Shown: positions 1 to 20,676 of the stretch, in pieces
Layout of the letters: every line of letters begins with the position of its first letter
How positions within the stretch are numbered: position 1 is the first letter of the stretch
UHGV virus genome: UHGV-0171440
Source of the DNA: a virus
Reading direction: 5' to 3' (one strand)
Length of the DNA: 20,676 nucleotides
Notes under the pieces: model-generated
Told to the model about the DNA's origin: nothing
Databases searched by the model: none
Seen by the model: only the letters and a program-made list of their open reading frames with translations
Made by a program: the position numbers and the translations under genes

Positions 1-202
1 TAAGGCTTTATGCTAGATGCATTCCGCTTTGCGACTCAACCTTTTTCACCTAAAGGATGACAAAATCACATAAATAATTTAAATATCATAGCATTAGATT
101 ACTTAATGATTAAATAATAGACTGCAAAACGCGACAAAACACAACATATCCAGTCACTATGAATCAACTACTTAGATAGTATTAGTGACCTGTAACAGAG
201 CA

Positions 203-243
203 TTAGCGCAAGGTGATTTTTTGTCTTCTTGCGCTAATTTTTT
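203..243 (+). terminator. Candidate intrinsic terminator on the plus strand, downstream of the tailspike region
   Basis: 10-bp inverted repeat TTAGCGCAAG (203-212) / CTTGCGCTAA (228-237) followed by TTTTTT (238-243). The 15-nt loop is longer than typical. Confidence 0.35.
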
Positions 244-346
244 GACATAAAAACATGCCGCACTCCTGAGAAGCACAAAGCCTTGCAATCCAGTACAAAG
301 CTTTGTTTGTCTCAGTTTTGTCTCACATTGCCGGCATAATCCTTAA

Positions 347-361
347 CCCGCACCAGGCGGG
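347..361 (-). terminator. Weak candidate terminator hairpin after the tailspike stop
   Basis: GC-rich 5-bp inverted repeat CCCGC/GCGGG with a 5-nt loop just 3' of the tailspike stop; the following sequence on the minus strand is only partly T-rich. Confidence 0.2.
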
Positions 362-376
362 TCATGGTTGTTGCTG

Positions 377-1597
377 TCATGTAATGGTTACTGGCACCTC
401 GACAGATATTCCGTGAATCGGCTCGTTAATCAGTATCTTGATGTTTCCTGACACGTTCTCATCGAAAACAACGTCAAAGACAAGATTTTGAAATATTTGG
501 TTCCGTCGAGATACTAGTGCCTGATGAAAGTAGTTCACAGGCAGATGAAGTGTTGCATTGACCTTGGGTTCAAATGAAATTTCTGGCTCCACTACCGATA
601 CGTATCGTGTTGAAACATCCTGTGGTAAGGATGTTGGGGATAGTTCGATGGTCACCGTTTTCCCGTTGACCTTTACACTCTTCTTCGCAAGAACATTCAG
701 CGGTGAATAGGCGTGATACACAGAAAGGAGAAGTCTCGCCCTGCTTGCCTTGTCAACAATGCTAATAGTCGAAAGCGCATCCCCGCCAGAAGAGTAAGAG
801 GAAACAATATCTACAATACCAGAGTCCTGGGTTATCTTTCGGACTGACAACGTACTGAACCTGTCCTCAAAATCAGTTTCCACCACCAGTTCCGAGAACT
901 GAGCATTCAGCAGGGAAAATGGAACGCTGTAGTGGTAGTTTTTTGTTGCCCTGAACGAATACACAGGGGAAACAAATCTCGGAACCGTTGGATACGCTGC
1001 GGCGGGTCTGTCCAGTTTTGTCGGGTAAGCCGGAACCTTGTAGCCAGCCAGCAGAATATATCTCAACTCGTCGTCTTCGTTCGGTGGATCTATCTCAGCC
1101 ACCTCAACGAGGTTGTAATCATGGTCCTGATTGATAATGGCAACAGGATCACCATAGGCATCAAACCCCAGCAGCTTGTGTTTCCGCTGGTCTACATTTG
1201 GTAGTGGTTCGACTGAAGGCTCAGGAACACGCAGGAAGTGCTTTGTCGCTAAAGCCTTCCCCGCCCCGCTGGCAGGCATAATGTTCGGATAATAGTAAAC
1301 CTGCACATTATTCACGTCATAAACAACCATGCTGTAGGCATCGTCAGTGTAGAACTCAACGACAGCACCGTTATACACACAGTAGCCACCAGAATTAATA
1401 GAAAGAGGCTGTGACACAGGAATGAATTCCCCGCTCTCGTTTTCAATGTAAACGTTAATCTGGTTTTTCTTGATGACAGGGTCTTTGTCAGGCTTACCAA
1501 TATAGATTTGACCATTTGCTATTGGTCTCAGACTGTTTGGATAAGTGAATAACTGCGCAGGGATTCTGACGGCAACGTTTGGGTTAATTGTTGTCAT
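377..1597 (-). CDS. Tailspike / receptor-binding protein (406 aa) with a P22 gp9-like N-terminal head-binding domain and a short divergent C-terminal domain
   Basis: N-terminal ~110 aa (ANGQIYIGKPDKDPV...NQINVYIENESGEF...) resembles the P22 gp9 head-binding domain; the rest does not resemble the P22 beta-helix as I recall it. AGAGG Shine-Dalgarno 5 nt before the ATG. Last gene of the late operon. Confidence 0.8.
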   Translation of the reverse strand: MTTINPNVAVRIPAQLFTYPNSLRPIANGQIYIGKPDKDPVIKKNQINVYIENESGEFIPVSQPLSINSGGYCVYNGAVVEFYTDDAYSMVVYDVNNVQVYYYPNIMPASGAGKALATKHFLRVPEPSVEPLPNVDQRKHKLLGFDAYGDPVAIINQDHDYNLVEVAEIDPPNEDDELRYILLAGYKVPAYPTKLDRPAAAYPTVPRFVSPVYSFRATKNYHYSVPFSLLNAQFSELVVETDFEDRFSTLSVRKITQDSGIVDIVSSYSSGGDALSTISIVDKASRARLLLSVYHAYSPLNVLAKKSVKVNGKTVTIELSPTSLPQDVSTRYVSVVEPEISFEPKVNATLHLPVNYFHQALVSRRNQIFQNLVFDVVFDENVSGNIKILINEPIHGISVEVPVTIT

Positions 1598-1626
1598 AAG
1601 GACCTCTTTAAAACTTTTTTGGGATG

Positions 1627-1650
1627 TAAAAAACCCAGCCGAAGCTGGGT
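1627..1650 (-). terminator. Intrinsic terminator (minus strand) between the antirepressor region and the tailspike gene
   Basis: Read on the minus strand: CCCAGC-TTCG-GCTGGG (6-bp stem, UUCG tetraloop) followed directly by TTTTTT; lies right after the stop of the 73-aa ORF. Confidence 0.6.
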
Positions 1651-1657
1651 CGTTGCG

Positions 1658-1879
1658 TTAGTTATCAAAATGTCCGTACGTTTCTTCTTCTTCAGGTGTA
1701 AGGGGGAGAATCTCGACTCTATCTATAGATACCTTTTCAATGTACCCATGAGGTCTACTTAAAATTAAAGCTCTCTCATGCCACAGAACTCCAAGAATGT
1801 GATACCTTCCAGCATCGCCTTTTACCCTGGCTCTTCCTTTGATTCTTGGCGGCATAATGCCATATTTTTTCTTTGCCAT
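1658..1879 (-). CDS. Hypothetical 73-aa protein, translationally coupled to the upstream antirepressor-like gene
   Basis: ORF whose ATG overlaps the upstream stop (TAATG); no recognisable motif; sits between the antirepressor-like gene and the tailspike. Confidence 0.55.
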   Translation of the reverse strand: MAKKKYGIMPPRIKGRARVKGDAGRYHILGVLWHERALILSRPHGYIEKVSIDRVEILPLTPEEEETYGHFDN

Positions 1880-2607
1880 TATGCAACATTACTCCCATGA
1901 ATCAGGTGTTGTAGTGCTTTAACACCTTCCGCATTGTAGCGGAATGCTTCCACCTGTTTGCTGGAATGCGCAGATTTATCCAGGAAGAACTTCCCGTACT
2001 GCTCAGTTTTGAGGTTGTTTGCGTTAGCAATGCGACCAATCTTGTTGGCCGTTACTCCAAGCTGCTCTGCAACCTCCCCTGCTGAGTAGTAGTGTTCTTC
2101 GATTGCTGGTAGAGGAATTGCATTAAAACCGACTATTGGGTTGATTATGCTTGCTGCCGCAGTCTGCTTTGCCTCAGGTGCAAGGTTAGGCATCAAGTCG
2201 AACAGGTTGGTAACTGCTTCAACTGTCATTTTCAGGGTGCGGGCCTGACGGTACTCAACAAGACCAGTTGCTGACTTCCCGTTCTTGATGTGCGCTTCCT
2301 GCATATTTTCAAGTTTATCTACCAGAGAGCGACGTACCGCCTTAGACTCACGAGCGGCCACGCGGAGCGCCTGCTTGATGGACATATCAATGATGACCAT
2401 CGAAGTTTTGTTCGCTTTTTGCACTACACTTTTTGTGTAGTGCTCCCCATCCAGTTCATCTTCAACTTTCTCGATGAATTTGTTATTGCGAACTTCCGGC
2501 TCACCGCACTGTTTGCGTGCTTCATTGACCATCGCCAGCAGAGACTGGCTATCAATAGTTTTATCCGTGACAACGGATCCGATGTTTGCTACATTCTTCA
2601 AAGTCAT
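1879..2607 (-). CDS. Phage antirepressor-family protein (about 242 aa) with a KilAC/ANT-like C-terminal domain
   Basis: Start set at the internal ATG (MTLKNVANIG...) preceded by AAGGAA-n6; C-terminal region (HYYSAGEVAEQLGVTANKIGRIANANNL...) resembles antirepressor C-terminal domains from memory. The domain assignment is not verified. Confidence 0.55.
   Translation of the reverse strand: MTLKNVANIGSVVTDKTIDSQSLLAMVNEARKQCGEPEVRNNKFIEKVEDELDGEHYTKSVVQKANKTSMVIIDMSIKQALRVAARESKAVRRSLVDKLENMQEAHIKNGKSATGLVEYRQARTLKMTVEAVTNLFDLMPNLAPEAKQTAAASIINPIVGFNAIPLPAIEEHYYSAGEVAEQLGVTANKIGRIANANNLKTEQYGKFFLDKSAHSSKQVEAFRYNAEGVKALQHLIHGSNVA
2567..2595 (+). promoter_or_regulatory. Candidate sigma70 promoter on the plus strand, antisense to the 5' end of the 242-aa antirepressor-like gene
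   Basis: -35 GTGACA (2567-2572), 17-bp spacer, extended -10 TGcTACATT (2587-2595). Confidence 0.35.
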
Positions 2608-2676
2608 TAGGCATTCCTTATGTGGTAGTAAGGGTGTGACATAGGCCGCCAGCAGCACACTGGCGGTTTTCTTTTT
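2602..2676 (+). ncRNA. Candidate cis-antisense RNA (about 75 nt) complementary to the start codon and RBS of the 242-aa antirepressor-like gene
   Basis: Bounded by the candidate promoter above and a canonical plus-strand terminator at 2646-2676; it would cover the complement of the ATG (2605-2607) and the AAGGAA Shine-Dalgarno (2613-2618). Confidence 0.3.
2646..2676 (+). terminator. Canonical intrinsic terminator on the plus strand inside a minus-strand operon
   Basis: 7-bp stem CCGCCAG/CTGGCGG with a 7-nt loop, followed by TTTTCTTTTT. No plus-strand protein gene lies upstream of it. Confidence 0.55.
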
Positions 2677-2695
2677 GCGCCGTCCGGCGCACCAA

Positions 2696-3322
2696 TCAAT
2701 GAATCCATTCCTCGCCGCGCAGTTTTGTCAGCATTGGCTGAGCGTTCTTTACGACAAAATTGTTGGTATCAAGATTCTTCATTTCACGAAGAAGTGATTT
2801 CTTGGTTTCTTCTGACATATAGCGAGTCTCATATGCAATATCGTAAATTCTTCCTGAAAGCTCAGAACCAATTTGCTTCATTCCTGGGTAGATGTGTTTG
2901 CACATTTGTTGACTCTTCTCCATCCACAATTGTAAGTAGCAGAGATTAACCAGTTCTTCGTCAGTAAACTGTTTTGCAATCGGTGAGCATTCTGCCTGCC
3001 GATCCAAAATATCCAGCACCCAGCGGCGGAACTCTTTTGCTACAGGAGTGCGAGCAAACATCGCGATTAGGTGGGCACCGCGTAGTGAGAAAACTCGCAC
3101 TTTTTTGCGATAATTTCCTGAGGTACTCACTTCGAGTACCTGAGTCATTCCGGCGCTAAACTCATCGCTATACTTGTTATAAATCATTGTTACTGCACGA
3201 CTATTTGCGTATTTAAGTGCAGATGCAATATTAGATGATGTAAACCAAACACCATGCATATCACGGGTGGGCGCCAACTCAACTCCGTGGAAGTTGTAAT
3301 CTGATTTTGCTACAATGTTCAT
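2696..3322 (-). CDS. Antirepressor (Ant-like) with a Bro-N domain, about 208 aa
   Basis: Start set at the internal ATG (MNIVAKSDYNFHG...) preceded by AAGGAA-n6; N-terminal half resembles the Bro-N antirepressor fold (…VAKEFRRWVLDIL). The longer ORF in the track runs into the arc-like gene in another frame. Confidence 0.75.
   Translation of the reverse strand: MNIVAKSDYNFHGVELAPTRDMHGVWFTSSNIASALKYANSRAVTMIYNKYSDEFSAGMTQVLEVSTSGNYRKKVRVFSLRGAHLIAMFARTPVAKEFRRWVLDILDRQAECSPIAKQFTDEELVNLCYLQLWMEKSQQMCKHIYPGMKQIGSELSGRIYDIAYETRYMSEETKKSLLREMKNLDTNNFVVKNAQPMLTKLRGEEWIH
3308..3316 (+). promoter_or_regulatory. Candidate extended -10 promoter element (TGcTACAAT) for a sar-like antisense RNA
   Basis: TGn plus TACAAT on the plus strand just inside the 5' end of the Bro-N antirepressor gene; no good -35 (TGGAAG, 3/6). 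Confidence 0.35.
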
Positions 3323-3396
3323 GTTAGTTTCCTTGCATACGGTTACTGACATAGAGGCCCGGTTTGTGTTCGCGCACTGCCGGGCTTCGCTATTTT
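3323..3396 (+). ncRNA. Candidate sar-like antisense RNA (about 70 nt) spanning the antirepressor RBS and the arc-ant intercistronic region
   Basis: Position and length mirror the P22 sar RNA as I remember it; it would cover the complement of the antirepressor RBS and end at a plus-strand hairpin (GCCCGG/CCGGGC, 3357-3385) followed by a T-rich tract. Confidence 0.4.
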
Positions 3397-3398
3397 TA
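3356..3398 (+). terminator. Plus-strand terminator-like hairpin in the arc-ant intercistronic region
   Basis: 6-7 bp GC stem with a structured 17-nt loop, then TTCGCTATTTTTAT. The T-run is displaced 8 nt from the stem, so this is a moderate call. Confidence 0.4.
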
Positions 3399-3563
3399 TG
3401 TCCTAGCATTCTTCTCTCCAATCAGTCCGTACACTTTTCTCAATTGATAAATAAGTTCCGTGTTGAACTGTCGACACTCTTTTTCTCCATTTCTTTCAAT
3501 CGCCTTCCTTACATCCTCTGGGAAACGAACCTTGCGTTGATACATGTCTTTTGCTTTTTCCAT
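3396..3563 (-). CDS. arc: Arc-like ribbon-helix-helix repressor, 55 aa (absent from the ORF track, which only lists ORFs of 60 aa or more)
   Basis: Hand translation of the minus strand gives MEKAKDMYQRKVRFPEDVRKAIERNGEKECRQFNTELIYQLRKVYGLIGEKNART; AAGGAG Shine-Dalgarno 5 nt upstream; strand-helix-helix pattern and position upstream of ant match P22 Arc. Confidence 0.65.
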   Translation of the reverse strand: MEKAKDMYQRKVRFPEDVRKAIERNGEKECRQFNTELIYQLRKVYGLIGEKNART

Positions 3564-3580
3564 CTCCACTCCTTAAATAG

Positions 3581-3593
3581 CCCCACTGTGGGG
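3581..3593. promoter_or_regulatory. Palindromic operator candidate 1 (CCCCACTGTGGGG)
   Basis: Perfect 13-bp palindrome, lying between the predicted start site of the arc-ant promoter and the arc Shine-Dalgarno. Confidence 0.5.
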
Positions 3594-3601
3594 CAGTCAA
3601 A

Positions 3602-3630
3602 ATTGTCACACCGTGCGTCATTGAAGTCAA
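3602..3630 (-). promoter_or_regulatory. Candidate promoter for arc-ant (Pant-like)
   Basis: On the minus strand: -35 TTGACT (complement of 3625-3630), 17-bp spacer, -10 GACAAT (complement of 3602-3607). Confidence 0.4.
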
Positions 3631-3649
3631 CCCCACCGTGGGGCATAAT
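3621..3649 (+). promoter_or_regulatory. Candidate promoter for the mnt-like gene (Pmnt-like), overlapping the arc-ant promoter face to face
   Basis: -35 TTGAAG (3621-3626), 17-bp spacer, -10 CATAAT (3644-3649); the two -35 hexamers overlap within the near-palindrome TTGAAGTCAA. Confidence 0.45.
3631..3643. promoter_or_regulatory. Palindromic operator candidate 2 (CCCCACCGTGGGG)
   Basis: Second perfect 13-bp palindrome, 50 bp from the first; fills the spacer of the mnt promoter and abuts the -35 of the arc-ant promoter. Confidence 0.5.
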
Positions 3650-3686
3650 TTACTTATTGTGAATTTTTCCTGTTTGGACTAATGGT

Positions 3687-4061
3687 ATGAGTAGAGAAGA
3701 CCCTCAACTTCGGATTAGGCTTCCTGTTGAATTAAAAAAAATAATTGAAGCGTCATCAAAACAAAATAATCGTTCTATGAATGCTGAGATTGTCACTCTG
3801 CTTGAGTTGGCGATTCGTGTTTGTCGTGATTTTGGGCCGGAGGATGGTCCTATCGTTCAGCAGTTTAAAGAACAACTAGATGCGATAAACAGAAAATATG
3901 ATAAAATCGAGCATGAAAAACTTATACCTCAACTTTTAGAAATCATAGAAAAACAGAAAAAACAAGTAGATAAACTTATTAGCATGGTTGAAAGATCAAT
4001 TCCTCTTTCAGAGGAATATAAGCAGAAATATCTTGGTGATGACAACAAAAAACCCACCTGA
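3687..4061 (+). CDS. mnt: Mnt-like ribbon-helix-helix repressor with a long C-terminal extension (124 aa)
   Basis: N-terminus MSREDPQLRIRLPVELKKIIE...NNRSMNAEIV aligns with P22 Mnt (MARDDPHFNFRMPMEV...NGRSMNSELL) from memory; divergent from arc-ant as in P22 immI; the C-terminal ~80 aa are K/E/Q-rich and probably coiled coil. Confidence 0.8.
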   Translation: MSREDPQLRIRLPVELKKIIEASSKQNNRSMNAEIVTLLELAIRVCRDFGPEDGPIVQQFKEQLDAINRKYDKIEHEKLIPQLLEIIEKQKKQVDKLISMVERSIPLSEEYKQKYLGDDNKKPT

Positions 4062-4079
4062 CGGTGGGTTTCATTTCTT
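4045..4079. terminator. Bidirectional intrinsic terminator between the convergent mnt-like and lipoprotein genes
   Basis: Hairpin AACCCACC-TGAC-GGTGGGTT flanked by an A-run (4047-4052) on one side and TTTCATTTCTT on the other; the mnt stop codon TGA sits in the loop. Confidence 0.6.
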
Positions 4080-4497
4080 AATCTTGCTTCGTGGAAGGTG
4101 TAAGAGATGCGTTTGCCTCTTTTGGCTTCAAGGTATACATCCCACCATTAAATGGATCAACAGCAAGCCAACCAATTAACCCACCAAACACAAGGTTTCC
4201 ACCAATATACCAACCATTAGCATTGGCTTTGATTGGCAGGGTAACTGGTTCGTACCCATCCTTTTCCATAGTGATCTGGTAGCTCTTTTTGCCAAAATAA
4301 CTACCATCTGACTTGGAAAGAGTTACTCCTTGTGGAGTTTTACCTTGCGCAACAATCACACCTGATTCATCTTTTACCTTAAAGCTCGCACCAGAAGGAT
4401 TGCTGTTCACTTGCACAAGTTGCGTTTCATCACCAACAATAGTTGCGCACCCAGATAACATGATAGCGCCAGCAACGACGCTAATAATCCTCTTCAT
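4078..4497 (-). CDS. Lipoprotein with a PEGA-like domain, about 139 aa
   Basis: Start set at MKRIISVVAGAIMLSGC (signal peptide with lipobox LSGC); mature region has PEGA-like motifs (SNPSGASFKV, GKTP, KDGYEPV) and a Gly/Trp-rich hydrophobic stretch (GWYIGGNLVFGGLIGWLAV). Domain call is from memory of the family pattern. Confidence 0.7.
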   Translation of the reverse strand: MKRIISVVAGAIMLSGCATIVGDETQLVQVNSNPSGASFKVKDESGVIVAQGKTPQGVTLSKSDGSYFGKKSYQITMEKDGYEPVTLPIKANANGWYIGGNLVFGGLIGWLAVDPFNGGMYTLKPKEANASLTPSTKQD

Positions 4498-4963
4498 ATC
4501 AATTTCCATTTCGTGAAAACCACAAACATGCTAATAGCAAAACAAAATAATGTGAAGTGCGTACATAAAAAATGTGCGTTTAATAACCACGAGCACGCAG
4601 AGAACTCGAAGAATAATCACACCAACTACACGAAAAGCTAAATACAGACATTAAATATTGTGCAATAGTTATAAATACAACATTTAGTACACACTAAAAT
4701 TATTATACATAAATATATCATTAAAATGATAATCAAGCCGGTTCACACCTCGGCTTTTTAATGTGCGGTTCGCAGAACTCCACAAGGCCACTTTCAAATA
4801 GTGGCGCACTCATTTTTGGCAGTTTTCCCAGATTGAGATTTTTCATCATATCTTGAGATACTAATGGTTTAACCGATAACACTGCACAAAAAGCACAAAC
4901 TTCCCTTTTCTTTTGCCCATAGGATCAGCCCAGTTATGGCTAATTGCTGCAATAGGAGGGCAT

Positions 4964-5860
4964 GTGATTATTGGTAATAGGGTAATGGTTGAGGATAAAG
5001 GTGGACTTACCGCCAAGGACAAAGTGAACGAAAGTTCAAATCATCCTGAATATGAATACAGGATGGTATCTTTATCCATGTCATCAAACAATGCCGCAGC
5101 AATCACCCGTCGCGATATCTCAATCCATATATTTGACGGCGAACCTTTAACCAGAGGGGGGCGCACGCATTATAAGAGCATGTTTGAAAAGGATCTTTCA
5201 GAAAACAGATATATAAAAGCCAATATTAATATGGATTCAGTATCTGATAATATCTTTTGCTTATCCGCAACTGATAGTGGAATGCTTCCAGTCCGACCAT
5301 CTCAGATTATGATATCTATACGTGAAATAAGAGGAGGTAAGTCACCAGAAACATACTGCGGCAAATTTTATTTCAATGATGAAAATGAAGAAAGAGAGTA
5401 CTCTTTTAAGAAGGGAGATAACTCACTTTTCATTTATCTAAATCTTGATTCTTCTATCTTTTCCGACATATTTAACAGCTTAAAAAATGGAGACACGACA
5501 ATTGAATTTGAGATCAACTTTCCTGCTTACGCAGACTGGCTAGATTGGATGGCGGGGGGAGGTTGGCCTACGACATATATCATCAATCCAGCACGTGATG
5601 ATGAAAACTTCATCTCCATAACGAGCATATCGACCTCCCAATCAGCTAATTGGAGAGTTGAAGATGAAGAAACTGAAGTCATTAAAAATGATGACACTTG
5701 CAATTATGAAAATGATATTGAACATAAAGATGTAAATGCATCAATCATTGCCACCAATGAACTTATATCTAACCATTCTATCCACACAAAACGGTTAACA
5801 TCTTACTTAGCAATAATCACATTTTGCTTAATAATATTAACTATTAAGGTTTGTTTCTAA
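4964..5860 (+). CDS. Hypothetical acidic, Ser/Asn-rich protein with a single C-terminal transmembrane anchor; start uncertain (TTG 4913, GTG 4964 after AGGAGG, or ATG 4985)
   Basis: Long ORF opposite to the late operon and convergent with the gp16-like gene; visibly AT-rich relative to the late genes; C-terminus LTSYLAIITFCLIILTIKVCF is a hydrophobic tail anchor; no catalytic motif recognised. Confidence 0.7.
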   Translation: MIIGNRVMVEDKGGLTAKDKVNESSNHPEYEYRMVSLSMSSNNAAAITRRDISIHIFDGEPLTRGGRTHYKSMFEKDLSENRYIKANINMDSVSDNIFCLSATDSGMLPVRPSQIMISIREIRGGKSPETYCGKFYFNDENEEREYSFKKGDNSLFIYLNLDSSIFSDIFNSLKNGDTTIEFEINFPAYADWLDWMAGGGWPTTYIINPARDDENFISITSISTSQSANWRVEDEETEVIKNDDTCNYENDIEHKDVNASIIATNELISNHSIHTKRLTSYLAIITFCLIILTIKVCF

Positions 5861-5911
5861 CAGCCGTCCTTGGCTGACTGTATGGTGACAACCAAGTAGA
5901 TTTTCGCTCCC

Positions 5912-8041
5912 TTATTGTATTTTTGATTGTGCGTCTGTATCTGCGCTATCCTGTTGAGATAACCACGTGGTAAACCCAAGACGTGCAATTGTGCGCCTGT
6001 CACGTTCTGGAAGTGATTCAAAAAAACGCCTCCAGTGAGGAGAGCGCCTGATGCGAGATTCGGTAACATGGTCAGGCGCTTTGCCAAGCAGATTTTTAAC
6101 CGCACTCTGGAAAGCTGGTGAAGAAATTAACTTATCTGCGGCATCCGTCGCCCCTGCACCGCCTGCAATCTGGGCTTTACGTGCAACCATTGTGCCAATA
6201 TCATGGCCTGCAACAGCCCCCAGTGGCCCATAGAATGAACCAACCATAGTACCTGCTCTTTGTGCATATTTCGATACCAGTTGATAGGGAGTCGTGACCT
6301 TACTGAATCTGTCAGTAAACTCATTCAGCTTTCCGGTAGAAATTTCGTGTGATTTGGCATTTTTTATTGCTCTGGCGACTTTATAGGCATCGTACAAGCC
6401 GCGCATTGCCTCTCTCGGCAGATGTCTGGCTAGTAATTTAAGTTGCCCATGATGCTGCATGTTTTGCCACCAGTCAGCAAAACCAGACGGATTAAAGTCT
6501 GCCCCACGTTTCCCCAGTGAAAGCATATCCCTTAGCGCTGTTCCGATAAGTTCTGTTCTTAGAGTACGTGATGGCGTGTTTTGCATTATATCTAGGAATG
6601 TTTTTGAATTTCCTTTTGCCATAGACTGGAGAGCATTTGTTGTTTTGTAAGCAATATCTCCGTTCAGCGTTTTTCCACGGAGATTTATCATCTGACTCTC
6701 TATATTTTTTCGCATGGCGACAAGGCGCTGCGCCACCTCAAAATCCCGCGCGTATCCTGAATCAGAAAGGATGGCTTTCTGGTCTTCTGACAAAGAAGCG
6801 TACAACCTTGATAAGGCTGTTCTGTCTGCGTCTTTATACGGCCCTGACTTTTTATCCAGCGCATCTCCAACAAGCCTCCTCTGCTTGTTTAAATTTGCGT
6901 ACGTCAGGATACCCTCAGGCCCCGGATTTACTGCTTTAAAAACCTGCTTTTCAATTAATTCGAGATTCTCCCATCCCCCCAAATCATCGGCGATTTTCTC
7001 CAGCATAGCGCTTGTTTTAGGGGCTTCAACTTCTGCTCCCGGAATCATGGCGGAATCAACACGCTTATATAGCTGGTCGCTACGTTGTATTAGCGCTTCC
7101 ATCCGGTTATCTATATTAGAGATATACTTTTCATTCATTCCCAGCGCATCGGAAGCACCTGCAATATCATCAATTATCCTGCCGGCACTGGAAGCCAGTT
7201 CACTTATTGCTTTGTCCTCCTGAGTTTTAAGGGCGGATCCGGTCCGTGATTTTATTGCCTGCTCTACTGCCTGATACTGAGCATTCCCTGACAGGTGAGA
7301 AGGAAGAATTGACTCAACCCCCAGTCTTTTGGCGGCTTCGGCAATGTCTTTTTGTGGTTTTATATCCAGTTCCCTTACCGCCGTGGATAAATCTGGATTT
7401 TTTTGTGTCGACAACTCTCTTAGTTTCCTTTCCGTTGTATTGGCTCCATCAATACTGGCACTCCTTCCGGTTACTTTCCCCGCCACTTTTCGAATAGCTG
7501 GGCCAGCGAGTTCTGCCACGGGACCAGCCACAGCCCCAATAGCAGCACCGGAAGCAACATCGCTATTTGTTCCATTGGCTACAATAGCCCCTTCTCCAGC
7601 ACCAAGCCCTGCGGCGGCAGCCAGCCTTGCCGCCCCTTTCGGAACCTGAGAAATAATCCCACCACCACTAACAAATGGTGCTGCTTGTCCAACGAACTCA
7701 CCAACATCTTGTGCGGTTGATGGTTTTGCCGCTAACTTCTGCTGTAGAGACTGAATTGCGGCTTGCTCTTCTGGTGTCATATCCTGAAATAGACCAACAC
7801 CTTTACCAACATCCATCAATCCACTGAGAACGCCATACATAAAACGGTCGAAACCGTTAGCATTATTAACAACATTTTCCTGCCTGGAATTTTCCTCTGG
7901 TGAAACCAAAGGTGATTGCTGCTGCTCTGGTTGGGAATCAAGCACAAAACCATCAGGAAGCTGTGAACTATCAGGAAACTGTGAGTTATCAGGTTGTTCA
8001 TCGAGCACAAAACCTTCCGGTAAGATTACATTTGCTGCCAT
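5912..8041 (-). CDS. Ejection (internal virion) protein, gp16-like, 709 aa
   Basis: Third large gene after the gp7- and gp20-like genes; Gly/Ala-rich stretches; start overlaps the gp20-like stop. Assignment is mainly by position. Confidence 0.7.
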   Translation of the reverse strand: MAANVILPEGFVLDEQPDNSQFPDSSQLPDGFVLDSQPEQQQSPLVSPEENSRQENVVNNANGFDRFMYGVLSGLMDVGKGVGLFQDMTPEEQAAIQSLQQKLAAKPSTAQDVGEFVGQAAPFVSGGGIISQVPKGAARLAAAAGLGAGEGAIVANGTNSDVASGAAIGAVAGPVAELAGPAIRKVAGKVTGRSASIDGANTTERKLRELSTQKNPDLSTAVRELDIKPQKDIAEAAKRLGVESILPSHLSGNAQYQAVEQAIKSRTGSALKTQEDKAISELASSAGRIIDDIAGASDALGMNEKYISNIDNRMEALIQRSDQLYKRVDSAMIPGAEVEAPKTSAMLEKIADDLGGWENLELIEKQVFKAVNPGPEGILTYANLNKQRRLVGDALDKKSGPYKDADRTALSRLYASLSEDQKAILSDSGYARDFEVAQRLVAMRKNIESQMINLRGKTLNGDIAYKTTNALQSMAKGNSKTFLDIMQNTPSRTLRTELIGTALRDMLSLGKRGADFNPSGFADWWQNMQHHGQLKLLARHLPREAMRGLYDAYKVARAIKNAKSHEISTGKLNEFTDRFSKVTTPYQLVSKYAQRAGTMVGSFYGPLGAVAGHDIGTMVARKAQIAGGAGATDAADKLISSPAFQSAVKNLLGKAPDHVTESRIRRSPHWRRFFESLPERDRRTIARLGFTTWLSQQDSADTDAQSKIQ

Positions 8042-9369
8042 TTTCCGTTCCTGTAAATAATTTTCTGACCAGTTTTAGGGTTGGTTGCCGTTGCGCCTTC
8101 TGATATTCCTCCGGTTGCCGCTTTTGCCTGTCCAGTGCCAGCCTGTGATGTAGGCTGCCCGGAAACATCGTCAAATAGCTTCGCTTTCCTTCTTTCAAGG
8201 CTTTTTCTTAGCCCCTGAGGAATAGTTTCTCCATATGTATCGAGATATTCGTCAACCTGCTGGTTAAACTGCTGCCCCATAGCATTGGCGTTGATTTTTG
8301 CGGCGTTAACAATGTTATCCTTTGCCTCCTGCGACAGGCCGTTTCCAGCATTAAGCTGGTCTACGTATCCTTTGATTTGTCCCCATATGCCATCAGATCG
8401 CATTACCTGAACCTGTTCGCCTTCACGAACGACTGACTGCGGGTCAAGAGATTTCATGTAGTTGAAGATAATCCCAAGTTGGGCAGCGCCAGTATTTACC
8501 TTGCTAAGGGCTTGCAGAGAGTTTGCTGCCGCTCTGACAGAGTTATAATTTTTGCCAAAATTGGTAATGTCAGAATTTAATCCCTTAATTAAGTCTGCTG
8601 ACGGCTTACCTTTTTGCCCCAGCTCCATTAGCTTCAATCCCATCTCATCTGAGTGAATTTGTGCTCGCTGAGCCCTGTCTAGTTGAGCGTTCTGGATATT
8701 TGCCCATCCTCTCGCGTTCTCCATGTCAGCCTGACGCATACTTTCATCCAGTCGCCCTTGCTCAAGGTTTCGCCCTTCCATCTGGTCTTTGATATCAAAG
8801 TACTTCTCATGACCGAGAGAAAACATCGCCATATTGCCAGCGAACTGCTGGAAGCCCTGCGGGTCGTTAAAATGCATGTCAGCAATAATTTCTGGCGGAA
8901 CGCCGAGGCGGCGCATTTCCTTCTCATTGTCCATCATGAATCGACCAAATGCGCCAGCACCCAGCGATGAGGCCACCTGTGCTTTAAGCGCCAGATTGCC
9001 AAAATCATCTCTCTGAGCGTCATCGATATACCCCATTCCCTTTCTGACTTCCTCAAACTCATCAGGAAATTCAGTAACCAGATTACGCATCTTCTCTCTG
9101 TCGCCGGACGCATAAGCATCCGCATACCCTTTCTGGAATGCCGCCTTACGTTGTTTCTGCTGCTCCTGCTGATAAATATCAGCGACGCCAGCCAGACCAC
9201 GCAGCCCTGTCAGTGCCACATTGTTTGCACCTGAGCGCTCCAGTGCGTTATTTTCCCGGATGTAGCCCAGCGTGGTGTTTATATCGCTTGCCCTGGGCGC
9301 ATTCTCATTTTGCGTACCGATGCCAGCCAGAAAACCACCAGAATTAATACCCTGTTGCCACGTAGCCAT
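8026..9369 (-). CDS. 20: Ejection protein gp20-like, 447 aa
   Basis: Position between the gp7 and gp16 homologs and size close to P22 gp20. Confidence 0.75.
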   Translation of the reverse strand: MATWQQGINSGGFLAGIGTQNENAPRASDINTTLGYIRENNALERSGANNVALTGLRGLAGVADIYQQEQQKQRKAAFQKGYADAYASGDREKMRNLVTEFPDEFEEVRKGMGYIDDAQRDDFGNLALKAQVASSLGAGAFGRFMMDNEKEMRRLGVPPEIIADMHFNDPQGFQQFAGNMAMFSLGHEKYFDIKDQMEGRNLEQGRLDESMRQADMENARGWANIQNAQLDRAQRAQIHSDEMGLKLMELGQKGKPSADLIKGLNSDITNFGKNYNSVRAAANSLQALSKVNTGAAQLGIIFNYMKSLDPQSVVREGEQVQVMRSDGIWGQIKGYVDQLNAGNGLSQEAKDNIVNAAKINANAMGQQFNQQVDEYLDTYGETIPQGLRKSLERRKAKLFDDVSGQPTSQAGTGQAKAATGGISEGATATNPKTGQKIIYRNGKWQQM

Positions 9370-9379
9370 TGATTACTCC

Positions 9380-10069
9380 TTAAAACAGTGAACCAAGCAA
9401 GCCAAGCCCGCCACCAATCACAGCCCCAATGCCGGTACCAATGCCCGGAACAGCACTGCCAAGCCGTGCTCCAGCAATTGCTCCAGAGGCAGCCCCGCCT
9501 ATTGCAGATTGAAGGCCGGAAGGTCTATTAGCGTTTGCCGCCGCCAGTGCCGCGCTTTGCTGAGCAATCTGGCTCATGTTGTTGGCGTACGTCTGTCCGG
9601 CGTTTGCCTGCCCCTGAAGCGCGCCCAGACCAATACTTGCCAGGTTGTTGTAGTTGTTCATCTGGTCTGACAGCCAGGACTGACCCAGAGAAGGGGCAAT
9701 AAACGCCAGCTGATTGCCCGTGGCCGTTGAACCCAGGCCGCCATTAGCCTCTGCTGATGCCAGTGTCTGATACCGTGACTGGCTGGCTAAGTTTTTGAAC
9801 AGGTCTGAGCCGTAGTACTCATTGAGCGCCTTTTCCTGTCCTTCCAGGGTGCTCAGTCCCTCCAGCATGGGGATGTATTTTCCGGCAAGTGGAGTAAAGG
9901 GCTTCAGGTTGTTCATAACCATCTGCCACTGCTGATGCTGGAGGTCTGCGGTATACTTCTGCGCTTCTGCTGCATATTTTGCGCTTTTGTCCGCCTTGCC
10001 ACCTCCTCCTTCGGGGCACCAAGGTTCCTCGCCGCGCAGTTTCCTGCCCAGCTTAAATACATATAACAT
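9380..10069 (-). CDS. 7: Ejection protein gp7-like, 229 aa
   Basis: N-terminus MLYVFKLGRKLRGEEP... matches P22 gp7 as I recall it; same length as P22 gp7. Confidence 0.8.
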   Translation of the reverse strand: MLYVFKLGRKLRGEEPWCPEGGGGKADKSAKYAAEAQKYTADLQHQQWQMVMNNLKPFTPLAGKYIPMLEGLSTLEGQEKALNEYYGSDLFKNLASQSRYQTLASAEANGGLGSTATGNQLAFIAPSLGQSWLSDQMNNYNNLASIGLGALQGQANAGQTYANNMSQIAQQSAALAAANANRPSGLQSAIGGAASGAIAGARLGSAVPGIGTGIGAVIGGGLGLLGSLF

Positions 10070-10071
10070 GG

Positions 10072-10527
10072 CTATCTCCCGTGATTCAGGTAGTCGATTA
10101 GTTCTTCGCGTGTTGCGCTGTAAAACGTCACATCATCCACGCCTTTGAAGTATTTCCTGATGGTTCCGACACGTTTAAGGCCAACCATTGCGCAGTACAT
10201 CTGGCCGTGACGAAATTTGCGTGCAGCAAATGATGTGACACACTGGACGGAAGTGTGAGTGAGAATGAACCGCCAGAACGCCAGCCCGATTTCCTTGCTG
10301 AACCCGCGAATCTCCGGCAGGTACATGGCGTGACATTCAAAAGTCAGCGGCTGAACCTCCTGATAGTAAACAATGCCGCCAAACCGCCCGTGTACATTCA
10401 CTTCAAAATACCGACACTCCGGTTTGTAGTCGTACCCGTCACCATTGTTACTTCCGGCAATAATGTCCTTGTGGTTTCCGACGGCTTCTATCAGGTCGAT
10501 GTTTCGCGTTGGTTTGAATGTGATCAT
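10072..10527 (-). CDS. gp14-like virion assembly protein, 151 aa
   Basis: Position between the tail needle and gp7 as in P22; size similar to P22 gp14. Assignment by synteny only. Confidence 0.65.
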   Translation of the reverse strand: MITFKPTRNIDLIEAVGNHKDIIAGSNNGDGYDYKPECRYFEVNVHGRFGGIVYYQEVQPLTFECHAMYLPEIRGFSKEIGLAFWRFILTHTSVQCVTSFAARKFRHGQMYCAMVGLKRVGTIRKYFKGVDDVTFYSATREELIDYLNHGR

Positions 10528-11039
10528 CAGTCAATCAGTCCATGTAATCTGAGTACCGTTTCCAGCGCCAGAATACGCTGGCGCGCCTGCTGCAAACCTG
10601 TAGCGAGAGCCGCGACTTCGGATTGTGTGTGCGTAGTGCCGATCGTGTATGACTGATTGGCGTTGAATGAGCCAAGAAGAGGTGTACCTGTGGCTGCAGT
10701 CCATCCGGTCTGGCGGGGACCGATAACCTGAGTACCTCCGACCATATACACTCCGTCAGTATCAAGTGACGAGGCTATATGCTGCGTCCCTGCTTTGGTT
10801 TTTGAGACGCTATCCTTCTTCAGTTCTGCAATCTCATTGTCCTGTCGGTCATTATCAGCCTGCGCATCGTAGGTGGCGCTGGCAACAAACCGCAGAAAAT
10901 CAGAAGAGGTCTGAAAATTATCAGCCTGTGTCAGAACATGCAGACGGTAACTGGCAGTGAAGTTTTCCGGCAACATAGATGGTGTTAACTGATTGACCGA
11001 AAAAGGAGCATCCGTCAGTAATTTCTCATTAGCCATCAT
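10527..11039 (-). CDS. Tail needle (gp26-like), short form of 170 aa
   Basis: C-terminus ...GPRQTGWTAATGT...LRLHGLID matches the P22 gp26 C-terminus from memory; position after gp10. Confidence 0.7.
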   Translation of the reverse strand: MMANEKLLTDAPFSVNQLTPSMLPENFTASYRLHVLTQADNFQTSSDFLRFVASATYDAQADNDRQDNEIAELKKDSVSKTKAGTQHIASSLDTDGVYMVGGTQVIGPRQTGWTAATGTPLLGSFNANQSYTIGTTHTQSEVAALATGLQQARQRILALETVLRLHGLID

Positions 11040-12463
11040 TCAATCCTTACGGTACAACCTGAGACAGATAAAGGTGCCAGGGACACGAACCGGAGCTTAA
11101 AGCCAACGTTTCGTCTGACCCGGCCAATACGCGCCCACCTTATCCGTCTGTCATACTGATGCCTGCGGCTGTAGGGAACCATCACCTCCCGCCCGAAAGT
11201 GAGTCCGTCAAAAGTCGTGGAAAGGAAAAATCTTTCATCATCTCCGGTAAAGCCGGTGATGGCTTCCACCTCAAAATCGAACAGTCTTTTGTCAGGAACC
11301 TTTATCATGGGGGTGAATAACAGGTGCTCTGTCGGCGAGTCGTACTGCGATGAAATATCAAAACTTAACTCTCCCAGGACTGGCAGCTCCTTATCCCCTA
11401 CCGTGATGGCGCTTCCGTCATAGTGGAAATCAATCCCCCGATACACATCATCACCAACGCCACTTTTTAACAGGCACCATTGCGGCCCGTTCTGACTCGC
11501 GCTCATGTCATAGCACAGGGTGTGTCGCGGCAGATGCATTATCAGTAACTCGTGAGCGTCGAGACTTAAGGACTCAAGCGAGCTCGTTGCCAGCTCATCA
11601 GCCGTGTAACTCCTCAGTACCCTTTCAATCGTCGGAGTGGCAATTTTTTGCAACTGCCCCGCATCAACAAGATAAACAGACGGCAGGCCAGAAGCAGCGC
11701 TACTGATGAATGCATACGCCCCGGCGAACGGTGCTTTGCAGTGTGTCCCGGCAATACCTTTATTTACTGTCAGGGAGTTATTTGCCACATAGAGCGGCGA
11801 GGTGGCCCCCGTCGCCCCCGTAAGGGAAAAGTACTCAATACTTGATGAACCAAAGCAGACGATAAACCCCTTCCACTCTGCAACAGCCCTTATGCCATCA
11901 GGCTGAGAGTTTGCCCTGTAAAATGGCCGGAATCTGTCAGGGTGTGACTCATCTTCCAGGTCAGTAACCCCAAACAGGTCAGAGCCATCTTTAATCCACA
12001 CATACCGGGCTCCGGCACGACAGATATCCCTTACAGAGCCAATTTCATACTGGGCATATTCAACACCGTCCTCTTTCTCCGGCCAGTTCTCCAGCCACTT
12101 CACTGTGTCGTCATAGCGAAACAGAATCATTTCACCATTAGTGGCGACCGCCTGACTGGTGGCGCTACACGCCAGCGACACACGTCCGGCCCCCTGTGCA
12201 TAGCCGATGATTTTTTCCCCGCGATAGACACGGCCCCCTAGAACACGGTAGAGAATGTTCTCTCTGGTGTTGTAAATAACTCCTCTTGATTTTCCCTCAA
12301 CATCCGCGCGTTTCTTTATGCCCGGGAAAGAGCGCATGTATCCGGCTGCACTGGGGAGTTCTCTGGGAGTTGCCAGCATGTTGACCGGAATGGCATCAAT
12401 GTAATCAGCTTCGGCAAAGTCTTTCCCCGTTCCCTTAATCAGAGGTAATTGCTGAACCGGCAT
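11036..12463 (-). CDS. 10: Tail hub / head completion protein gp10-like, 475 aa
   Basis: Strong resemblance to P22 gp10 (e.g. FIVCFGSSSIEYFSLTGAT, ESHPDRFRPFYRANSQPDGI) and matching synteny. Confidence 0.85.
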   Translation of the reverse strand: MPVQQLPLIKGTGKDFAEADYIDAIPVNMLATPRELPSAAGYMRSFPGIKKRADVEGKSRGVIYNTRENILYRVLGGRVYRGEKIIGYAQGAGRVSLACSATSQAVATNGEMILFRYDDTVKWLENWPEKEDGVEYAQYEIGSVRDICRAGARYVWIKDGSDLFGVTDLEDESHPDRFRPFYRANSQPDGIRAVAEWKGFIVCFGSSSIEYFSLTGATGATSPLYVANNSLTVNKGIAGTHCKAPFAGAYAFISSAASGLPSVYLVDAGQLQKIATPTIERVLRSYTADELATSSLESLSLDAHELLIMHLPRHTLCYDMSASQNGPQWCLLKSGVGDDVYRGIDFHYDGSAITVGDKELPVLGELSFDISSQYDSPTEHLLFTPMIKVPDKRLFDFEVEAITGFTGDDERFFLSTTFDGLTFGREVMVPYSRRHQYDRRIRWARIGRVRRNVGFKLRFVSLAPLSVSGCTVRIE

Positions 12464-12964
12464 TTATTCGCTCCCGTTATCGCAAGGTTCCTTCCGGTGG
12501 AAGTAATTCCAACCGTTCCACTTCGCCAACTGGTTACCGCTACCAACAGGCATACGGTTTGGATAACCGGACTTACATTTAGCGGCTTTTGCTCTGTCCA
12601 TTGCAGACAGTTTGACGAGTCGCTCTTTCCCGTATCTGGCAGTGGTTATAAGTTTTGCAGGCGCTTCCAGCGCATAATCCGGTGCAATGCGGCAGGCAAG
12701 GTTGAAAATGACAGCATTGATAGCGTTATTTGATAAACCGTGCTCATCGCCCGGATCTGGAGCGACATCTGCATCAGCGAAAATGTAGCCAACGTTGATA
12801 CCAGGTGACACATCAACGCCAAGCCATTCAGCCATCATCATTTCAAGGTCATTGACGCCGTCTTCCATGGACTGCGGTTCGACATCAGTTAACGTGGCAT
12901 TTGATGCCACACCGAGCTTACGTAATGCCGCAAGAACTAAATCACCCTTCGTTGTCAGGTTCAT
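12464..12964 (-). CDS. 4: Head-to-tail adaptor gp4-like, 166 aa
   Basis: Start set at the internal ATG ([20 protein letters not shown]...), which matches the P22 gp4 N-terminus and size; AGGCGG Shine-Dalgarno upstream. Confidence 0.8.
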
Positions 12965-13178
12965 CTGCTGCCGCCTTAGGTTTTTGACCAGGCTTTTTAC
13001 GCTGTTTTTCTTCTGGCTCTGGCTCTGGATCTGCAACATCCTTCAAAAGGTCATCAGGATGTGAAAACCAACCAGCATCCAGATATTCCTGAAGCTCTTC
13101 GGCTTTCACGATTTCAAAGTCGTATCCAACGCCTTTCCACTTCTTCATGTCGCCATGACGAAAGATCATGTGTGTCAT
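12942..13178 (-). CDS. Small hypothetical protein (about 78 aa) between coat and gp4, with an acidic Pro/Glu-rich C-terminus
   Basis: ORF with GGAGA Shine-Dalgarno and an ATG just after the post-coat terminator; its end overlaps the gp4 start. Confidence 0.45.
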
Positions 13179-13193
13179 GCTTGTCTCCACATA

Positions 13194-13214
13194 AAAAAGG
13201 GAGCCGAAGCTCCC
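13194..13214 (-). terminator. Intrinsic terminator after the coat gene
   Basis: On the minus strand: GGAGC-TTCG-GCTCC (UUCG tetraloop) followed by TTTTTT, right after the coat stop. Confidence 0.55.
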
Positions 13215-13222
13215 TCTGGTTA

Positions 13223-14518
13223 TCACGCAGTCTGGTTAGGCAGACCAACACCAATTGCCTCTGGTCGTACAGCACATGCTGAATACCACACAGCAATACG
13301 GCACTTACCAGACAGAGTGTTGATATCACCCTGCGTTGCGAAGATGCCGTTAACACCAATCCCTGGAATGCTGAAGGAAGACGTTTTCATACCAGCAAAC
13401 AGTTCATGGGTTACCGGAATCGGCTGAGACAGCAGGCGGATTGAGTCATCAGCCCAGAACACGTTAGCGGTGGTTGTTGCCACGTTCAGAACGTTTACCG
13501 GAGTGGCATCAGCAAGAGATGTGTTTACGTTAGCGTAAGCCTTCTCTTCTTTTGTCAGTGACGCGTCATCCAGTGCAATCGGTTTCGGCGTGATTTCGAT
13601 GTGAGTACCATCGATCACACGGGTGATTGAGAAAGTCGCATCATCAGTCAGCACATTCTTCGCCATCTGAGACAGGAATTTCACACCAGTGAAGCTGATT
13701 TTGTCGCCGCGCTTAAATCCGGTGGTGGAGGATACGGTCACCGTTGCAACACGGTTGTCGACGTTCTCTTTGTTACCATCGGTATCAAGGGTGTATGCCT
13801 GCGGCTTAAACTTCTGCGCACCAGAAACAGTTACACCAGTAGCGGTTGACTTGGTAACAGCCGGAAGTTTCGGTGAGCGAAGAATTTCATCAAAGCCAGC
13901 AATCTGACGCTGAATGGTACCGTTGCGATACGCTTCTTCAGGAACGCGCCCGAAGATGTCACCATCTACCAGGTTGCGGCCTGCTTTGCGGTAATCGTCA
14001 GGGTTCAGGAAGTAACTGATGCCCATATCACGGTTTAGCTCACGTGAGAACATCAGGCGCTCTGCATCAGACACAAAATCCCAGCCAGACAGGCCAGTAG
14101 ATGGACCAATTGCGTGGGTATCGTGAACAACAAGCGAGCCCATTTCAGTTGCCTGTTTGGCAATTGCTGACTCAATGTTATTCGCCAGTTTTTTGGCGGA
14201 TGCCTGGATGCGGCGACGGTAAGAACGCTCATCACGCAGGTCATCTGCACGAAGCTCGAAGAAATCGTTATCCGGATCGCCCATGTTGCATTTCACGGAG
14301 AGTTCCAGAATCCCGGTTGCGTTGCCAGTTAAATCCCAGCCAGTCTGGGTTGGCGCTTCCTGCTCAACAGGCATCCACACGGTGTTGCTTGAACGCTGCA
14401 TGGATTCTGCCGGAGGGGTGTATTTTGTCACTTTGGACGCCATTGGCGTCAGGTTCTGGACGGTTTCGATGATTTCATCCAGACCATACGTGACCAGTTG
14501 ACCTTCATTTAATGCCAT
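13223..14518 (-). CDS. 5: Major capsid (coat) protein, gp5-like, 431 aa
   Basis: Near-colinear resemblance to P22 coat protein (MALNEGQ...GVGLPNQTA). Confidence 0.95.
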
Positions 14519-15429
14519 TATCGAATTCCTTTATTCAGTTGCGCCTTGAGCTTGCGATACGTCTCTACATCCCCTTTGTTTGCTGCCGCTTCCATCTGCT
14601 TTTCAATCGCAGAGATATTTGCAGCAACAGCGTGTCCCTGAATGGGTTCATCAGGTAAAGGGGCTTCTGAAACAGGCTTGGCTCGAGGCTTGAGAGTTAA
14701 ACGTTCTGACAGTCGAGTGAGTTCAATCAGCGCGGATTGCCCGTCCATCGCCAGCAACTGGCGTGTTTTCTCAGGATTAGCACCAAGGTGATACATGAGA
14801 GCAGCGGATTTCCCCGGGAAGAGGCGCATGATGTCGGCACCGACTGCTGGCGGCACCAGTTGCATGAATGCATCCTCTTTCTCCTGATAGTCAGGGATAT
14901 TGAGCTTTTCCGCTGCGTCGTAGTGCTTACGGGCTGCCTCGACGTATTGCGCTGATTGCTGGGTGAACTCCTGAGTTTTTCGCCCCTGCTCGGCGACAGC
15001 CTGGCTTCGTGCGTCCATAGCCTTGATCTGCCATTCACTGTTTGCCTGCTGGAAGGCAGCCAGTGCGCGGCTCTGGTCATAGTCGTACTTAGCCAGTGCG
15101 TCTTCGGAAAGATAATCGTTAGGGTCTGGTTGTTTTGGTAACTCAGGGTTCACCCGCAGGTGCTCCGGCAACTCTCCACGCTTAACCGCTTCCATCTGCT
15201 GCTCAAGCTCACGCTGGCGTTTGCGTTCGATGCGGCGACGGGCAAATTCAGCATTAGTTGCCGGGTCTTGTTTTGGTTTCTCATCGTCTTTCAGGACAAT
15301 CTCGAAGCCTTCTTCCTGGCCTGCGTTGTCGTTGGCATTATCGACAACTAAGCCATCAGCAGATGCCGCTGCATGATTGCCGGGCAGGGTTAATTCTTCA
15401 GAAGCCTGAATGTCGGTGGTTTGTTCCAT
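14518..15429 (-). CDS. 8: Scaffolding protein, gp8-like, 303 aa
   Basis: Resembles P22 scaffold throughout; same length; stop overlaps the coat start (TAATG). Confidence 0.95.
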
Positions 15430-15442
15430 TATTAACTCTCTC

Positions 15443-17608
15443 TTATTGAGGTGTCTCGGCTACTCCGCCGGAGGGGATTTGAACTTGACGCATAAGATTC
15501 GCGAAATCCATGCGTTGTGAATGAGTCTGGTCTGCATCTTTAAGAAGCAGCTCAGCGTTAGCACGAGCATCTTTGCTGCGCTGTTGCTGGAATTGACCTA
15601 CGAGCTTGAGGTACTCACGCAGTTCTGCCTGCTTGCCGAGGTCCATATTGTTGAAGATTTCTGCAATCTTCGCGGCGTTGAGTTGGTTTTGGGCTTCAAC
15701 CTTGGCGGCTTCAACCTGAATCTGCGCCTGTTGGTTCTCTGCCTTGAGCAATTCAGCCTGACCTTGCAGAAGGATACCCTGCGCCTGAATTTGCTCTGCT
15801 GATGGCTGCTGCGGCTGCTGTTGAGCCTGCTGTACCATCTCCATCTCTTCAGGTGTTTCTGGTTTCTTCAGCCCCATCATCACCAGTTGCTTGTTCGCGT
15901 ACTCTCGCATCATCTCGACGCCTTTACCGTCAAGCAGCGTGAAGTATTGCAGCATCAGCATCTGGAACTCTGGAGTACCTTGCGGAACCTTGGTTAGCAA
16001 CTCCTGAATCTCTGCGCGATTCTGTTCCTTCATGCTCTGGAAGGATGGCCCAACGTCCGTATAGCACTCATAGCGACCGCGAATGTCGTTGAGTGTGACC
16101 ACATTGCCGGACTGATAATCGACAACTTGCGCATAGAGTTGAACGTCTTTCTCGCTTCCATCTTCAAGTGTCAGCGTTACATGACGAGGAACGTCATAAA
16201 TATCGTTGACCATTGAGGCATAAATCTCGCCATCACGTCGCATTGCGGTAGCAAGGTTATCCTGAAACACGTATGTCTCAAGATCTGCCCGCATGTTCAG
16301 TTGATTGACGGTATCGAAAGCGACCTGAGAGTTTGCCGCCTGCGCATCCACGCCAAGACTAGCCACCTCTTTCACTGCGTTGGTGGCAGCCTCAAGCATG
16401 TAAGCGTTGGCTTGCGGCACTTCAGGGTTTTCCATGTATGAGATTGGACCAATCGGCAGGTCGTTACCGTTTTCATCGGTCCTGTTCTGCAGATAGTACG
16501 GATAGTCATCATTTCCACCGTACATGTATTCGTAGCCTTCGATTTGCTCAGGGAAGAAGGTCGGTTTCTTCTTCGGTGAACGAGCAACAATATCGGCGTT
16601 GAATGACATGATCATGTTACGAAGGCGCTGACCGTCTTTCGTCAGCCTTACCACTCCTTCGTAGCACTCCTTGTCACCAGCGAATGACCATTCACCATAC
16701 ACCGGAACGATTGGAATATGCTCTCCGGCTATCTTCTCGCGGTCTTTCAGTATCTGCGTGCAGGTGATGATCGACTTATACACACGCCGACGCTTCACCT
16801 TGCGCTCTGCTACCTTAATGAATCCACGATTAGCCAGGTCGTCGATGACGTCTTTGATATCCTGCTGGTAATAGCTGACCGGCTCACCTGTCAGCGGATC
16901 GCGGTAGATGAAAACTTTCTCTTTCTTCTCTTCGACCTCGTAATACTCAGCGACGTAGACGACATCATTCGATACCCAAGGGAACAGCCATGTATCGTTC
17001 GGATTCTGGAAAGATGGCAAGGTGTCCGGATCAATACCGTAATCCTCTGCGAACTCTTTCCAGCCATTGCGTGACAAAGCGTTAATCACCGTGCAGTGCT
17101 TAGCGTCGCTCTTATCCATCTGCTTGCTATTGGCGTCCCATATGACGTGTGAGCAGGCTTCATGGATTGGCAGGCGTCGGATTACCTGATTGTTGCTTGT
17201 TGGATCGTTGTCTTCGTACTGCGTGACCAGACGCCATGCACCAACGCCGGACTCTATCTGCTCACGAACGCCAACGTTAACGGCAATTTTTGCCGTGTTA
17301 TGGCGCATATCAGTACGATACATCCCCATCAGCACATCGGCAGCATCAGGATTAGCGCCGTCTTTGGGTCGGAAGAGAACGTCGATAGGGTTCCGGCGCA
17401 TCTCTGCGACCAGTTTCCTGACCACCGGGCGAACAACATCGAATTGTCCGCGATATTGCAGGGTGGTGTAGTTTGATAGCCAGTCATCCCATTGCGACAC
17501 TCGGCTAAAATACAGGTCATTTGTCGCCTCGGTTCTGGCTTCATCGCTCGCCATCCAGTCTGCGTCAAACTTACACAGAATGGAATTGAGTCTGTTTTCG
17601 TCGGCCAT
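15443..17608 (-). CDS. 1: Portal protein, gp1-like, 721 aa
   Basis: Resembles P22 portal from N-terminus to the C-terminal coiled-coil barrel region. Confidence 0.95.
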
Positions 17609-19108
17609 TTAAGTTCTCCGTGCGATGGGCCTGATTGGGGCTGGTATCTTTTTCTCTTTTGGTTTTTTGATGTCGCGCATCATTTTGGCGAAGCGGCGCA
17701 TCATGTATGCATAGCGAACGGCTGAGAGAACGTCGTCGTTAAGCTTGACGATCTTCCCGTTTTCATCACGGTGATAGAGGCGAAACTCCTCAAAGAATGG
17801 CTCACAGGTGTTGAATACTTTGAAGCGACCATCAAGCATCATGTCGCGCAATTCAGTGATTCCAGGCTCAACAGCATTACCGCCATCAGGCCATGTCGCA
17901 TGCTCCTGCAACATCATAAATCCAGCGTCTGCATACTGCCCTTTGAGCTGCTCACCGCCGCCCTTCTCATGCTGGTTTCCGTCATGAGGCCATGCTGTTG
18001 GCACTTTATGCGCCCATGATTTAACAGCTCCCCACGCCTGAACTGCTGTCTTTTCTTTCGCCTTCCACACGCGTGAAACGTAGATTGTGTCTGCGTCCTT
18101 ATCCCACCAAAGCTGAACCTGCGCTTGTGGGTGATCCCATCCGAAATCCATCCCGCCAATTACATAGAAGTGATCAGGACACTCGAACGGCTGACACTTA
18201 ATCGTCTCTTCCGGTATCTGGAAGATTCGTCCGCTACCCATCGTAGGAATACCGCGAGCACGCGCCTCTCTCTCATGCTCAGGATAGGATGCGATGATTT
18301 GCTCTTTCTGCTCGTCGGTGTAGTGCTCTGCGTCATAGATGGTCATGTTGACCACTTTCTGAGACTTGCTGGGATTCTTCAGGAACTTGGTAACAACGTC
18401 AGACATCCCCATCAGCGGGGTAAACGTCAGAATTGAGAATTGCCCGTATTTGTTGGTACGGGTAAGGCCTTCGCCATAAATGCTGTATGGTGGCTCTTCG
18501 TCAAACCACACACCGTGGATTGTGTCACCCTGCCAGCGAGCGCGGCCTTGCGAGTATGGTTTGAAGTAGCAGATTGAAATGCCATCTTCAACGCCATCAG
18601 CCGTGTGATGCTTAACCAGAAGGTGATCAACAAGGTTCGGAAAGAAAGGAGACTTCTTCCAGCTAATGATGTCCTCTTTCGGTATGGAACCGTAGCCCGG
18701 CTCGTCATTCTCTTCAATACGACCGCACAGGATGCGTTGAGTCGTTTTGGTTACCGTCTCGTTTGTCTCGCCACCAATCCAGAAGACAACAGGCTCATAG
18801 AAACGCTTACCTTTCCACTCACCGCCATATTTACCATCAGCCGGATAGCCTTTTGTTCCCGGATAACGTCCGGTAAGGTGAAACGCGACTTCAGCAGCAC
18901 CAGTAAATGACTTACCAAGCTGGTTACCAGCCATAAAACATCGCTCTGGATAGTCATGTCCGGCGTCGATGAACTCACGCTGTTTGCTGTATGGCGTAAA
19001 TTCATATAGCAGGTGTGTGTTCCGGTAGTTCTCTTCTTCTTCGAGTAGCTCGAGCAATTCGATTTGCTCTTCGTCGCTCAGGTTATCAAGAATCGCGTCC
19101 AGTTCCAC
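17609..19108 (-). CDS. 2: Terminase large subunit, gp2-like, 499 aa
   Basis: Matches P22 gp2 N-terminus ([28 protein letters not shown]...) and length. Confidence 0.95.
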
Positions 19109-19580
19109 GGTTGAATAGCTCCTTGATACGAGAGCGTCGCTTATCGCGATCTCCCTTATCAGGTGTCACGTTTTCAACTTGCGACTGCTCTTTGAGGCCC
19201 AAATCACGGGCGATGATATTGGCGTTGAGAAGGTCTGCTGCTGCGCCTGAGAACTTCTGGTCATAGATAATCTCTTCTGCTCGTGATGTGACATCAGAAA
19301 AACCTTCCATTGTCCGGAAGGTTCCCCATGTCTGACGAGTGATATCAAGGAAAATACACAAGCCTGAAATAGTCATCGCTCGCATCTTGGGGACGTTTGC
19401 CTTAATTATTGCTCCCTGATATGAAAAGACCTTACCTTCCCATAACGGGTTATCATCAGCCCACTTGAAATATTCACAACAAGCGGCCCACAGCGCCTCG
19501 GGTGATTCGAATTTAGGGTTTCGCCCATGACTACTGCGGGCCTCCCAGAATCGGTTGCCCTTTGGTGCCGCCATAATCAC
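19086..19580 (-). CDS. 3: Terminase small subunit, gp3-like, 164 aa
   Basis: [36 protein letters not shown]... matches P22 gp3 as I recall it; 3' end overlaps the large-subunit start. Confidence 0.9.
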
Positions 19581-19617
19581 ACCTCATAGTTAATGTTTCT
19601 GATGGCTCACCATCTGG

Positions 19618-19884
19618 TCAGTCATCATTTGTGTTTTGCTGTTGAAATAAAGCCAGTGCCTCTGTTGCAACCTGAATAGCCTTATCGGTTCGGGCGACCA
19701 CCCCCGTCTCTCCAGTAGCGAGGGTGTAACCATCGGTGAACAGTTCAAACCGAAGCTTGTCACCGCCAACAAACTGAATAGCCTTCTTTGCCGCAGCGGT
19801 ATCCCGGAGCACCATGCGGTACAACTCAAGACTGATTTCGTTGAACTCGGTAATAGGAATTATTTTTTTCATTTTGGGTTCCAT
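19618..19884 (-). CDS. Hypothetical protein (about 88 aa) between the lysis genes and the terminase genes
   Basis: Start set at the internal ATG (MEPKMKKIIPITEF...) preceded by GAGG; no transmembrane segment or recognisable motif. Confidence 0.5.
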   Translation of the reverse strand: MEPKMKKIIPITEFNEISLELYRMVLRDTAAAKKAIQFVGGDKLRFELFTDGYTLATGETGVVARTDKAIQVATEALALFQQQNTNDD

Positions 19885-19968
19885 TTGTTGCCTCAAACCA
19901 TTATCAAAGCCACTCAGGTAGAATGGCTTTTGTGATGGCAAGGTGGTAACGGATGCCTTTCCCCGTTA

Positions 19969-20223
19969 TTACAGTGGTGAATTAGACGGCAGCGGATTGC
20001 CAGAGCCGTACTGAAGCATGATCACCTCCTGTTTAATGTTGGTTTGGATCTGCGCACACTGACGAATGCCATCAATAAGCTGACAGACCTGAGAAAGGGT
20101 ATCGAAAATCTGACGCGCTTTTTCCAGACTGACACAGCCCACCAACAAAAAAGGCACCAGTATCGCTACCAGTGCCCATTTCGCCGCCCGTGGCGTTCGG
20201 TGTATCCAGTGTCTTCGTTTCAT
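19969..20223 (-). CDS. Lysis-associated small membrane or lipoprotein (84 aa), in the spanin position
   Basis: Immediately downstream of the endolysin; basic N-terminus, hydrophobic segment, possible lipobox LVGC, Pro-rich C-terminus; AGGTGG Shine-Dalgarno. Function inferred from position only. Confidence 0.5.
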   Translation of the reverse strand: MKRRHWIHRTPRAAKWALVAILVPFLLVGCVSLEKARQIFDTLSQVCQLIDGIRQCAQIQTNIKQEVIMLQYGSGNPLPSNSPL

Positions 20224-20238
20224 ATCACCACCTGCACA

Positions 20239-20616
20239 CTATCGCTTTAACTGAAAGTGAGGTCCGTCTTTCAGGGTTTTCCAGTCCCCGCCCCATTCAA
20301 TAGGGGTTCCCAGCTCTGCGGCAGCCTGCTGAAATGCCCGTGCGATTTTCTCGTACAAAGACCACTCCCATGACACCTGGTTGCCAACGTAGGCCACCAC
20401 ATCAACCGCTTCACCAGTCAGGTGCCGGCTGTTCATCGTCTGGCTTTTGCCTGCGGCGACCAGTTGTTTCTGACGGTATTTACTGCGAAGGCCTTCGGTG
20501 ATACCAAAATCAACTTCCGTCAGTTCCAGAGCGCGACGCACTACCGCCACCAGTTGCGGCTTAACGCCTTCCAGATTCTTTTCACTGCGACGACTAAATC
20601 TGAATTTTCCCGACAT
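20239..20616 (-). CDS. Endolysin, peptidase M15-type (L-alanyl-D-glutamate peptidase family), about 125 aa
   Basis: Start set at the internal ATG (MSGKFRFSRR...) preceded by GAGGT; sequence resembles small M15 phage endolysins from memory; sits in the lysis cassette upstream of the terminase genes. Confidence 0.7.
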   Translation of the reverse strand: MSGKFRFSRRSEKNLEGVKPQLVAVVRRALELTEVDFGITEGLRSKYRQKQLVAAGKSQTMNSRHLTGEAVDVVAYVGNQVSWEWSLYEKIARAFQQAAAELGTPIEWGGDWKTLKDGPHFQLKR

Positions 20617-20676
20617 ACTTACCTCAGTAATGAAAGGATTTTTGACACATTCCCGCGCGCCCATACCACCAGCACA

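Follow-up and report, generated by a model that had tools for sequence, protein, structure and literature searches.

The tailspike end of a P22-like prophage: a probable attR at the HK022 site, with sib/tI and a separate conserved 55-bp element

The window analysed here, i.e., the whole 20,676-nucleotide stretch of UHGV virus genome UHGV-0171440, most probably begins at the junction between a P22-like prophage and the Escherichia coli chromosome. In our reading, to which we assign a probability of roughly 0.85, the left end of the window is the attR of a prophage integrated at the HK022 site, the hairpin at 198-245 is the sib/tI site, and the stretch at 272-325 is a separate conserved element that likely provides another terminator or insulator and, in addition, a joint for module exchange. 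For annotators, this means that the window is to be handled as a prophage-chromosome junction.

The motifs that had drawn attention to the region downstream of the tailspike gene are all there. The plus strand carries a hairpin with a T6 tail (202-243), whose stem can be extended to span 195-245, and, as the original prediction had stated, the 12-bp palindrome ACAAAGCTTTGT lies at 295-306 and the 9-bp direct repeat TTTGTCTCA at 306-314 and 317-325, 11 nt from start to start. The AT-richness that had been described is moderate, with a GC content of 40.6% for 198-330 vs 48.1% for the coding part of the window. Folded as plus-strand RNA, 193-250 reached -22.9 kcal/mol (z = -5.9), a value equalled by 0 of 200 shuffles; the hairpin was absent from a simple terminator scan because that scan allows loops of 3-8 nt, and the loop here is 15 nt long. 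Taken alone, neither the palindrome nor the direct repeat exceeds what chance would give: the window holds six 12-bp palindromes vs 5.0 +/- 2.2 expected from dinucleotide shuffles, and two loci with a 9-bp repeat at most 15 nt apart vs 0.85 +/- 1.1 in shuffles. We nonetheless count them as real features, because the block that contains them is conserved across many phages. No credible ORF was found across 198-330, which is crossed only by TTG- or GTG-started ORFs of at most 38 aa. The features discussed below are listed in Table 1.

Table 1. Features at the left end of the window, with the basis on which each was assigned.
Feature	Position	Strand	Basis or detail
E. coli chromosome, portion of the torS-torT intergenic region next to torT (bacterial arm of attR)	1-40		Identity with MG1655
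att core common to attB(HK022) and HK022 attP, CTTTTTCACCTAAAG	41-55		Crossover within the core
P arm of a lambda/HK022-type attP	56-197	+	Alignment with lambda and HK022; the HK022 record annotates the stretch as attP
Int arm-type site P2, CAGTCACTAT	146-165	+	Aligned with the 'int 2' binding site of the lambda record
Int arm-type site P1, inverted GGTCACTAAT	178-197	+	Aligned with the 'int 1' binding site of the lambda record
sib/tI, int-distal intrinsic terminator (predicted)	195-245	+	Stem 202-212/228-238, T6 238-243
Arms of the sib/tI hairpin, ATTAGCGCAAG / CTTGCGCTAAT	202-212 / 228-238	+	Every base paired; T6 run at 238-243
Spacer, homologous to lambda 27,5xx	246-271	+	Lambda alignment, inverted repeat, fold
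Conserved ~55-bp int-distal element	272-325	+	Arms 274-287/294-307, loop 288-293, TTTT 316-319
GC-rich hairpin, ACCCGC-ACCAG-GCGGGT	346-362	-	15 nt past the tailspike stop codon, no U run after it
Tailspike gene (406 aa), convergent on the region	377-1597	-	Pfam Head_binding PF09008, E = 7.7e-37, residues 1-107; PHROG tailspike families

The junction itself was established by a three-way alignment of the window with the attB of E. coli MG1655 and the attP of HK022. Positions 1-55 are identical to the torT-side sequence of MG1655, and the window tracks attB up to position 55 and the HK022 attP from position 56 on, with the shared core reading CTT(T/A)TTCACCTAAAG at 41-55. Bacterial sequence from the torT side is thereby joined to the phage P arm at the common core. 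Given torT-side chromosome at 1-55 and an HK022-type P arm from 56, the window therefore holds attR, the int-distal end of the prophage; int itself lies outside the window and is expected at the other prophage end. In line with this, E. coli genomes matching window 1-330 have the start of torT 18 bp left of the matched stretch, with the gene read away from it, and metagenome contigs encoding the identical tailspike protein carry a periplasmic-binding-protein gene (torT) in the same place. HK022 integrates exactly between torS and torT, a site at which ~5% of E. coli genomes carry a prophage, all with HK022-like integrases, and attL, with int, is on the torS side of it (PMC6814406). Integration at attB(HK022), the site occupied by this prophage, is known to rewire torS and the respiration of TMAO; it is reported to replace the torS promoter and to shut off aerobic torCAD expression (PMC6814406). 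The suggestion that the late region might end in part of a recombination or regulatory site is thus borne out, by attR (the P arm of attP) together with sib, and a comparison with the attP side of P22-like phages, as had been proposed, was the correct check. The original prediction had not noticed that the window opens with ~55 bases of bacterial DNA.

The window has virion genes of the P22 kind: those for terminase, portal, scaffold, coat and ejection proteins all lie on the minus strand, and the series ends in the tailspike gene. Pfam gave no match for the remaining ~300 residues of the tailspike beyond its head-binding domain, and megablast of the tailspike DNA found no match in 50,697 phage records or in 5,426 complete E. 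coli genomes; the identical tailspike protein is encoded on at least 10 metagenome or Logan contigs. The GC-rich hairpin past the tailspike stop codon has a predicted fold of -15.2 kcal/mol (z = -2.3) and may be a weak 3' end or a stabiliser of the late transcript. Further into the window, a 315-aa ORF (4913-5860, plus strand) is situated in an immI-like region, between an Arc-like/anti-repressor cluster and the ejection-protein genes, with no match in Pfam or PHROG.

A sister prophage (L287, of which 7222-7660 correspond to window 1-400) encodes an identical tailspike and occupies the lambda site, ybhB-bioA. Its core is lambda-type and its inner P arm differs, and from window position ~136 onwards it is the same as the window (P2, P1, sib, the 55-bp element and the tailspike); the hairpin at 346-362 accompanies the tailspike gene in this lambda-site prophage also. 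It is established that the integrases of lambda and HK022 have arm sites in common and differ in core recognition, as reportedly shown by Yagil et al. 1989 and in later work of the Weisberg laboratory. The sharing of arm sites across a switch of the core, as seen in L287, fits this picture. One phage lineage thus comes with two integration specificities, and its lambda-site and HK022-site versions use the same P1/P2-sib block.

The T6-tailed hairpin is, as judged by alignment, a near-identical copy of the already well-known tI/sib of lambda and HK022. It lies on the int-sense strand and starts at 202, just outside P1; it consists of an 11-bp perfect stem and a T6 run; and it is homologous both to the annotated sib of HK022 and to the lambda stem. 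In the HK022 record, ACAGAGCATTAGCGCAAGGTGATTTTTGTCTTCTTGCGCTAATTTTTTGT is labelled "sib transcription processing site", and window 195-245 matches the HK022 sib at 50 of 51 positions plus one extra T in the loop, with the last base differing. The stem and the T run are invariant in an alignment of lambda, HK022 and the window, and a 'Transcription terminator tI' is annotated at the homologous position in the record of the lambda derivative O276. The three sequences also fold alike, each with a 12-pair inner stem, a one-base bulge and an outer stem of 5-7 pairs with the U run, at fold energies of -22.9 to -28 kcal/mol (z = -5.6 to -7.0). For read-through RNA, an extension of the stem by pairing of 196-200 with 240-244 is predicted in silico, with the same architecture as in lambda and HK022.

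Lambda and HK022 each share part of this arrangement with the window. In lambda, the site has the same position just beyond P1, an identical 11-bp stem, a T6 tail and an extended outer stem, and the homology runs for ~65 nt past the terminator. The window differs from it in a loop that is one T longer, in an outer sib stem with one pair fewer and in its HK022-type att core, and the window's phage has P22-like virion genes and a convergent tailspike gene in place of the lambda b region. HK022 (record X51962) has the same core, P arm and sib (50/51 plus one T) and the same chromosomal site, torS-torT, but it diverges from the window at 247, directly after the T run, and has no 55-bp element there. 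Moreover, HK022 is a siphovirus, unlike the P22-like phage of the window.

A lack of conservation in related phages, which would have spoken against the original prediction, is decisively not what is seen: of 5426 complete E. coli genomes, 2066 contain the segment comprising P1 and sib at an identity of at least 90%, with as many as six copies in one genome. The original prediction had also placed the hairpin in the right category, i.e., a termination signal for a convergent gene outside the window, and had missed that this is the sib-tI of lambda and HK022; the gene that the hairpin and its T6 run would serve is int, in the circular form of the phage. A search of Rfam in E-value mode (window 1-700 and the lambda, K-12 CPS-53 and phage L loci) returned no family for the sib/tI hairpin and none for the 55-bp element. 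As a side observation, phage DN1 (L285 599-760, equal to lambda 27372-27533) has a 162-nt 'antisense RNA' annotated opposite int, an annotation said to derive from that of BL21(DE3). This 'antisense RNA' extends across what lambda retains of the 55-bp element as far as the sib T run, and Rfam found nothing in the region.

The homology with lambda suggests how the site would operate. In the circular phage, int would lie upstream on the plus strand and be read toward attP and sib. As in lambda, transcripts from the CII-dependent int promoter would stop at the tI hairpin with its T6 run and be stable, and antiterminated pL transcripts would pass tI, such that the stem could lengthen to 195-245. 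RNase III would then cut this longer stem (a step of sib retroregulation reportedly described by Guarneros et al. 1982 and Schmeissner et al. 1984), and the int message would be degraded from its 3' end, i.e., it would be retroregulated. In the prophage, sib at attR and int at attL would be a prophage length apart, and the pL transcripts made upon induction would lack sib; with sib this far from int, Int could be made on induction, together with Xis. By this analogy, retroregulation of the lambda kind probably applies to the int of the prophage. PMC5300877 and PMC2951348 describe the role of sib.

The second conserved feature, on the far side of the spacer, is widespread: a search with window 244-400 found ~272-325 to be common to 173 phage records with quite different neighbours, and a degenerate pattern scan together with a tail-anchored scan yielded ~150 further loci in IMG/VR. 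The element is present in 2661 of 5426 complete E. coli genomes, including that of K-12, where it lies between intS and yfdG of CPS-53. The short conserved hairpin beside sib is the mark of a highly active mosaic joint, which is found in roughly half of the E. coli genomes. In genome contigs, ~8 true copies were recognised among the matches listed for a 16-base pattern, including copies from E. coli and Citrobacter, the pattern being loose and most of its matches being due to chance. The homology of the window to lambda continues to ~310, and that to other prophages stops at 321-330.

With regard to its neighbours, an int gene on the same strand ends upstream of the element in 98 of 159 loci. 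The 3' end of int is at most 40 nt away in 72 of these 98 (IntS/Sf6/CPS-53 type), 41-200 nt away in 18 (P22/epsilon34 type, after attP) and further off in 8, including lambda, which has attP and sib in between. The int families concerned (IntS/Sf6-type, P22-type and lambda/HK022-type) are three unrelated ones. Downstream, gtrA or oac starts on the same strand at a distance of 100-800 nt in 49 of 159 loci and of 100-199 nt in 39 of 159, mostly at ~127 nt. For the 150 loci whose flanks are complete, we counted 15 families of left flanks and 62 of right flanks, in 79 combinations. With few left and many right flank families, the element is therefore linked to the int side, at a mosaic joint of high activity. 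The breakpoints are scattered within the block or shortly past it: its first ~40 nt are all that remains in lambda, one locus (L146) has the right half only, and two others (L036 and L120) break after GTGTG.

These 79 left-right combinations, with breakpoints at differing places in or just after the block, could also be expected of a 55-bp block that has no function of its own, i.e., a shared sequence kept by recurrent recombination among temperate phages, be it a module linker or a relic of the sequence upstream of gtr or oac. The 39 loci in which gtrA or oac starts 100-199 nt downstream, as well as covariation that is not significant (see below), point the same way. We nevertheless regard this reading as rather unlikely. 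The element retains 84% mean column identity over three int families, several host genera and otherwise unrelated flanks, where a neutral relic would be expected to decay; it also occurs without gtr, and in P22 gtr expression does not require any sequence lying further than 115 bp upstream of its start site (PMC2909390).

In structure, the element is a quasi-palindrome in which CACAAAGCcTTGCA and TGCAAaGCTTTGTG flank a 6-nt loop; its consensus is AGCACAAAGCCTTGCAATCCAGTGCAAAGCTTTGTGTGTCTCAGTTTTGTCTCA. A 14-pair hairpin followed by TTTT is possible, with stem positions 295 and 307 mismatched in the window, and the U run starts 8 nt past the main stem unless a weaker outer stem forms, for which CTGAGA at 266-271 can pair with TCTCAG at 310-315. 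The 12-bp palindrome at 295-306 is the inner palindrome of the element's 3' arm, the repeat copy at 306-314 covers the end of this arm and the outer stem, and the copy at 317-325 is the U-rich tail. That the palindrome and the repeats spaced by 11 bp are protein-binding sites, one of the options raised in the original prediction, is not supported; they belong to a conserved hairpin, as its 3' arm and its U-rich tail.

Among 68 distinct sequences of the element, 89% of the pair cells form pairs, and in 81 of 103 unique sequences TTTT is found at most 18 nt 3' of the plus-strand stem. Against a shuffle control, covariation was insignificant (54 of 500 shuffles reached the observed score, with the same 68 distinct sequences). 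Double changes occur at one pair only (C-G to U-A, in one lineage), RNAalifold gave only a weak consensus for the element, and the loop is conserved as strongly as the stem. In the lambda-site sister prophage (L287), the C·A mismatch of the window at 286/295 becomes U-A. The lineage with the double changes, a divergent one (L132 and 15 similar loci, containing ATGTAAAGCCTTGCAAGCCATTGTGAGGCCTTATGTG), has five changes in the 3' arm, four of which keep or improve pairing on the plus strand, two of them as G·U pairs that would be mismatched on the other strand. These two lineage-specific compensations, in the L132 lineage and in L287, are few, yet suggestive.

A rival reading takes the palindrome and the 11-bp-spaced repeats as sites for a regulatory protein, e.g., CII/C1 (TTGC-N6-TTGC), driving a promoter where the late region ends. 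The minus strand of the element reads TTG(C/T)-N6-TTGC-N6-TTG(T/C), i.e., TTGC-like repeats with a 10-bp phasing as in CII/C1 activator sites (cf. PMC2629481). In P22-type copies, all three TTGC repeats are perfect, most copies of the element contain TGTCTCA or TGTCCC twice, and the authors of the epsilon34 genome noted TTGCN6TTGC sites at the element and suggested that CII controls gtr. However, the repeats lie on the strand opposite gtrA and int, the wrong orientation for either, and a promoter there would fire antisense into int; no conserved -10 follows them, as the flank at that place belongs to 15 families; and two of the three repeats in the window read TTGT. The element is, furthermore, present in phages with unrelated immunity regions, and the chance-level frequency of the palindrome and repeat, given above, likewise speaks against the idea. 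The element does not have the makeup of a CII/C1-dependent promoter, and we consider it very unlikely that such sites account for it.

A different role on the minus strand would be that the element and the hairpin at 346-362 make up the terminator of the late (tailspike) operon, and not an int-side signal. The hairpin is indeed more stable as minus-strand RNA, both in the window (-25.9 vs -17.5 kcal/mol for the plus strand) and in 85 of 103 unique copies, as the mismatch at its centre, C·A, is a G·U pair on that strand. Likewise, the record of phage L has a predicted terminator on the minus-equivalent strand, i.e., opposite int, and P22-type copies have TTTTT 4 nt past the minus-strand stem. 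Against this, the window and the IntS-type copies have no U run on the minus strand, the element remains associated with int (15 left families), the late or cargo side being the variable one (62), and in 49 of 159 loci the neighbour is gtrA or oac on the same strand and not a convergent gene. An exclusive role in late-operon termination is thus unlikely for the element at large, although a late-operon terminator is compatible with a bidirectional role, and a late-only one is possible for the P22-type copies.

Our best guess is that the element is an int-distal terminator or insulator, possibly bidirectional, that doubles as a mosaic joint. As such, 272-325 would act as a second terminator or insulator, perhaps in both directions, between the int unit and the next module, and would also provide a short shared sequence for module exchange. 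That the element itself terminates transcription is a tentative proposal, to which we give somewhat less than even odds. More doubtful still is the broader notion that temperate phages of enterobacteria have in the 55-bp block a cis-element of its own kind that has yet to be described, i.e., a hairpin distal to three int modules that would terminate transcription or insulate in both directions, or be processed like sib, and would be a preferred crossover for gtr/oac, tail-fibre ends and tailspikes. If the element does have a function of its own, it would offer a simple handle on the insulation and exchange of integrase modules. In the searchable literature we found no paper containing the element's sequence strings and no description of it. 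The K-12 Term-seq tables (Adams 2021) list no 3' end for intS/yfdG, which says little, as the gene is poorly expressed.

Likenesses to the element are found in phages L and epsilon34, in which rho-independent terminators predicted between attP and gtrA fall on the equivalent of 272-325. These are in-silico calls, made on the strand opposite int in L and flagged as doubtful in epsilon34, whose record notes a possible int terminator on the element. The P22-type copies have U runs on both sides, whereas the window copy has one on the plus strand only. A further likeness is with the 'boundary sequences' reportedly recognised between modules of lambdoid phages in the HK620 genome study of Clark et al. 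2001. As with these, a short conserved non-coding stretch is located at a mosaic joint between differing flanking modules; in the case of the element, a role in recombination is suggested by the reassortment of its flanks alone, in which respect it differs from them.

Two other identities for the element were considered and rejected. The first, att arm sites for IntS-type integrases, is at odds with the position of the CPS-53 att, which lies 5' of intS and ~1.3 kb away from the element; in Sf101, too, attP is upstream of int, though that int is not IntS-type. The second, the phase-variation region of gtr (OxyR/Dam), does not agree with an element devoid of GATC, with a window that has no gtr operon or with the finding that P22 gtr needs only the 115 bp upstream of its start site (PMC2909390).

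Lastly, an HK022-type core, P arm and copy of sib were also observed in phage vB_EcoP-611R6 (L003, ~2950-3188), an IntS-type P22-like phage. They are located between a tail-fibre gene fragment and an O-acetylase gene, ~0.5 kb from this phage's own 55-bp element, which directly follows int, and they appear to be the relic of an earlier att module.

Follow-up and report, generated by a model that had tools for sequence, protein, structure and literature searches.

The textbook example of adsorption through enzymatic tailspikes is that of the P22-like phages, and the type of spike is used to predict the O-serogroup of the host. The spikes of the Lederbergvirus-type phages P22 (gp9), Sf6 (gp14) and HK620 (gp9) are right-handed parallel beta-helix endoglycosidases of 623–710 aa. 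In each of these phages the spike gene closes the late operon, and the spikes follow the same logic of an anchor joined to an exchangeable distal part. In the literature that we covered, which does not extend to the principal survey of spikes in P22-like prophages (Casjens and Grose 2016), P22-like spikes are enzymatic, including those in a 2026 report of dual-spike ‘Hueyvirus’ phages, and no Ig-tipped spike of the P22 type is described.

Here we describe a spike that carries a head-binding domain homologous to those of P22, Sf6 and HK620 but, unlike their spikes, is only 406 aa long and has no enzyme signature in its distal part. Its layout is an anchor (residues 1–107), a linker (108–155), a neck (156–204) and two predicted Ig-like beta-sandwiches (Ig1, ~205–297, and Ig2, ~298–406).

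A complete gene in the tailspike position of a P22-type prophage

The DNA examined, a 20,676-nucleotide stretch of UHGV virus genome UHGV-0171440 (the window), covers the right-hand end of a P22-type prophage. Its virion operon is intact (gp3, large terminase, portal, scaffold, coat, gp4, gp10, needle, gp14, gp7, gp20 and gp16), and gp16 is followed by a low-GC island, an immI-like Arc/antirepressor region, the spike gene and then att-side sequence. The spike gene is the last gene of the late operon, past the ejection genes and the immI region, and the same order was found at loci L001–L004. The gene, identical or as a variant at 90% or 77% identity, comes last before the attachment-site remnant in at least four prophage lineages and at a minimum of two integration sites: ybhB-bioA, where lambda has its attB, and, in E. 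albertii, yfaS-rcsC.

The gene lies on the minus strand (377..1597) and is complete, with 406 codons, an ATG start and, in the ORF list, a TGA stop at 377..379. A consensus scan of the sequence found a strong Shine-Dalgarno sequence, AAGAGG (1608..1603, minus strand), 6 nt 5’ of the ATG. A terminator-like hairpin with a T-run was predicted from the sequence between the spike gene and the preceding 73-aa ORF (1651..1632, minus strand); for comparison, gene 9 of P22 is reached by antiterminated late transcription.

On the other side, the scan placed a GC-rich stem-loop (346..362) 15 nt past the stop codon, and beyond it lies a lambda-like sib/tI and att-arm region (72..309) with 86% identity to lambda 27473–27708. 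Stem-loop and lambda-like region mark the end of the prophage. Because the lambda-like region directly abuts the spike gene downstream, the locus is, as judged from its sequence, a P22-type virion module joined to a lambda-type integration module. In lambda itself the sib/tI terminator and att arm are next to int. Window positions 1–330 have up to 97% identity to E. coli chromosomes, and positions 1–257 match the ends of Stx1a-converting phages at 88% identity.

The spike gene is under purifying selection

A protein identical to the spike (P0001) is present in public data. Public sources hold the spike in dozens of E. coli draft assemblies and in one Salmonella Poona assembly, under the automatic names ‘phage tailspike protein’, ‘head-binding domain-containing protein’ and ‘hypothetical protein’. 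Variants with at least 90% identity occur in E. coli and in the Salmonella Poona assembly, and a 77% identical variant occurs in E. albertii. Across variants of 100, 90, 77 and about 40–50% identity, the length is constant at 406–407 aa.

Compared with a 90% identical variant (locus L015), the whole gene has a dN/dS (omega) of 0.07. By segment, omega is 0.06 for the anchor, 0.04 for the linker, 0 for the neck (no nonsynonymous and 18 synonymous changes), 0.08 for Ig1 and 0.14 for Ig2. Against the 77% identical E. albertii ortholog, dN is 0.14 and synonymous sites are saturated. The spike gene is under purifying selection, and these values show that the reading frame is not a chance ORF.

The low omega, the saturated synonymous sites and the fixed length also exclude a decaying remnant. 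A truncated or decayed tailspike of a cryptic prophage might be suspected from a protein ~260 aa shorter than P22 gp9 that is encoded at the very edge of the prophage, but this reading is already contradicted by the data, and we give it next to no credence: in addition to the selection on the gene, the distal part folds confidently in prediction into complete domains that are homologous to full-length proteins elsewhere, and the rest of the virion operon is intact.

The N-terminal anchor and the linker

Pfam, PDB and PHROG matches identify residues 1–107 (1277..1597, minus strand) as a head-binding (virion-anchor) domain of the P22/Sf6 type. The Pfam Head_binding profile (PF09008) matched with an E-value of 7.7e-37 (126 bits against a cut-off of 24) over profile positions 1–107 of 113. 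Among PDB sequences, the N-termini of Sf6 gp14 (7sg7, E 5e-30) and of P22 gp9 (8tvr_A, E 2e-24) matched query residues 1–108 only, 2vnl and 1lkt matched over the same residues, and a solved spike of the HK620 type was also among the N-terminal matches; no PDB alignment went past residue ~108. The anchor part alone was matched by 22 PHROG tailspike families.

The preliminary description of this DNA had proposed that only the first ~110 residues resemble P22 gp9 and that the remaining ~300 are unrelated to the P22 endorhamnosidase. Our matches agree, placing the boundary at residue 107 or 108 with no PDB or Pfam match beyond it, and the lengths that it set side by side, 406 and 667 aa, hold with the 667-aa P22 chain. 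Its view of the protein as a mosaic tailspike is likewise borne out by a conserved anchor joined to an unrelated distal part, and by the place of the gene, which closes a P22-type late operon as a tailspike gene would. Its anchor and its gene position make the spike a member of the gp9 family, and we would class it as a spike of the P22 type whose distal module is non-canonical.

The linker (residues 108–155; 1133..1276, minus strand) carries the motif LRVPE..LP..RK.K.LGFD..G.P at residues 122–154 (1229..1134). The tail protein family phrog_1640 matched these 33 residues and was the sole PHROG match past the anchor. A tblastn search against 50,697 phage records likewise returned nothing but the 33-aa linker motif, with a fibre-related protein of Erwinia phage Zoomie (59% identity over 32 aa). 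Two further proteins, P0019 (BNR/pectate-lyase) and P0020 (Beta_helix), align with the spike at the linker motif only. Since the same motif is found in otherwise unrelated beta-helix tailspikes and fibres, it may be a recombination joint at which distal modules are swapped. Searched against the PDB, a peptide spanning linker and neck gave chance matches only, and no solved structure has the LRVPE motif. In P0019, P0020, phrog_1640 and the Zoomie protein, LRVPE was found just upstream of beta-helix, BNR or pectate-lyase domains.

The gene had also been called a classic host-range swap. The mosaic character stands, but the protein has three parts or more (anchor, then shared linker, then neck with Ig-like domains), and this architecture is old, because the same 406–407-aa layout persists down to about 40–50% identity in the homolog P0004.

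The distal part is predicted to fold into two Ig-like domains

The neck (residues 156–204, ~50 aa; 986..1132, minus strand) has a beta-hairpin around residues 179–190 and is the most conserved segment of the protein, with 100% identity to P0002 and 92% to P0003. It was found in every anchored family member and is missing from anchorless members of 215–242 aa. We regard it as a putative trimerising stem and set it beside the P22 head-binding domain, which on its own was crystallised as GCN4 fusions (2vnl, 2vky). Members of the gp9 family are homotrimers, present in six copies per virion; our AF2 prediction is of a monomer, in which the neck is poorly predicted (pLDDT just 36–73) and from which the geometry of a trimer does not follow.

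Residues ~110–406 gave no significant match in Pfam, NCBIfam or PADLOC. The only Pfam matches at E ≤1 were Head_binding and a sub-threshold match to DUF1866, and no curated Ig sequence family (Big_2, I-set, fn3 and similar) was matched. PHROGs gave nothing beyond the motif at 122–154 and no match at all to segment 156–406 searched alone, and the distal ~300 residues matched no PDB sequence, whether the query was the one protein or a profile of 15 sequences. In PHROG, protein and PDB-profile searches, the distal part therefore did not turn out to be a well-characterised tailspike domain.

Structure prediction of this part had been suggested as a check, and we ran it with AF2. A run on the full-length spike with a three-sequence alignment (pLDDT 34.5) was set aside. 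The model of the distal part (pLDDT 87.4, pTM 0.74; 84–87 across the five models) shows two tandem all-beta sandwiches, Ig1 (residues ~205–297; 707..985, minus strand) and the distal Ig2 (~298–406; 380..706, minus strand), with the predicted two-sheet Greek-key organisation and size of about 90–100 residues of Ig-like domains. Fold searches with the model returned Ig-like domains exclusively. The strands of Ig2 (module positions 149–250) have pLDDT >90; this domain carries a conserved (N/D)YFNQ motif and F357, which is invariant across the family, and is at the same time the most variable segment, with 72% identity in E. albertii and the highest omega.

A new fold, which the preliminary description had envisaged, is thus at odds with both the AF2 model and the fold searches, which point to ordinary Ig-like beta-sandwiches. 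Ig-like domains are known from other phage structural proteins, such as the C-terminal domain of lambda gpV (2l04), the SU10 tail surface protein (7z47_G) and the GP4 adaptor (8jou_D), but sequence identity to these is only 4–12%, and the domains described here make up the entire distal part of the sole spike rather than being appended to a tube, capsid or fibre protein. The fold is ordinary. Neither the family nor its use as the only spike of a P22-like phage seems to have been described before.

We also asked whether the C-terminal region could be an unrecognised depolymerase or esterase. The characterised P22-like spikes are nearly all enzymes and this family is unstudied, and a depolymerase had indeed been suggested for this protein. 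There is, however, no beta-helix in the distal part: Pfam gave no Beta_helix or pectate-lyase match, and the AF2 model has Ig-like sandwiches in its place. Folds of the SGNH, sialidase or lyase kind are absent as well; what the fold searches matched best were non-catalytic Ig domains, and Pfam and PADLOC show no enzymatic domain. The residues invariant across the family (Y223, F227, G260, P338, F357 and G384) are all of structural types. No Asp, Glu, His or Ser is fully invariant; S235 and D392 come nearest, and the window protein has Glu at position 392. The Y, F, G and P invariants do not include the conserved acidic residues expected of a polysaccharide-cleaving site. The predicted fold and the lack of conserved catalytic-type residues thus speak against a depolymerase, and we consider a novel enzyme very unlikely.

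The neck and Ig-like domains form a rare module found behind different anchors

HMMER, run exhaustively over 1.84 billion representative proteins, gave just 18 matches. Only P0004 (407 aa) has the same architecture as the spike. Seven proteins of ~296–320 aa (P0005, P0006, P0008, P0009 and P0012–P0014) match residues ~157–402 and begin with a different N-terminal anchor, ‘KKFSEL...’, and six of 215–242 aa (P0010, P0015–P0018 and P0021) lack both anchor and neck. The two beta-helix/BNR spikes that share the linker motif alone, P0019 and P0020, were also among the 18. The last two, the giant repeat proteins P0007 (6073 aa) and P0011 (1868 aa, an adhesin with SpaA repeats and LPXTG), aligned in 11–18 weak stretches, which we judged to be generic beta-sandwich or repeat similarity rather than homology.

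A profile search of an indexed set of 5.8 billion proteins added one subfamily of ~241 aa and nothing else. No PHROG family contains any member of the module, a profile built from the close alignment A2 found no relatives in IMG/VR or among GTDB species representatives, and a megablast search of the C-terminal DNA of the spike gene against 5,426 complete E. coli genomes returned nothing. The module is very rare.

The homologs of residues ~157–402 are true sequence homologs, with E-values of 1e-42 to 1e-4 and 21–35% identity. They share the YxIPF and (N/D)YFNQ motifs with the spike, and the anchored ones also share the neck. In the ~296-aa proteins the linker motif is absent and homology begins at about residue 157, so that the ‘KKFSEL...’ anchor replaces both the head-binding domain and the LRVPE linker. 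These proteins are encoded in myovirus cassettes, either between a wedge gene and a Collar fibre gene or in tandem arrays of two or three copies; none of them, and none of the anchorless 215–242-aa paralogs, has been characterised or is in PHROGs. At loci L012 and L013 a ~300-aa homolog is flanked by Baseplate_J/Wedge1 genes on one side and by a Collar-type tail fibre (phrog_26622) on the other; in L012 a gp38-like gene comes after the fibre. Because the same module stands behind a different anchor in the receptor-binding-protein slots of myovirus baseplate cassettes, the neck and two Ig-like domains behave, to judge by sequence comparison, as a portable distal cassette.

Locus L011 (1161..3759) has three tandem copies of the module, anchored and anchorless forms mixed, adjoined by a P2-like Ogr/Delta gene and RHS toxin genes. 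Locus L010 (999..2698) has one clear copy and a possible divergent one, an upstream 323-aa ORF judged by eye. Its module ORFs overlap via their start and stop codons, and host gmhA-like and yafJ-like genes adjoin.

In phage ZF40, which has the same type of fibre, the equivalent slot is occupied by an 829-aa fibre-like protein and a chaperone-like protein (labels that are our reading of the sequences) and there is no homolog of the module. ZF40 bears on the question of whether the Ig-like module could be an adaptor or scaffold for another receptor-binding protein whose gene lies elsewhere, in the way that adaptor and branching proteins of SP6/K1-5-type and dual-tailspike phages serve as docking sites. 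It weakens that idea, as does the gene content of the P22-type loci: there is no second receptor-binding protein gene in the window or in L001–L004, where host DNA follows the spike gene, and the A3 profile finds one copy only. We think an adaptor role improbable.

A structural filler, slightly less improbable though still unlikely in our estimation, would occupy the six spike sites of the tail hub for tail completion or stability and leave host recognition to the needle or ejection proteins, with the Ig-like domains acting at most as a weak, non-specific glycan ‘velcro’. Ig-like domains on phages are often accessory decorations rather than primary receptor binders, and those on structural proteins are usually accessory. 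A filler would agree with an omega that is low throughout, with no diversifying signal, and with an unusually short needle (170 aa against 233), which makes the whole tail tip atypical. It does not explain why ~250 residues should be conserved from P22-like podoviruses to myovirus baseplate cassettes, nor why the module is in receptor-binding-protein slots in every context observed.

A proposed non-enzymatic receptor-binding spike

We think it rather probable that the protein is a non-enzymatic receptor-binding spike. The gene product would be the sole side spike of the virion, made for binding rather than cutting. Residues 1–107 would dock it onto the tail hub in the manner of P22 and Sf6, and the linker and neck, the latter as a presumed trimerising stem, would hold the tandem Ig-like domains outward. 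These domains would bind a host surface structure reversibly and leave the polysaccharide unhydrolysed, so that irreversible steps and DNA release would fall to the needle and ejection proteins. Trimerisation of the neck, receptor binding by the Ig-like domains and adsorption without an enzyme are the parts of this scheme that we infer.

Adsorption of this kind would be nearer to that of fibre-bearing podoviruses such as T7 than to that of P22. The T7 gp17-type fibre embodies the same concept: it is anchored to the tail by its N-terminus, has a trimeric stem and ends in a small beta-sandwich tip that is not an enzyme and attaches reversibly to the cell surface. Its tip is a single domain, whereas the 406-aa spike has two. 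We know of no sequence relationship between the two proteins, and their anchors and stems differ.

The bona fide head-binding anchor and the gp9 gene position support a binding spike, as do the confident AF2 model with fold matches to Ig-like domains only, the structural nature of all family invariants, the lack of a second receptor-binding protein gene at these loci and the intactness of the other virion genes. Support also comes from the recurrence of the module behind a different anchor in a myovirus slot that in ZF40 holds a long fibre and chaperone. The distal rise in omega, from the neck through Ig1 to Ig2, fits a fixed stem carrying exposed domains that evolve more freely. On the other side, omega in the Ig-like domains is well below 1, which gives no sign of an arms race at the tip; the module protein always adjoins another fibre in the myovirus loci, which would fit an accessory role too; the P22-like phages in the papers that we covered all use enzymatic spikes; and the model is of a monomer with a poorly predicted neck.

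The preliminary description took the swap to imply a different receptor or O-antigen specificity. Our results do not demonstrate a change of O-antigen specificity; the occurrence of variants of at least 90% identity in E. coli and Salmonella Poona, and of the 77% variant in E. albertii, hints that the receptor is not a serogroup-specific O-antigen. In a wider and more tentative reading, which we regard as possible but would not bet on, a P22-like lineage of E. coli, E. albertii and Salmonella dropped O-antigen-degrading spikes in favour of six non-enzymatic, Ig-tipped spikes and a short needle. The receptor would then not be serogroup-specific and could be, for example, an outer-membrane protein or the LPS core, and the Ig module would be an unrecognised receptor-binding cassette that is exchanged horizontally and common to myovirus baseplates.

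A conserved, selected spike without an enzyme fold would be an exception to the rule of enzymatic tailspikes. It would require another route to the outer membrane and another trigger of DNA release, and serogroup prediction would fail for prophages that carry this gene. The neck and two Ig-like domains also represent a small, uncharacterised putative receptor-binding module that moves between podovirus and myovirus anchors and could serve as a compact binding scaffold, although the rarity of the family limits its practical reach.

The needle and other neighbouring genes

The needle, a gp26 homolog (10527..11039, minus strand), has 170 aa compared with 233 aa in HK620 and P22. It aligns with them in two blocks, with ~63 residues of the shaft missing. 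Every locus with the 406-aa spike has a needle of 169–170 aa, and among isolated phages the needles of APSE alone align colinearly with the short form. None of the complete E. coli genomes has the short-needle gene in full. Co-adaptation of the short needle to the short spike may be at work, or simply shared ancestry; because the loci with a short needle share ancestry, the pairing is inseparable from linkage.

In the low-GC island between gp16 and the immI-like region (GC 0.36–0.39) lies an ORF of 315 aa on the opposite strand (4913..5860, plus strand), for which the gene calls in L004 and L005 give 298 aa. It has no match in Pfam, PHROGs, PADLOC or NCBIfam and is probably a moron. An ORF of 143 aa (4078..4509, minus strand) belongs to phrog_6823, of unknown function. 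Over its N-terminal ~20 residues there is a weak resemblance to the Cor superinfection-exclusion lipoprotein family, and it may encode an exclusion lipoprotein.

Immediately upstream of the spike gene (1658..2658, minus strand) are the 73-aa ORF (phrog_4977, unknown function) and an antirepressor-like ORF of ~242–259 aa (phrog_1726), both of which are present in the E. coli lineages and missing from the E. albertii loci. The DNA of this segment is 89% identical to Escherichia phage JEP4, in which these features carry the annotations KilA and Rha.

Follow-up and report, generated by a model that had tools for sequence, protein, structure and literature searches.

A variant of the P22 immI operon with two antirepressor-type genes and a predicted antisense unit over each

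In phage P22, a single ant gene occupies the immI position before the tailspike gene. At this position, the virus genome UHGV-0171440 carries an enlarged region with three open reading frames, and the question is what these genes encode and how their expression may be controlled. The preliminary description of the locus suggested that the first two genes together look like a canonical Bro-N plus KilAC antirepressor in two parts, possibly a split or duplicated anti-immunity system. The whole stretch of DNA that was analysed (20,676 nt) is referred to as the window, and the genes of the region are located in it as follows.

3687–4061, plus strand: mnt-like ribbon-helix-helix repressor gene, 124 aa, divergent from the ant operon
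3563–3396, minus strand: arc-like ribbon-helix-helix gene, 55 aa, first gene of the operon
3322–2696, minus strand: gene A, 208 aa, ATG start, AAGGAA 6 nt 5' of the start
2607–1879, minus strand: gene B, 242 aa, ATG start, AAGGAA 6 nt 5' of the start
1879–1658, minus strand: orf73, 73 aa, ATG overlapping the stop codon of gene B
1651–1632, minus strand: operon terminator hairpin from a terminator scan, within the 50-bp segment 1617–1666
1597–377, minus strand: tailspike gene, Pfam Head_binding (E 8e-37, residues 1–107), at the end of the ant moron

The three ORFs of 208, 242 and 73 aa were found on the minus strand as first described, with ribosome-binding sites for A and B, and the view of an enlarged antirepressor region in the place of the single ant gene of P22 was also correct. 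These are not chance ORFs, because each of them matches a PHROG family across its full length (gene A, phrog_245, E 9e-54; gene B, phrog_1726, E 6e-99; orf73, phrog_4977, E 5.5e-53). The gene order is mnt-like gene, divergent promoters, arc-like gene, gene A, gene B, orf73, terminator and tailspike gene, and the head-binding domain of the tailspike is of the P22 type. The 1617–1666 segment separates the ant region from the tailspike gene and is conserved in P22-like phages; it is 92% identical to P22, epsilon34, CUS-3 and others, and its counterparts carry the annotation 'terminator' or 'bsq1; boundary sequence'. Its location matches that in P22, with the ejection-protein genes on one side and the tailspike gene on the other (PMC2629481). 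The features that define a P22-type immI are present: ribbon-helix-helix genes of the mnt and arc types, promoters in divergent orientation with their operators (both predicted), and an ant region immediately before the tailspike gene. The likeness extends to the divergent arrangement of the mnt-like and arc-like genes, palindromes resembling the Mnt operator, the same terminator/boundary sequence before the tailspike gene, a predicted antisense RNA over the ribosome-binding site of the first ant gene, and the C-terminal domain of P22 Ant in gene A. The main difference is that the window has two antirepressor-type genes and orf73, whereas P22 has one ant. The window carries a variant form of the P22 immI secondary-immunity operon ('ant moron') with two antirepressor-type genes plus a small orphan gene, which is as such an ordinary, though uncharacterised, variant of a known system. 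The gene for the cognate repressor is absent from the window.

The Pfam search revealed two domains in gene A. Bro-N, already recognised in the preliminary description, covers residues 24–105 (PF02498, 41.5 bits against a gathering cut-off of 25.6, E 2e-10), and P22_AR_C covers residues 117–184 (PF10548, 53.4 bits against a cut-off of 22.4, E 2.8e-14). The latter domain is 29% identical to residues 206–274 of P22 Ant. Unlike P22 Ant, which has P22_AR_N as its N-domain, gene A gave no match to PF10547 (P22_AR_N) at E ≤ 1, and Bro-N fills that position. The family phrog_245 is labelled 'anti-repressor Ant', and the DNA of gene A is 93% identical to the 'anti-repressor Ant' gene of Salmonella phage SPN3UB. 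The Ant protein of Phi24B, which shares the C-domain type of gene A, is reported to contribute, in all likelihood, to the efficiency of prophage induction (PMC3064807). Judged by its domains, gene A encodes a complete Bro-N::P22_AR_C antirepressor-type protein and not half of one.

Gene B, which matches phrog_1726 'anti-repressor', is composed of an N-module (residues ~14–106), a helical linker and a C-module (~106–240). Residues 14–106 are 68% identical over 95 residues (E 1e-40) to residues 112–206 of P1 Ant1, which are the N-terminal part of Ant2; Ant1 and Ant2 counteract C1 as an antirepressor complex (P1 record annotation; PMC8546580). Gene B has no N-terminal extension of the Ant1 type, and P1 Ant ends in a KilAC/ANT domain, whereas gene B has another, unmodelled C-module. 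The two C-halves are unrelated according to both sequence comparison and hhalign.

The KilAC/ANT-like C-terminus that had been attributed to gene B was not found. The Pfam ANT model (PF03374) matched neither gene B at E ≤ 1, nor 35 close relatives at E ≤ 0.1, nor 40 distant relatives at E ≤ 0.001. In hhalign, the profile of the C-module (Neff 4.6) was linked to a P1-type KilAC profile, itself thin (Neff 1.8), with a probability of 0.3%, and no link was found between the C-module and KilAC, the N-module and KilAC, or the two modules of gene B. Among the Pfam N-domains, Bro-N, KilA-N, Rha and AntA gave no match in gene B or in its 35 close relatives. Of the domains for which profile searches had been proposed, Bro-N was recovered in gene A, and ANT/KilAC, Bro-N, Rha and AntA had no Pfam match in gene B. 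Gene B had nothing significant in Pfam, NCBIfam and PADLOC and no match in the PDB sequence search.

Phage regulators reportedly draw on a set of shuffled domains, with Bro-N, KilA-N, Rha, AntA and ORF6N at the N-terminus and KilAC, ORF6C and P22_AR_C at the C-terminus, as Iyer, Koonin and Aravind are said to have described in 2002. The products of A and B resemble such regulators, since both consist of an N-module, a linker and a C-module. Among 40 distant relatives, the C-half of gene B stands behind all six classic N-domains, namely Bro-N (11), KilA-N (9), Rha (7), ORF6N (6), AntA (4) and P22_AR_N (2), and its N-half precedes ANT/KilAC in 4 of 18 relatives. The two modules of gene B shuffle independently. 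They differ from the known set in that neither is matched by Pfam models, and they are best regarded as additional members of the set rather than as any of its named domains. By sequence, the C-half only takes the architectural slot of KilAC without being KilAC, and gene B can be described as a complete antirepressor-type protein in which a P1-Ant N-module is joined to a new C-module.

These data bear on the idea that A and B are split halves of one Bro-N plus KilAC antirepressor, or duplicates. Bro-N is indeed present in gene A, the two genes adjoin each other within one predicted operon, and a fold search of BFVD with the AF2 model of gene B (pLDDT 72) returned annotated antirepressor/KilAC proteins as the top full-length matches (E 2e-9). 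A fold shared by gene B and the Bro-N/KilA-N-type proteins is possible on this evidence, which does not imply family membership. However, A has its own C-terminal domain, P22_AR_C, B has its own N-module, homologous to P1 Ant2, and both halves of B are exchanged as independent modules; neither B nor its relatives have a Pfam ANT match, and the hhalign probability is that given above. The BLASTP comparison of A with B had a best E of 0.21, which speaks against paralogy, and each gene is found without the other, A in SPN3UB and B in phiKp_30. Since both genes encode complete two-module proteins with no detectable similarity to each other, the idea of a split fails, and so does that of a paralogous duplication; we consider the split or duplicate origin very improbable.

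The pairing of the two genes is not restricted to the window. A Bro-N gene lies directly 5' of a full-length homologue of B in Serratia, Citrobacter, Kluyvera, Proteus, Buttiauxella, Dryocola and two further contigs, and mnt-like and/or arc-like genes are located upstream in most of these loci. The arc-A-B arrangement recurs in ~1–2% of complete E. coli genomes and in prophages belonging to at least eight genera of enterobacteria. Phage JEP4 and E. coli 55989 also carry this cassette, which is already common in enterobacterial prophages. A comparison of the window with JEP4 indicated identities of 57% for the N-module and 99% for the C-module of A, and of 81% and 97%, respectively, for those of B. 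The N-modules of A and B were exchanged independently of the C-modules between the window and JEP4, and recombination at the module boundary is visible.

A related pair is encoded by the Stx2a-converting phages (e.g. Stx2a_F451, genes 06–08). It consists of a homologue of B with 63% identity and, close by, an AntA::P22_AR_C protein whose identity to the product of gene A is 31%, mainly in the C-domain. In contrast to the window, that pair is located in the early-left region near xis and not in an immI moron, its order is reversed, and a pseudogene separates the two antirepressor genes; there is no arc or mnt in the fetched stretch. An alternative is that A and B cooperate in one hetero-oligomeric antirepressor, as Ant1 and Ant2 of P1 do in their complex, and are not two independent antirepressors. 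The tandem of a Bro-N gene and a B-type gene has been kept in at least eight genera, the Stx2a phages also combine a B homologue with a P22_AR_C protein, and the N-module of B derives from a protein known to work in a complex. Yet each gene also occurs alone, the Stx2a pair is reversed and interrupted, the N-modules were swapped independently between the window and JEP4, which would be unexpected for a tightly co-adapted pair, and each gene has a separate predicted antisense gate. We regard a joint complex as rather improbable.

The end of gene B looks like a winged helix of the MerR/Xis type. In the structural model, the C-terminal 65 residues superpose on such winged helices (TM 0.5–0.66, normalised on the target), the best local matches of a PDB Foldseek search being RacA, NmlR, BldC and Tn916 Xis, and weak Pfam HTH_17 matches were found in six relatives. 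Gene B could bind DNA instead of a repressor, since this winged helix resembles DNA-binding domains, and the general view is that Bro-N and KilA-N domains bind DNA. Accordingly, B, and perhaps A, may act as a transcription factor, for example in the activation of lytic genes or in the modulation of read-through into the tailspike gene. Every PDB match is weak (E > 0.1), however, and the immI position, the control by Mnt, Arc and antisense units, and the homology with P22 Ant and P1 Ant favour an anti-immunity function, so that a transcription factor also seems improbable. Two complete antirepressors remain the preferred reading. Many 'antirepressor' labels on proteins of the Bro-N/KilAC type rest on homology only, and one domain shared with P22 Ant (gene A) or P1 Ant (gene B) would not amount to proof of antirepressor activity.

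The regulatory genes correspond to those of P22. The mnt-like gene has a Pfam Arc domain (E 3e-7), the N-terminal 43 aa of its product are 33% identical to P22 Mnt, and a hairpin is located at its 3' end (4050–4071); the protein has 124 aa, compared with 83 aa in P22. The arc-like gene, with a Pfam Arc match slightly under the gathering score (E 1e-3), is 33% identical to P22 Arc. Its length of 55 aa is counted from the ATG at 3563, the ORF opening at a GTG at 3569. The orthologue in E. coli 55989 is named 'Arc family DNA-binding protein' in RefSeq. The space between the two genes contains the following elements, obtained with a promoter scan and a repeat finder.

3581–3645, no strand: control region, two 15-bp palindromes around the predicted promoters
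-35 TTGACT 3630–3625 and -10 GACAAT 3607–3602, minus strand: Pant-like promoter, flanked by both palindromes
-35 3621–3626 and -10 3644–3649, plus strand: Pmnt-like promoter, overlapped by the palindromes

Promoter-like sites are not more frequent here than in shuffled sequence. The palindromes, CCCCAC-N-GTGGGG(CA), are located at 3581–3595 and 3631–3645. They share the core CCAC(G/A)GTGG with the palindrome AGGTCCACCGTGGACCT of the P22 mnt-arc intergenic region, which we take to be the Mnt operator. We infer that the two palindromes are operators of the Mnt type. In this the window differs from P22, in that the Mnt-type palindrome is present twice and an Arc-type operator cannot be recognised.

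The starts of both antirepressor-type genes are covered by predicted antisense units.

3308–3399, plus strand: divergent sar homologue, antisense to the ribosome-binding site of gene A
2567–2693, plus strand: sar2, a second sar-like unit, antisense to the ribosome-binding site of gene B

The unit over gene A has an extended -10 element, tTGcTACAAT, at 3308–3316, and its predicted RNA (~3323–3399) forms two stem-loops and ends in a T-run at the arc stop codon. The design of P22 sar, an RNA of ~70 nt reaching from the ant start codon to a terminator in the arc-ant spacer, was found in predicted form at 3323–3399 on the plus strand, and the unit matches P22 sar in position, orientation and two-hairpin fold (z -5.6 versus -5.0). 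In comparison with P22, it is too diverged for Rfam RF00262 (sar), which had no match in the window even at E ≤ 10, whereas the P22 control scored 97.8 bits. A link was found from the other side: model R1, which is based on sequences of the window type and not on P22, retrieves P22 sar with 38 bits (E 1.6e-5), exactly at the RF00262 placement. The terminator stem has 14 pairs, two of them with compensatory changes, in an alignment of 11 sequences (A7); a 19-sequence MAFFT alignment (A6), in which the hairpin was misaligned, had a poor consensus. The unit over the start of gene A seems to be a divergent sar homologue. A sub-threshold Rfam match to symR at 3320–3391 gives no reason to assume symR and only points to a shape like that of antisense RNAs.

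The unit over gene B has no counterpart in P22, and it is unrelated to the first. Its promoter elements (-35 GTGACA at 2567–2572; -10 tTGcTACATT ending at 2595) both lie within codons 3–14 of gene B, a hairpin at 2643–2669 is followed by a T-run, and the predicted RNA covers about 2602–2680. This promoter/terminator architecture is conserved. In 10 loci from several genera, nine stem pairs are kept with 98.9% of cells paired, three pairs have compensatory changes, and 0 of 500 shuffles were as good. Model R2, built without the window, matches 2603–2693 on the plus strand (58.5 bits, E 2.9e-10); it finds no sar2 in the Stx2a stretch. This covariation supports sar2 as a conserved sar-like unit, distinct from the sar homologue. 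The sar2 promoter sits in coding sequence, and its conservation could partly stem from the protein. Conversely, a promoter inside the first 14 codons would constrain those codons, and this may be why V13 and T14 of gene B are nearly invariant in a tail that is predicted to be disordered.

It is possible, with a chance that we put a little short of even, that each antirepressor gene is gated by its own cis-antisense RNA and that sar2 represents a conserved small-RNA family, new to Rfam, located at the 5' ends of antirepressor genes in the second position in Enterobacterales. The c4-icd-ant operon of P1 offers a likeness, since an antisense RNA, c4, checks antirepressor translation there (PMC8546580), as the predicted units would do here. 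The difference is that c4 is processed from the same transcript and has separate target sites, whereas sar2 would be a cis-antisense unit. No paper on an immI with two antirepressors or on a second sar-like RNA was found in a literature search that covered subscription journals only in small part, and a separate antisense gate for each antirepressor gene seems to be the new regulatory point of this analysis.

The last gene, orf73, overlaps the stop codon of gene B by one base (gcaTAATGgca), in line with the translational coupling in the preliminary description, and the basic/acidic character noted there corresponds to a basic N-terminus and an acidic C-terminus. The ATG and a Shine-Dalgarno-like GGGAG are 12 nt apart, a long spacing. 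It was right, too, that no function could be assigned: orf73 is a narrow orphan with nothing significant in Pfam, NCBIfam and PADLOC and no match in the PDB sequence search. P1 Icd also has 73 aa and adjoins ant, but it lies upstream of ant and its sequence is unrelated to orf73, so that a relationship was rejected. The AlphaFold model, based on 9 input sequences only, is a compact five-strand barrel plus a helix (core pLDDT about 80), and an SH3-like barrel is predicted.

Several features are consistent with a young or accidental non-functional ORF in the stretch that separates B from the boundary sequence. The relatives of orf73 form only 8 clusters, all at least 79% identical, and it is absent 3' of gene B in every other genus examined. 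Around an A-run, the first 19 residues differ in frame in several variants. The copies have 2–3 synonymous and 1–2 non-synonymous changes, with ~4 codons differing, which is too few for dN/dS or another test of selection, and the GGGAG is distant from the ATG. On the other hand, the full-length PHROG match, the compact predicted barrel, the TAATG overlap with a terminator just past the stop, which fits a true last cistron, and the 95–99% identity kept across 54 E. coli genomes argue for a real gene, and we consider a non-functional ORF unlikely. More probably, orf73 is a recent lineage-restricted rider, translated via coupling to B and standing outside the conserved system.

Taken together, the locus is explained best, and in our estimate with somewhat better than even probability, as a P22 immI variant with two unrelated complete antirepressors under Mnt/Arc control and dual antisense gating. 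One transcript would run from the Pant-like promoter through the arc-like gene, A, B and orf73 to the hairpin before the tailspike gene. In the lysogen, the Mnt-like repressor, presumably at the two operators, would hold the operon silent. After infection, antirepressor synthesis would be limited by Arc and by the two cis-antisense RNAs, if expressed as predicted, the RNAs covering the ribosome-binding sites. A and B would each bind and inactivate prophage repressors of the CI/C2 type without cleavage, and two antirepressors probably widen or diversify the range of repressors neutralised. The literature search, in the coverage given above, found no experiment on the arc-A-B cassette.

The general picture of immI function is unchanged by this analysis. 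It provides usable annotations for A and B and defines two protein modules that are missing from Pfam. Clinically relevant E. coli, strain 55989 among them, have the cassette in their prophages, and two of the three genes are still annotated as 'hypothetical' there. Antisense control of each gene is a testable layer; if it is real, tandem antirepressor arrays would be sets of separately gated anti-immunity modules. Antirepressors govern the waking of prophages and can act in trans on co-resident prophages, and because of this, a phage with two different antirepressors may induce or overcome a wider range of prophages.

Three minus-strand ORFs belong to the predicted antirepressor operon, and their strand, coordinates and lengths agree with the preliminary description:

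3322-2696, minus strand: gene A, 208 aa, ATG start
2607-1879, minus strand: gene B, 242 aa, ATG start
1879-1658, minus strand: orf73, 73 aa

Both gene A and gene B have AAGGAA 6 nt ahead of the ATG, and the gene B stop codon and the orf73 ATG have one base in common (TAATG). In a PHROG search, each ORF matched a family over its full length: gene A matched phrog_245 ("anti-repressor Ant", E 9e-54), gene B phrog_1726 ("anti-repressor", E 6e-99), and orf73 phrog_4977 ("unknown", E 5.5e-53). Thus, all three belong to real gene families, and chance ORFs are excluded. The A-rich run opening orf73 (aaagaaaaaatatgg, window 1820-1879, codons 1-19) appears to be indel-prone. In database variants of orf73, the first ~19 residues are read in another frame, from an ATG located 8 nt upstream within gene B, and these copies rejoin the conserved core at VKGDAGRY.

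In this P22-like (Lederbergvirus-type) genome, the three ORFs lie at the immI position, also called the "ant moron". Their neighbors are the following:

3687-4061, divergent: mnt-like gene
3563-3396, upstream of gene A: arc-like ribbon-helix-helix gene
1651-1632, downstream of orf73: hairpin terminator
377-1597, after the terminator: tailspike gene with the P22 head-binding domain

At the same place, P22 carries mnt, arc, and a single ant gene, followed by gene 9. The terminator sits in a segment of 50 bp with 92% identity to P22, epsilon34, and CUS-3, in whose records it is labelled as a terminator or boundary sequence. The region was termed hypervariable by Villafane et al. 2008, who gave "ten types in sixteen genomes" (PMC2629481).

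The tailspike of the window is only 406 aa in length, compared with ~667 aa in P22 (43-2046 in the P22 locus). Its head-binding domain is normal (residues 1-107), whereas the C-terminal ~300 aa matched no Pfam family, and the receptor-binding part therefore appears to be of an unrecognised type. In addition, the window has a low-GC stretch at 3500-6000 (0.36-0.39 versus ~0.50 elsewhere), between the mnt-like gene and a 709-aa ejection-protein-like gene. It contains two further genes:

4078-4509, minus strand: 143-aa predicted lipoprotein, signal peptide ending in Cys, weak PEGA match (E 0.0035)
4913-5860, plus strand: 315-aa orphan with a hydrophobic C-terminus, without a match in Pfam and PADLOC searches

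Their position corresponds to that of sieA in P22, and both could therefore be morons or exclusion genes.

The proposed Bro-N domain of gene A was confirmed by Pfam (residues 24-105, 41.5 bits), and it is followed by a P22_AR_C domain (residues 117-184, 53.4 bits), both exceeding the gathering score. The C-terminal domain is 29% identical to residues 206-274 of P22 Ant. Judging by its domains, gene A is a complete protein of the antirepressor type. In Stx2a phages, the same type of C-domain is joined to an N-terminal AntA domain, and it is also carried by the Ant of Phi24B, a protein proposed to promote efficient induction of the prophage (PMC3064807). Salmonella phage SPN3UB has gene A alone, annotated "anti-repressor Ant" and 93% identical at the DNA level.

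Pfam has no model that matches gene B or any of 35 close relatives. Residues 14-106 of gene B are 68% identical to residues 112-206 of P1 Ant1, which constitute the N-terminal part of Ant2; in P1, the antirepressor complex consists of Ant1 and Ant2, and gene B shares the N-terminal region of the latter. When 1.84 billion representative proteins were searched with a profile, 1207 relatives were found, among which the two halves of gene B occur independently of each other. The N-terminal partners in 40 proteins with the C-half only are Bro-N (11), KilA-N (9), Rha (7), ORF6N (6), AntA (4), and P22_AR_N (2), and ANT/KilAC stands behind the N-half in four of the 18 proteins with the N-half only. 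Such independent pairing indicates that gene B is assembled from an N-slot and a C-slot module of a well-known shuffling set, both lacking a Pfam model. The AlphaFold model of gene B (mean pLDDT 72, domain blocks near 80) aligns over its full length with viral proteins whose names read antirepressor, "KilAC domain" or KilA, with E values as low as 2e-9. Among solved structures, weak matches were obtained for only the last ~65 residues, all with E>0.1, to MerR/Xis-type winged helices (RacA, NmlR, BldC, and Tn916 Xis). The C-terminus of gene B had been called KilAC-like, but hhalign of its C-half profile against a P1-type KilAC profile gave a probability of 0.3%. Together with the lack of a Pfam match, this makes the term an analogy in architecture and not a demonstrated homology.

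Gene B is thus a complete protein, as is gene A, and the two are unrelated to each other. The suggestion of a split or duplicated antirepressor fails on these grounds, whereas that of an expanded antirepressor region is borne out, with two antirepressor-type genes at the immI position.

In a scan of one genome per species, 54 loci were recovered, and eight of these (Serratia, Citrobacter, Kluyvera, Proteus, Buttiauxella, Dryocola, and two other contigs) have a Bro-N gene directly 5' of a full-length gene B homologue. Most of the eight have mnt-like and/or arc-like genes upstream, and in Citrobacter the whole unit again stands between a gene-16 homologue and the tailspike gene. The A–B pair is conserved, while orf73 is not. 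The same cassette is present in phage JEP4 (annotated as "Rha protein", "KilA protein", and "hypothetical") and in the prophage that E. coli 55989 carries at tRNA-Arg/intS ("P22AR C-terminal domain-containing", "hypothetical", and "hypothetical"). In a set of 5426 complete E. coli genomes, gene B was found in 89 and gene A in 37 (at least 80% of length; partial matches to gene A occur in more), and orf73 in 54; genes A and B were each also found alone. Between the window and JEP4, the N- and C-modules are 57% and 99% identical in gene A, and 81% and 97% in gene B. Such a far greater divergence of the N-modules shows recombination at the module junctions.

Several other observations concern these loci. 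Between JEP4 and the window, sharp mosaic junctions in genes A and B coincide with domain boundaries; in the orf73 next to them 4 codons differ, whereas 87 differ between gene B and its E. coli 55989 copy. An enterobacterial-type arc-A-B cassette, its Bro-N 82% identical to that of the window, is also present on a contig labelled Chryseobacterium sp. 18061, and the label may reflect contamination or mislabelling. Stx2a phages are a second, independent context in which both families occur together: in Stx2a_F451 (2998-5211), a B homologue and an AntA::P22_AR_C antirepressor, with an antirepressor pseudogene between them, adjoin the xis/int end of the prophage.

Predicted antisense units overlap the starts of both antirepressor genes:

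Unit 1, over the gene A start: extended -10 tTGcTACAAT, 3 nt from the complement of the start codon; two stem-loops and a T-run ending at the arc stop codon
Unit 2, over the gene B start: -35 GTGACA, 17-nt spacer, -10 tTGcTACATT, all within gene B codons 3-14
2643-2669: hairpin of unit 2, followed by a T-run

The architecture of unit 1 is that of P22 sar, and its predicted fold has the same two hairpins (z -5.6 versus -5.0 for P22 sar). The Rfam sar model matched P22 at 97.8 bits and found nothing in the window or 15 related loci. R1, a covariance model for which 11 window-type sequences were used and P22 was left out, recovers P22 sar (38.3 bits, E 1.6e-5) with coordinates exactly as in Rfam; unit 1 is therefore a divergent sar homologue. 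In several loci R1 gives two or three matches, some just 3' of a B-like gene; for Xenorhabdus yunnanensis these are 1166-1241, 3514-3587, and 4559-4638, and repeated matches were also found in L021, L022, and L025. This suggests arrays where further antirepressor genes each have a sar-like antisense unit.

As for unit 2, its stem is 98.9% paired across 10 loci from several genera, with compensatory changes in three of the nine pairs, and none of 500 shuffles was as good. Since only the antisense strand has the T-run, the hairpin is no terminator for the sense transcript. R2, the model of unit 2 made without the window, matches window 2603-2693(+) at 58.5 bits (E 2.9e-10) and also the 5' ends of second-position antirepressor genes with other N-domains; it matches neither P22 sar nor unit 1. 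Residues 1-15 of gene B are predicted to be disordered; nonetheless, V13 and T14 are nearly invariant, which a promoter within those codons, as predicted, would explain.

The promoter region contains two palindromes:

3581-3595 and 3631-3645: 15-bp palindromes flanking the Pant-like promoter and overlapping the divergent Pmnt-like promoter

Their core CCAC(G/A)GTGG matches the palindrome of the P22 mnt-arc spacer (core CCACNGTGG), which we take to be the Mnt operator. No Arc-type operator was seen, and the Arc-like protein may share the palindrome site or use an unrecognised one.

The cassette represents a variant of a system that is known, and it already occurs in public genomes of phages and bacteria; its modestly novel element is the putative antisense gating of each gene. 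From the observed gene order, domains, homologies, synteny, and conserved antisense architecture, we infer the operator use, RNA expression, protein–repressor interactions, and reason for two antirepressors as follows. In a lysogen, the Mnt-like repressor would silence the Pant-like promoter. Upon infection or loss of Mnt, a single transcript would give Arc, A, B, and orf73, and Arc and the two antisense RNAs would then restrict antirepressor synthesis. A and B would each neutralise CI/C2-type repressors through binding, and with two distinct antirepressors a broader set of repressors would be affected.

Follow-up and report, generated by a model that had tools for sequence, protein, structure and literature searches.

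The closest described counterpart of the element treated here is sar of phage P22, a 68–69-nt antisense regulator of ant in the immI region. The sar RNA binds the ant mRNA (PMC11016777), for which Liao et al. 1987 and Wu et al. 1987 are cited in PMC2629481. In P22, arc and ant are transcribed from both Pant and P_LATE (PMC12111858), and the late transcript must cross the ant moron in order to reach the tailspike gene (PMC2629481). The layout of P22 sar consists of TGCTATACT, ATTCAT, a G at +1 and two hairpins, and the RNA is represented in Rfam by the family RF00262, whose model scores 97.8 bits on P22 itself. Convergent transcription from Pant is reported to stimulate Psar.

Other phage cis-antisense RNAs, listed for P22, are OOP of lambda and P22, sas of P22 and the anti-Q/23as RNA (PMC13397905, PMC5415839). 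Like the element described below, they are short transcripts with a terminator that lie opposite a regulatory gene. OOP promotes decay and overlaps cII at its 3' end, sas switches between the translation starts of sieB, and to our knowledge none of OOP, sas and anti-Q/23as targets the initiation region of an antirepressor gene. The c4 RNA of P1 and P7 (P1 immI) is a small RNA that blocks translation of the antirepressor (icd-ant) and sets immunity specificity. It shares strand and transcript with its target, is released by processing and pairs via short loops, and no convergent cis-antisense transcript is involved.

Here, we describe an antisense element in the UHGV virus genome UHGV-0171440, of which the whole stretch of 20,676 nt that was analysed is referred to as the window. 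The element, named module 2, is located on the plus strand at positions 2567–2676 and faces ant2, the second of two antirepressor-like genes, while a first unit, module 1, faces the upstream gene ant1. As judged from the comparison with related loci, the promoter and terminator of module 2 very probably form a real, selected transcription unit. We propose that the stretch is probably the gene of a sar-type cis-antisense RNA of about 75 nt, which would repress the translation of ant2.

Results

Genomic context of module 2

The window carries the ant moron, an immI-type region, of a P22-like (Lederbergvirus) prophage, and its closest phage match is Escherichia phage JEP4 with approximately 91% identity. 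In minus-strand order, an arc-like gene (3396–3563) comes first, followed by ant1 (2696–3322), which encodes a protein of 208 aa with Bro-N and P22_AR_C domains (PHROG 245), by ant2 (1879–2607), which encodes 242 aa, and by a gene for 73 aa (1658–1879); a terminator is situated between the latter and the tailspike gene (377–1597), which is the last in this order. An mnt-like gene (3687–4061) is encoded on the plus strand, divergently from the arc-like gene. Between these two lie a Pant-like promoter on the minus strand (3630–3602) and a Pmnt-like promoter on the plus strand (3621–3649), which are divergent and overlap each other. The arc-like gene, the two promoters and the mnt-like gene make up the operon control region (3396–4061).

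The target gene ant2 starts with the ATG at 2607–2605 on the minus strand, and its Shine-Dalgarno sequence AAGGAA is found at 2619–2614, with 6 nt between the two. The protein belongs to PHROG 1726, which carries the label "anti-repressor" (E = 6e-99). It does not contain a P22_AR_N domain, had no match in Pfam, NCBIfam or the PDB (profile search), and gave no significant match in a hhalign comparison with the ORF6N-type protein gp22 of Salmonella phage SPN3UB. Based on the PHROG label and the position in the operon, Ant2 is regarded here as a putative antirepressor.

Sequence elements of module 2

Opposite codons 12–14 of ant2, the plus strand contains the -35 hexamer GTGACA (2567–2572), which was recognised both by direct reading and by an independent scan and which departs from the consensus. 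A spacer of 17 nt separates it from the extended -10 element TGcTACATT (2587–2595), opposite codons 5–7, with the TG at 2587–2588 and the -10 hexamer TACATT at 2590–2595. Transcription is predicted to start at A2602, 7 nt after the -10 element, and to end within the T-run TTTTCTTTTT (2667–2676), which would result in a plus-strand RNA of about 73–75 nt (2602–2676). The initial annotation, made from the letters of the sequence, had proposed these promoter elements and a transcript that covers the complement of the ant2 start codon and Shine-Dalgarno sequence. The elements are present as described, and with the predicted start site the geometry agrees, as 2602–2676 spans the ATG (2605–2607) and the Shine-Dalgarno complement (2614–2619) and is perfectly complementary to the translation-initiation region of ant2. 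The -10 element ends 12 nt from the end of the CAT, as opposed to 6 nt in module 1 and P22 sar, and since it is located deeper in the gene, the predicted RNA also covers the start codon and codon 2.

The intrinsic terminator (2643–2676, plus strand) comprises a stem (2643–2669) with a 7-nt loop and the T-run mentioned above. In its core, CCGCCAG (2646–2652) pairs with CTGGCGG (2660–2666) in 7 Watson-Crick pairs; one A-U and two G-U pairs extend the stem to 10 pairs, six of which are G-C. The presence of a plus-strand intrinsic terminator between two minus-strand genes, as originally claimed, was confirmed by direct reading and by an independent scan. The claim that no plus-strand protein gene lies upstream also held, because the sole long ORF (2290–2610, 106 aa) merely mirrors the frame of ant2 and contains stop codons in the majority of homologues; a protein gene served by the terminator was rejected for this reason. 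Another candidate beneficiary, a second mnt-like gene of relatives, was rejected as well: this gene is absent from the window, other terminator-like sites are closer to it in E. coli 55989, and module 2 is kept in phages that do not contain it. The hairpin GCGCC-GTCC-GGCGC (2677–2690) is not kept as a hairpin in relatives and was discarded.

In the single sequence, terminator-like sites are enriched (11 compared to 2.4 expected from shuffles), and promoter-like sites are found at chance level (4 compared to 4.5 expected). Module 2 stands out beyond chance because of the comparison with relatives and not because of its single-sequence promoter score.

Conservation across ant2 homologues

The homologues of ant2 and their upstream DNA were taken from 80 IMG/VR loci and from 32 loci of Enterobacterales and allies, with one genome per species, and the phage loci of JEP4, phiKp_30, KP12 and Erwinia phage Midgardsormr38 were added. 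The promoter alignment contained 21 sequences anchored on the start codon, which share 58–100% amino-acid identity and represent about 13 leader types. Promoter and terminator occur together in 95 of 110 ant2 loci, many of which are near-identical, so that they amount to only about 13 independent leader types. Neither element is present in 14 loci, one locus has a terminator-like site only, and the promoter never occurs alone. In the loci without module 2, ant2 has a different N-terminus, is located behind a sense-oriented terminator and is not part of an arc/mnt cassette. A comparison across related prophages had been suggested in the initial annotation, and its outcome is favourable, given this joint occurrence, the conserved hexamers and the covarying terminator stem described below.

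GTGACA, the 17-nt spacing and TGnTAnAnT were found in all 21 diverged homologues, with 14 variable bases between GTGACA and the TG. The invariant positions of the -10 element are the extended TG, T1, A2, A4 and T6. The distance of 12 nt from the end of the -10 element to the end of the CAT is likewise the same in 21/21, and the equivalent of A2602, 7 nt downstream of the -10 element, is invariant. Despite being part of the reading frame, spacer and discriminator vary freely. The residues opposite the -10 element change (Asn/Thr at codon 5, Val/Leu at codon 6, Ala/Ser/Thr at codon 7), but codon 6 is always NTA (GTA or TTA) and codon 7 always NCA (GCA, TCA or ACA), whereby the TG of the extended -10 element is kept. 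Val-13 is encoded by GTC in each of the 21 sequences, the third base of this codon forming the centre of the -35 hexamer, while nine other invariant four-fold codons each show three to four different third bases. The third base of Thr-14, which is adjacent to the -35 hexamer but outside it, varies freely. Across 65 distinct sequences, the synonymous codon entropy is 0.13 in codons 1–15 compared to 0.5–0.86 in every later block, a low synonymous change at the 5' end of the gene that can also reflect translation initiation or recent recombination. Conservation is found at the nucleotide and not at the protein level, and the pattern is that of a promoter overprinted on the reading frame and not that of a conserved peptide.

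The terminator stem is paired in 96% of the cells of the alignment, four of its ten pairs show compensatory changes, and the loop varies freely. Kluyvera, for example, has the compensated stem GCCGATAG/CTATCGGC and Proteus has GCCAGCAG/CTGTTGGC, while ACCAGCAG/CTGCTGGT is found in one Enterobacterales genome that is unclassified. The covariation score was reached by none of 500 shuffles and in no slid register. The 8 nt after the stem contain on average 5.8 T on the plus strand as opposed to 2.0 on the mRNA strand, and the T-run is found on the plus strand only; the terminator of module 2 is therefore a one-way, plus-strand terminator.

Predicted structure of the antisense RNA

For the RNA 2602–2676, two hairpins are predicted (-25.1 kcal/mol, z = -2.5), the second of which is the terminator. 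In the 5' stem-loop (2603–2640, plus strand), the region complementary to the start codon pairs with GUGAC just before the terminator, and the anti-Shine-Dalgarno sequence UUCCUU (2614–2619) is placed in the inner stem. The two-hairpin fold is predicted for nearly all leader types despite their great difference in sequence, and most of the approximately 13 leader types are predicted to form a comparable 5' hairpin with GUCA/UGAC or GCAU/AUGU as the usual closing pairs. Since the MAFFT alignment of the 5' stem-loop was structurally inconsistent, each variant was folded separately and no pairs were counted. A family profile used with nhmmer matches exactly 2602–2676 and nothing else in the window.

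Relation to P22 sar and to module 1

Module 2 resembles P22 sar in several respects. The promoter is placed within the first antirepressor codons and its -10 element has a TGC-TAx context; the predicted RNA extends back over the ribosome-binding site as far as a terminator in the intercistronic spacer upstream, and it has a two-hairpin architecture. Both belong to an mnt/arc/ant operon situated between the DNA-injection genes and the tailspike gene. Three features of the sar-type class can be read from the sequence: an opposite-strand sigma-70 promoter in the first codons, recognised by its conservation and not by its activity, a predicted transcript across the Shine-Dalgarno sequence and start codon of the target, and an antisense-oriented intrinsic terminator upstream of the target Shine-Dalgarno sequence, which shows the G+C-rich hairpin, the direct U-run and the conserved structure of this type of terminator.

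However, module 2 differs from P22 sar in that no sequence homology was detectable in either search direction. The Rfam sar model had no match in the window at the gathering score (43 bits) and none in 1500–4200 at E ≤ 10, and the nhmmer profile of module 2 matched neither P22 sar nor module 1 in the window and the fetched loci including P22. Furthermore, the -10 element sits 6 nt further into the gene, the AUG is covered by the RNA, the target belongs to PHROG 1726 instead of P22_AR_N, and in the window it is the second gene of the operon that is served. RF00262 is defined by the arc-ant position and a target of the P22-Ant type, and module 2 is placed outside it by its PHROG 1726 target and its location in the ant1–ant2 spacer; a position after arc was found only in a Xenorhabdus prophage (L113).

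Module 1 (3308–3398, plus strand) is a sar-like unit for ant1 with TGcTACAAT, a +1 G at 3323, two hairpins and a T-run. Its layout of TGCTACAAT, GTTCAT and the +1 G immediately after the CAT corresponds to the geometry of P22 sar, and the predicted fold is stable (-33.2 kcal/mol, z = -4.9). The counterparts of module 1 in SPN3UB, the Erwinia phage and KP12 are sar-like RNAs of the first ant gene; in SPN3UB the terminator stem is almost identical to that of P22 sar, and the Erwinia phage also shows the sar geometry. In Rfam, module 1 gave only a sub-threshold SymR-like match.

The initial annotation described both modules as being of the same design and suggested a duplicated control unit. The shared contexts TTTGCTACA(A/T)T and AAGGAA-n6-ATG of ant1 and ant2 were verified by reading, both modules have a TGACATAG..GGCC motif ahead of the terminator, and their pairwise alignment reaches z = 4.2 against shuffles, to which the promoter, the anti-Shine-Dalgarno sequence, TGACATAG and the terminator motifs contribute. 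The common design therefore stands with respect to these motifs, but not with respect to the distance between the -10 element and the CAT, and the terminators of the two modules are of different families. The comparative evidence strongly supports the idea that each ant gene is faced by its own antisense unit. A local duplication was dropped, since the profile of module 2 detects neither module 1 nor sar and the pairing of module 2 with ant2 recurs behind at least three other types of first ant gene and once directly after arc. From these sequence comparisons, module 2 is better described as a second, independent cassette of ant and antisense unit than as a local duplication.

Occurrence and mosaic joints

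Among 5,426 complete E. coli genomes, 77 carry module 2, which furthermore occurs in prophages of Klebsiella, Serratia, Erwinia, Pantoea, Proteus, Xenorhabdus and others. In E. coli 55989 it is located at about 2,672,170–2,672,280 of NC_011748.1, on the plus strand of this record, and phage JEP4 (MT740315.1) is a further carrier. The gene upstream of it is a Bro-N/P22_AR_C ant, a P22-Ant-type (P22_AR_N) ant, a KP12-type ant or another Bro-N protein. In the window, the 3' flank of ant1 stops at the T-run of module 2, and the DNA beyond this T-run differs in at least seven contexts. In phiKp_30, ant1 is reduced to a short 3' stub while module 2 is intact. In the Xenorhabdus prophage, the ant2 homologue directly follows arc, which places module 2 in the arc-ant position of P22 sar. 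In Salmonella phage SPN3UB, which shares ant1 and the terminator, the next gene is not ant2 but an antirepressor-like gene of the ORF6N type with TCGACA-17-TGcTACATT in its first codons. The match to SPN3UB starts just before the terminator stem, at about 2642–2645, and the terminator hairpin of SPN3UB therefore aligns with that of module 2. Taken as a whole, these sequences suggest that module 2 is best seen as part of a recombination cassette, "ant2 plus its own antisense gene", the outer edge or joint of which would be the T-run terminator.

Previous annotation of the locus

At gathering and permissive thresholds, Rfam returned nothing over module 2, and no curated RNA family was matched. 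Only protein-coding genes are annotated under the match in 60 listed of the 77 module-bearing E. coli RefSeq records, and the annotated regions of E. coli HS and 55989 contain no RNA gene at module 2. The GenBank phage records likewise show only CDSs at this position, and some of them stretch ant1-type genes over the sar-like RNA. Full-text literature searches found no second sar-like RNA and no tandem antisense units of immI, which is in line with the initial remark that such an arrangement is not known to have been described for immI regions. With its predicted RNA, module 2 would add a new family to a class of RNAs that is already well known.

Discussion

Proposed mechanism

Transcription would start about 7 nt after the extended -10 sigma-70 promoter embedded in codons 5–14 of ant2, and the transcript would cross the complement of codon 2, the ATG and the Shine-Dalgarno sequence before stopping at the terminator in the ant1–ant2 spacer. 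By pairing with the initiation region of ant2, the RNA would block ribosome binding, and the duplex would probably also be a substrate of RNase III. In this way, the synthesis of Ant2 may be held down on the Pant operon transcript as well as on read-through transcripts of the late operon. Read-through lies beyond the reach of Arc and Mnt, which act at Pant, so that an ant gene in the late path plausibly needs its own post-transcriptional brake, which would explain why there is one antisense RNA per ant gene.

Alternative explanations

The fact that the mosaic joints fall exactly at the terminator would also be expected if the hairpin and T-run were a conserved recombination linker or insulator terminator, the promoter match in ant2 being incidental and no dedicated small RNA being made. 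Conserved boundary sequences have been annotated in P22-like phages, for example 'bsq1' of CUS-3, and the chance-level promoter score of the single sequence would fit as well. However, amino-acid replacements leave the promoter hexamers unchanged, whereas variation occurs in the spacer and at the base outside the -35 element, the promoter is never found without the terminator and both are lost together, and in the window there is nothing upstream on the plus strand that the terminator could stop. We therefore regard such a linker as very unlikely. A similarly improbable explanation is that the conserved element acts in the sense mRNA, where a leader hairpin and the first codons would tune the translation or stability of ant2, by sequestration of the Shine-Dalgarno sequence and AUG or as an RNase site, without any antisense transcript. 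The hairpin is indeed placed between two cistrons, 5'-proximal codons are often constrained, and the antisense hairpins have mirror images in the mRNA. Because any hairpin is mirrored on the other strand, the two strands were compared. In 23 of 25 variants, the 5' stem-loop, which depends on G-U pairs, is predicted to be more stable on the antisense than on the mRNA strand (-7.5 compared to -3.6 kcal/mol); when composition is controlled, the mean z is -1.81 on the antisense strand and -0.74 on the mRNA strand. With z = -0.9, the 161-nt mRNA segment opposite the module shows no unusual degree of structure, a T-run behind the hairpin is present only on the plus strand, and the invariant bases coincide with sigma-70 consensus positions of the opposite strand, all of which speaks against an element of the mRNA.

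It is also conceivable, though unlikely, that the RNA is made but that its main role is not the repression of ant2 in cis. It could confer immunity in trans against phages with the same cassette, for which the diverse and cassette-specific leaders would provide specificity, or it could cut or attenuate late read-through and adjust the tailspike dosage. The antisense unit is located within the path of late-operon read-through to the tailspike gene, and an influence on tailspike expression has been proposed for the P22 ant moron (PMC2629481). However, as in sar, the Shine-Dalgarno sequence and the AUG form the centre of the complementary region, for which translational control is the simplest fit, and a sar-type antisense RNA that represses ant2 translation in cis is the reading we prefer.

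Significance

A more far-reaching and rather doubtful extension of the sar-type reading is that every antirepressor of a late-operon ant moron is a self-contained cassette of ant and antisense RNA with the terminator as the joint, so that antirepressors could be stacked and independently gated, and the RNAs, if made from a prophage, would act in trans as immunity determinants against phages with the same cassette.

The value of the finding lies in the generalisation that it suggests and in the unusually clean comparative signal. If it is confirmed, sar would not be a one-off of P22, and phage antirepressors would generally be under a modular antisense control, in which an antirepressor in the late read-through path, beyond the control of a promoter-bound repressor alone, carries its own translational brake. 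A small-RNA family that is at present unannotated would be added, together with a clear case of a promoter that is overprinted on a coding sequence and can be detected from codon choice. The analysis also flags annotation errors, as over-long ant start codons bury such RNAs within coding sequences. Finally, confirmation would explain why the mosaic joints of this region fall at the terminator.

Probable control elements of ant1, arc and mnt

The antirepressor gene ant1 (2696-3322, minus strand) is accompanied by a sar-like unit on the plus strand at 3308-3398, with the promoter word TGcTACAAT, a +1 G at 3323 and two hairpins (z = -4.9). Its geometry is exactly that of sar, the P22 antisense RNA against ant. 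The unit was missed by the Rfam sar model (RF00262), and only a sub-threshold SymR-like match was obtained; because the model misses this unit, sar relatives are under-annotated. The ant1-type genes of Salmonella phage SPN3UB (locus L003, 3052-3774) and KP12 (locus L006, 2718-3401) appear to have been deposited with start codons too far upstream: each reaches 11 nt into arc, and its annotated CDS hides the sar-like RNA together with the terminator of that RNA. The stretch 3585-3650 in the gap between the arc-like and mnt-like genes carries divergent, overlapping promoters (minus strand TTGACT-17-GACAAT; plus strand TTGAAG-17-CATAAT), and the two inverted repeats in or adjoining them, GCCCCACTGTGGGGC and ACCCCACCGTGGGGC, are probably Arc- and Mnt-type operators.

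Small features at the ends of ant2

The stop codon of the second antirepressor-like gene, ant2 (1879-2607, minus strand), overlaps the start of the following 73-aa gene (TAATG, within 1847-1881), which suggests translational coupling. Inside the opening codons of the 73-aa gene there is a small terminator-like hairpin on the plus strand (1847-1862); it is probably just a side effect of the gene's Lys-rich codons. At the other end of ant2, a 33-aa ORF (2607-2708, minus strand) begins within the 3' end of ant1, spans the hairpin of module 2 (the predicted plus-strand antisense RNA gene opposite the ant2 start) and stops on that start (TAATG). The DNA under the upstream half of this ORF changes from one context to another, so the ORF is probably not a gene.

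Most relatives, among them E. coli 55989 (L121, 2408-2662) and many IMG/VR loci, have a second P22-Mnt-like gene on the opposite strand, flanked by the 73-aa gene on one side and the tailspike gene on the other. This gene, which is absent from the window, looks like a remnant of a second immI.

Variation of module 2 and its putative targets

In E. coli HS (L120, 1794-3595), ant2 is truncated by an IS3 element and annotated as a pseudogene; despite this truncation, the antisense promoter-leader-terminator region is kept with 95% identity. Prophage remnants of Arsenophonus, Symbiopectobacterium and Sodalis (L102-L117) encode proteins that resemble ant2 in the N-terminal part only and start with MQNLMN. 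A sense-oriented terminator (GCCCC...GGGGC) lies upstream of these genes, and GTGACA, TACATT and TAAATT-like words occur at the wrong spacing; here module 2 may have decayed or been re-arranged.

In Xenorhabdus santafensis (L113, 1600-2560), the ant2 homologue directly follows arc, which puts the predicted module 2 RNA where sar classically lies; this locus has another sequence in its terminator stem (ACCAGCA/TGCTGGT). In SPN3UB (L003, 2900-3035), the terminator seen in the window recurs with a leader of module 2 type, and the gene that follows them is a different one, the ORF6N-type antirepressor-like gene gp22. Its first codons contain TCGACA-17-TGcTACATT, with 27 nt from the -10 end to CAT, and gp22 seems to represent a third family of targets for antisense units of this kind.

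Follow-up and report, generated by a model that had tools for sequence, protein, structure and literature searches.

The window analysed here, a stretch of 20,676 nucleotides from a virus (UHGV virus genome UHGV-0171440), very probably carries at 3308-3397 (+) a gene for a cis-encoded antisense RNA that is a homologue of the sar RNA of phage P22 and blocks translation of the antirepressor gene ant; expression and repression are what we infer from P22. In the proposed mechanism, an extended -10 promoter within the first ant codons would fire away from ant, transcription would begin at G3323, the base beside the ant AUG, and an intrinsic terminator would end the transcript about 75 nt on, with its U-tract over the arc stop codon. 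The RNA, perfectly complementary to the arc-ant spacer and predicted to show an anti-Shine-Dalgarno (anti-SD) UCCUU in the loop of its 5' hairpin, would pair with the arc-ant mRNA made from a convergent Pant-like promoter and occlude the ant ribosome-binding site (RBS), and antirepressor synthesis would be held down in this way in addition to the Arc and Mnt protein repressors. The features of the locus are collected in Table 1.

Table 1. Features of the immI-like region of the window and of the second antirepressor gene (positions refer to the window; strand + is the strand as given)
Feature	Position	Strand	Basis or remark
Second antirepressor-family gene	2607..1879	-	PHROG 1726
Second sar-like candidate	2587..2677	+	Antisense to SD and AUG of second antirepressor gene (2607..1879)
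Extended -10 of second candidate, TGcTACATT	2587-2595	+	Codons 5-7 of second antirepressor gene
Candidate second RNA	about 2603-2677	+	Two-hairpin fold, z -2.9
Terminator hairpin of second candidate, then UUUUCUUUUU	2643-2669	+	Scanner: + strand only
ant (antirepressor, 208 aa)	2696..3322	-	Pfam Bro-N + P22_AR_C; PHROG 245 'anti-repressor Ant', 9e-54
Weak -35 candidate TGGAAG, 17-bp spacer	3288..3293	+	Placed by spacing only; 3/6 matches
Psar-like extended -10, TGCTACAAT (TGc TACAAT)	3308..3316	+	Read directly; within ant codons 3-5
-10 hexamer TACAAT	3311-3316	+	Sequence
ant start codon ATG	3322..3320	-	Target gene of predicted RNA
Predicted sar-like antisense RNA, about 73-75 nt	3323..3397	+	Model R1, fold; ends inferred
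Stem-loop 1: 6-bp stem GUUAGU/ACUGAC, 16-nt loop	3323..3350	+	Minimum-free-energy fold; covariation
Anti-SD UCCUU in loop of stem-loop 1	3330-3334	+	Complement of ant SD AAGGA
ant Shine-Dalgarno AAGGA	3334..3330	-	Sequence
Terminator hairpin, 35 nt, interrupted: 10-bp outer stem, internal loop, 4-bp apical stem	3354..3388	+	Fold
Terminator U-tract UUUUU, overlapping arc stop codon	3393..3397	+	Read directly
arc stop codon	3398..3396	-	ORF end
arc-like ribbon-helix-helix repressor gene, 55 aa	3396..3563	-	Pfam Arc 19.2 bits; PHROG 228 'Arc-like repressor', 1e-5
Pant-like promoter TTGACT-17-GACAAT, TG before -10	3602..3630	-	Consensus scan only; convergent with Psar
Pmnt-like promoter TTGAAG-17-CATAAT	3621..3649	+	Consensus scan only; divergent overlap with Pant-like
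mnt-like repressor gene, 124 aa	3687..4061	+	N-terminal Arc/RHH domain, Pfam Arc 30.6 bits

The gene order around the element, as assigned by Pfam and PHROG, is that of the P22 immI region, with a mnt-like gene on the + strand and an arc-like gene and ant on the - strand; the arc-like protein, at 19.2 bits, falls slightly below the Pfam Arc cut-off of 20.4 bits. Between arc and mnt, the promoter scan placed the Pant-like and Pmnt-like sites in divergent overlap (3602-3649). Two near-identical 13-bp palindromes, CCCCACTGTGGGG and CCCCACCGTGGGG, are also found there at window positions 3581-3593 and 3631-3643, one directly downstream of the Pant-like -10 and the other spanning the Pant-like -35 and abutting the Pmnt-like -10; the Arc-like and Mnt-like repressors probably use them as operators. 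Further observations concern the surroundings of the region. Between mnt and a DNA-transfer gene lies a low-GC island (36-39%, vs 45-49% in the flanks) in the position of the P22 sieA-type moron, with an ORF of 315 aa at 4913-5860 (+) for which there was no Pfam, PHROG or PADLOC match. The island also holds a 143-aa ORF at 4078-4509 (-) that belongs to PHROG 6823 (unknown function); a PEGA domain and the N-terminal part of Cor each match it weakly. A tailspike-like ORF at 377-1597 (-) is only 406 aa long, with an N-terminal P22-type head-binding domain and an unassigned C-terminal part.

A first-pass annotation of this DNA had claimed an extended -10 element TGcTACAAT opposite the 5' end of ant, a hairpin with a T-rich tail in the arc-ant spacer, and complementarity of the implied transcript to the antirepressor RBS. 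All three are present: the -10 element at 3308-3316 (+) over ant codons 3-5, the hairpin at 3354-3388 with its U-run at 3393-3397, and the anti-SD UCCUU (3330-3334) facing the ant Shine-Dalgarno AAGGA. The predicted start, G3323, lies 7 nt downstream of the -10 and adjoins the ant ATG. By itself the promoter motif is no more than chance would give, TGNTAYAAT being found once in the window with 1.1 occurrences expected, and a consensus promoter/terminator scanner listed neither Psar, the Psar -35 nor the sar terminator in the window, a silence that we attribute to the poor -35 and the interrupted hairpin. The site draws its significance from the features taken together and from what the relatives show, and not from the motif. 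Among 35 distinct homologous promoters (from the first of the two pattern sets described below, which was not selected on the promoter), the register of the -10 TAnnnT relative to +1 is kept in 34 and TG at -15/-14 is found in 22, a conservation that protein constraint could explain in part because the -10 lies within coding sequence. The Ant N-termini that overlap the kept -10 differ from one another (MNIVAKSD, MNSIAILE, MSSVQNNE, MKSIANTQ, MSTITESD and MKIIAKAK).

The 5' end of the predicted RNA was placed from the -10 spacing and the P22 annotation, and the 3' end from the U-tract. In the predicted fold, a 3-nt linker separates stem-loop 1 (3323-3350) from the terminator hairpin (3354-3388), which is followed on the + strand by GCUA and then UUUUU. 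The 75-nt RNA (3323-3397 +) has a folding energy of -33.2 kcal/mol vs a shuffle mean of -17.8 (z -5.3; 0 of 200 shuffles as good). Its complementarity takes in both the ant Shine-Dalgarno and the entire arc-ant spacer.

The P22 record annotates sar as the complement of 15021..15090, with the ant ATG at 15091, Psar (15097-15125) within ant and the end of arc at 15022. As in the window, the start of P22 sar adjoins the ant ATG, its 3' end lies at the arc stop and its promoter lies inside ant, and the two geometries agree to the base at the 5' end and correspond at the 3' end. Both promoters combine an extended -10 with a poor -35 (TGc + TATACT and GTGTTA in P22). Pairwise alignment found the common blocks TTGCTAnAnTnTTCATGTTrGTTT, TTACTGACA and GArGCCC, and both RNAs have the same predicted two-hairpin fold, i.e., a 5' stem-loop with the anti-SD followed by a terminator hairpin. 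The close parallel to P22 sar that had been drawn in the first-pass annotation therefore stands in geometry, fold, gene order and detectable homology; transcription of the RNA and repression of ant are predicted from that homology. The two elements also differ in several respects: the RNA is about 75 nt long in the window and 68-70 nt in P22; the window terminator is a 35-nt interrupted hairpin, whereas that of P22 sar is a continuous 14-bp stem; the anti-SD in the loop is UCCUU in the window and CUCC in P22; the window Ant is a 208-aa Bro-N/P22_AR_C protein, compared with the 300-aa Ant of P22; and the arc and mnt alleles are not those of P22. Judged by strand, promoter site, terminator, fold and immI context, the window element is almost certainly a homologue of P22 sar. 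Reads of P22 sar have been reported (PMC13397905), and sar has been annotated by similarity in phage epsilon34 (PMC2629481).

The relationship was examined further by homology searches. The Rfam family RF00262 (sar) gave no match at its gathering score (43 bits) on the whole window, nor at E<=10 in searches of 701 nt or 89 nt, and it scores P22 sar itself at 97.8 bits. Only 5 of 15 diverse sar-like loci pass RF00262, and at one of these five, in IMGVR_UViG_2839585306_000004 (L058), the copy it matches is not the one through which the locus had been collected; the curated model covers the P22 branch of the sar family only. In nhmmer searches, P22 Psar plus sar found this site alone in the window (E 0.0025), and the 70-nt P22 sar RNA alone gave no hit in the window. 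We also built a covariance model, R1, from 19 P22-type and intermediate sequences, none of which has a window-type terminator (zero window-type sequences in all). With filters off, R1 aligned at its full model length to 3323-3396 (+) with 47.6 bits and E 2.4e-8, and its second-best match in the window reached 10.4 bits. A partial R1 match at 20038-20078 (10 bits, E about 1) was set aside as chance because it covers the stem-loop 1 consensus only, with no terminator. E. coli prophages are homologous over 2600-3400; a match is found in 125 of 5426 complete genomes, the best of them at 98-99%. In E. coli HS (NC_009800, around 327,080-327,160), an 800-bp block that includes the element is 99% identical, and RefSeq annotates no RNA there; together with the RF00262 result, this bears out the earlier statement that the element is invisible to annotation.

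Two pattern scans of IMG/VR yielded 132 unique sar-like sequences; the first pattern fixed two blocks common to P22 and the window, and the second fixed the promoter and the terminator base and left stem-loop 1 free. When folded independently, 131 of the 132 have nt 1 paired and the same two-hairpin architecture, with the caveat that both collections used patterns from the window/P22 alignment and some blocks are therefore conserved by ascertainment. The 5' stem occurs in compensating versions: GUUAGU/ACUGAC, GUCGA/UCGAU, GUCAAUA/UGUUGAU, GUCGU/ACGAU, GUCUA/UAGAC and GUCGG/CUGAC. Throughout the relatives, the anti-SD UCC/CUCC is kept in the loop.

Most likely the element gives rise to an antisense RNA, either constitutive or modulated by Pant, whose function is to occlude the ant RBS. 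It is improbable that the RNA is made and acts mainly in another way, through interference between the convergent Psar and Pant or through RNase III cleavage of the sar/ant-mRNA duplex. The arrangement would allow both, with the Pant-like promoter about 280 bp off and converging on Psar, and with a 75-bp perfect duplex to be formed by the RNA and its target; the 1987 P22 papers reportedly describe an effect of convergent Pant transcription on Psar activity. However, the anti-SD is displayed in the loop of the family members that were folded, in keeping with capture of the target at the RBS. Summaries in the literature likewise have P22 sar block the translation of ant (PMC12197685, PMC7968456). 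The RBS block and the interference or RNase III routes are not mutually exclusive, and both of the latter may also play a part.

Covariation in the two hairpins bears on which strand the structure belongs to. In a model-based alignment of 73 hits (A5), in which pairing is inflated because the alignment was fitted to the structure of the model, 97.2% of cells are in standard pairs vs 37-50% with the 3' partners slid by 1-3 columns, compensatory changes occur in 14 of 20 pairs (stem-loop 1, 5 of 6; terminator helix, 9 of 14), and 0 of 500 shuffles reach the observed pairing/covariation values. A MAFFT-only alignment of the first set gave 98.9% paired, with 6 compensatory pairs in the terminator. 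The MAFFT alignment of the mixed set (A3) was dropped for pair counts because the 3' arm of stem-loop 1 was misaligned in the GUC-type sequences. A tally of per-pair counts in the 73-hit alignment assigns 292 of 1403 paired cells, about 21%, to G-U; such pairs become C-A mismatches in the ant-sense strand, and the conserved structure is therefore assigned to the sar-sense RNA. It is very unlikely that the conserved hairpins act instead in the arc-ant mRNA on the - strand, e.g., as a processing or attenuation element, with the promoter-like motif on the + strand incidental. The element does sit in the intercistronic spacer of a - strand operon, and the - strand of the 75-nt RNA also forms a complementary structure (-18.3 kcal/mol), but this fold is no better than that of shuffled sequences (z -1.3). 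The window's own terminator hairpin has four G-U pairs that would be mismatched as C-A on the other strand, only the + strand has the U-tract after the hairpin, and the -10 register is kept across the differing Ant N-termini.

A decayed relic, with a silent promoter and a hairpin kept as a recombination-linked passenger of the ant cassette, is the least probable reading of all: the -35 is weak, expression here is predicted from P22, and homology with relatives ends exactly at the RNA ends, but the -10 TACAAT with its upstream TG is nearer consensus than the functional TATACT of P22, the U-tract is better than that of P22, the best of the 125 matching E. coli genomes keep this allele at 98-99% conservation, and the compensatory changes point to continuing selection on the element.

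The antisense RNA proposed here can also be set beside other known small RNAs. The sole sub-threshold Rfam match (3320-3391 +, 24.9 bits, E 0.003 on 89 nt) was to SymR (RF01809), an antitoxin RNA of E. coli that is also a two-hairpin RNA of roughly 77 nt. Membership in that family was rejected, the gathering score being 61 bits, helix 1 being mostly mismatched and the context unrelated, and the match is best read as the shared shape of two-hairpin antisense RNAs, not common ancestry. The c4 RNA of P1 and P7 is likewise a small phage RNA that blocks ant synthesis around the RBS with its pairing sequences in loops (PMC12197685); unlike the window RNA, it is encoded upstream in the same transcript and pairs through short complementary patches, and is not a fully complementary cis-antisense RNA. 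Lambda, too, has a short cis-antisense RNA, OOP, which ends at a terminator and tunes a regulator of the choice between lysis and lysogeny, but OOP overlaps the 3' end of cII, whereas the window RNA overlaps an RBS. No sequence relation to the window RNA was seen for either c4 or OOP.

The E. coli prophage homology ends at 3399/3400, that is, at the arc stop codon and the 3' end of sar, and the homology of SPN3UB-type phages ends at 3324, the sar start, and begins again on the other side at 2642, the start of the second terminator. The sar-like RNA of SPN3UB itself differs in its 5' hairpin. Because homology stops at 3399/3400 and at 3324, the RNA is seen to travel with ant, with the mosaic joints at the RNA ends. 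The window-type sar and ant are joined to at least three unrelated Arc sequences, and most distinct copies have next to them an arc-like ORF whose end lies 62-76 nt from the start of the RNA, many of the Arc sequences being unrelated to one another. In five contigs (L023, L031, L038, L057 and L088), a P22-type sar and ant are preceded by unrelated small ORFs and not by an arc-like gene; each of these ORFs ends 62 nt from the sar start, and in the first four contigs the ORFs are rich in cysteine and have CxxC motifs.

A scan of one genome per species gave 25 pattern matches. Those confirmed by R1 are in Enterobacterales and come from Xenorhabdus, Photorhabdus, Pluralibacter, Citrobacter, Pectobacterium, Tatumella, Atlantibacter, Entomohabitans, Scandinavium and Rouxiella; pattern matches in Youngiibacter, a Clostridiaceae MAG and a Chloroflexota MAG went unconfirmed by R1 and were judged to be chance. 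Multiple copies were observed in some genomes. L058 has five R1 hits on one strand at 1012-5758, and Xenorhabdus beddingii (L247) and Xenorhabdus sp. TCT-1 (L249) have three hits each within a few kb, which suggests that antirepressor cassettes are arrayed there in tandem, each with an antisense RNA of its own.

Within the window, the region 2587-2677 (+) is a candidate for a second sar-like antisense RNA, over the start of the second antirepressor gene. In the predicted fold of the RNA, an AUAG linker joins a 5' stem-loop (GUC...GAC) to a canonical terminator. In 9 of 9 diverged homologues, TGCTAnAnnT and the terminator are invariant while the codons differ (NVA vs TLA), and the element stays with the second antirepressor gene while the upstream neighbour changes. 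These nine homologues show conservation without covariation and R1 does not match 2587-2677, and for these two reasons we keep the second element as a candidate.

We tentatively propose, with confidence somewhat short of even, that sar-type RNAs form a modular, Enterobacterales-wide family extending far beyond RF00262, in which each antirepressor cassette has its own antisense RNA, the 5' hairpins have diverged into cassette-specific alleles and the recombination joints lie at the RNA ends. If this modular reading is true, the window holds two paralogous copies, at 3323-3397 and about 2603-2677, and some phages carry arrays of three to five sar-type RNAs.

The type of regulatory switch is already known, and sar is well characterised in P22; the mechanism put forward here is the textbook P22 one, and a single locus teaches little new about regulation. 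What sets the window allele apart is the shape of its terminator, its loop sequence, the Ant family it goes with and its arc/mnt alleles; neither Rfam nor RefSeq annotation picks it up, and with many of its relatives it is invisible to Rfam-based annotation. Enlarging the Rfam seed would therefore annotate a regulatory RNA in many Enterobacterales prophages, the allele being missed in this way and the block occurring in 125 of 5426 complete E. coli genomes. The family is also a clean natural data set, with a promoter in the first codons of differing proteins, both hairpins covarying and joints at the RNA ends, and it could serve to study how antisense modules travel with antirepressor cassettes and whether hairpin alleles give cassette-specific immunity.

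Follow-up and report, generated by a model that had tools for sequence, protein, structure and literature searches.

The 20,676-nt stretch of viral genome UHGV-0171440 analysed here (hereafter the window) covers the late region of a P22-like prophage, with PHROG matches to terminase, portal, head, ejection and DNA-transfer proteins and to a tailspike N-terminal domain, in the P22 order. Between a gene-16-type DNA-transfer gene and the tailspike gene, in the place held by the ant moron in the P22-like late operon, a gene for a Mnt-family ribbon-helix-helix (RHH) protein diverges from an operon that opens with an arc-like gene and continues with ant, as judged from open reading frames, Pfam and PHROG. 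The locus is an immI-type module, the ant moron (for the concept, see PMC2629481) of a P22-like late operon. A defence-system scan found no defence systems among the neighbouring ORFs. The features of the module are given in Table 1.

Table 1. Genes, predicted promoters, candidate operators and RNA features of the module, in window coordinates. Half-sites are read outward from the operator centre.
Feature	Coordinates	Strand	Details
Second antirepressor-family gene	1879..2607	-	Downstream of ant; phrog_1726, 6e-99
ant, antirepressor	2696..3322	-	208 aa; Bro-N and P22_AR_C domains; phrog_245, 9e-54
Predicted sar-like antisense RNA	3308..3397	+	TG-extended -10 TGCTACAAT (3308-3316) within the opening codons of ant; RNA predicted at ~3323-3397
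arc-like gene	3396..3563	-	55 aa, with strand MYQRKVRFP; opens the Pant operon
Predicted O1	3579..3595		17-bp Mnt-type operator AGCCCCACTGTGGGGCA; contains palindrome 1; 6 bp downstream of the Pant -10; half-sites GTGGGGCT (left), GTGGGGCA (right)
Predicted Pant (arc-like/ant promoter)	3602..3630	-	-35 TTGACT at 3630-3625; 17-bp spacer; TG-extended -10 GACAAT at 3607-3602; start near 3595
Candidate O2	3604..3620		Middle operator TGTCACACCGTGCGTCA, in the Pant spacer; 0 mismatches to TGNCNCACNGTGNGNCA; half-sites GTGTGACA (left), GTGCGTCA (right)
Predicted Pmnt	3621..3649	+	-35 TTGAAG at 3621-3626; 17-bp spacer; -10 CATAAT at 3644-3649; start near 3656
Candidate O3	3629..3645		AACCCCACCGTGGGGCA, in the Pmnt spacer; contains palindrome 2; half-sites GTGGGGTT (left), GTGGGGCA (right)
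mnt-like gene	3687..4061	+	124 aa; N-terminal RHH domain with strand PQLRIRLP, then a long C-terminal helix
Bidirectional terminator hairpin	4049..4072		Ends the mnt-like gene and a convergent lipoprotein gene

The Mnt-like protein is a bona fide member of the Arc/Mnt RHH family: it scored 30.6 bits against Pfam Arc (PF03869; curated cut-off 20.4), and its nearest relative of solved structure was P22 Mnt (1MNT, E 0.0016, residues 3-43). Past residue 43, sequence similarity to P22 Mnt is absent, the C-terminal domains being unrelated in sequence, and at least four unrelated C-terminal domains occur among Mnt-like relatives. In the AF2 model, residues 1-13 are extended and are followed by the RHH helices 14-26 and 31-49 (pLDDT 86-91) and then by a 50-residue helix, 55-104; the top fold matches of this model were Arc, AmrZ and CopG (rmsd ~1.2 Å over 38 residues, probability 0.99, though with E values of 0.16-0.5). 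The left arm of the terminator behind the gene codes for the C-terminal KKPT of the protein, and the end of P22 mnt is similar.

Taken alone, the Arc-like protein scored 19.2 bits with Pfam Arc, under the cut-off of 20.4. It matched PHROG 228 (‘Arc-like repressor’, 1.3e-5), aligned with P22 Arc in hhalign (P 1.4e-4) and, by transitive BLAST, is linked to P22 Arc through a Salmonella Arc-family protein, with which it shares 49% identity and which in turn shares 39% with P22 Arc. Direct sequence matches in the PDB were to designed proteins and a primase, and were taken as spurious. The monomer model (pLDDT 66) has two helices and gave no PDB fold match; the RHH strand forms in the dimer only.

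At the arc-ant junction, the predicted sar-like antisense RNA would end in a terminator made up of a hairpin (3354-3388; MFE -33.2 kcal/mol, z -5.3) and a U-run, placed across the stop codon of the arc-like gene. Since stem and loop lengths differ between relatives, the junction was folded sequence by sequence; the hairpin was kept in 34/43 distinct relatives, with differing stem sequences. Rfam returned no family at threshold for positions 2500-4700, the SymR hit over the sar-like region being sub-threshold and the only one.

Between the divergent genes, a preliminary description of this DNA had reported two perfect 13-bp palindromes 50 bp apart, and both are present at that distance, start to start (CCCCACTGTGGGG at 3581-3593 and CCCCACCGTGGGG at 3631-3643). 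They are identical in all 12 specified bases and are the sole matches in the 20.7-kb window, even at two mismatches, where 0.44 would be expected by chance; palindrome 1 can be lengthened to a perfect 15-mer, GCCCCACTGTGGGGC. The array, however, has three members rather than the two described: a third core, CACCGTG at 3609-3615, was overlooked inside TGTCACACCGTGCGTCA, and the palindromes are the outer members, O1 and O3. The three CAC-N-GTG cores are centred on 3587, 3612 and 3637, a spacing of 25 bp, and three such cores within 60 bp were seen in 0/2000 shuffles of the window. O1, O2 and O3 are the sole window matches to TGNCNCACNGTGNGNCA at two or fewer mismatches, and no further operator copies above chance were found in the window. 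Each candidate operator consists of two 8-bp half-sites, with conservation strongest in CAC-N-GTG; read outward, GTGNG occurs in 6/6 half-sites and GTGNGNCA in 5/6. The exception, GTGGGGTT, is the inner half of O3, at its contact with the Pant -35.

A consensus promoter scan found two promoters against 2.0 expected in shuffled sequence. The predictions draw their support from conservation in relatives, not from the scan: the Pant and Pmnt hexamers are nearly invariant (~100%) in 59 distinct related upstream sequences, with CATAAT invariant, whereas the DNA that separates O1 from the Pant -10 shows just 30-40% conservation. The two promoters are exactly those of the preliminary description, and all the positions given there hold. 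The predicted -35 hexamers of the two promoters overlap in TTGAAGTCAA (3621-3630); palindrome 2 occupies 13 of the 17 spacer bases of the predicted plus-strand promoter and adjoins the Pant -35; and palindrome 1 lies at the predicted Pant start, beginning 8 bp past the minus-strand -10 (6 bp for the 17-bp O1, which has two more bases in its outer flanks). Overlap is limited to the -35s, and the predicted starts are ~61 bp apart. The left end of O2 overlaps both the extended -10 and the -10 of Pant, the left end of O3 touches the Pant -35, and at its right end O3 runs two bases (CA) into the Pmnt -10. The odd Pant hexamer GACAAT includes operator positions +5 to +8 of O2.

The immI region of P22 is the textbook case for RHH repressors, and the present module resembles it in its genome position between the genes for a DNA-transfer protein and the tailspike, and in the divergence of a Mnt homologue from an arc-like/ant operon. 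A sar-like antisense RNA may be encoded too, as its predicted promoter would lie at the beginning of ant, like that of P22 sar, and its predicted terminator across the arc stop. In the annotated P22 record, Omnt is AGGTCCACGGTGGACCT (AGGTCCAC-N-GTGGACCT) and starts 6 bp after the P22 Pant -10; predicted O1 is likewise a 17-bp palindrome of Omnt type, with a CCAC-N-GTGG core, at the same 6-bp offset. The earlier view that these operators are not those of P22 thus holds for the half-sites, which differ (GTGGACCT in P22, GTGNGNCA here), although the sites are related, as variants of P22 Omnt with a shared CCAC-N-GTGG core. The palindromes do represent a specificity class distinct from that of P22, and the Mnt strand differs as well (HFNFR in P22, QLRIR here). 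Alignment with the P22 operators gave a match to Omnt, in the O1 core and offset, but none to Oarc: no sequence resembling Oarc (ATGATAGAAGCACTCTACTAT; 21 bp, with TAGA boxes) occurs in the sequence, and the Pant spacer has O2 instead.

In P22 there are one Omnt and one Oarc, whereas here there are three homotypic sites of Mnt type. O1 takes the position of Omnt and O2 that of Oarc, the centres being 28 bp apart in P22 and 24-27 bp apart here; O3 has no P22 counterpart and shifts Pmnt outward by one 25-bp unit. The P22 promoters (Pant 14793-14821, Pmnt 14826-14798) overlap fully, each -10 lying opposite the other's -35, an arrangement in which a single Arc site blocks the pair, and their starts are ~37 bp apart, in contrast to the predicted -35-only overlap and wider separation of starts here. 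P22 Pmnt is without a Mnt operator and O3 lies in the Pmnt spacer of the window; in P22, Mnt reportedly stimulates Pmnt indirectly (work of Sauer and Susskind). The suggestion that the logic of P22 immI is reproduced therefore stands for gene arrangement and operator placement, and fails for the predicted promoter geometry, for the number of sites and for the presence of a candidate operator in Pmnt.

Searches with the Mnt-like and Arc-like proteins yielded 106 and 80 loci, respectively. Conservation was assessed in 73 distinct upstream sequences lying beside Mnt-like genes with strand QLR[IV]RLP, a set of relatives that are not independent and that is biased by the use of the peptide MSREDPQL as the seed for finding loci. 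The three-site chain was found in 72/73, the lone exception being without the whole arc side. Spacing between O2 and O3 was 25 bp in 71 of these relatives, and that between O1 and O2 was 24-27 bp, a range that argues against rigid phasing. Across the six half-sites, positions +1 to +3 and +5 were essentially invariant, with G at +5 in 100% of this set. O3 was a perfect CCCCAC-N-GTGGGG in 69/73, its central base being free (C, G, A or T), and O2 was identical in 64/73, whereas O1 was mostly imperfect (for example CCCCACCGTGAGG) and perfect in only 9/73. Both O1 and O3 were perfect in only 8/73, so the triplet is conserved but only a minority of its carriers have the twin perfect palindromes seen in the window. 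At +4 and +6, O2 departs from O1 and O3 (GTGTGACA and GTGCGTCA, compared with GTGGGGCA), but it retains all the positions that are invariant in them (+1 to +3, +5, +7 and +8), and a few relatives show reversion of its right half to GTGAGGCA or GTGGGGCA.

Single protein clusters of the module were present on hundreds of contigs (Klebsiella, Enterobacter, Yersinia pestis). The module moves between podovirus and siphovirus prophages; in E. coli it is also found within the cluster of tail genes of lambdoid siphovirus prophages. It is abundant in prophages, but of 50,697 phage records TL-2011b was the sole carrier of this module class. With its frameshifted mnt and degenerate O3, TL-2011b might be read as a case of O3 decay after loss of Mnt; this reading was rejected because two viral contigs have the identical intergenic region together with an intact mnt-like gene.

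The sites co-vary with the strand of the adjacent Mnt-like protein (Table 2), on the evidence of roughly five to seven lineages. Replacement of Arg by Lys in the strand (Q[LM]KxRLP) pairs with GTGGT half-sites, and a Salmonella QMKIRLP locus, fetched as a prospective test, had three sites with GGTCC-type half-sites and T at +5 in 5/6, as predicted.

Table 2. Mnt-like strands and the sites found beside them.
Mnt-like strand	Source	Sites
QLR[IV]RLP	Window class	Three in 72/73, with G at +5 of all half-sites
QLRVRIP	Serratia, Xenorhabdus	Three CTCAC-N-GTGAG
QLK[IVL]RLP	Acinetobacter, Pseudorhodoferax, Giesbergeria, Xanthobacteraceae MAG	Three ACCAC-N-GTGGT(CC)
DKFTVRFP (C-terminal domain as in the window protein)	Citrobacter	Three of AGTCAA-N-TTGACT type
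QFNLRLP	ST160, Gally	Single AGACCAC-G-GTGGTCT (GACCAC)
QINIRIS	Kapi1, Klebsiella phage	TGGTATAAC-C-GTTATACCA
HFNFRMP	P22 Mnt	GTCCAC

Because of this co-variation, the array was assigned to the Mnt-like protein. Its assignment to that protein rather than to the Arc-like one follows from two cases: the QLRVRIP lineage keeps three sites before an antirepressor operon that opens with a gene for which Pfam and PHROGs give no RHH match, and the Salmonella locus has an Arc-like strand, QRK.RFP, as in the window, yet different sites. We infer that all three sites are recognised by the Mnt-like RHH repressor. The proposal that a pair of repressors takes one palindrome each is not supported by the same data, as the array tracks the Mnt-like strand and persists where an Arc homologue is not detectable. 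Nevertheless, the DNA-facing triads of Arc-like and Mnt-like proteins are near-identical within a lineage: QKR/QRR in the window, and QKR/QKR, KTR/KTR and QNR/QNR elsewhere. The Arc-like protein could therefore bind the same sites, and co-variation is not fully discriminating; the triads are alike in P22 too (QNR/HNR), though the P22 operators differ. The Arc-like protein may act at O2, or may share the whole array with the Mnt-like protein.

The explanation that we consider best, and probably correct, is that a three-operator array of Mnt type controls the prophage antirepressor operon. The sequences, their positions, their conservation and their co-variation with the Mnt-like strand are observed; from them we deduce binding, which promoter is which, whether regulation is negative, and how the protein oligomerises. 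The Mnt-like repressor would occupy O1, O2 and O3, probably as two dimers per site, like P22 Mnt; Mnt itself is a tetramer, held together by a C-terminal coiled coil, and places one tetramer on each 17-bp operator. At O1 the repressor would cover the start (~+1 to +17) of the arc-like/ant transcript and, with O2, which lies in the Pant spacer and overlaps the Pant -10, would shut off antirepressor synthesis in the lysogen, leaving Pant double-locked. At O3, in the Pmnt spacer and overlapping the Pmnt -10, it would limit its own synthesis, negative autoregulation being predicted from the candidate operator within Pmnt. With every site filled, both promoters would be coated. One awkward point is that O3 is the best of the three sites; were it the strongest in binding, autorepression would cap the repressor below the level that fills O1 and O2, unless binding is cooperative.

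The main competitor to the three-operator array would leave O1 and O3 to the Mnt-like protein and make O2 primarily an operator of the Arc-like protein, which would feed back on Pant once made. O2 may indeed belong to the Arc-like protein, given its odd +4 and +6 and the position of P22 Oarc: 25 bp separate it from O1 within the Pant spacer, where in P22 28 bp separate Oarc from Omnt, and despite its differences from O1 and O3 it is almost invariant (64/73). Moreover, O2 is undifferentiated from O1 and O3 both in the lineage without an Arc homologue and where the Arc-like and Mnt-like strands are identical. That correlation, however, is backed by a handful of independent lineages only, and the extended -10 of Pant constrains the left half of O2 and could alone explain the odd +4 and +6. 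The retention in O2 of every position invariant in O1 and O3, and the reversion of its right half in a few relatives, also count against a separate operator, and we regard such a division of the sites as rather unlikely. We would give a similarly low, speculative standing to the idea that the Arc-like and Mnt-like proteins are paralogues, differing in oligomeric state and time of expression, that compete for one set of three operators, the two operators of P22 being a derived special case of an ancestral three-site design.

Other readings fare much worse. The model of the preliminary description, in which one palindrome is the Mnt-like operator and the other the Arc-like operator of a P22 immI with new sequences, draws on the two RHH genes that flank the region and on the placing of the palindromes at two promoters, but is improbable: palindromes identical in 12 specified bases are unlikely to serve two different repressors, there is a third site, all the sites co-vary with the Mnt-like strand, and the array is kept without an Arc homologue. 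Least probable of all is that the palindromes work as hairpins in RNA or DNA, whether as a terminator or to stabilise the 5′ end of the arc-like/ant mRNA, or as sites for another factor such as LexA or the main prophage repressor. A stem of 5-6 bp could form in O1, which would occupy ~+1 to +17 of the Pant transcript, but O1 is an imperfect palindrome in 64/73 relatives, so that conservation of a hairpin is lacking; being in promoter spacers, O2 and O3 would go untranscribed from the predicted starts, and a T-run follows neither palindrome. Co-variation with an adjacent RHH gene would be unexpected for a host factor. Neither a LexA box (CTGT-N8-ACAG) nor a main-repressor site was seen in the sequence.

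If the three-operator array is read correctly, its design resembles the three-operator OR of lambdoid immC as much as it does P22 immI. In OR1-OR3 of lambda and of P22, one repressor works through three similar, graded sites between divergent promoters, and one site is so placed that the repressor limits its own promoter. Those repressors, however, are helix-turn-helix proteins on adjacent sites, whereas here recognition would be by an RHH beta-sheet at 25-bp spacing, and the present array shows no sign of positive autoregulation or pairwise cooperativity. Another RHH protein, the Omega repressor of pSM19035, reads 7-bp units in inverted orientation as dimers, on contiguous heptad arrays of 7-10 units; the module differs in having three discrete palindromes and a repressor with a C-terminal helical domain. 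AmrZ of Pseudomonas aeruginosa is an Arc/Mnt-family RHH protein with a C-terminal oligomerisation domain that represses itself via sites in its own promoter (PMC3325190). It shares with the Mnt-like protein the order of RHH and C-terminal domains, as well as being among the top fold matches, but is a chromosomal global regulator, outside antirepressor modules, with unrelated operators.

The literature search turned up neither a phage-context paper containing these operators nor an account of a Mnt array with three sites; according to the epsilon34 genome paper, P22 has the only version of the ant moron to have been studied experimentally (PMC2629481). The module is a frequent, hitherto undescribed version of the P22 immI switch, and not a new kind of system. 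In sequence databases it is far commoner than P22 immI itself. Were the three-operator reading true, these prophages would control their antirepressor by a different circuit, with an autorepressed Mnt and a double-locked Pant. The natural pairs of strand and operator variants, in which R at strand position -4 goes with G at +5 and K with T, would then make up a data set for the RHH recognition code, and the specificity classes would predict which co-resident prophages cross-repress each other's antirepressors and which fail to do so.

At least four unrelated C-terminal domains (77–168 aa) were joined to the class-A ribbon-helix-helix domain and operator cassette, among the window's mnt-like gene (3687–4061) and the related proteins P0121–P0240. 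The C-terminal domain of the window's own Mnt-like protein was also found after a different DNA-reading strand (P0138 and P0144). Many of these relatives end in KKPT, residues encoded by the left arm of a shared terminator (4049–4072), and this terminator looks like a recombination joint. Across loci L015, L021, L196, L199, L113/L114 and L001, the DNA-facing strand residues of Arc-like and Mnt-like proteins of one lineage were the same or nearly so (QKR/QKR, KTR/KTR, QNR/QNR, QRR/QRR), and those of the pairs differed widely between lineages.

In phage TL-2011b as sequenced (L001, 4290–4400) and in one viral contig (L156), a frameshift interrupts the mnt-like gene, although all operators are intact in both. 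Contigs nearly identical to these carry an intact mnt-like gene, and the frameshifts are therefore recent inactivations. P22-type Mnt is labelled ‘partition protein ATPase’ in RefSeq (P22 NC_002371, 14519–14770, and other Lederbergvirus records), an evident annotation error, and the label has spread into the descriptions of PHROG families phrog_795 and phrog_2685.

Immediately 3′ of the -10 of the predicted mnt promoter lies a block, TTTACTTATTGTGAATTTTT (3650–3670), that was 70–98% conserved in Enterobacteriaceae relatives, a level above that of the remaining spacers outside the operators. The block may act as an mRNA leader or as an additional protein site. Further features are collected in the table below. 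The -10 of the predicted sar-like RNA, TGCTACAAT, is placed within the first ant codons, and its terminator hairpin (3354–3388, z -5.3) and U-run overlap the arc-like stop codon. This hairpin was retained in 34/43 distinct relatives, with differing stem sequences; the sole Rfam match to the region was SymR, below threshold.

Other features predicted in the window
Feature	Position	Strand	Properties
Second antirepressor-family gene	1879-2607	-	phrog_1726, 6e-99
sar-like antisense RNA (predicted)	3308-3397	+	TG-extended -10; terminator hairpin and U-run
143-aa ORF	4078-4509	-	phrog_6823 member; neighbour of 315-aa ORF
315-aa ORF	4913-5860	+	C-terminal hydrophobic segment

Because the second antirepressor-family gene lies downstream of ant and shares its orientation, the operon read from the predicted ant promoter may deliver two antirepressors. 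The 315-aa ORF, for which Pfam, PHROGs and PADLOC gave no match, holds the position that sieA occupies in P22, and the PEGA-domain match of the 143-aa ORF was weak and sub-threshold (17.6 bits against a cut-off of 20.8); both ORFs are candidate superinfection-exclusion morons.

A 99.3%-identical copy of the mnt-like/arc-like/operator module was found in a lambdoid siphovirus prophage (E. coli CFSAN018748, NZ_CP028192; locus L002, 5014–6672), flanked by tail genes, L and a C40 peptidase gene, and a second record, NZ_CP062871, showed the same placement. Given so similar a copy inside the tail genes of a siphovirus prophage, the module is a moron that travels between virion types.

What the first reader, a model, noticed from the sequence alone, without database searches (positions are those of the whole stretch)
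4913..5860. Low-GC gene for a tail-anchored acidic membrane protein at the sieA-equivalent position
This plus-strand gene runs opposite to the whole late operon and converges on the gp16-like gene, which is where P22 carries sieA. Its sequence is visibly AT-rich against the surrounding ~50% GC structural genes, suggesting recent acquisition. The product is acidic and Ser/Asn/Asp-rich with one C-terminal transmembrane helix and no motif I recognise. That fits a prophage-expressed superinfection-exclusion or abortive-infection factor, possibly a new family. The function is a guess from position and composition only.
Basis: partly seen in the sequence, partly recalled or inferred. Interest (0 to 1): 0.8.

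Follow-up and report, generated by a model that had tools for sequence, protein, structure and literature searches.

The report
Orphan tail-anchored prophage membrane protein
A real, conserved but very rare gene sits where phage P22 keeps its exclusion gene sieA; it encodes a membrane-tethered protein of unknown fold, unrelated to SieA, that bacteria keep even after the rest of the prophage has decayed, so it is a good but untested candidate for a new anti-phage protein.

Summary
A plus-strand gene (true start GTG 4964, stop 5860; 298 aa, 36% GC against 47-56% for the late genes, pI 4.8) converges on the gene-16 homologue. This is exactly the position and orientation of sieA in P22.

It is not a SieA. 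There is no sequence similarity, no RYPxEA motif, and one C-terminal membrane helix instead of three or four. In a Providencia prophage it lies in one mnt-X-sieA gene string next to a genuine SieA.

It founds a tiny orphan family: about 15 clusters among 5.8 billion proteins, plus seven remote representatives. Pfam, PHROGs, NCBIfam, PADLOC and PDB give no hit. No copy was found in sequenced phages, plasmids or complete E. coli genomes.

The 11 family members whose surroundings could be read all lie in this slot of a P22-like prophage or in a prophage remnant. The gene often follows mnt directly.

In remnants the gene stays intact under purifying selection (dN/dS 0.20, with dS matching the flanking host genes).

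AlphaFold (pLDDT 79.5) gives a beta-rich domain expected to face the cytoplasm, an acidic disordered linker and a helix ending in the membrane anchor. No significant fold match was found.

Best reading: a lysogen-expressed, host-beneficial moron, most likely a phage-exclusion or defence protein acting at the inner face of the membrane. The function itself is untested. "Recent acquisition" is not supported.

The parts
4964..5860 (+). Coding sequence of the 298-aa protein (GTG start, TAA stop at 5858-5860)
   Evidence: ORF. Start fixed by the alignment with 12 homologues that begin MIFG. dN/dS is 0.07-0.26.
4954..4959 (+). Ribosome-binding site AGGAGG, 4 nt before the GTG start
   Evidence: Read from the sequence. 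Homologues also have GGAGG or GAGG-like sites before their starts.
4964..5647 (+). N-terminal beta-rich globular domain (residues 1-228), expected to be cytoplasmic
   Evidence: AlphaFold2 with a 21-sequence alignment: block-mean pLDDT is mostly 74-95 across this part (one block at 68), with about 14 strands and 3 short helices. No signal peptide. Conserved motifs are HPEYEYRM, GxFYFxD, GDNSL, FPAYADWLD and DENF.
5648..5728 (+). Acidic, poorly conserved, disordered linker (residues 229-255)
   Evidence: pLDDT below 50 for residues 229-255. Residues 229-262 have pI 4.05. This is the region of the family alignment that is rich in gaps and varies in length.
5714..5857 (+). Long C-terminal helix (residues 251-298): a juxtamembrane stalk followed by the membrane anchor
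   Evidence: AlphaFold2 helix 251-297. The motif ELKDxNASIxATNELL before the anchor is conserved among the closer members.
5801..5857 (+). Single transmembrane segment at the extreme C-terminus (residues 280-298, SYLAIITFCLIILTIKVCF)
   Evidence: Kyte-Doolittle 19-residue mean is 2.27, the only segment above 1.6. The same holds for all 23 family members.
4510..4963 (.). AT-rich intergenic region between the divergent lipoprotein gene and the target. It must hold the target's promoter in this prophage.
   Evidence: 36% GC. No ORF with support. No Rfam match. Candidate sigma-70 site TTGAGA-18-GATACT with TG at 4833-4862, but the number of such sites is not above the shuffle expectation.
4874..4878 (.). 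Joint where the closest relatives (E. coli loci L001-L006) carry a 1.67-kb insertion of two extra plus-strand genes (Peptidase_S9, DUF805)
   Evidence: Window 4047-4874 matches L001 7412-8239, and window 4878-12469 matches L001 9915-17506, both at 99%. Alignment; gene content.
5861..5911 (.). 51-nt gap between the convergent stops of the target and the gene-16 homologue
   Evidence: The terminator scan found nothing inside this gap.
5912..8041 (-). Gene-16-type ejection (DNA transfer) protein, last gene of the late block before the variable region
   Evidence: phrog_6704 at 7e-165 and phrog_770 'DNA transfer protein' at 3e-46. Synteny with the gp20 (Inj_translocase) and gp7 homologues.
3687..4061 (+). 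Arc/Mnt-type ribbon-helix-helix repressor gene of the immI-like region, with a bidirectional hairpin at 4050-4071
   Evidence: Pfam Arc at 3e-07. Terminator scan. In other prophages the family member directly follows the mnt homologue.
4078..4509 (-). Neighbouring 143-aa lipoprotein gene (context only; an independent cargo gene)
   Evidence: Lipobox LSGC. phrog_6823 at 2e-85, function unknown. Weak PEGA match. Absent from the other family-bearing prophage types.

Best explanation
The gene is a cargo gene ('moron') of the variable region between gene 16 and the tailspike gene of a P22-like E. coli prophage. It encodes the founding member of an undescribed family of tail-anchored inner-membrane proteins.

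Architecture: a 228-residue acidic beta-rich domain with no signal peptide, so it should stay in the cytoplasm. A roughly 25-residue acidic disordered linker and a helical stalk tether it to a single C-terminal membrane helix.

Expression and benefit (inferred): the gene is expressed from the prophage and benefits the host independently of the rest of the phage.

Proposed function (inferred, not shown): it protects the lysogen against incoming phage at the inner face of the cytoplasmic membrane. The tethered domain would bind a phage component that appears there during genome entry, such as the cytoplasmic end of the gp16/gp20/gp7 conduit or another early injected protein, and block productive entry without killing the cell.

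What is shown: the gene is real, its position, the architecture, the absence of relatives, and retention under purifying selection. What is inferred: expression in lysogens, cytoplasmic topology, and any anti-phage activity.

Probabilities: about 0.8 that it is a lysogen-expressed, host-beneficial moron; about 0.45 that the benefit is anti-phage; about 0.25 for the specific non-lethal entry-block mechanism.
For: 1. Position. It has the same slot and orientation as P22 sieA. All 11 family members whose surroundings could be read lie either between a gene-16 homologue and the mnt/arc/ant/tailspike block of a P22-like prophage, or in a remnant of one. Hosts are E. coli, Klebsiella, Citrobacter, Salmonella and Providencia for the prophages, and Chimaeribacter and an unnamed Enterobacteriaceae lineage for the remnants.

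2. Likely expression in lysogens. In L010, L012, L015 and L016 the gene starts 17-29 nt after the stop of the mnt homologue on the same strand, with its own Shine-Dalgarno site and no room for a terminator. Mnt is the lysogeny-maintenance repressor of P22 (established knowledge; annotation).

3. Host benefit.
- In Chimaeribacter (L009) only the integrase, a 200-aa ORF, the tailspike gene and this gene remain.
- In Enterobacteriaceae bacterium 4M9 and relatives (L018-L021) only this gene and an integrase remain, and in L018 the integrase is split.
- Between L018 and L019 the gene has dN/dS 0.20 and dS 0.33. Seven flanking host genes have dS 0.10-0.38, which fits vertical retention since the hosts diverged.

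4. Architecture. Every one of the 23 members has one hydrophobic segment, always at the extreme C-terminus, and no signal peptide. All are acidic (pI 4.5-5.1). The AlphaFold2 model has pLDDT 79.5 and pTM 0.67.

5. The slot is known as a hypervariable 'ant moron' that holds sieA in P22 (PMC2629481). Only 22 of 66 P22-like phages carry sieA (PMC10883804), so other cargo in this slot is expected. SieA homologues of types A, B and C are absent from the window and from every family-bearing locus except L012.
Against: - No experiment and no homology to any protein of known function.
- PADLOC has no hit. This is weak evidence, because P22 SieA itself has no PADLOC hit either.
- No convincing promoter was found in the window or in L001. 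Promoter-like sites are no more frequent than in shuffled sequence.
- In Providencia the gene coexists with a SieA in one gene string. A second blocker of the same entry step would be redundant there.
- The same slot carries cargo with no obvious link to phage defence in other phages (PMC2629481).
- The family is very rare. It is absent from 5,426 complete E. coli genomes, 50,697 phage records and 72,556 plasmids. That is unusual for a broadly useful defence gene.
- The membrane helix is conserved only in hydrophobicity among remote members. This fits a passive anchor but says nothing about the mechanism.
Confidence: 0.45

Rival explanations
1. Abortive-infection effector. The cytoplasmic domain senses a phage product. 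Oligomerisation of the C-terminal helices then permeabilises the inner membrane, killing or arresting the infected cell. Single-helix membrane effectors of signalling defence systems work this way (my own knowledge, not tested here).
For: A single-gene unit with a sensor-sized soluble domain plus a membrane helix. The helix carries conserved polar or charged residues in the closer members: Y281, T/C within the helix, K295. Coexistence with SieA in L012 makes more sense for a second, later layer of defence than for a second entry block.
Against: The helix sequence is not conserved among remote members beyond hydrophobicity. No similarity to any PADLOC model. No fold match to known pore-forming or effector domains. 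No sign of a partner or antitoxin gene that travels with it.
Confidence: 0.2
2. Lysogenic-conversion factor unrelated to phage defence. A membrane-tethered cytoplasmic protein that changes host physiology, for example envelope function, stress tolerance or interaction with a eukaryotic host.
For: The gene-16-to-tailspike region is a general cargo site with many unrelated genes of unknown function (PMC2629481). Neighbouring cargo in relatives is heterogeneous: lipoprotein, Peptidase_S9 plus DUF805, YafO toxin, ClpP-like. Retention in decayed prophages shows a host benefit but not which one.
Against: The family is strictly confined to P22-like prophages and their remnants, immediately next to the ejection-protein genes (all context calls). 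A general physiological factor would be expected on other elements too, yet none was found on plasmids or in other phage types.
Confidence: 0.25
3. A divergent SieA: a fourth sequence type of the known P22 exclusion protein.
For: Same slot and orientation as sieA. Known SieA types share only about 25% identity with one another (PMC10883804).
Against: BLASTP against P22 SieA gives E = 4.4. None of the 23 members has the RYPxEA motif, while SieA types A, B and C all have it. The family has one hydrophobic segment against three or four in SieA. It is 298 aa against 164-212 aa. It sits next to a true SieA in L012.
Confidence: 0.02
4. A phage lytic-cycle or virion function (for example an accessory to ejection or lysis), or a decaying non-functional ORF.
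For: Tight linkage to the 3' end of gene 16 (0-51 nt) in the intact prophages, except L012 where sieA intervenes. One copy is frameshifted (L017).
Against: It is oriented against the late operon, so late transcription is antisense to it. It is retained intact where all virion genes are lost. dN/dS is 0.07-0.26. It is absent from all sequenced P22-like phage isolates.
Confidence: 0.05

Closest known systems
P22 SieA superinfection-exclusion protein (types A, B, C; Leavitt et al. 2024, PMC10883804)
   Same: Same genomic slot and orientation, convergent on gene 16 in the region between genes 16 and 9 of P22-like prophages. An inner-membrane protein encoded by a low-GC cargo gene. Plausibly expressed from the prophage.
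   Different: No sequence similarity. One C-terminal helix against three or four membrane segments, and no RYPxEA motif. Nearly twice the size, with a large soluble domain. Coexists with SieA type C in Providencia. SieA's function is demonstrated; this protein's is not.
'ant moron' cargo genes of P22-like phages (Villafane et al. 2008, PMC2629481)
   Same: It lies in the region defined there, between the gene-16 and tailspike genes. The region varies between otherwise syntenic phages and holds mnt/arc/ant, sieA and genes of unknown function.
   Different: That paper lists other unknown genes (hkcB, hkcC, 59a and others). I saw no 298-aa tail-anchored family in the passages I read, and no sequenced phage carries one.
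Small single-helix injection blockers such as HK97 gp15, and T4 Imm (recalled from memory; not tested here)
   Same: Prophage- or phage-encoded inner-membrane proteins thought to block genome entry at the cytoplasmic membrane.
   Different: Those proteins are small and mostly membrane-embedded. This one has a 228-residue, presumably cytoplasmic, domain. No sequence comparison was possible with the tools used.
Bacterial tail-anchored inner-membrane proteins (ElaB/YqjD, Flk; recalled from memory)
   Same: The same topology class: a soluble N-terminal part and a single helix at the extreme C-terminus.
   Different: No Pfam or NCBIfam match to any of them. Different soluble domain and genomic setting.

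Membership tests
SieA (P22 superinfection exclusion A, types A-C) | Detectable sequence similarity to a SieA type (the types share about 25% identity) | tested here: not met
   BLASTP against P22 SieA gives E = 4.4. tblastn with SieA types A, B and C finds nothing in the window. Among family-bearing loci it finds only the separate 201-aa gene of L012. PHROG SieA family phrog_7745 is hit by P22 SieA but not by the target.
SieA (P22 superinfection exclusion A, types A-C) | Conserved cytoplasmic motif FxRYPxEAxxFNK | tested here: not met
   The regular expression RYP.EA is absent from all 23 family members and present in SieA types A, B and C.
SieA (P22 superinfection exclusion A, types A-C) | Polytopic inner-membrane protein with several membrane helices, 164-212 aa | tested here: not met
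   One hydrophobic segment, at the C-terminus, in a 298-aa protein. The same scan gives three or four segments for SieA types A, B and C.
SieA (P22 superinfection exclusion A, types A-C) | Located between the gene-16 and gene-9 homologues of a P22-like prophage | tested here: met
   and all context calls.
SieA (P22 superinfection exclusion A, types A-C) | Blocks DNA injection by P22-like phages | not testable with these tools
   Needs plating, K+ efflux and DNA-entry assays.
Moron / 'ant moron' cargo gene | Present in some and absent from other otherwise syntenic relatives, inserted between conserved phage genes | tested here: met
   P22 and HS1 carry sieA there. Relatives differ in neighbouring cargo while the late genes stay syntenic.
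Moron / 'ant moron' cargo gene | Base composition different from the surrounding phage genes | tested here: met
   36% GC against 47-56%. The same offset is seen in all hosts.
Moron / 'ant moron' cargo gene | Own promoter and terminator; expressed from the prophage | tested here: inconclusive
   Only weak promoter-like sites, not above the shuffle expectation. The terminator scan found nothing in the 51-nt gap after the gene. Indirect support comes from a position directly after mnt in four loci.
Tail-anchored membrane proteins (topology class) | A single transmembrane helix within the last ~30 residues, no signal peptide, and a soluble N-terminal part | tested here: met
   Hydropathy and the AlphaFold2 model. 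The actual topology was not tested experimentally.
Known anti-phage defence systems (PADLOC-DB v2) | Match to a model of a known or candidate defence protein | tested here: not met
   No hit at E up to 1. The library does not detect P22 SieA either.

The most novel reading that the evidence does not exclude
The protein is a new kind of single-gene phage-exclusion factor with a previously unseen fold. It acts from the cytoplasmic face of the inner membrane on the exit end of the P22-type ejection-protein conduit, or on another early injected component. It would complement SieA rather than replace it, and it is valuable enough that hosts keep it after the prophage itself has decayed.
Probability: 0.2. 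Interest if true: 0.75.

Novelty: new variant of a known kind. Interest (0 to 1): 0.5.

Why it matters
How short-tailed phages pass DNA through the inner membrane, and how SieA stops them, is still unresolved (PMC10883804). A second, unrelated protein in the same slot would help if it proves to block infection. Its large soluble domain is expected to sit on the cytoplasmic side. That gives a tractable binding partner for mapping the cytoplasmic end of the ejection conduit, through escape mutants and pull-downs.

It would also add a new family to the short list of superinfection-exclusion and defence proteins that current defence finders cannot see. PADLOC misses even SieA.

Retention in decayed prophages under purifying selection is a clear example of host domestication of a single prophage gene.

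If the protein has no anti-phage effect, it remains an ordinary gene of unknown function among many in a known hypervariable region.

Tried and rejected
- Family libraries. Pfam, PHROGs, PADLOC and NCBIfam scans of the protein gave nothing, and a Pfam scan of all 21 family members gave nothing consistent.
- Solved structures by sequence. A PDB profile search found no hit at E up to 10.
- Annotated collections. Searches found no copy in phages (megablast and tblastn with the window protein, tblastn with P0019), plasmids (tblastn) or complete E. coli genomes (megablast and blastn).
- Family size. The word-indexed search found 12 clusters, and a profile added two (P0021, P0022); a further profile search added P0023. 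The exhaustive HMMER search of 1.84 billion representatives found eight true hits, seven of them new remote members, plus one spurious repeat protein, P0020.
- Related loci. IMG/VR gave one locus, with a frameshifted copy. GTDB representative genomes gave none. The broad alignment A4 was too divergent for pattern search.
- First structure model. With 13 sequences it was unusable (pLDDT 42.7). Adding remote members raised it to 79.5.
- Fold searches.
  - Foldseek against PDB had a best E of 0.025 with TM-score below 0.21, to MCM N-terminal and SSB-type OB folds. I do not accept these. The scores are insignificant, and the uniformly acidic protein is an unlikely nucleic-acid binder.
  - Foldseek against BFVD had a best E of 0.019.
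  - afdb50 was not available.
- Internal duplication of the N-terminal domain: hhalign probability 2.8%.
- Paralogy to any phage protein in the window or fetched loci: none.
- Rfam on the intergenic region: nothing.
- Promoter scans: not above the shuffle expectation.
- Bacterial gasdermin idea, prompted by the adjacent Peptidase_S9 in L001. Rejected because neither PDB fold search listed a gasdermin among its matches. In addition, the peptidase is a later insertion that is absent from the window.
Full report
**1. The observation**

The window is the late region of a P22-like prophage, read on the minus strand. Gene order is portal, scaffold, coat, gp4, gp10, gp26, gp14, gp7, gp20 and gp16. 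A variable region follows, then a tailspike gene with a P22 head-binding domain at 377-1597.

The closest relatives, at about 99% identity, are E. coli prophages.

The reported plus-strand ORF 4913-5860 exists, but its TTG is only the longest possible start. All homologues begin MIFG..., which aligns with GTG 4964, 4 nt after AGGAGG at 4954-4959. I take the gene as 4964-5860, 298 aa.

Its stop lies 51 nt from the stop of the 709-aa gene-16-type ejection protein (5912-8041, minus strand). That protein hits phrog_770 'DNA transfer protein' at 3e-46.

In the P22 record, sieA lies 22 nt beyond gene 16 on the opposite strand, followed by orf59a, mnt, arc, ant and gene 9. The 'sieA-equivalent position' is therefore correct.

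Composition and sequence features:
- GC is 36.3%, against 47% (gp16), 49% (gp20), 56% (gp7) and 48% for the window.
- pI is 4.8, with 45 acidic against 29 basic residues.
- The protein is rich in Ile, Ser, Asn, Glu and Asp.
- There is one hydrophobic segment, residues 280-298, at the very C-terminus. No signal-like N-terminus is present.

The low-GC tract spans the whole cargo region from about 3600 to 5900.

**2. It is a real gene of a very small orphan family**

- The word-indexed search of 5.8 billion proteins found 12 clusters at 46-100% identity. All are 288-299 aa and unnamed. Hosts are E. coli, Salmonella, Citrobacter, Klebsiella and Chimaeribacter.
- A profile search of 1.84 billion representatives, with no word index, found only eight true hits, seven of them new remote members. 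These share 24-38% identity with the window protein and have the same length and architecture.
- Further profile searches added two Salmonella clusters, confirmed a Providencia protein, and added one more cluster (P0023) to the unnamed Enterobacteriaceae lineage of P0016.
- Synonymous sites are saturated between most pairs, while pN is 0.25-0.55. Where dS can be estimated, dN/dS is 0.07-0.26.
- Pfam, PHROGs, NCBIfam and PADLOC give no hit, and the PDB profile search gives no hit.
- No copy was found in 50,697 phage records, 72,556 plasmids or 5,426 complete E. coli genomes.
- IMG/VR holds one copy, which is frameshifted.

**3. Context in relatives**

Eleven family members could be placed in their genomic surroundings. 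All lie either in the same slot of a P22-like prophage or in a remnant of one.

| Locus | Host | Arrangement |
|---|---|---|
| L007/L008 | Klebsiella | Between the gene-16 homologue and the ant/tailspike genes |
| L010 | Citrobacter | Directly after mnt |
| L015/L016 | Salmonella Nagoya | Directly after mnt |
| L013/L014 | S. houtenae | With a YafO-toxin pair, and in L014 a ClpP-like gene, as further cargo |
| L012 | Providencia | Directly after mnt |
| L017 | IMG/VR contig | Converging on a gene-16-sized ORF |

Where the gene follows mnt, the gap is 17-29 nt, with a Shine-Dalgarno site and no room for a terminator. Co-transcription with the lysogeny-maintenance repressor gene is therefore likely. 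This is an inference.

In the window itself a divergent lipoprotein gene (4078-4509, minus strand) and a 454-bp AT-rich spacer separate the gene from the Mnt/Arc-type gene (3687-4061). It therefore needs its own promoter. The only candidate is TTGAGA-18-GATACT at 4833-4862, which is not statistically distinguishable from chance.

The nearly identical E. coli prophages L001-L006 carry a 1.67-kb insertion exactly at window 4874/4878. It holds Peptidase_S9 and DUF805 genes on the same strand. This shows that the slot keeps accreting cargo.

**4. It is not SieA**

- BLASTP against P22 SieA is at noise level.
- The SieA motif RYPxEA is in SieA types A (P22), B (HS1, fetched) and C, but in none of the 23 family members. 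SieA proteins show three or four hydrophobic segments, against one here.
- In Providencia locus L012 the family member is followed on the same strand by a 201-aa gene that is a SieA homologue. It shares 28% identity over 97 residues with P22 SieA (pairwise E = 1e-8) and contains NRYPGEA. This fits the 'type C' described for Providencia, Morganella and Proteus (PMC10883804).
- The two proteins therefore coexist in one mnt-X-sieA string.
- In all other family-bearing loci and in the window, no SieA of any type is present.

**5. Retention after prophage decay**

- In Chimaeribacter (L009) only an integrase, a 200-aa ORF, the tailspike gene and this gene remain.
- In Enterobacteriaceae bacterium 4M9 and related assemblies (L018-L021) the gene stands alone next to an integrase, at the yfdC/ccm integration site that is also used by intact relatives. 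In L018 the integrase is split into two ORFs.
- Between L018 and L019 the gene has dS 0.33 and dN/dS 0.20. Seven flanking host genes have dS 0.10-0.38 and dN/dS 0.02-0.08. The whole 3.6-kb remnant aligns at 84% identity.
- This fits vertical inheritance of the remnant, with the gene kept under purifying selection, though more relaxed than for housekeeping genes.
- It is the strongest evidence here that the protein benefits the host on its own.

**6. Structure**

With 13 close sequences AlphaFold2 failed (pLDDT 42.7). With 21 sequences including the remote members it gave pLDDT 79.5 and pTM 0.67. The model has three parts:
- a beta-rich domain with several 12-14-residue strands and three short helices (residues 1-228, mostly pLDDT 74-95);
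- a disordered acidic linker (residues 229-255, pLDDT below 50);
- one long helix (residues 251-297) whose last 19 residues form the hydrophobic anchor.

Fold searches found nothing significant:
- Foldseek against PDB had a best E of 0.025 with TM-score below 0.21, to OB-fold proteins.
- Foldseek against BFVD had a best E of 0.019.
- AFDB was unavailable.

The N-terminal domain and the whole protein are acidic in every member (pI 4.5-5.7 and 4.5-5.1). This argues against nucleic-acid binding.

With no signal peptide and the only helix at the extreme C-terminus, the N-terminal domain should remain cytoplasmic. This is a general property of tail-anchored proteins and an inference here.

**7. How it most likely works**

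Shown:
- a conserved, selected gene;
- a fixed position beside the ejection-protein genes of P22-like prophages;
- the same strand as mnt, often directly after it;
- retention in remnants;
- tail-anchored architecture;
- no known relatives.

Inferred:
- The gene is expressed in lysogens.
- The acidic cytoplasmic domain is held by a flexible tether at the inner face of the membrane, where incoming phage genomes and ejection proteins emerge.

I commit to phage exclusion or defence as the most likely benefit (about 0.45). The specific model is that the tethered domain binds an incoming phage component at the entry site and blocks productive entry without cell death (about 0.25).

An abortive-infection mechanism through the membrane helix is nearly as likely (about 0.2). 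It fits better with the coexistence with SieA.

A conversion function unrelated to phage (about 0.25) cannot be excluded. The region between genes 16 and 9 is a general cargo site (PMC2629481).

**8. Comparison, novelty and score**

- The protein is positionally analogous to SieA but fails every sequence and architecture criterion for membership.
- It fits the positional class of 'ant moron' cargo and the topological class of tail-anchored proteins.
- As a protein family, and apparently as a fold, it is undescribed.
- As a kind of thing, a prophage cargo gene for a membrane protein in a known hypervariable slot, it is a new variant of a known kind.
- 'Recent acquisition' is not supported. The low GC is a stable family trait across hosts (33-44% against 42-57% for the locus), and the lineages are old.
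- Interest is moderate (0.5). It is a well-delimited, testable candidate for a new exclusion or defence protein with a good evolutionary argument. However, there is no functional evidence, and unknown prophage cargo genes are common.

Noticed in passing
window 4078-4509 (-): A 143-aa lipoprotein gene (lipobox LSGC) with a weak PEGA-domain match and a strong match to PHROG 6823 (function unknown). It is a second low-GC cargo gene, divergent from the target. Only its signal peptide resembles the Cor exclusion lipoprotein.
   Followed up: partly
L001-L006 8240-9914 (equivalent to window 4874/4878): Otherwise 99%-identical E. coli prophages carry a 1.67-kb insertion with a Peptidase_S9 gene (325 aa) and a DUF805 membrane-protein gene (136 aa). 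It lies on the target's strand, exactly 90 nt upstream of the target's start. Neither gene has a PADLOC hit.
   Followed up: partly
L012 8921-9526 (+): In a Providencia prophage, a 201-aa SieA homologue (motif NRYPGEA, presumably the published type C) lies immediately downstream of the family member, forming an mnt-X-sieA string.
   Followed up: yes
L018 7992-10343; L019-L021; L009: Prophage remnants at the yfdC/ccm integration site keep the family gene intact, while the integrase is split in L018 and all virion genes are gone. In Chimaeribacter (L009) only the integrase, a 200-aa ORF, the tailspike gene and this gene remain.
   Followed up: yes
window 4735-4756 and about 4787-4815 (+): Two GC-rich hairpins, each followed by a T-run, lie on the plus strand inside the AT-rich spacer upstream of the target. 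Nothing obvious upstream needs terminating, and there is no Rfam match. The first hairpin is conserved in L001.
   Followed up: partly
window 377-1597 (-): The tailspike is only 406 aa: the P22 head-binding domain plus about 290 further residues. P22 gp9 is about 667 aa, and relatives here have tailspikes of 612-817 aa.
   Followed up: no
window 1879-3421 (-) and 3687-4061 (+): The immI-like region has two antirepressor-type genes: a 241-aa one with Bro-N and P22_AR_C domains, and a 259-aa one without a Pfam match. It also has an unusually long (124-aa) Arc/Mnt-type repressor, ending in a bidirectional hairpin at 4050-4071.
   Followed up: no
L013 6795-7819 (-); L014 3654-4190 (+): Salmonella houtenae prophages carry other cargo in the same slot: a YafO-toxin gene with a 188-aa partner (phrog_8416), and in L014 a ClpP-like protease gene directly after mnt.
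   Followed up: no
L017 5326-6218 (+): The only IMG/VR copy of the family gene is split by a frameshift into 158-aa and 166-aa ORFs. This is either a pseudogene or an assembly error.
   Followed up: partly
PADLOC library: P22 SieA and the Providencia SieA homologue have no PADLOC-DB v2 match. Negative results from that library therefore say little about superinfection-exclusion proteins.
   Followed up: yes
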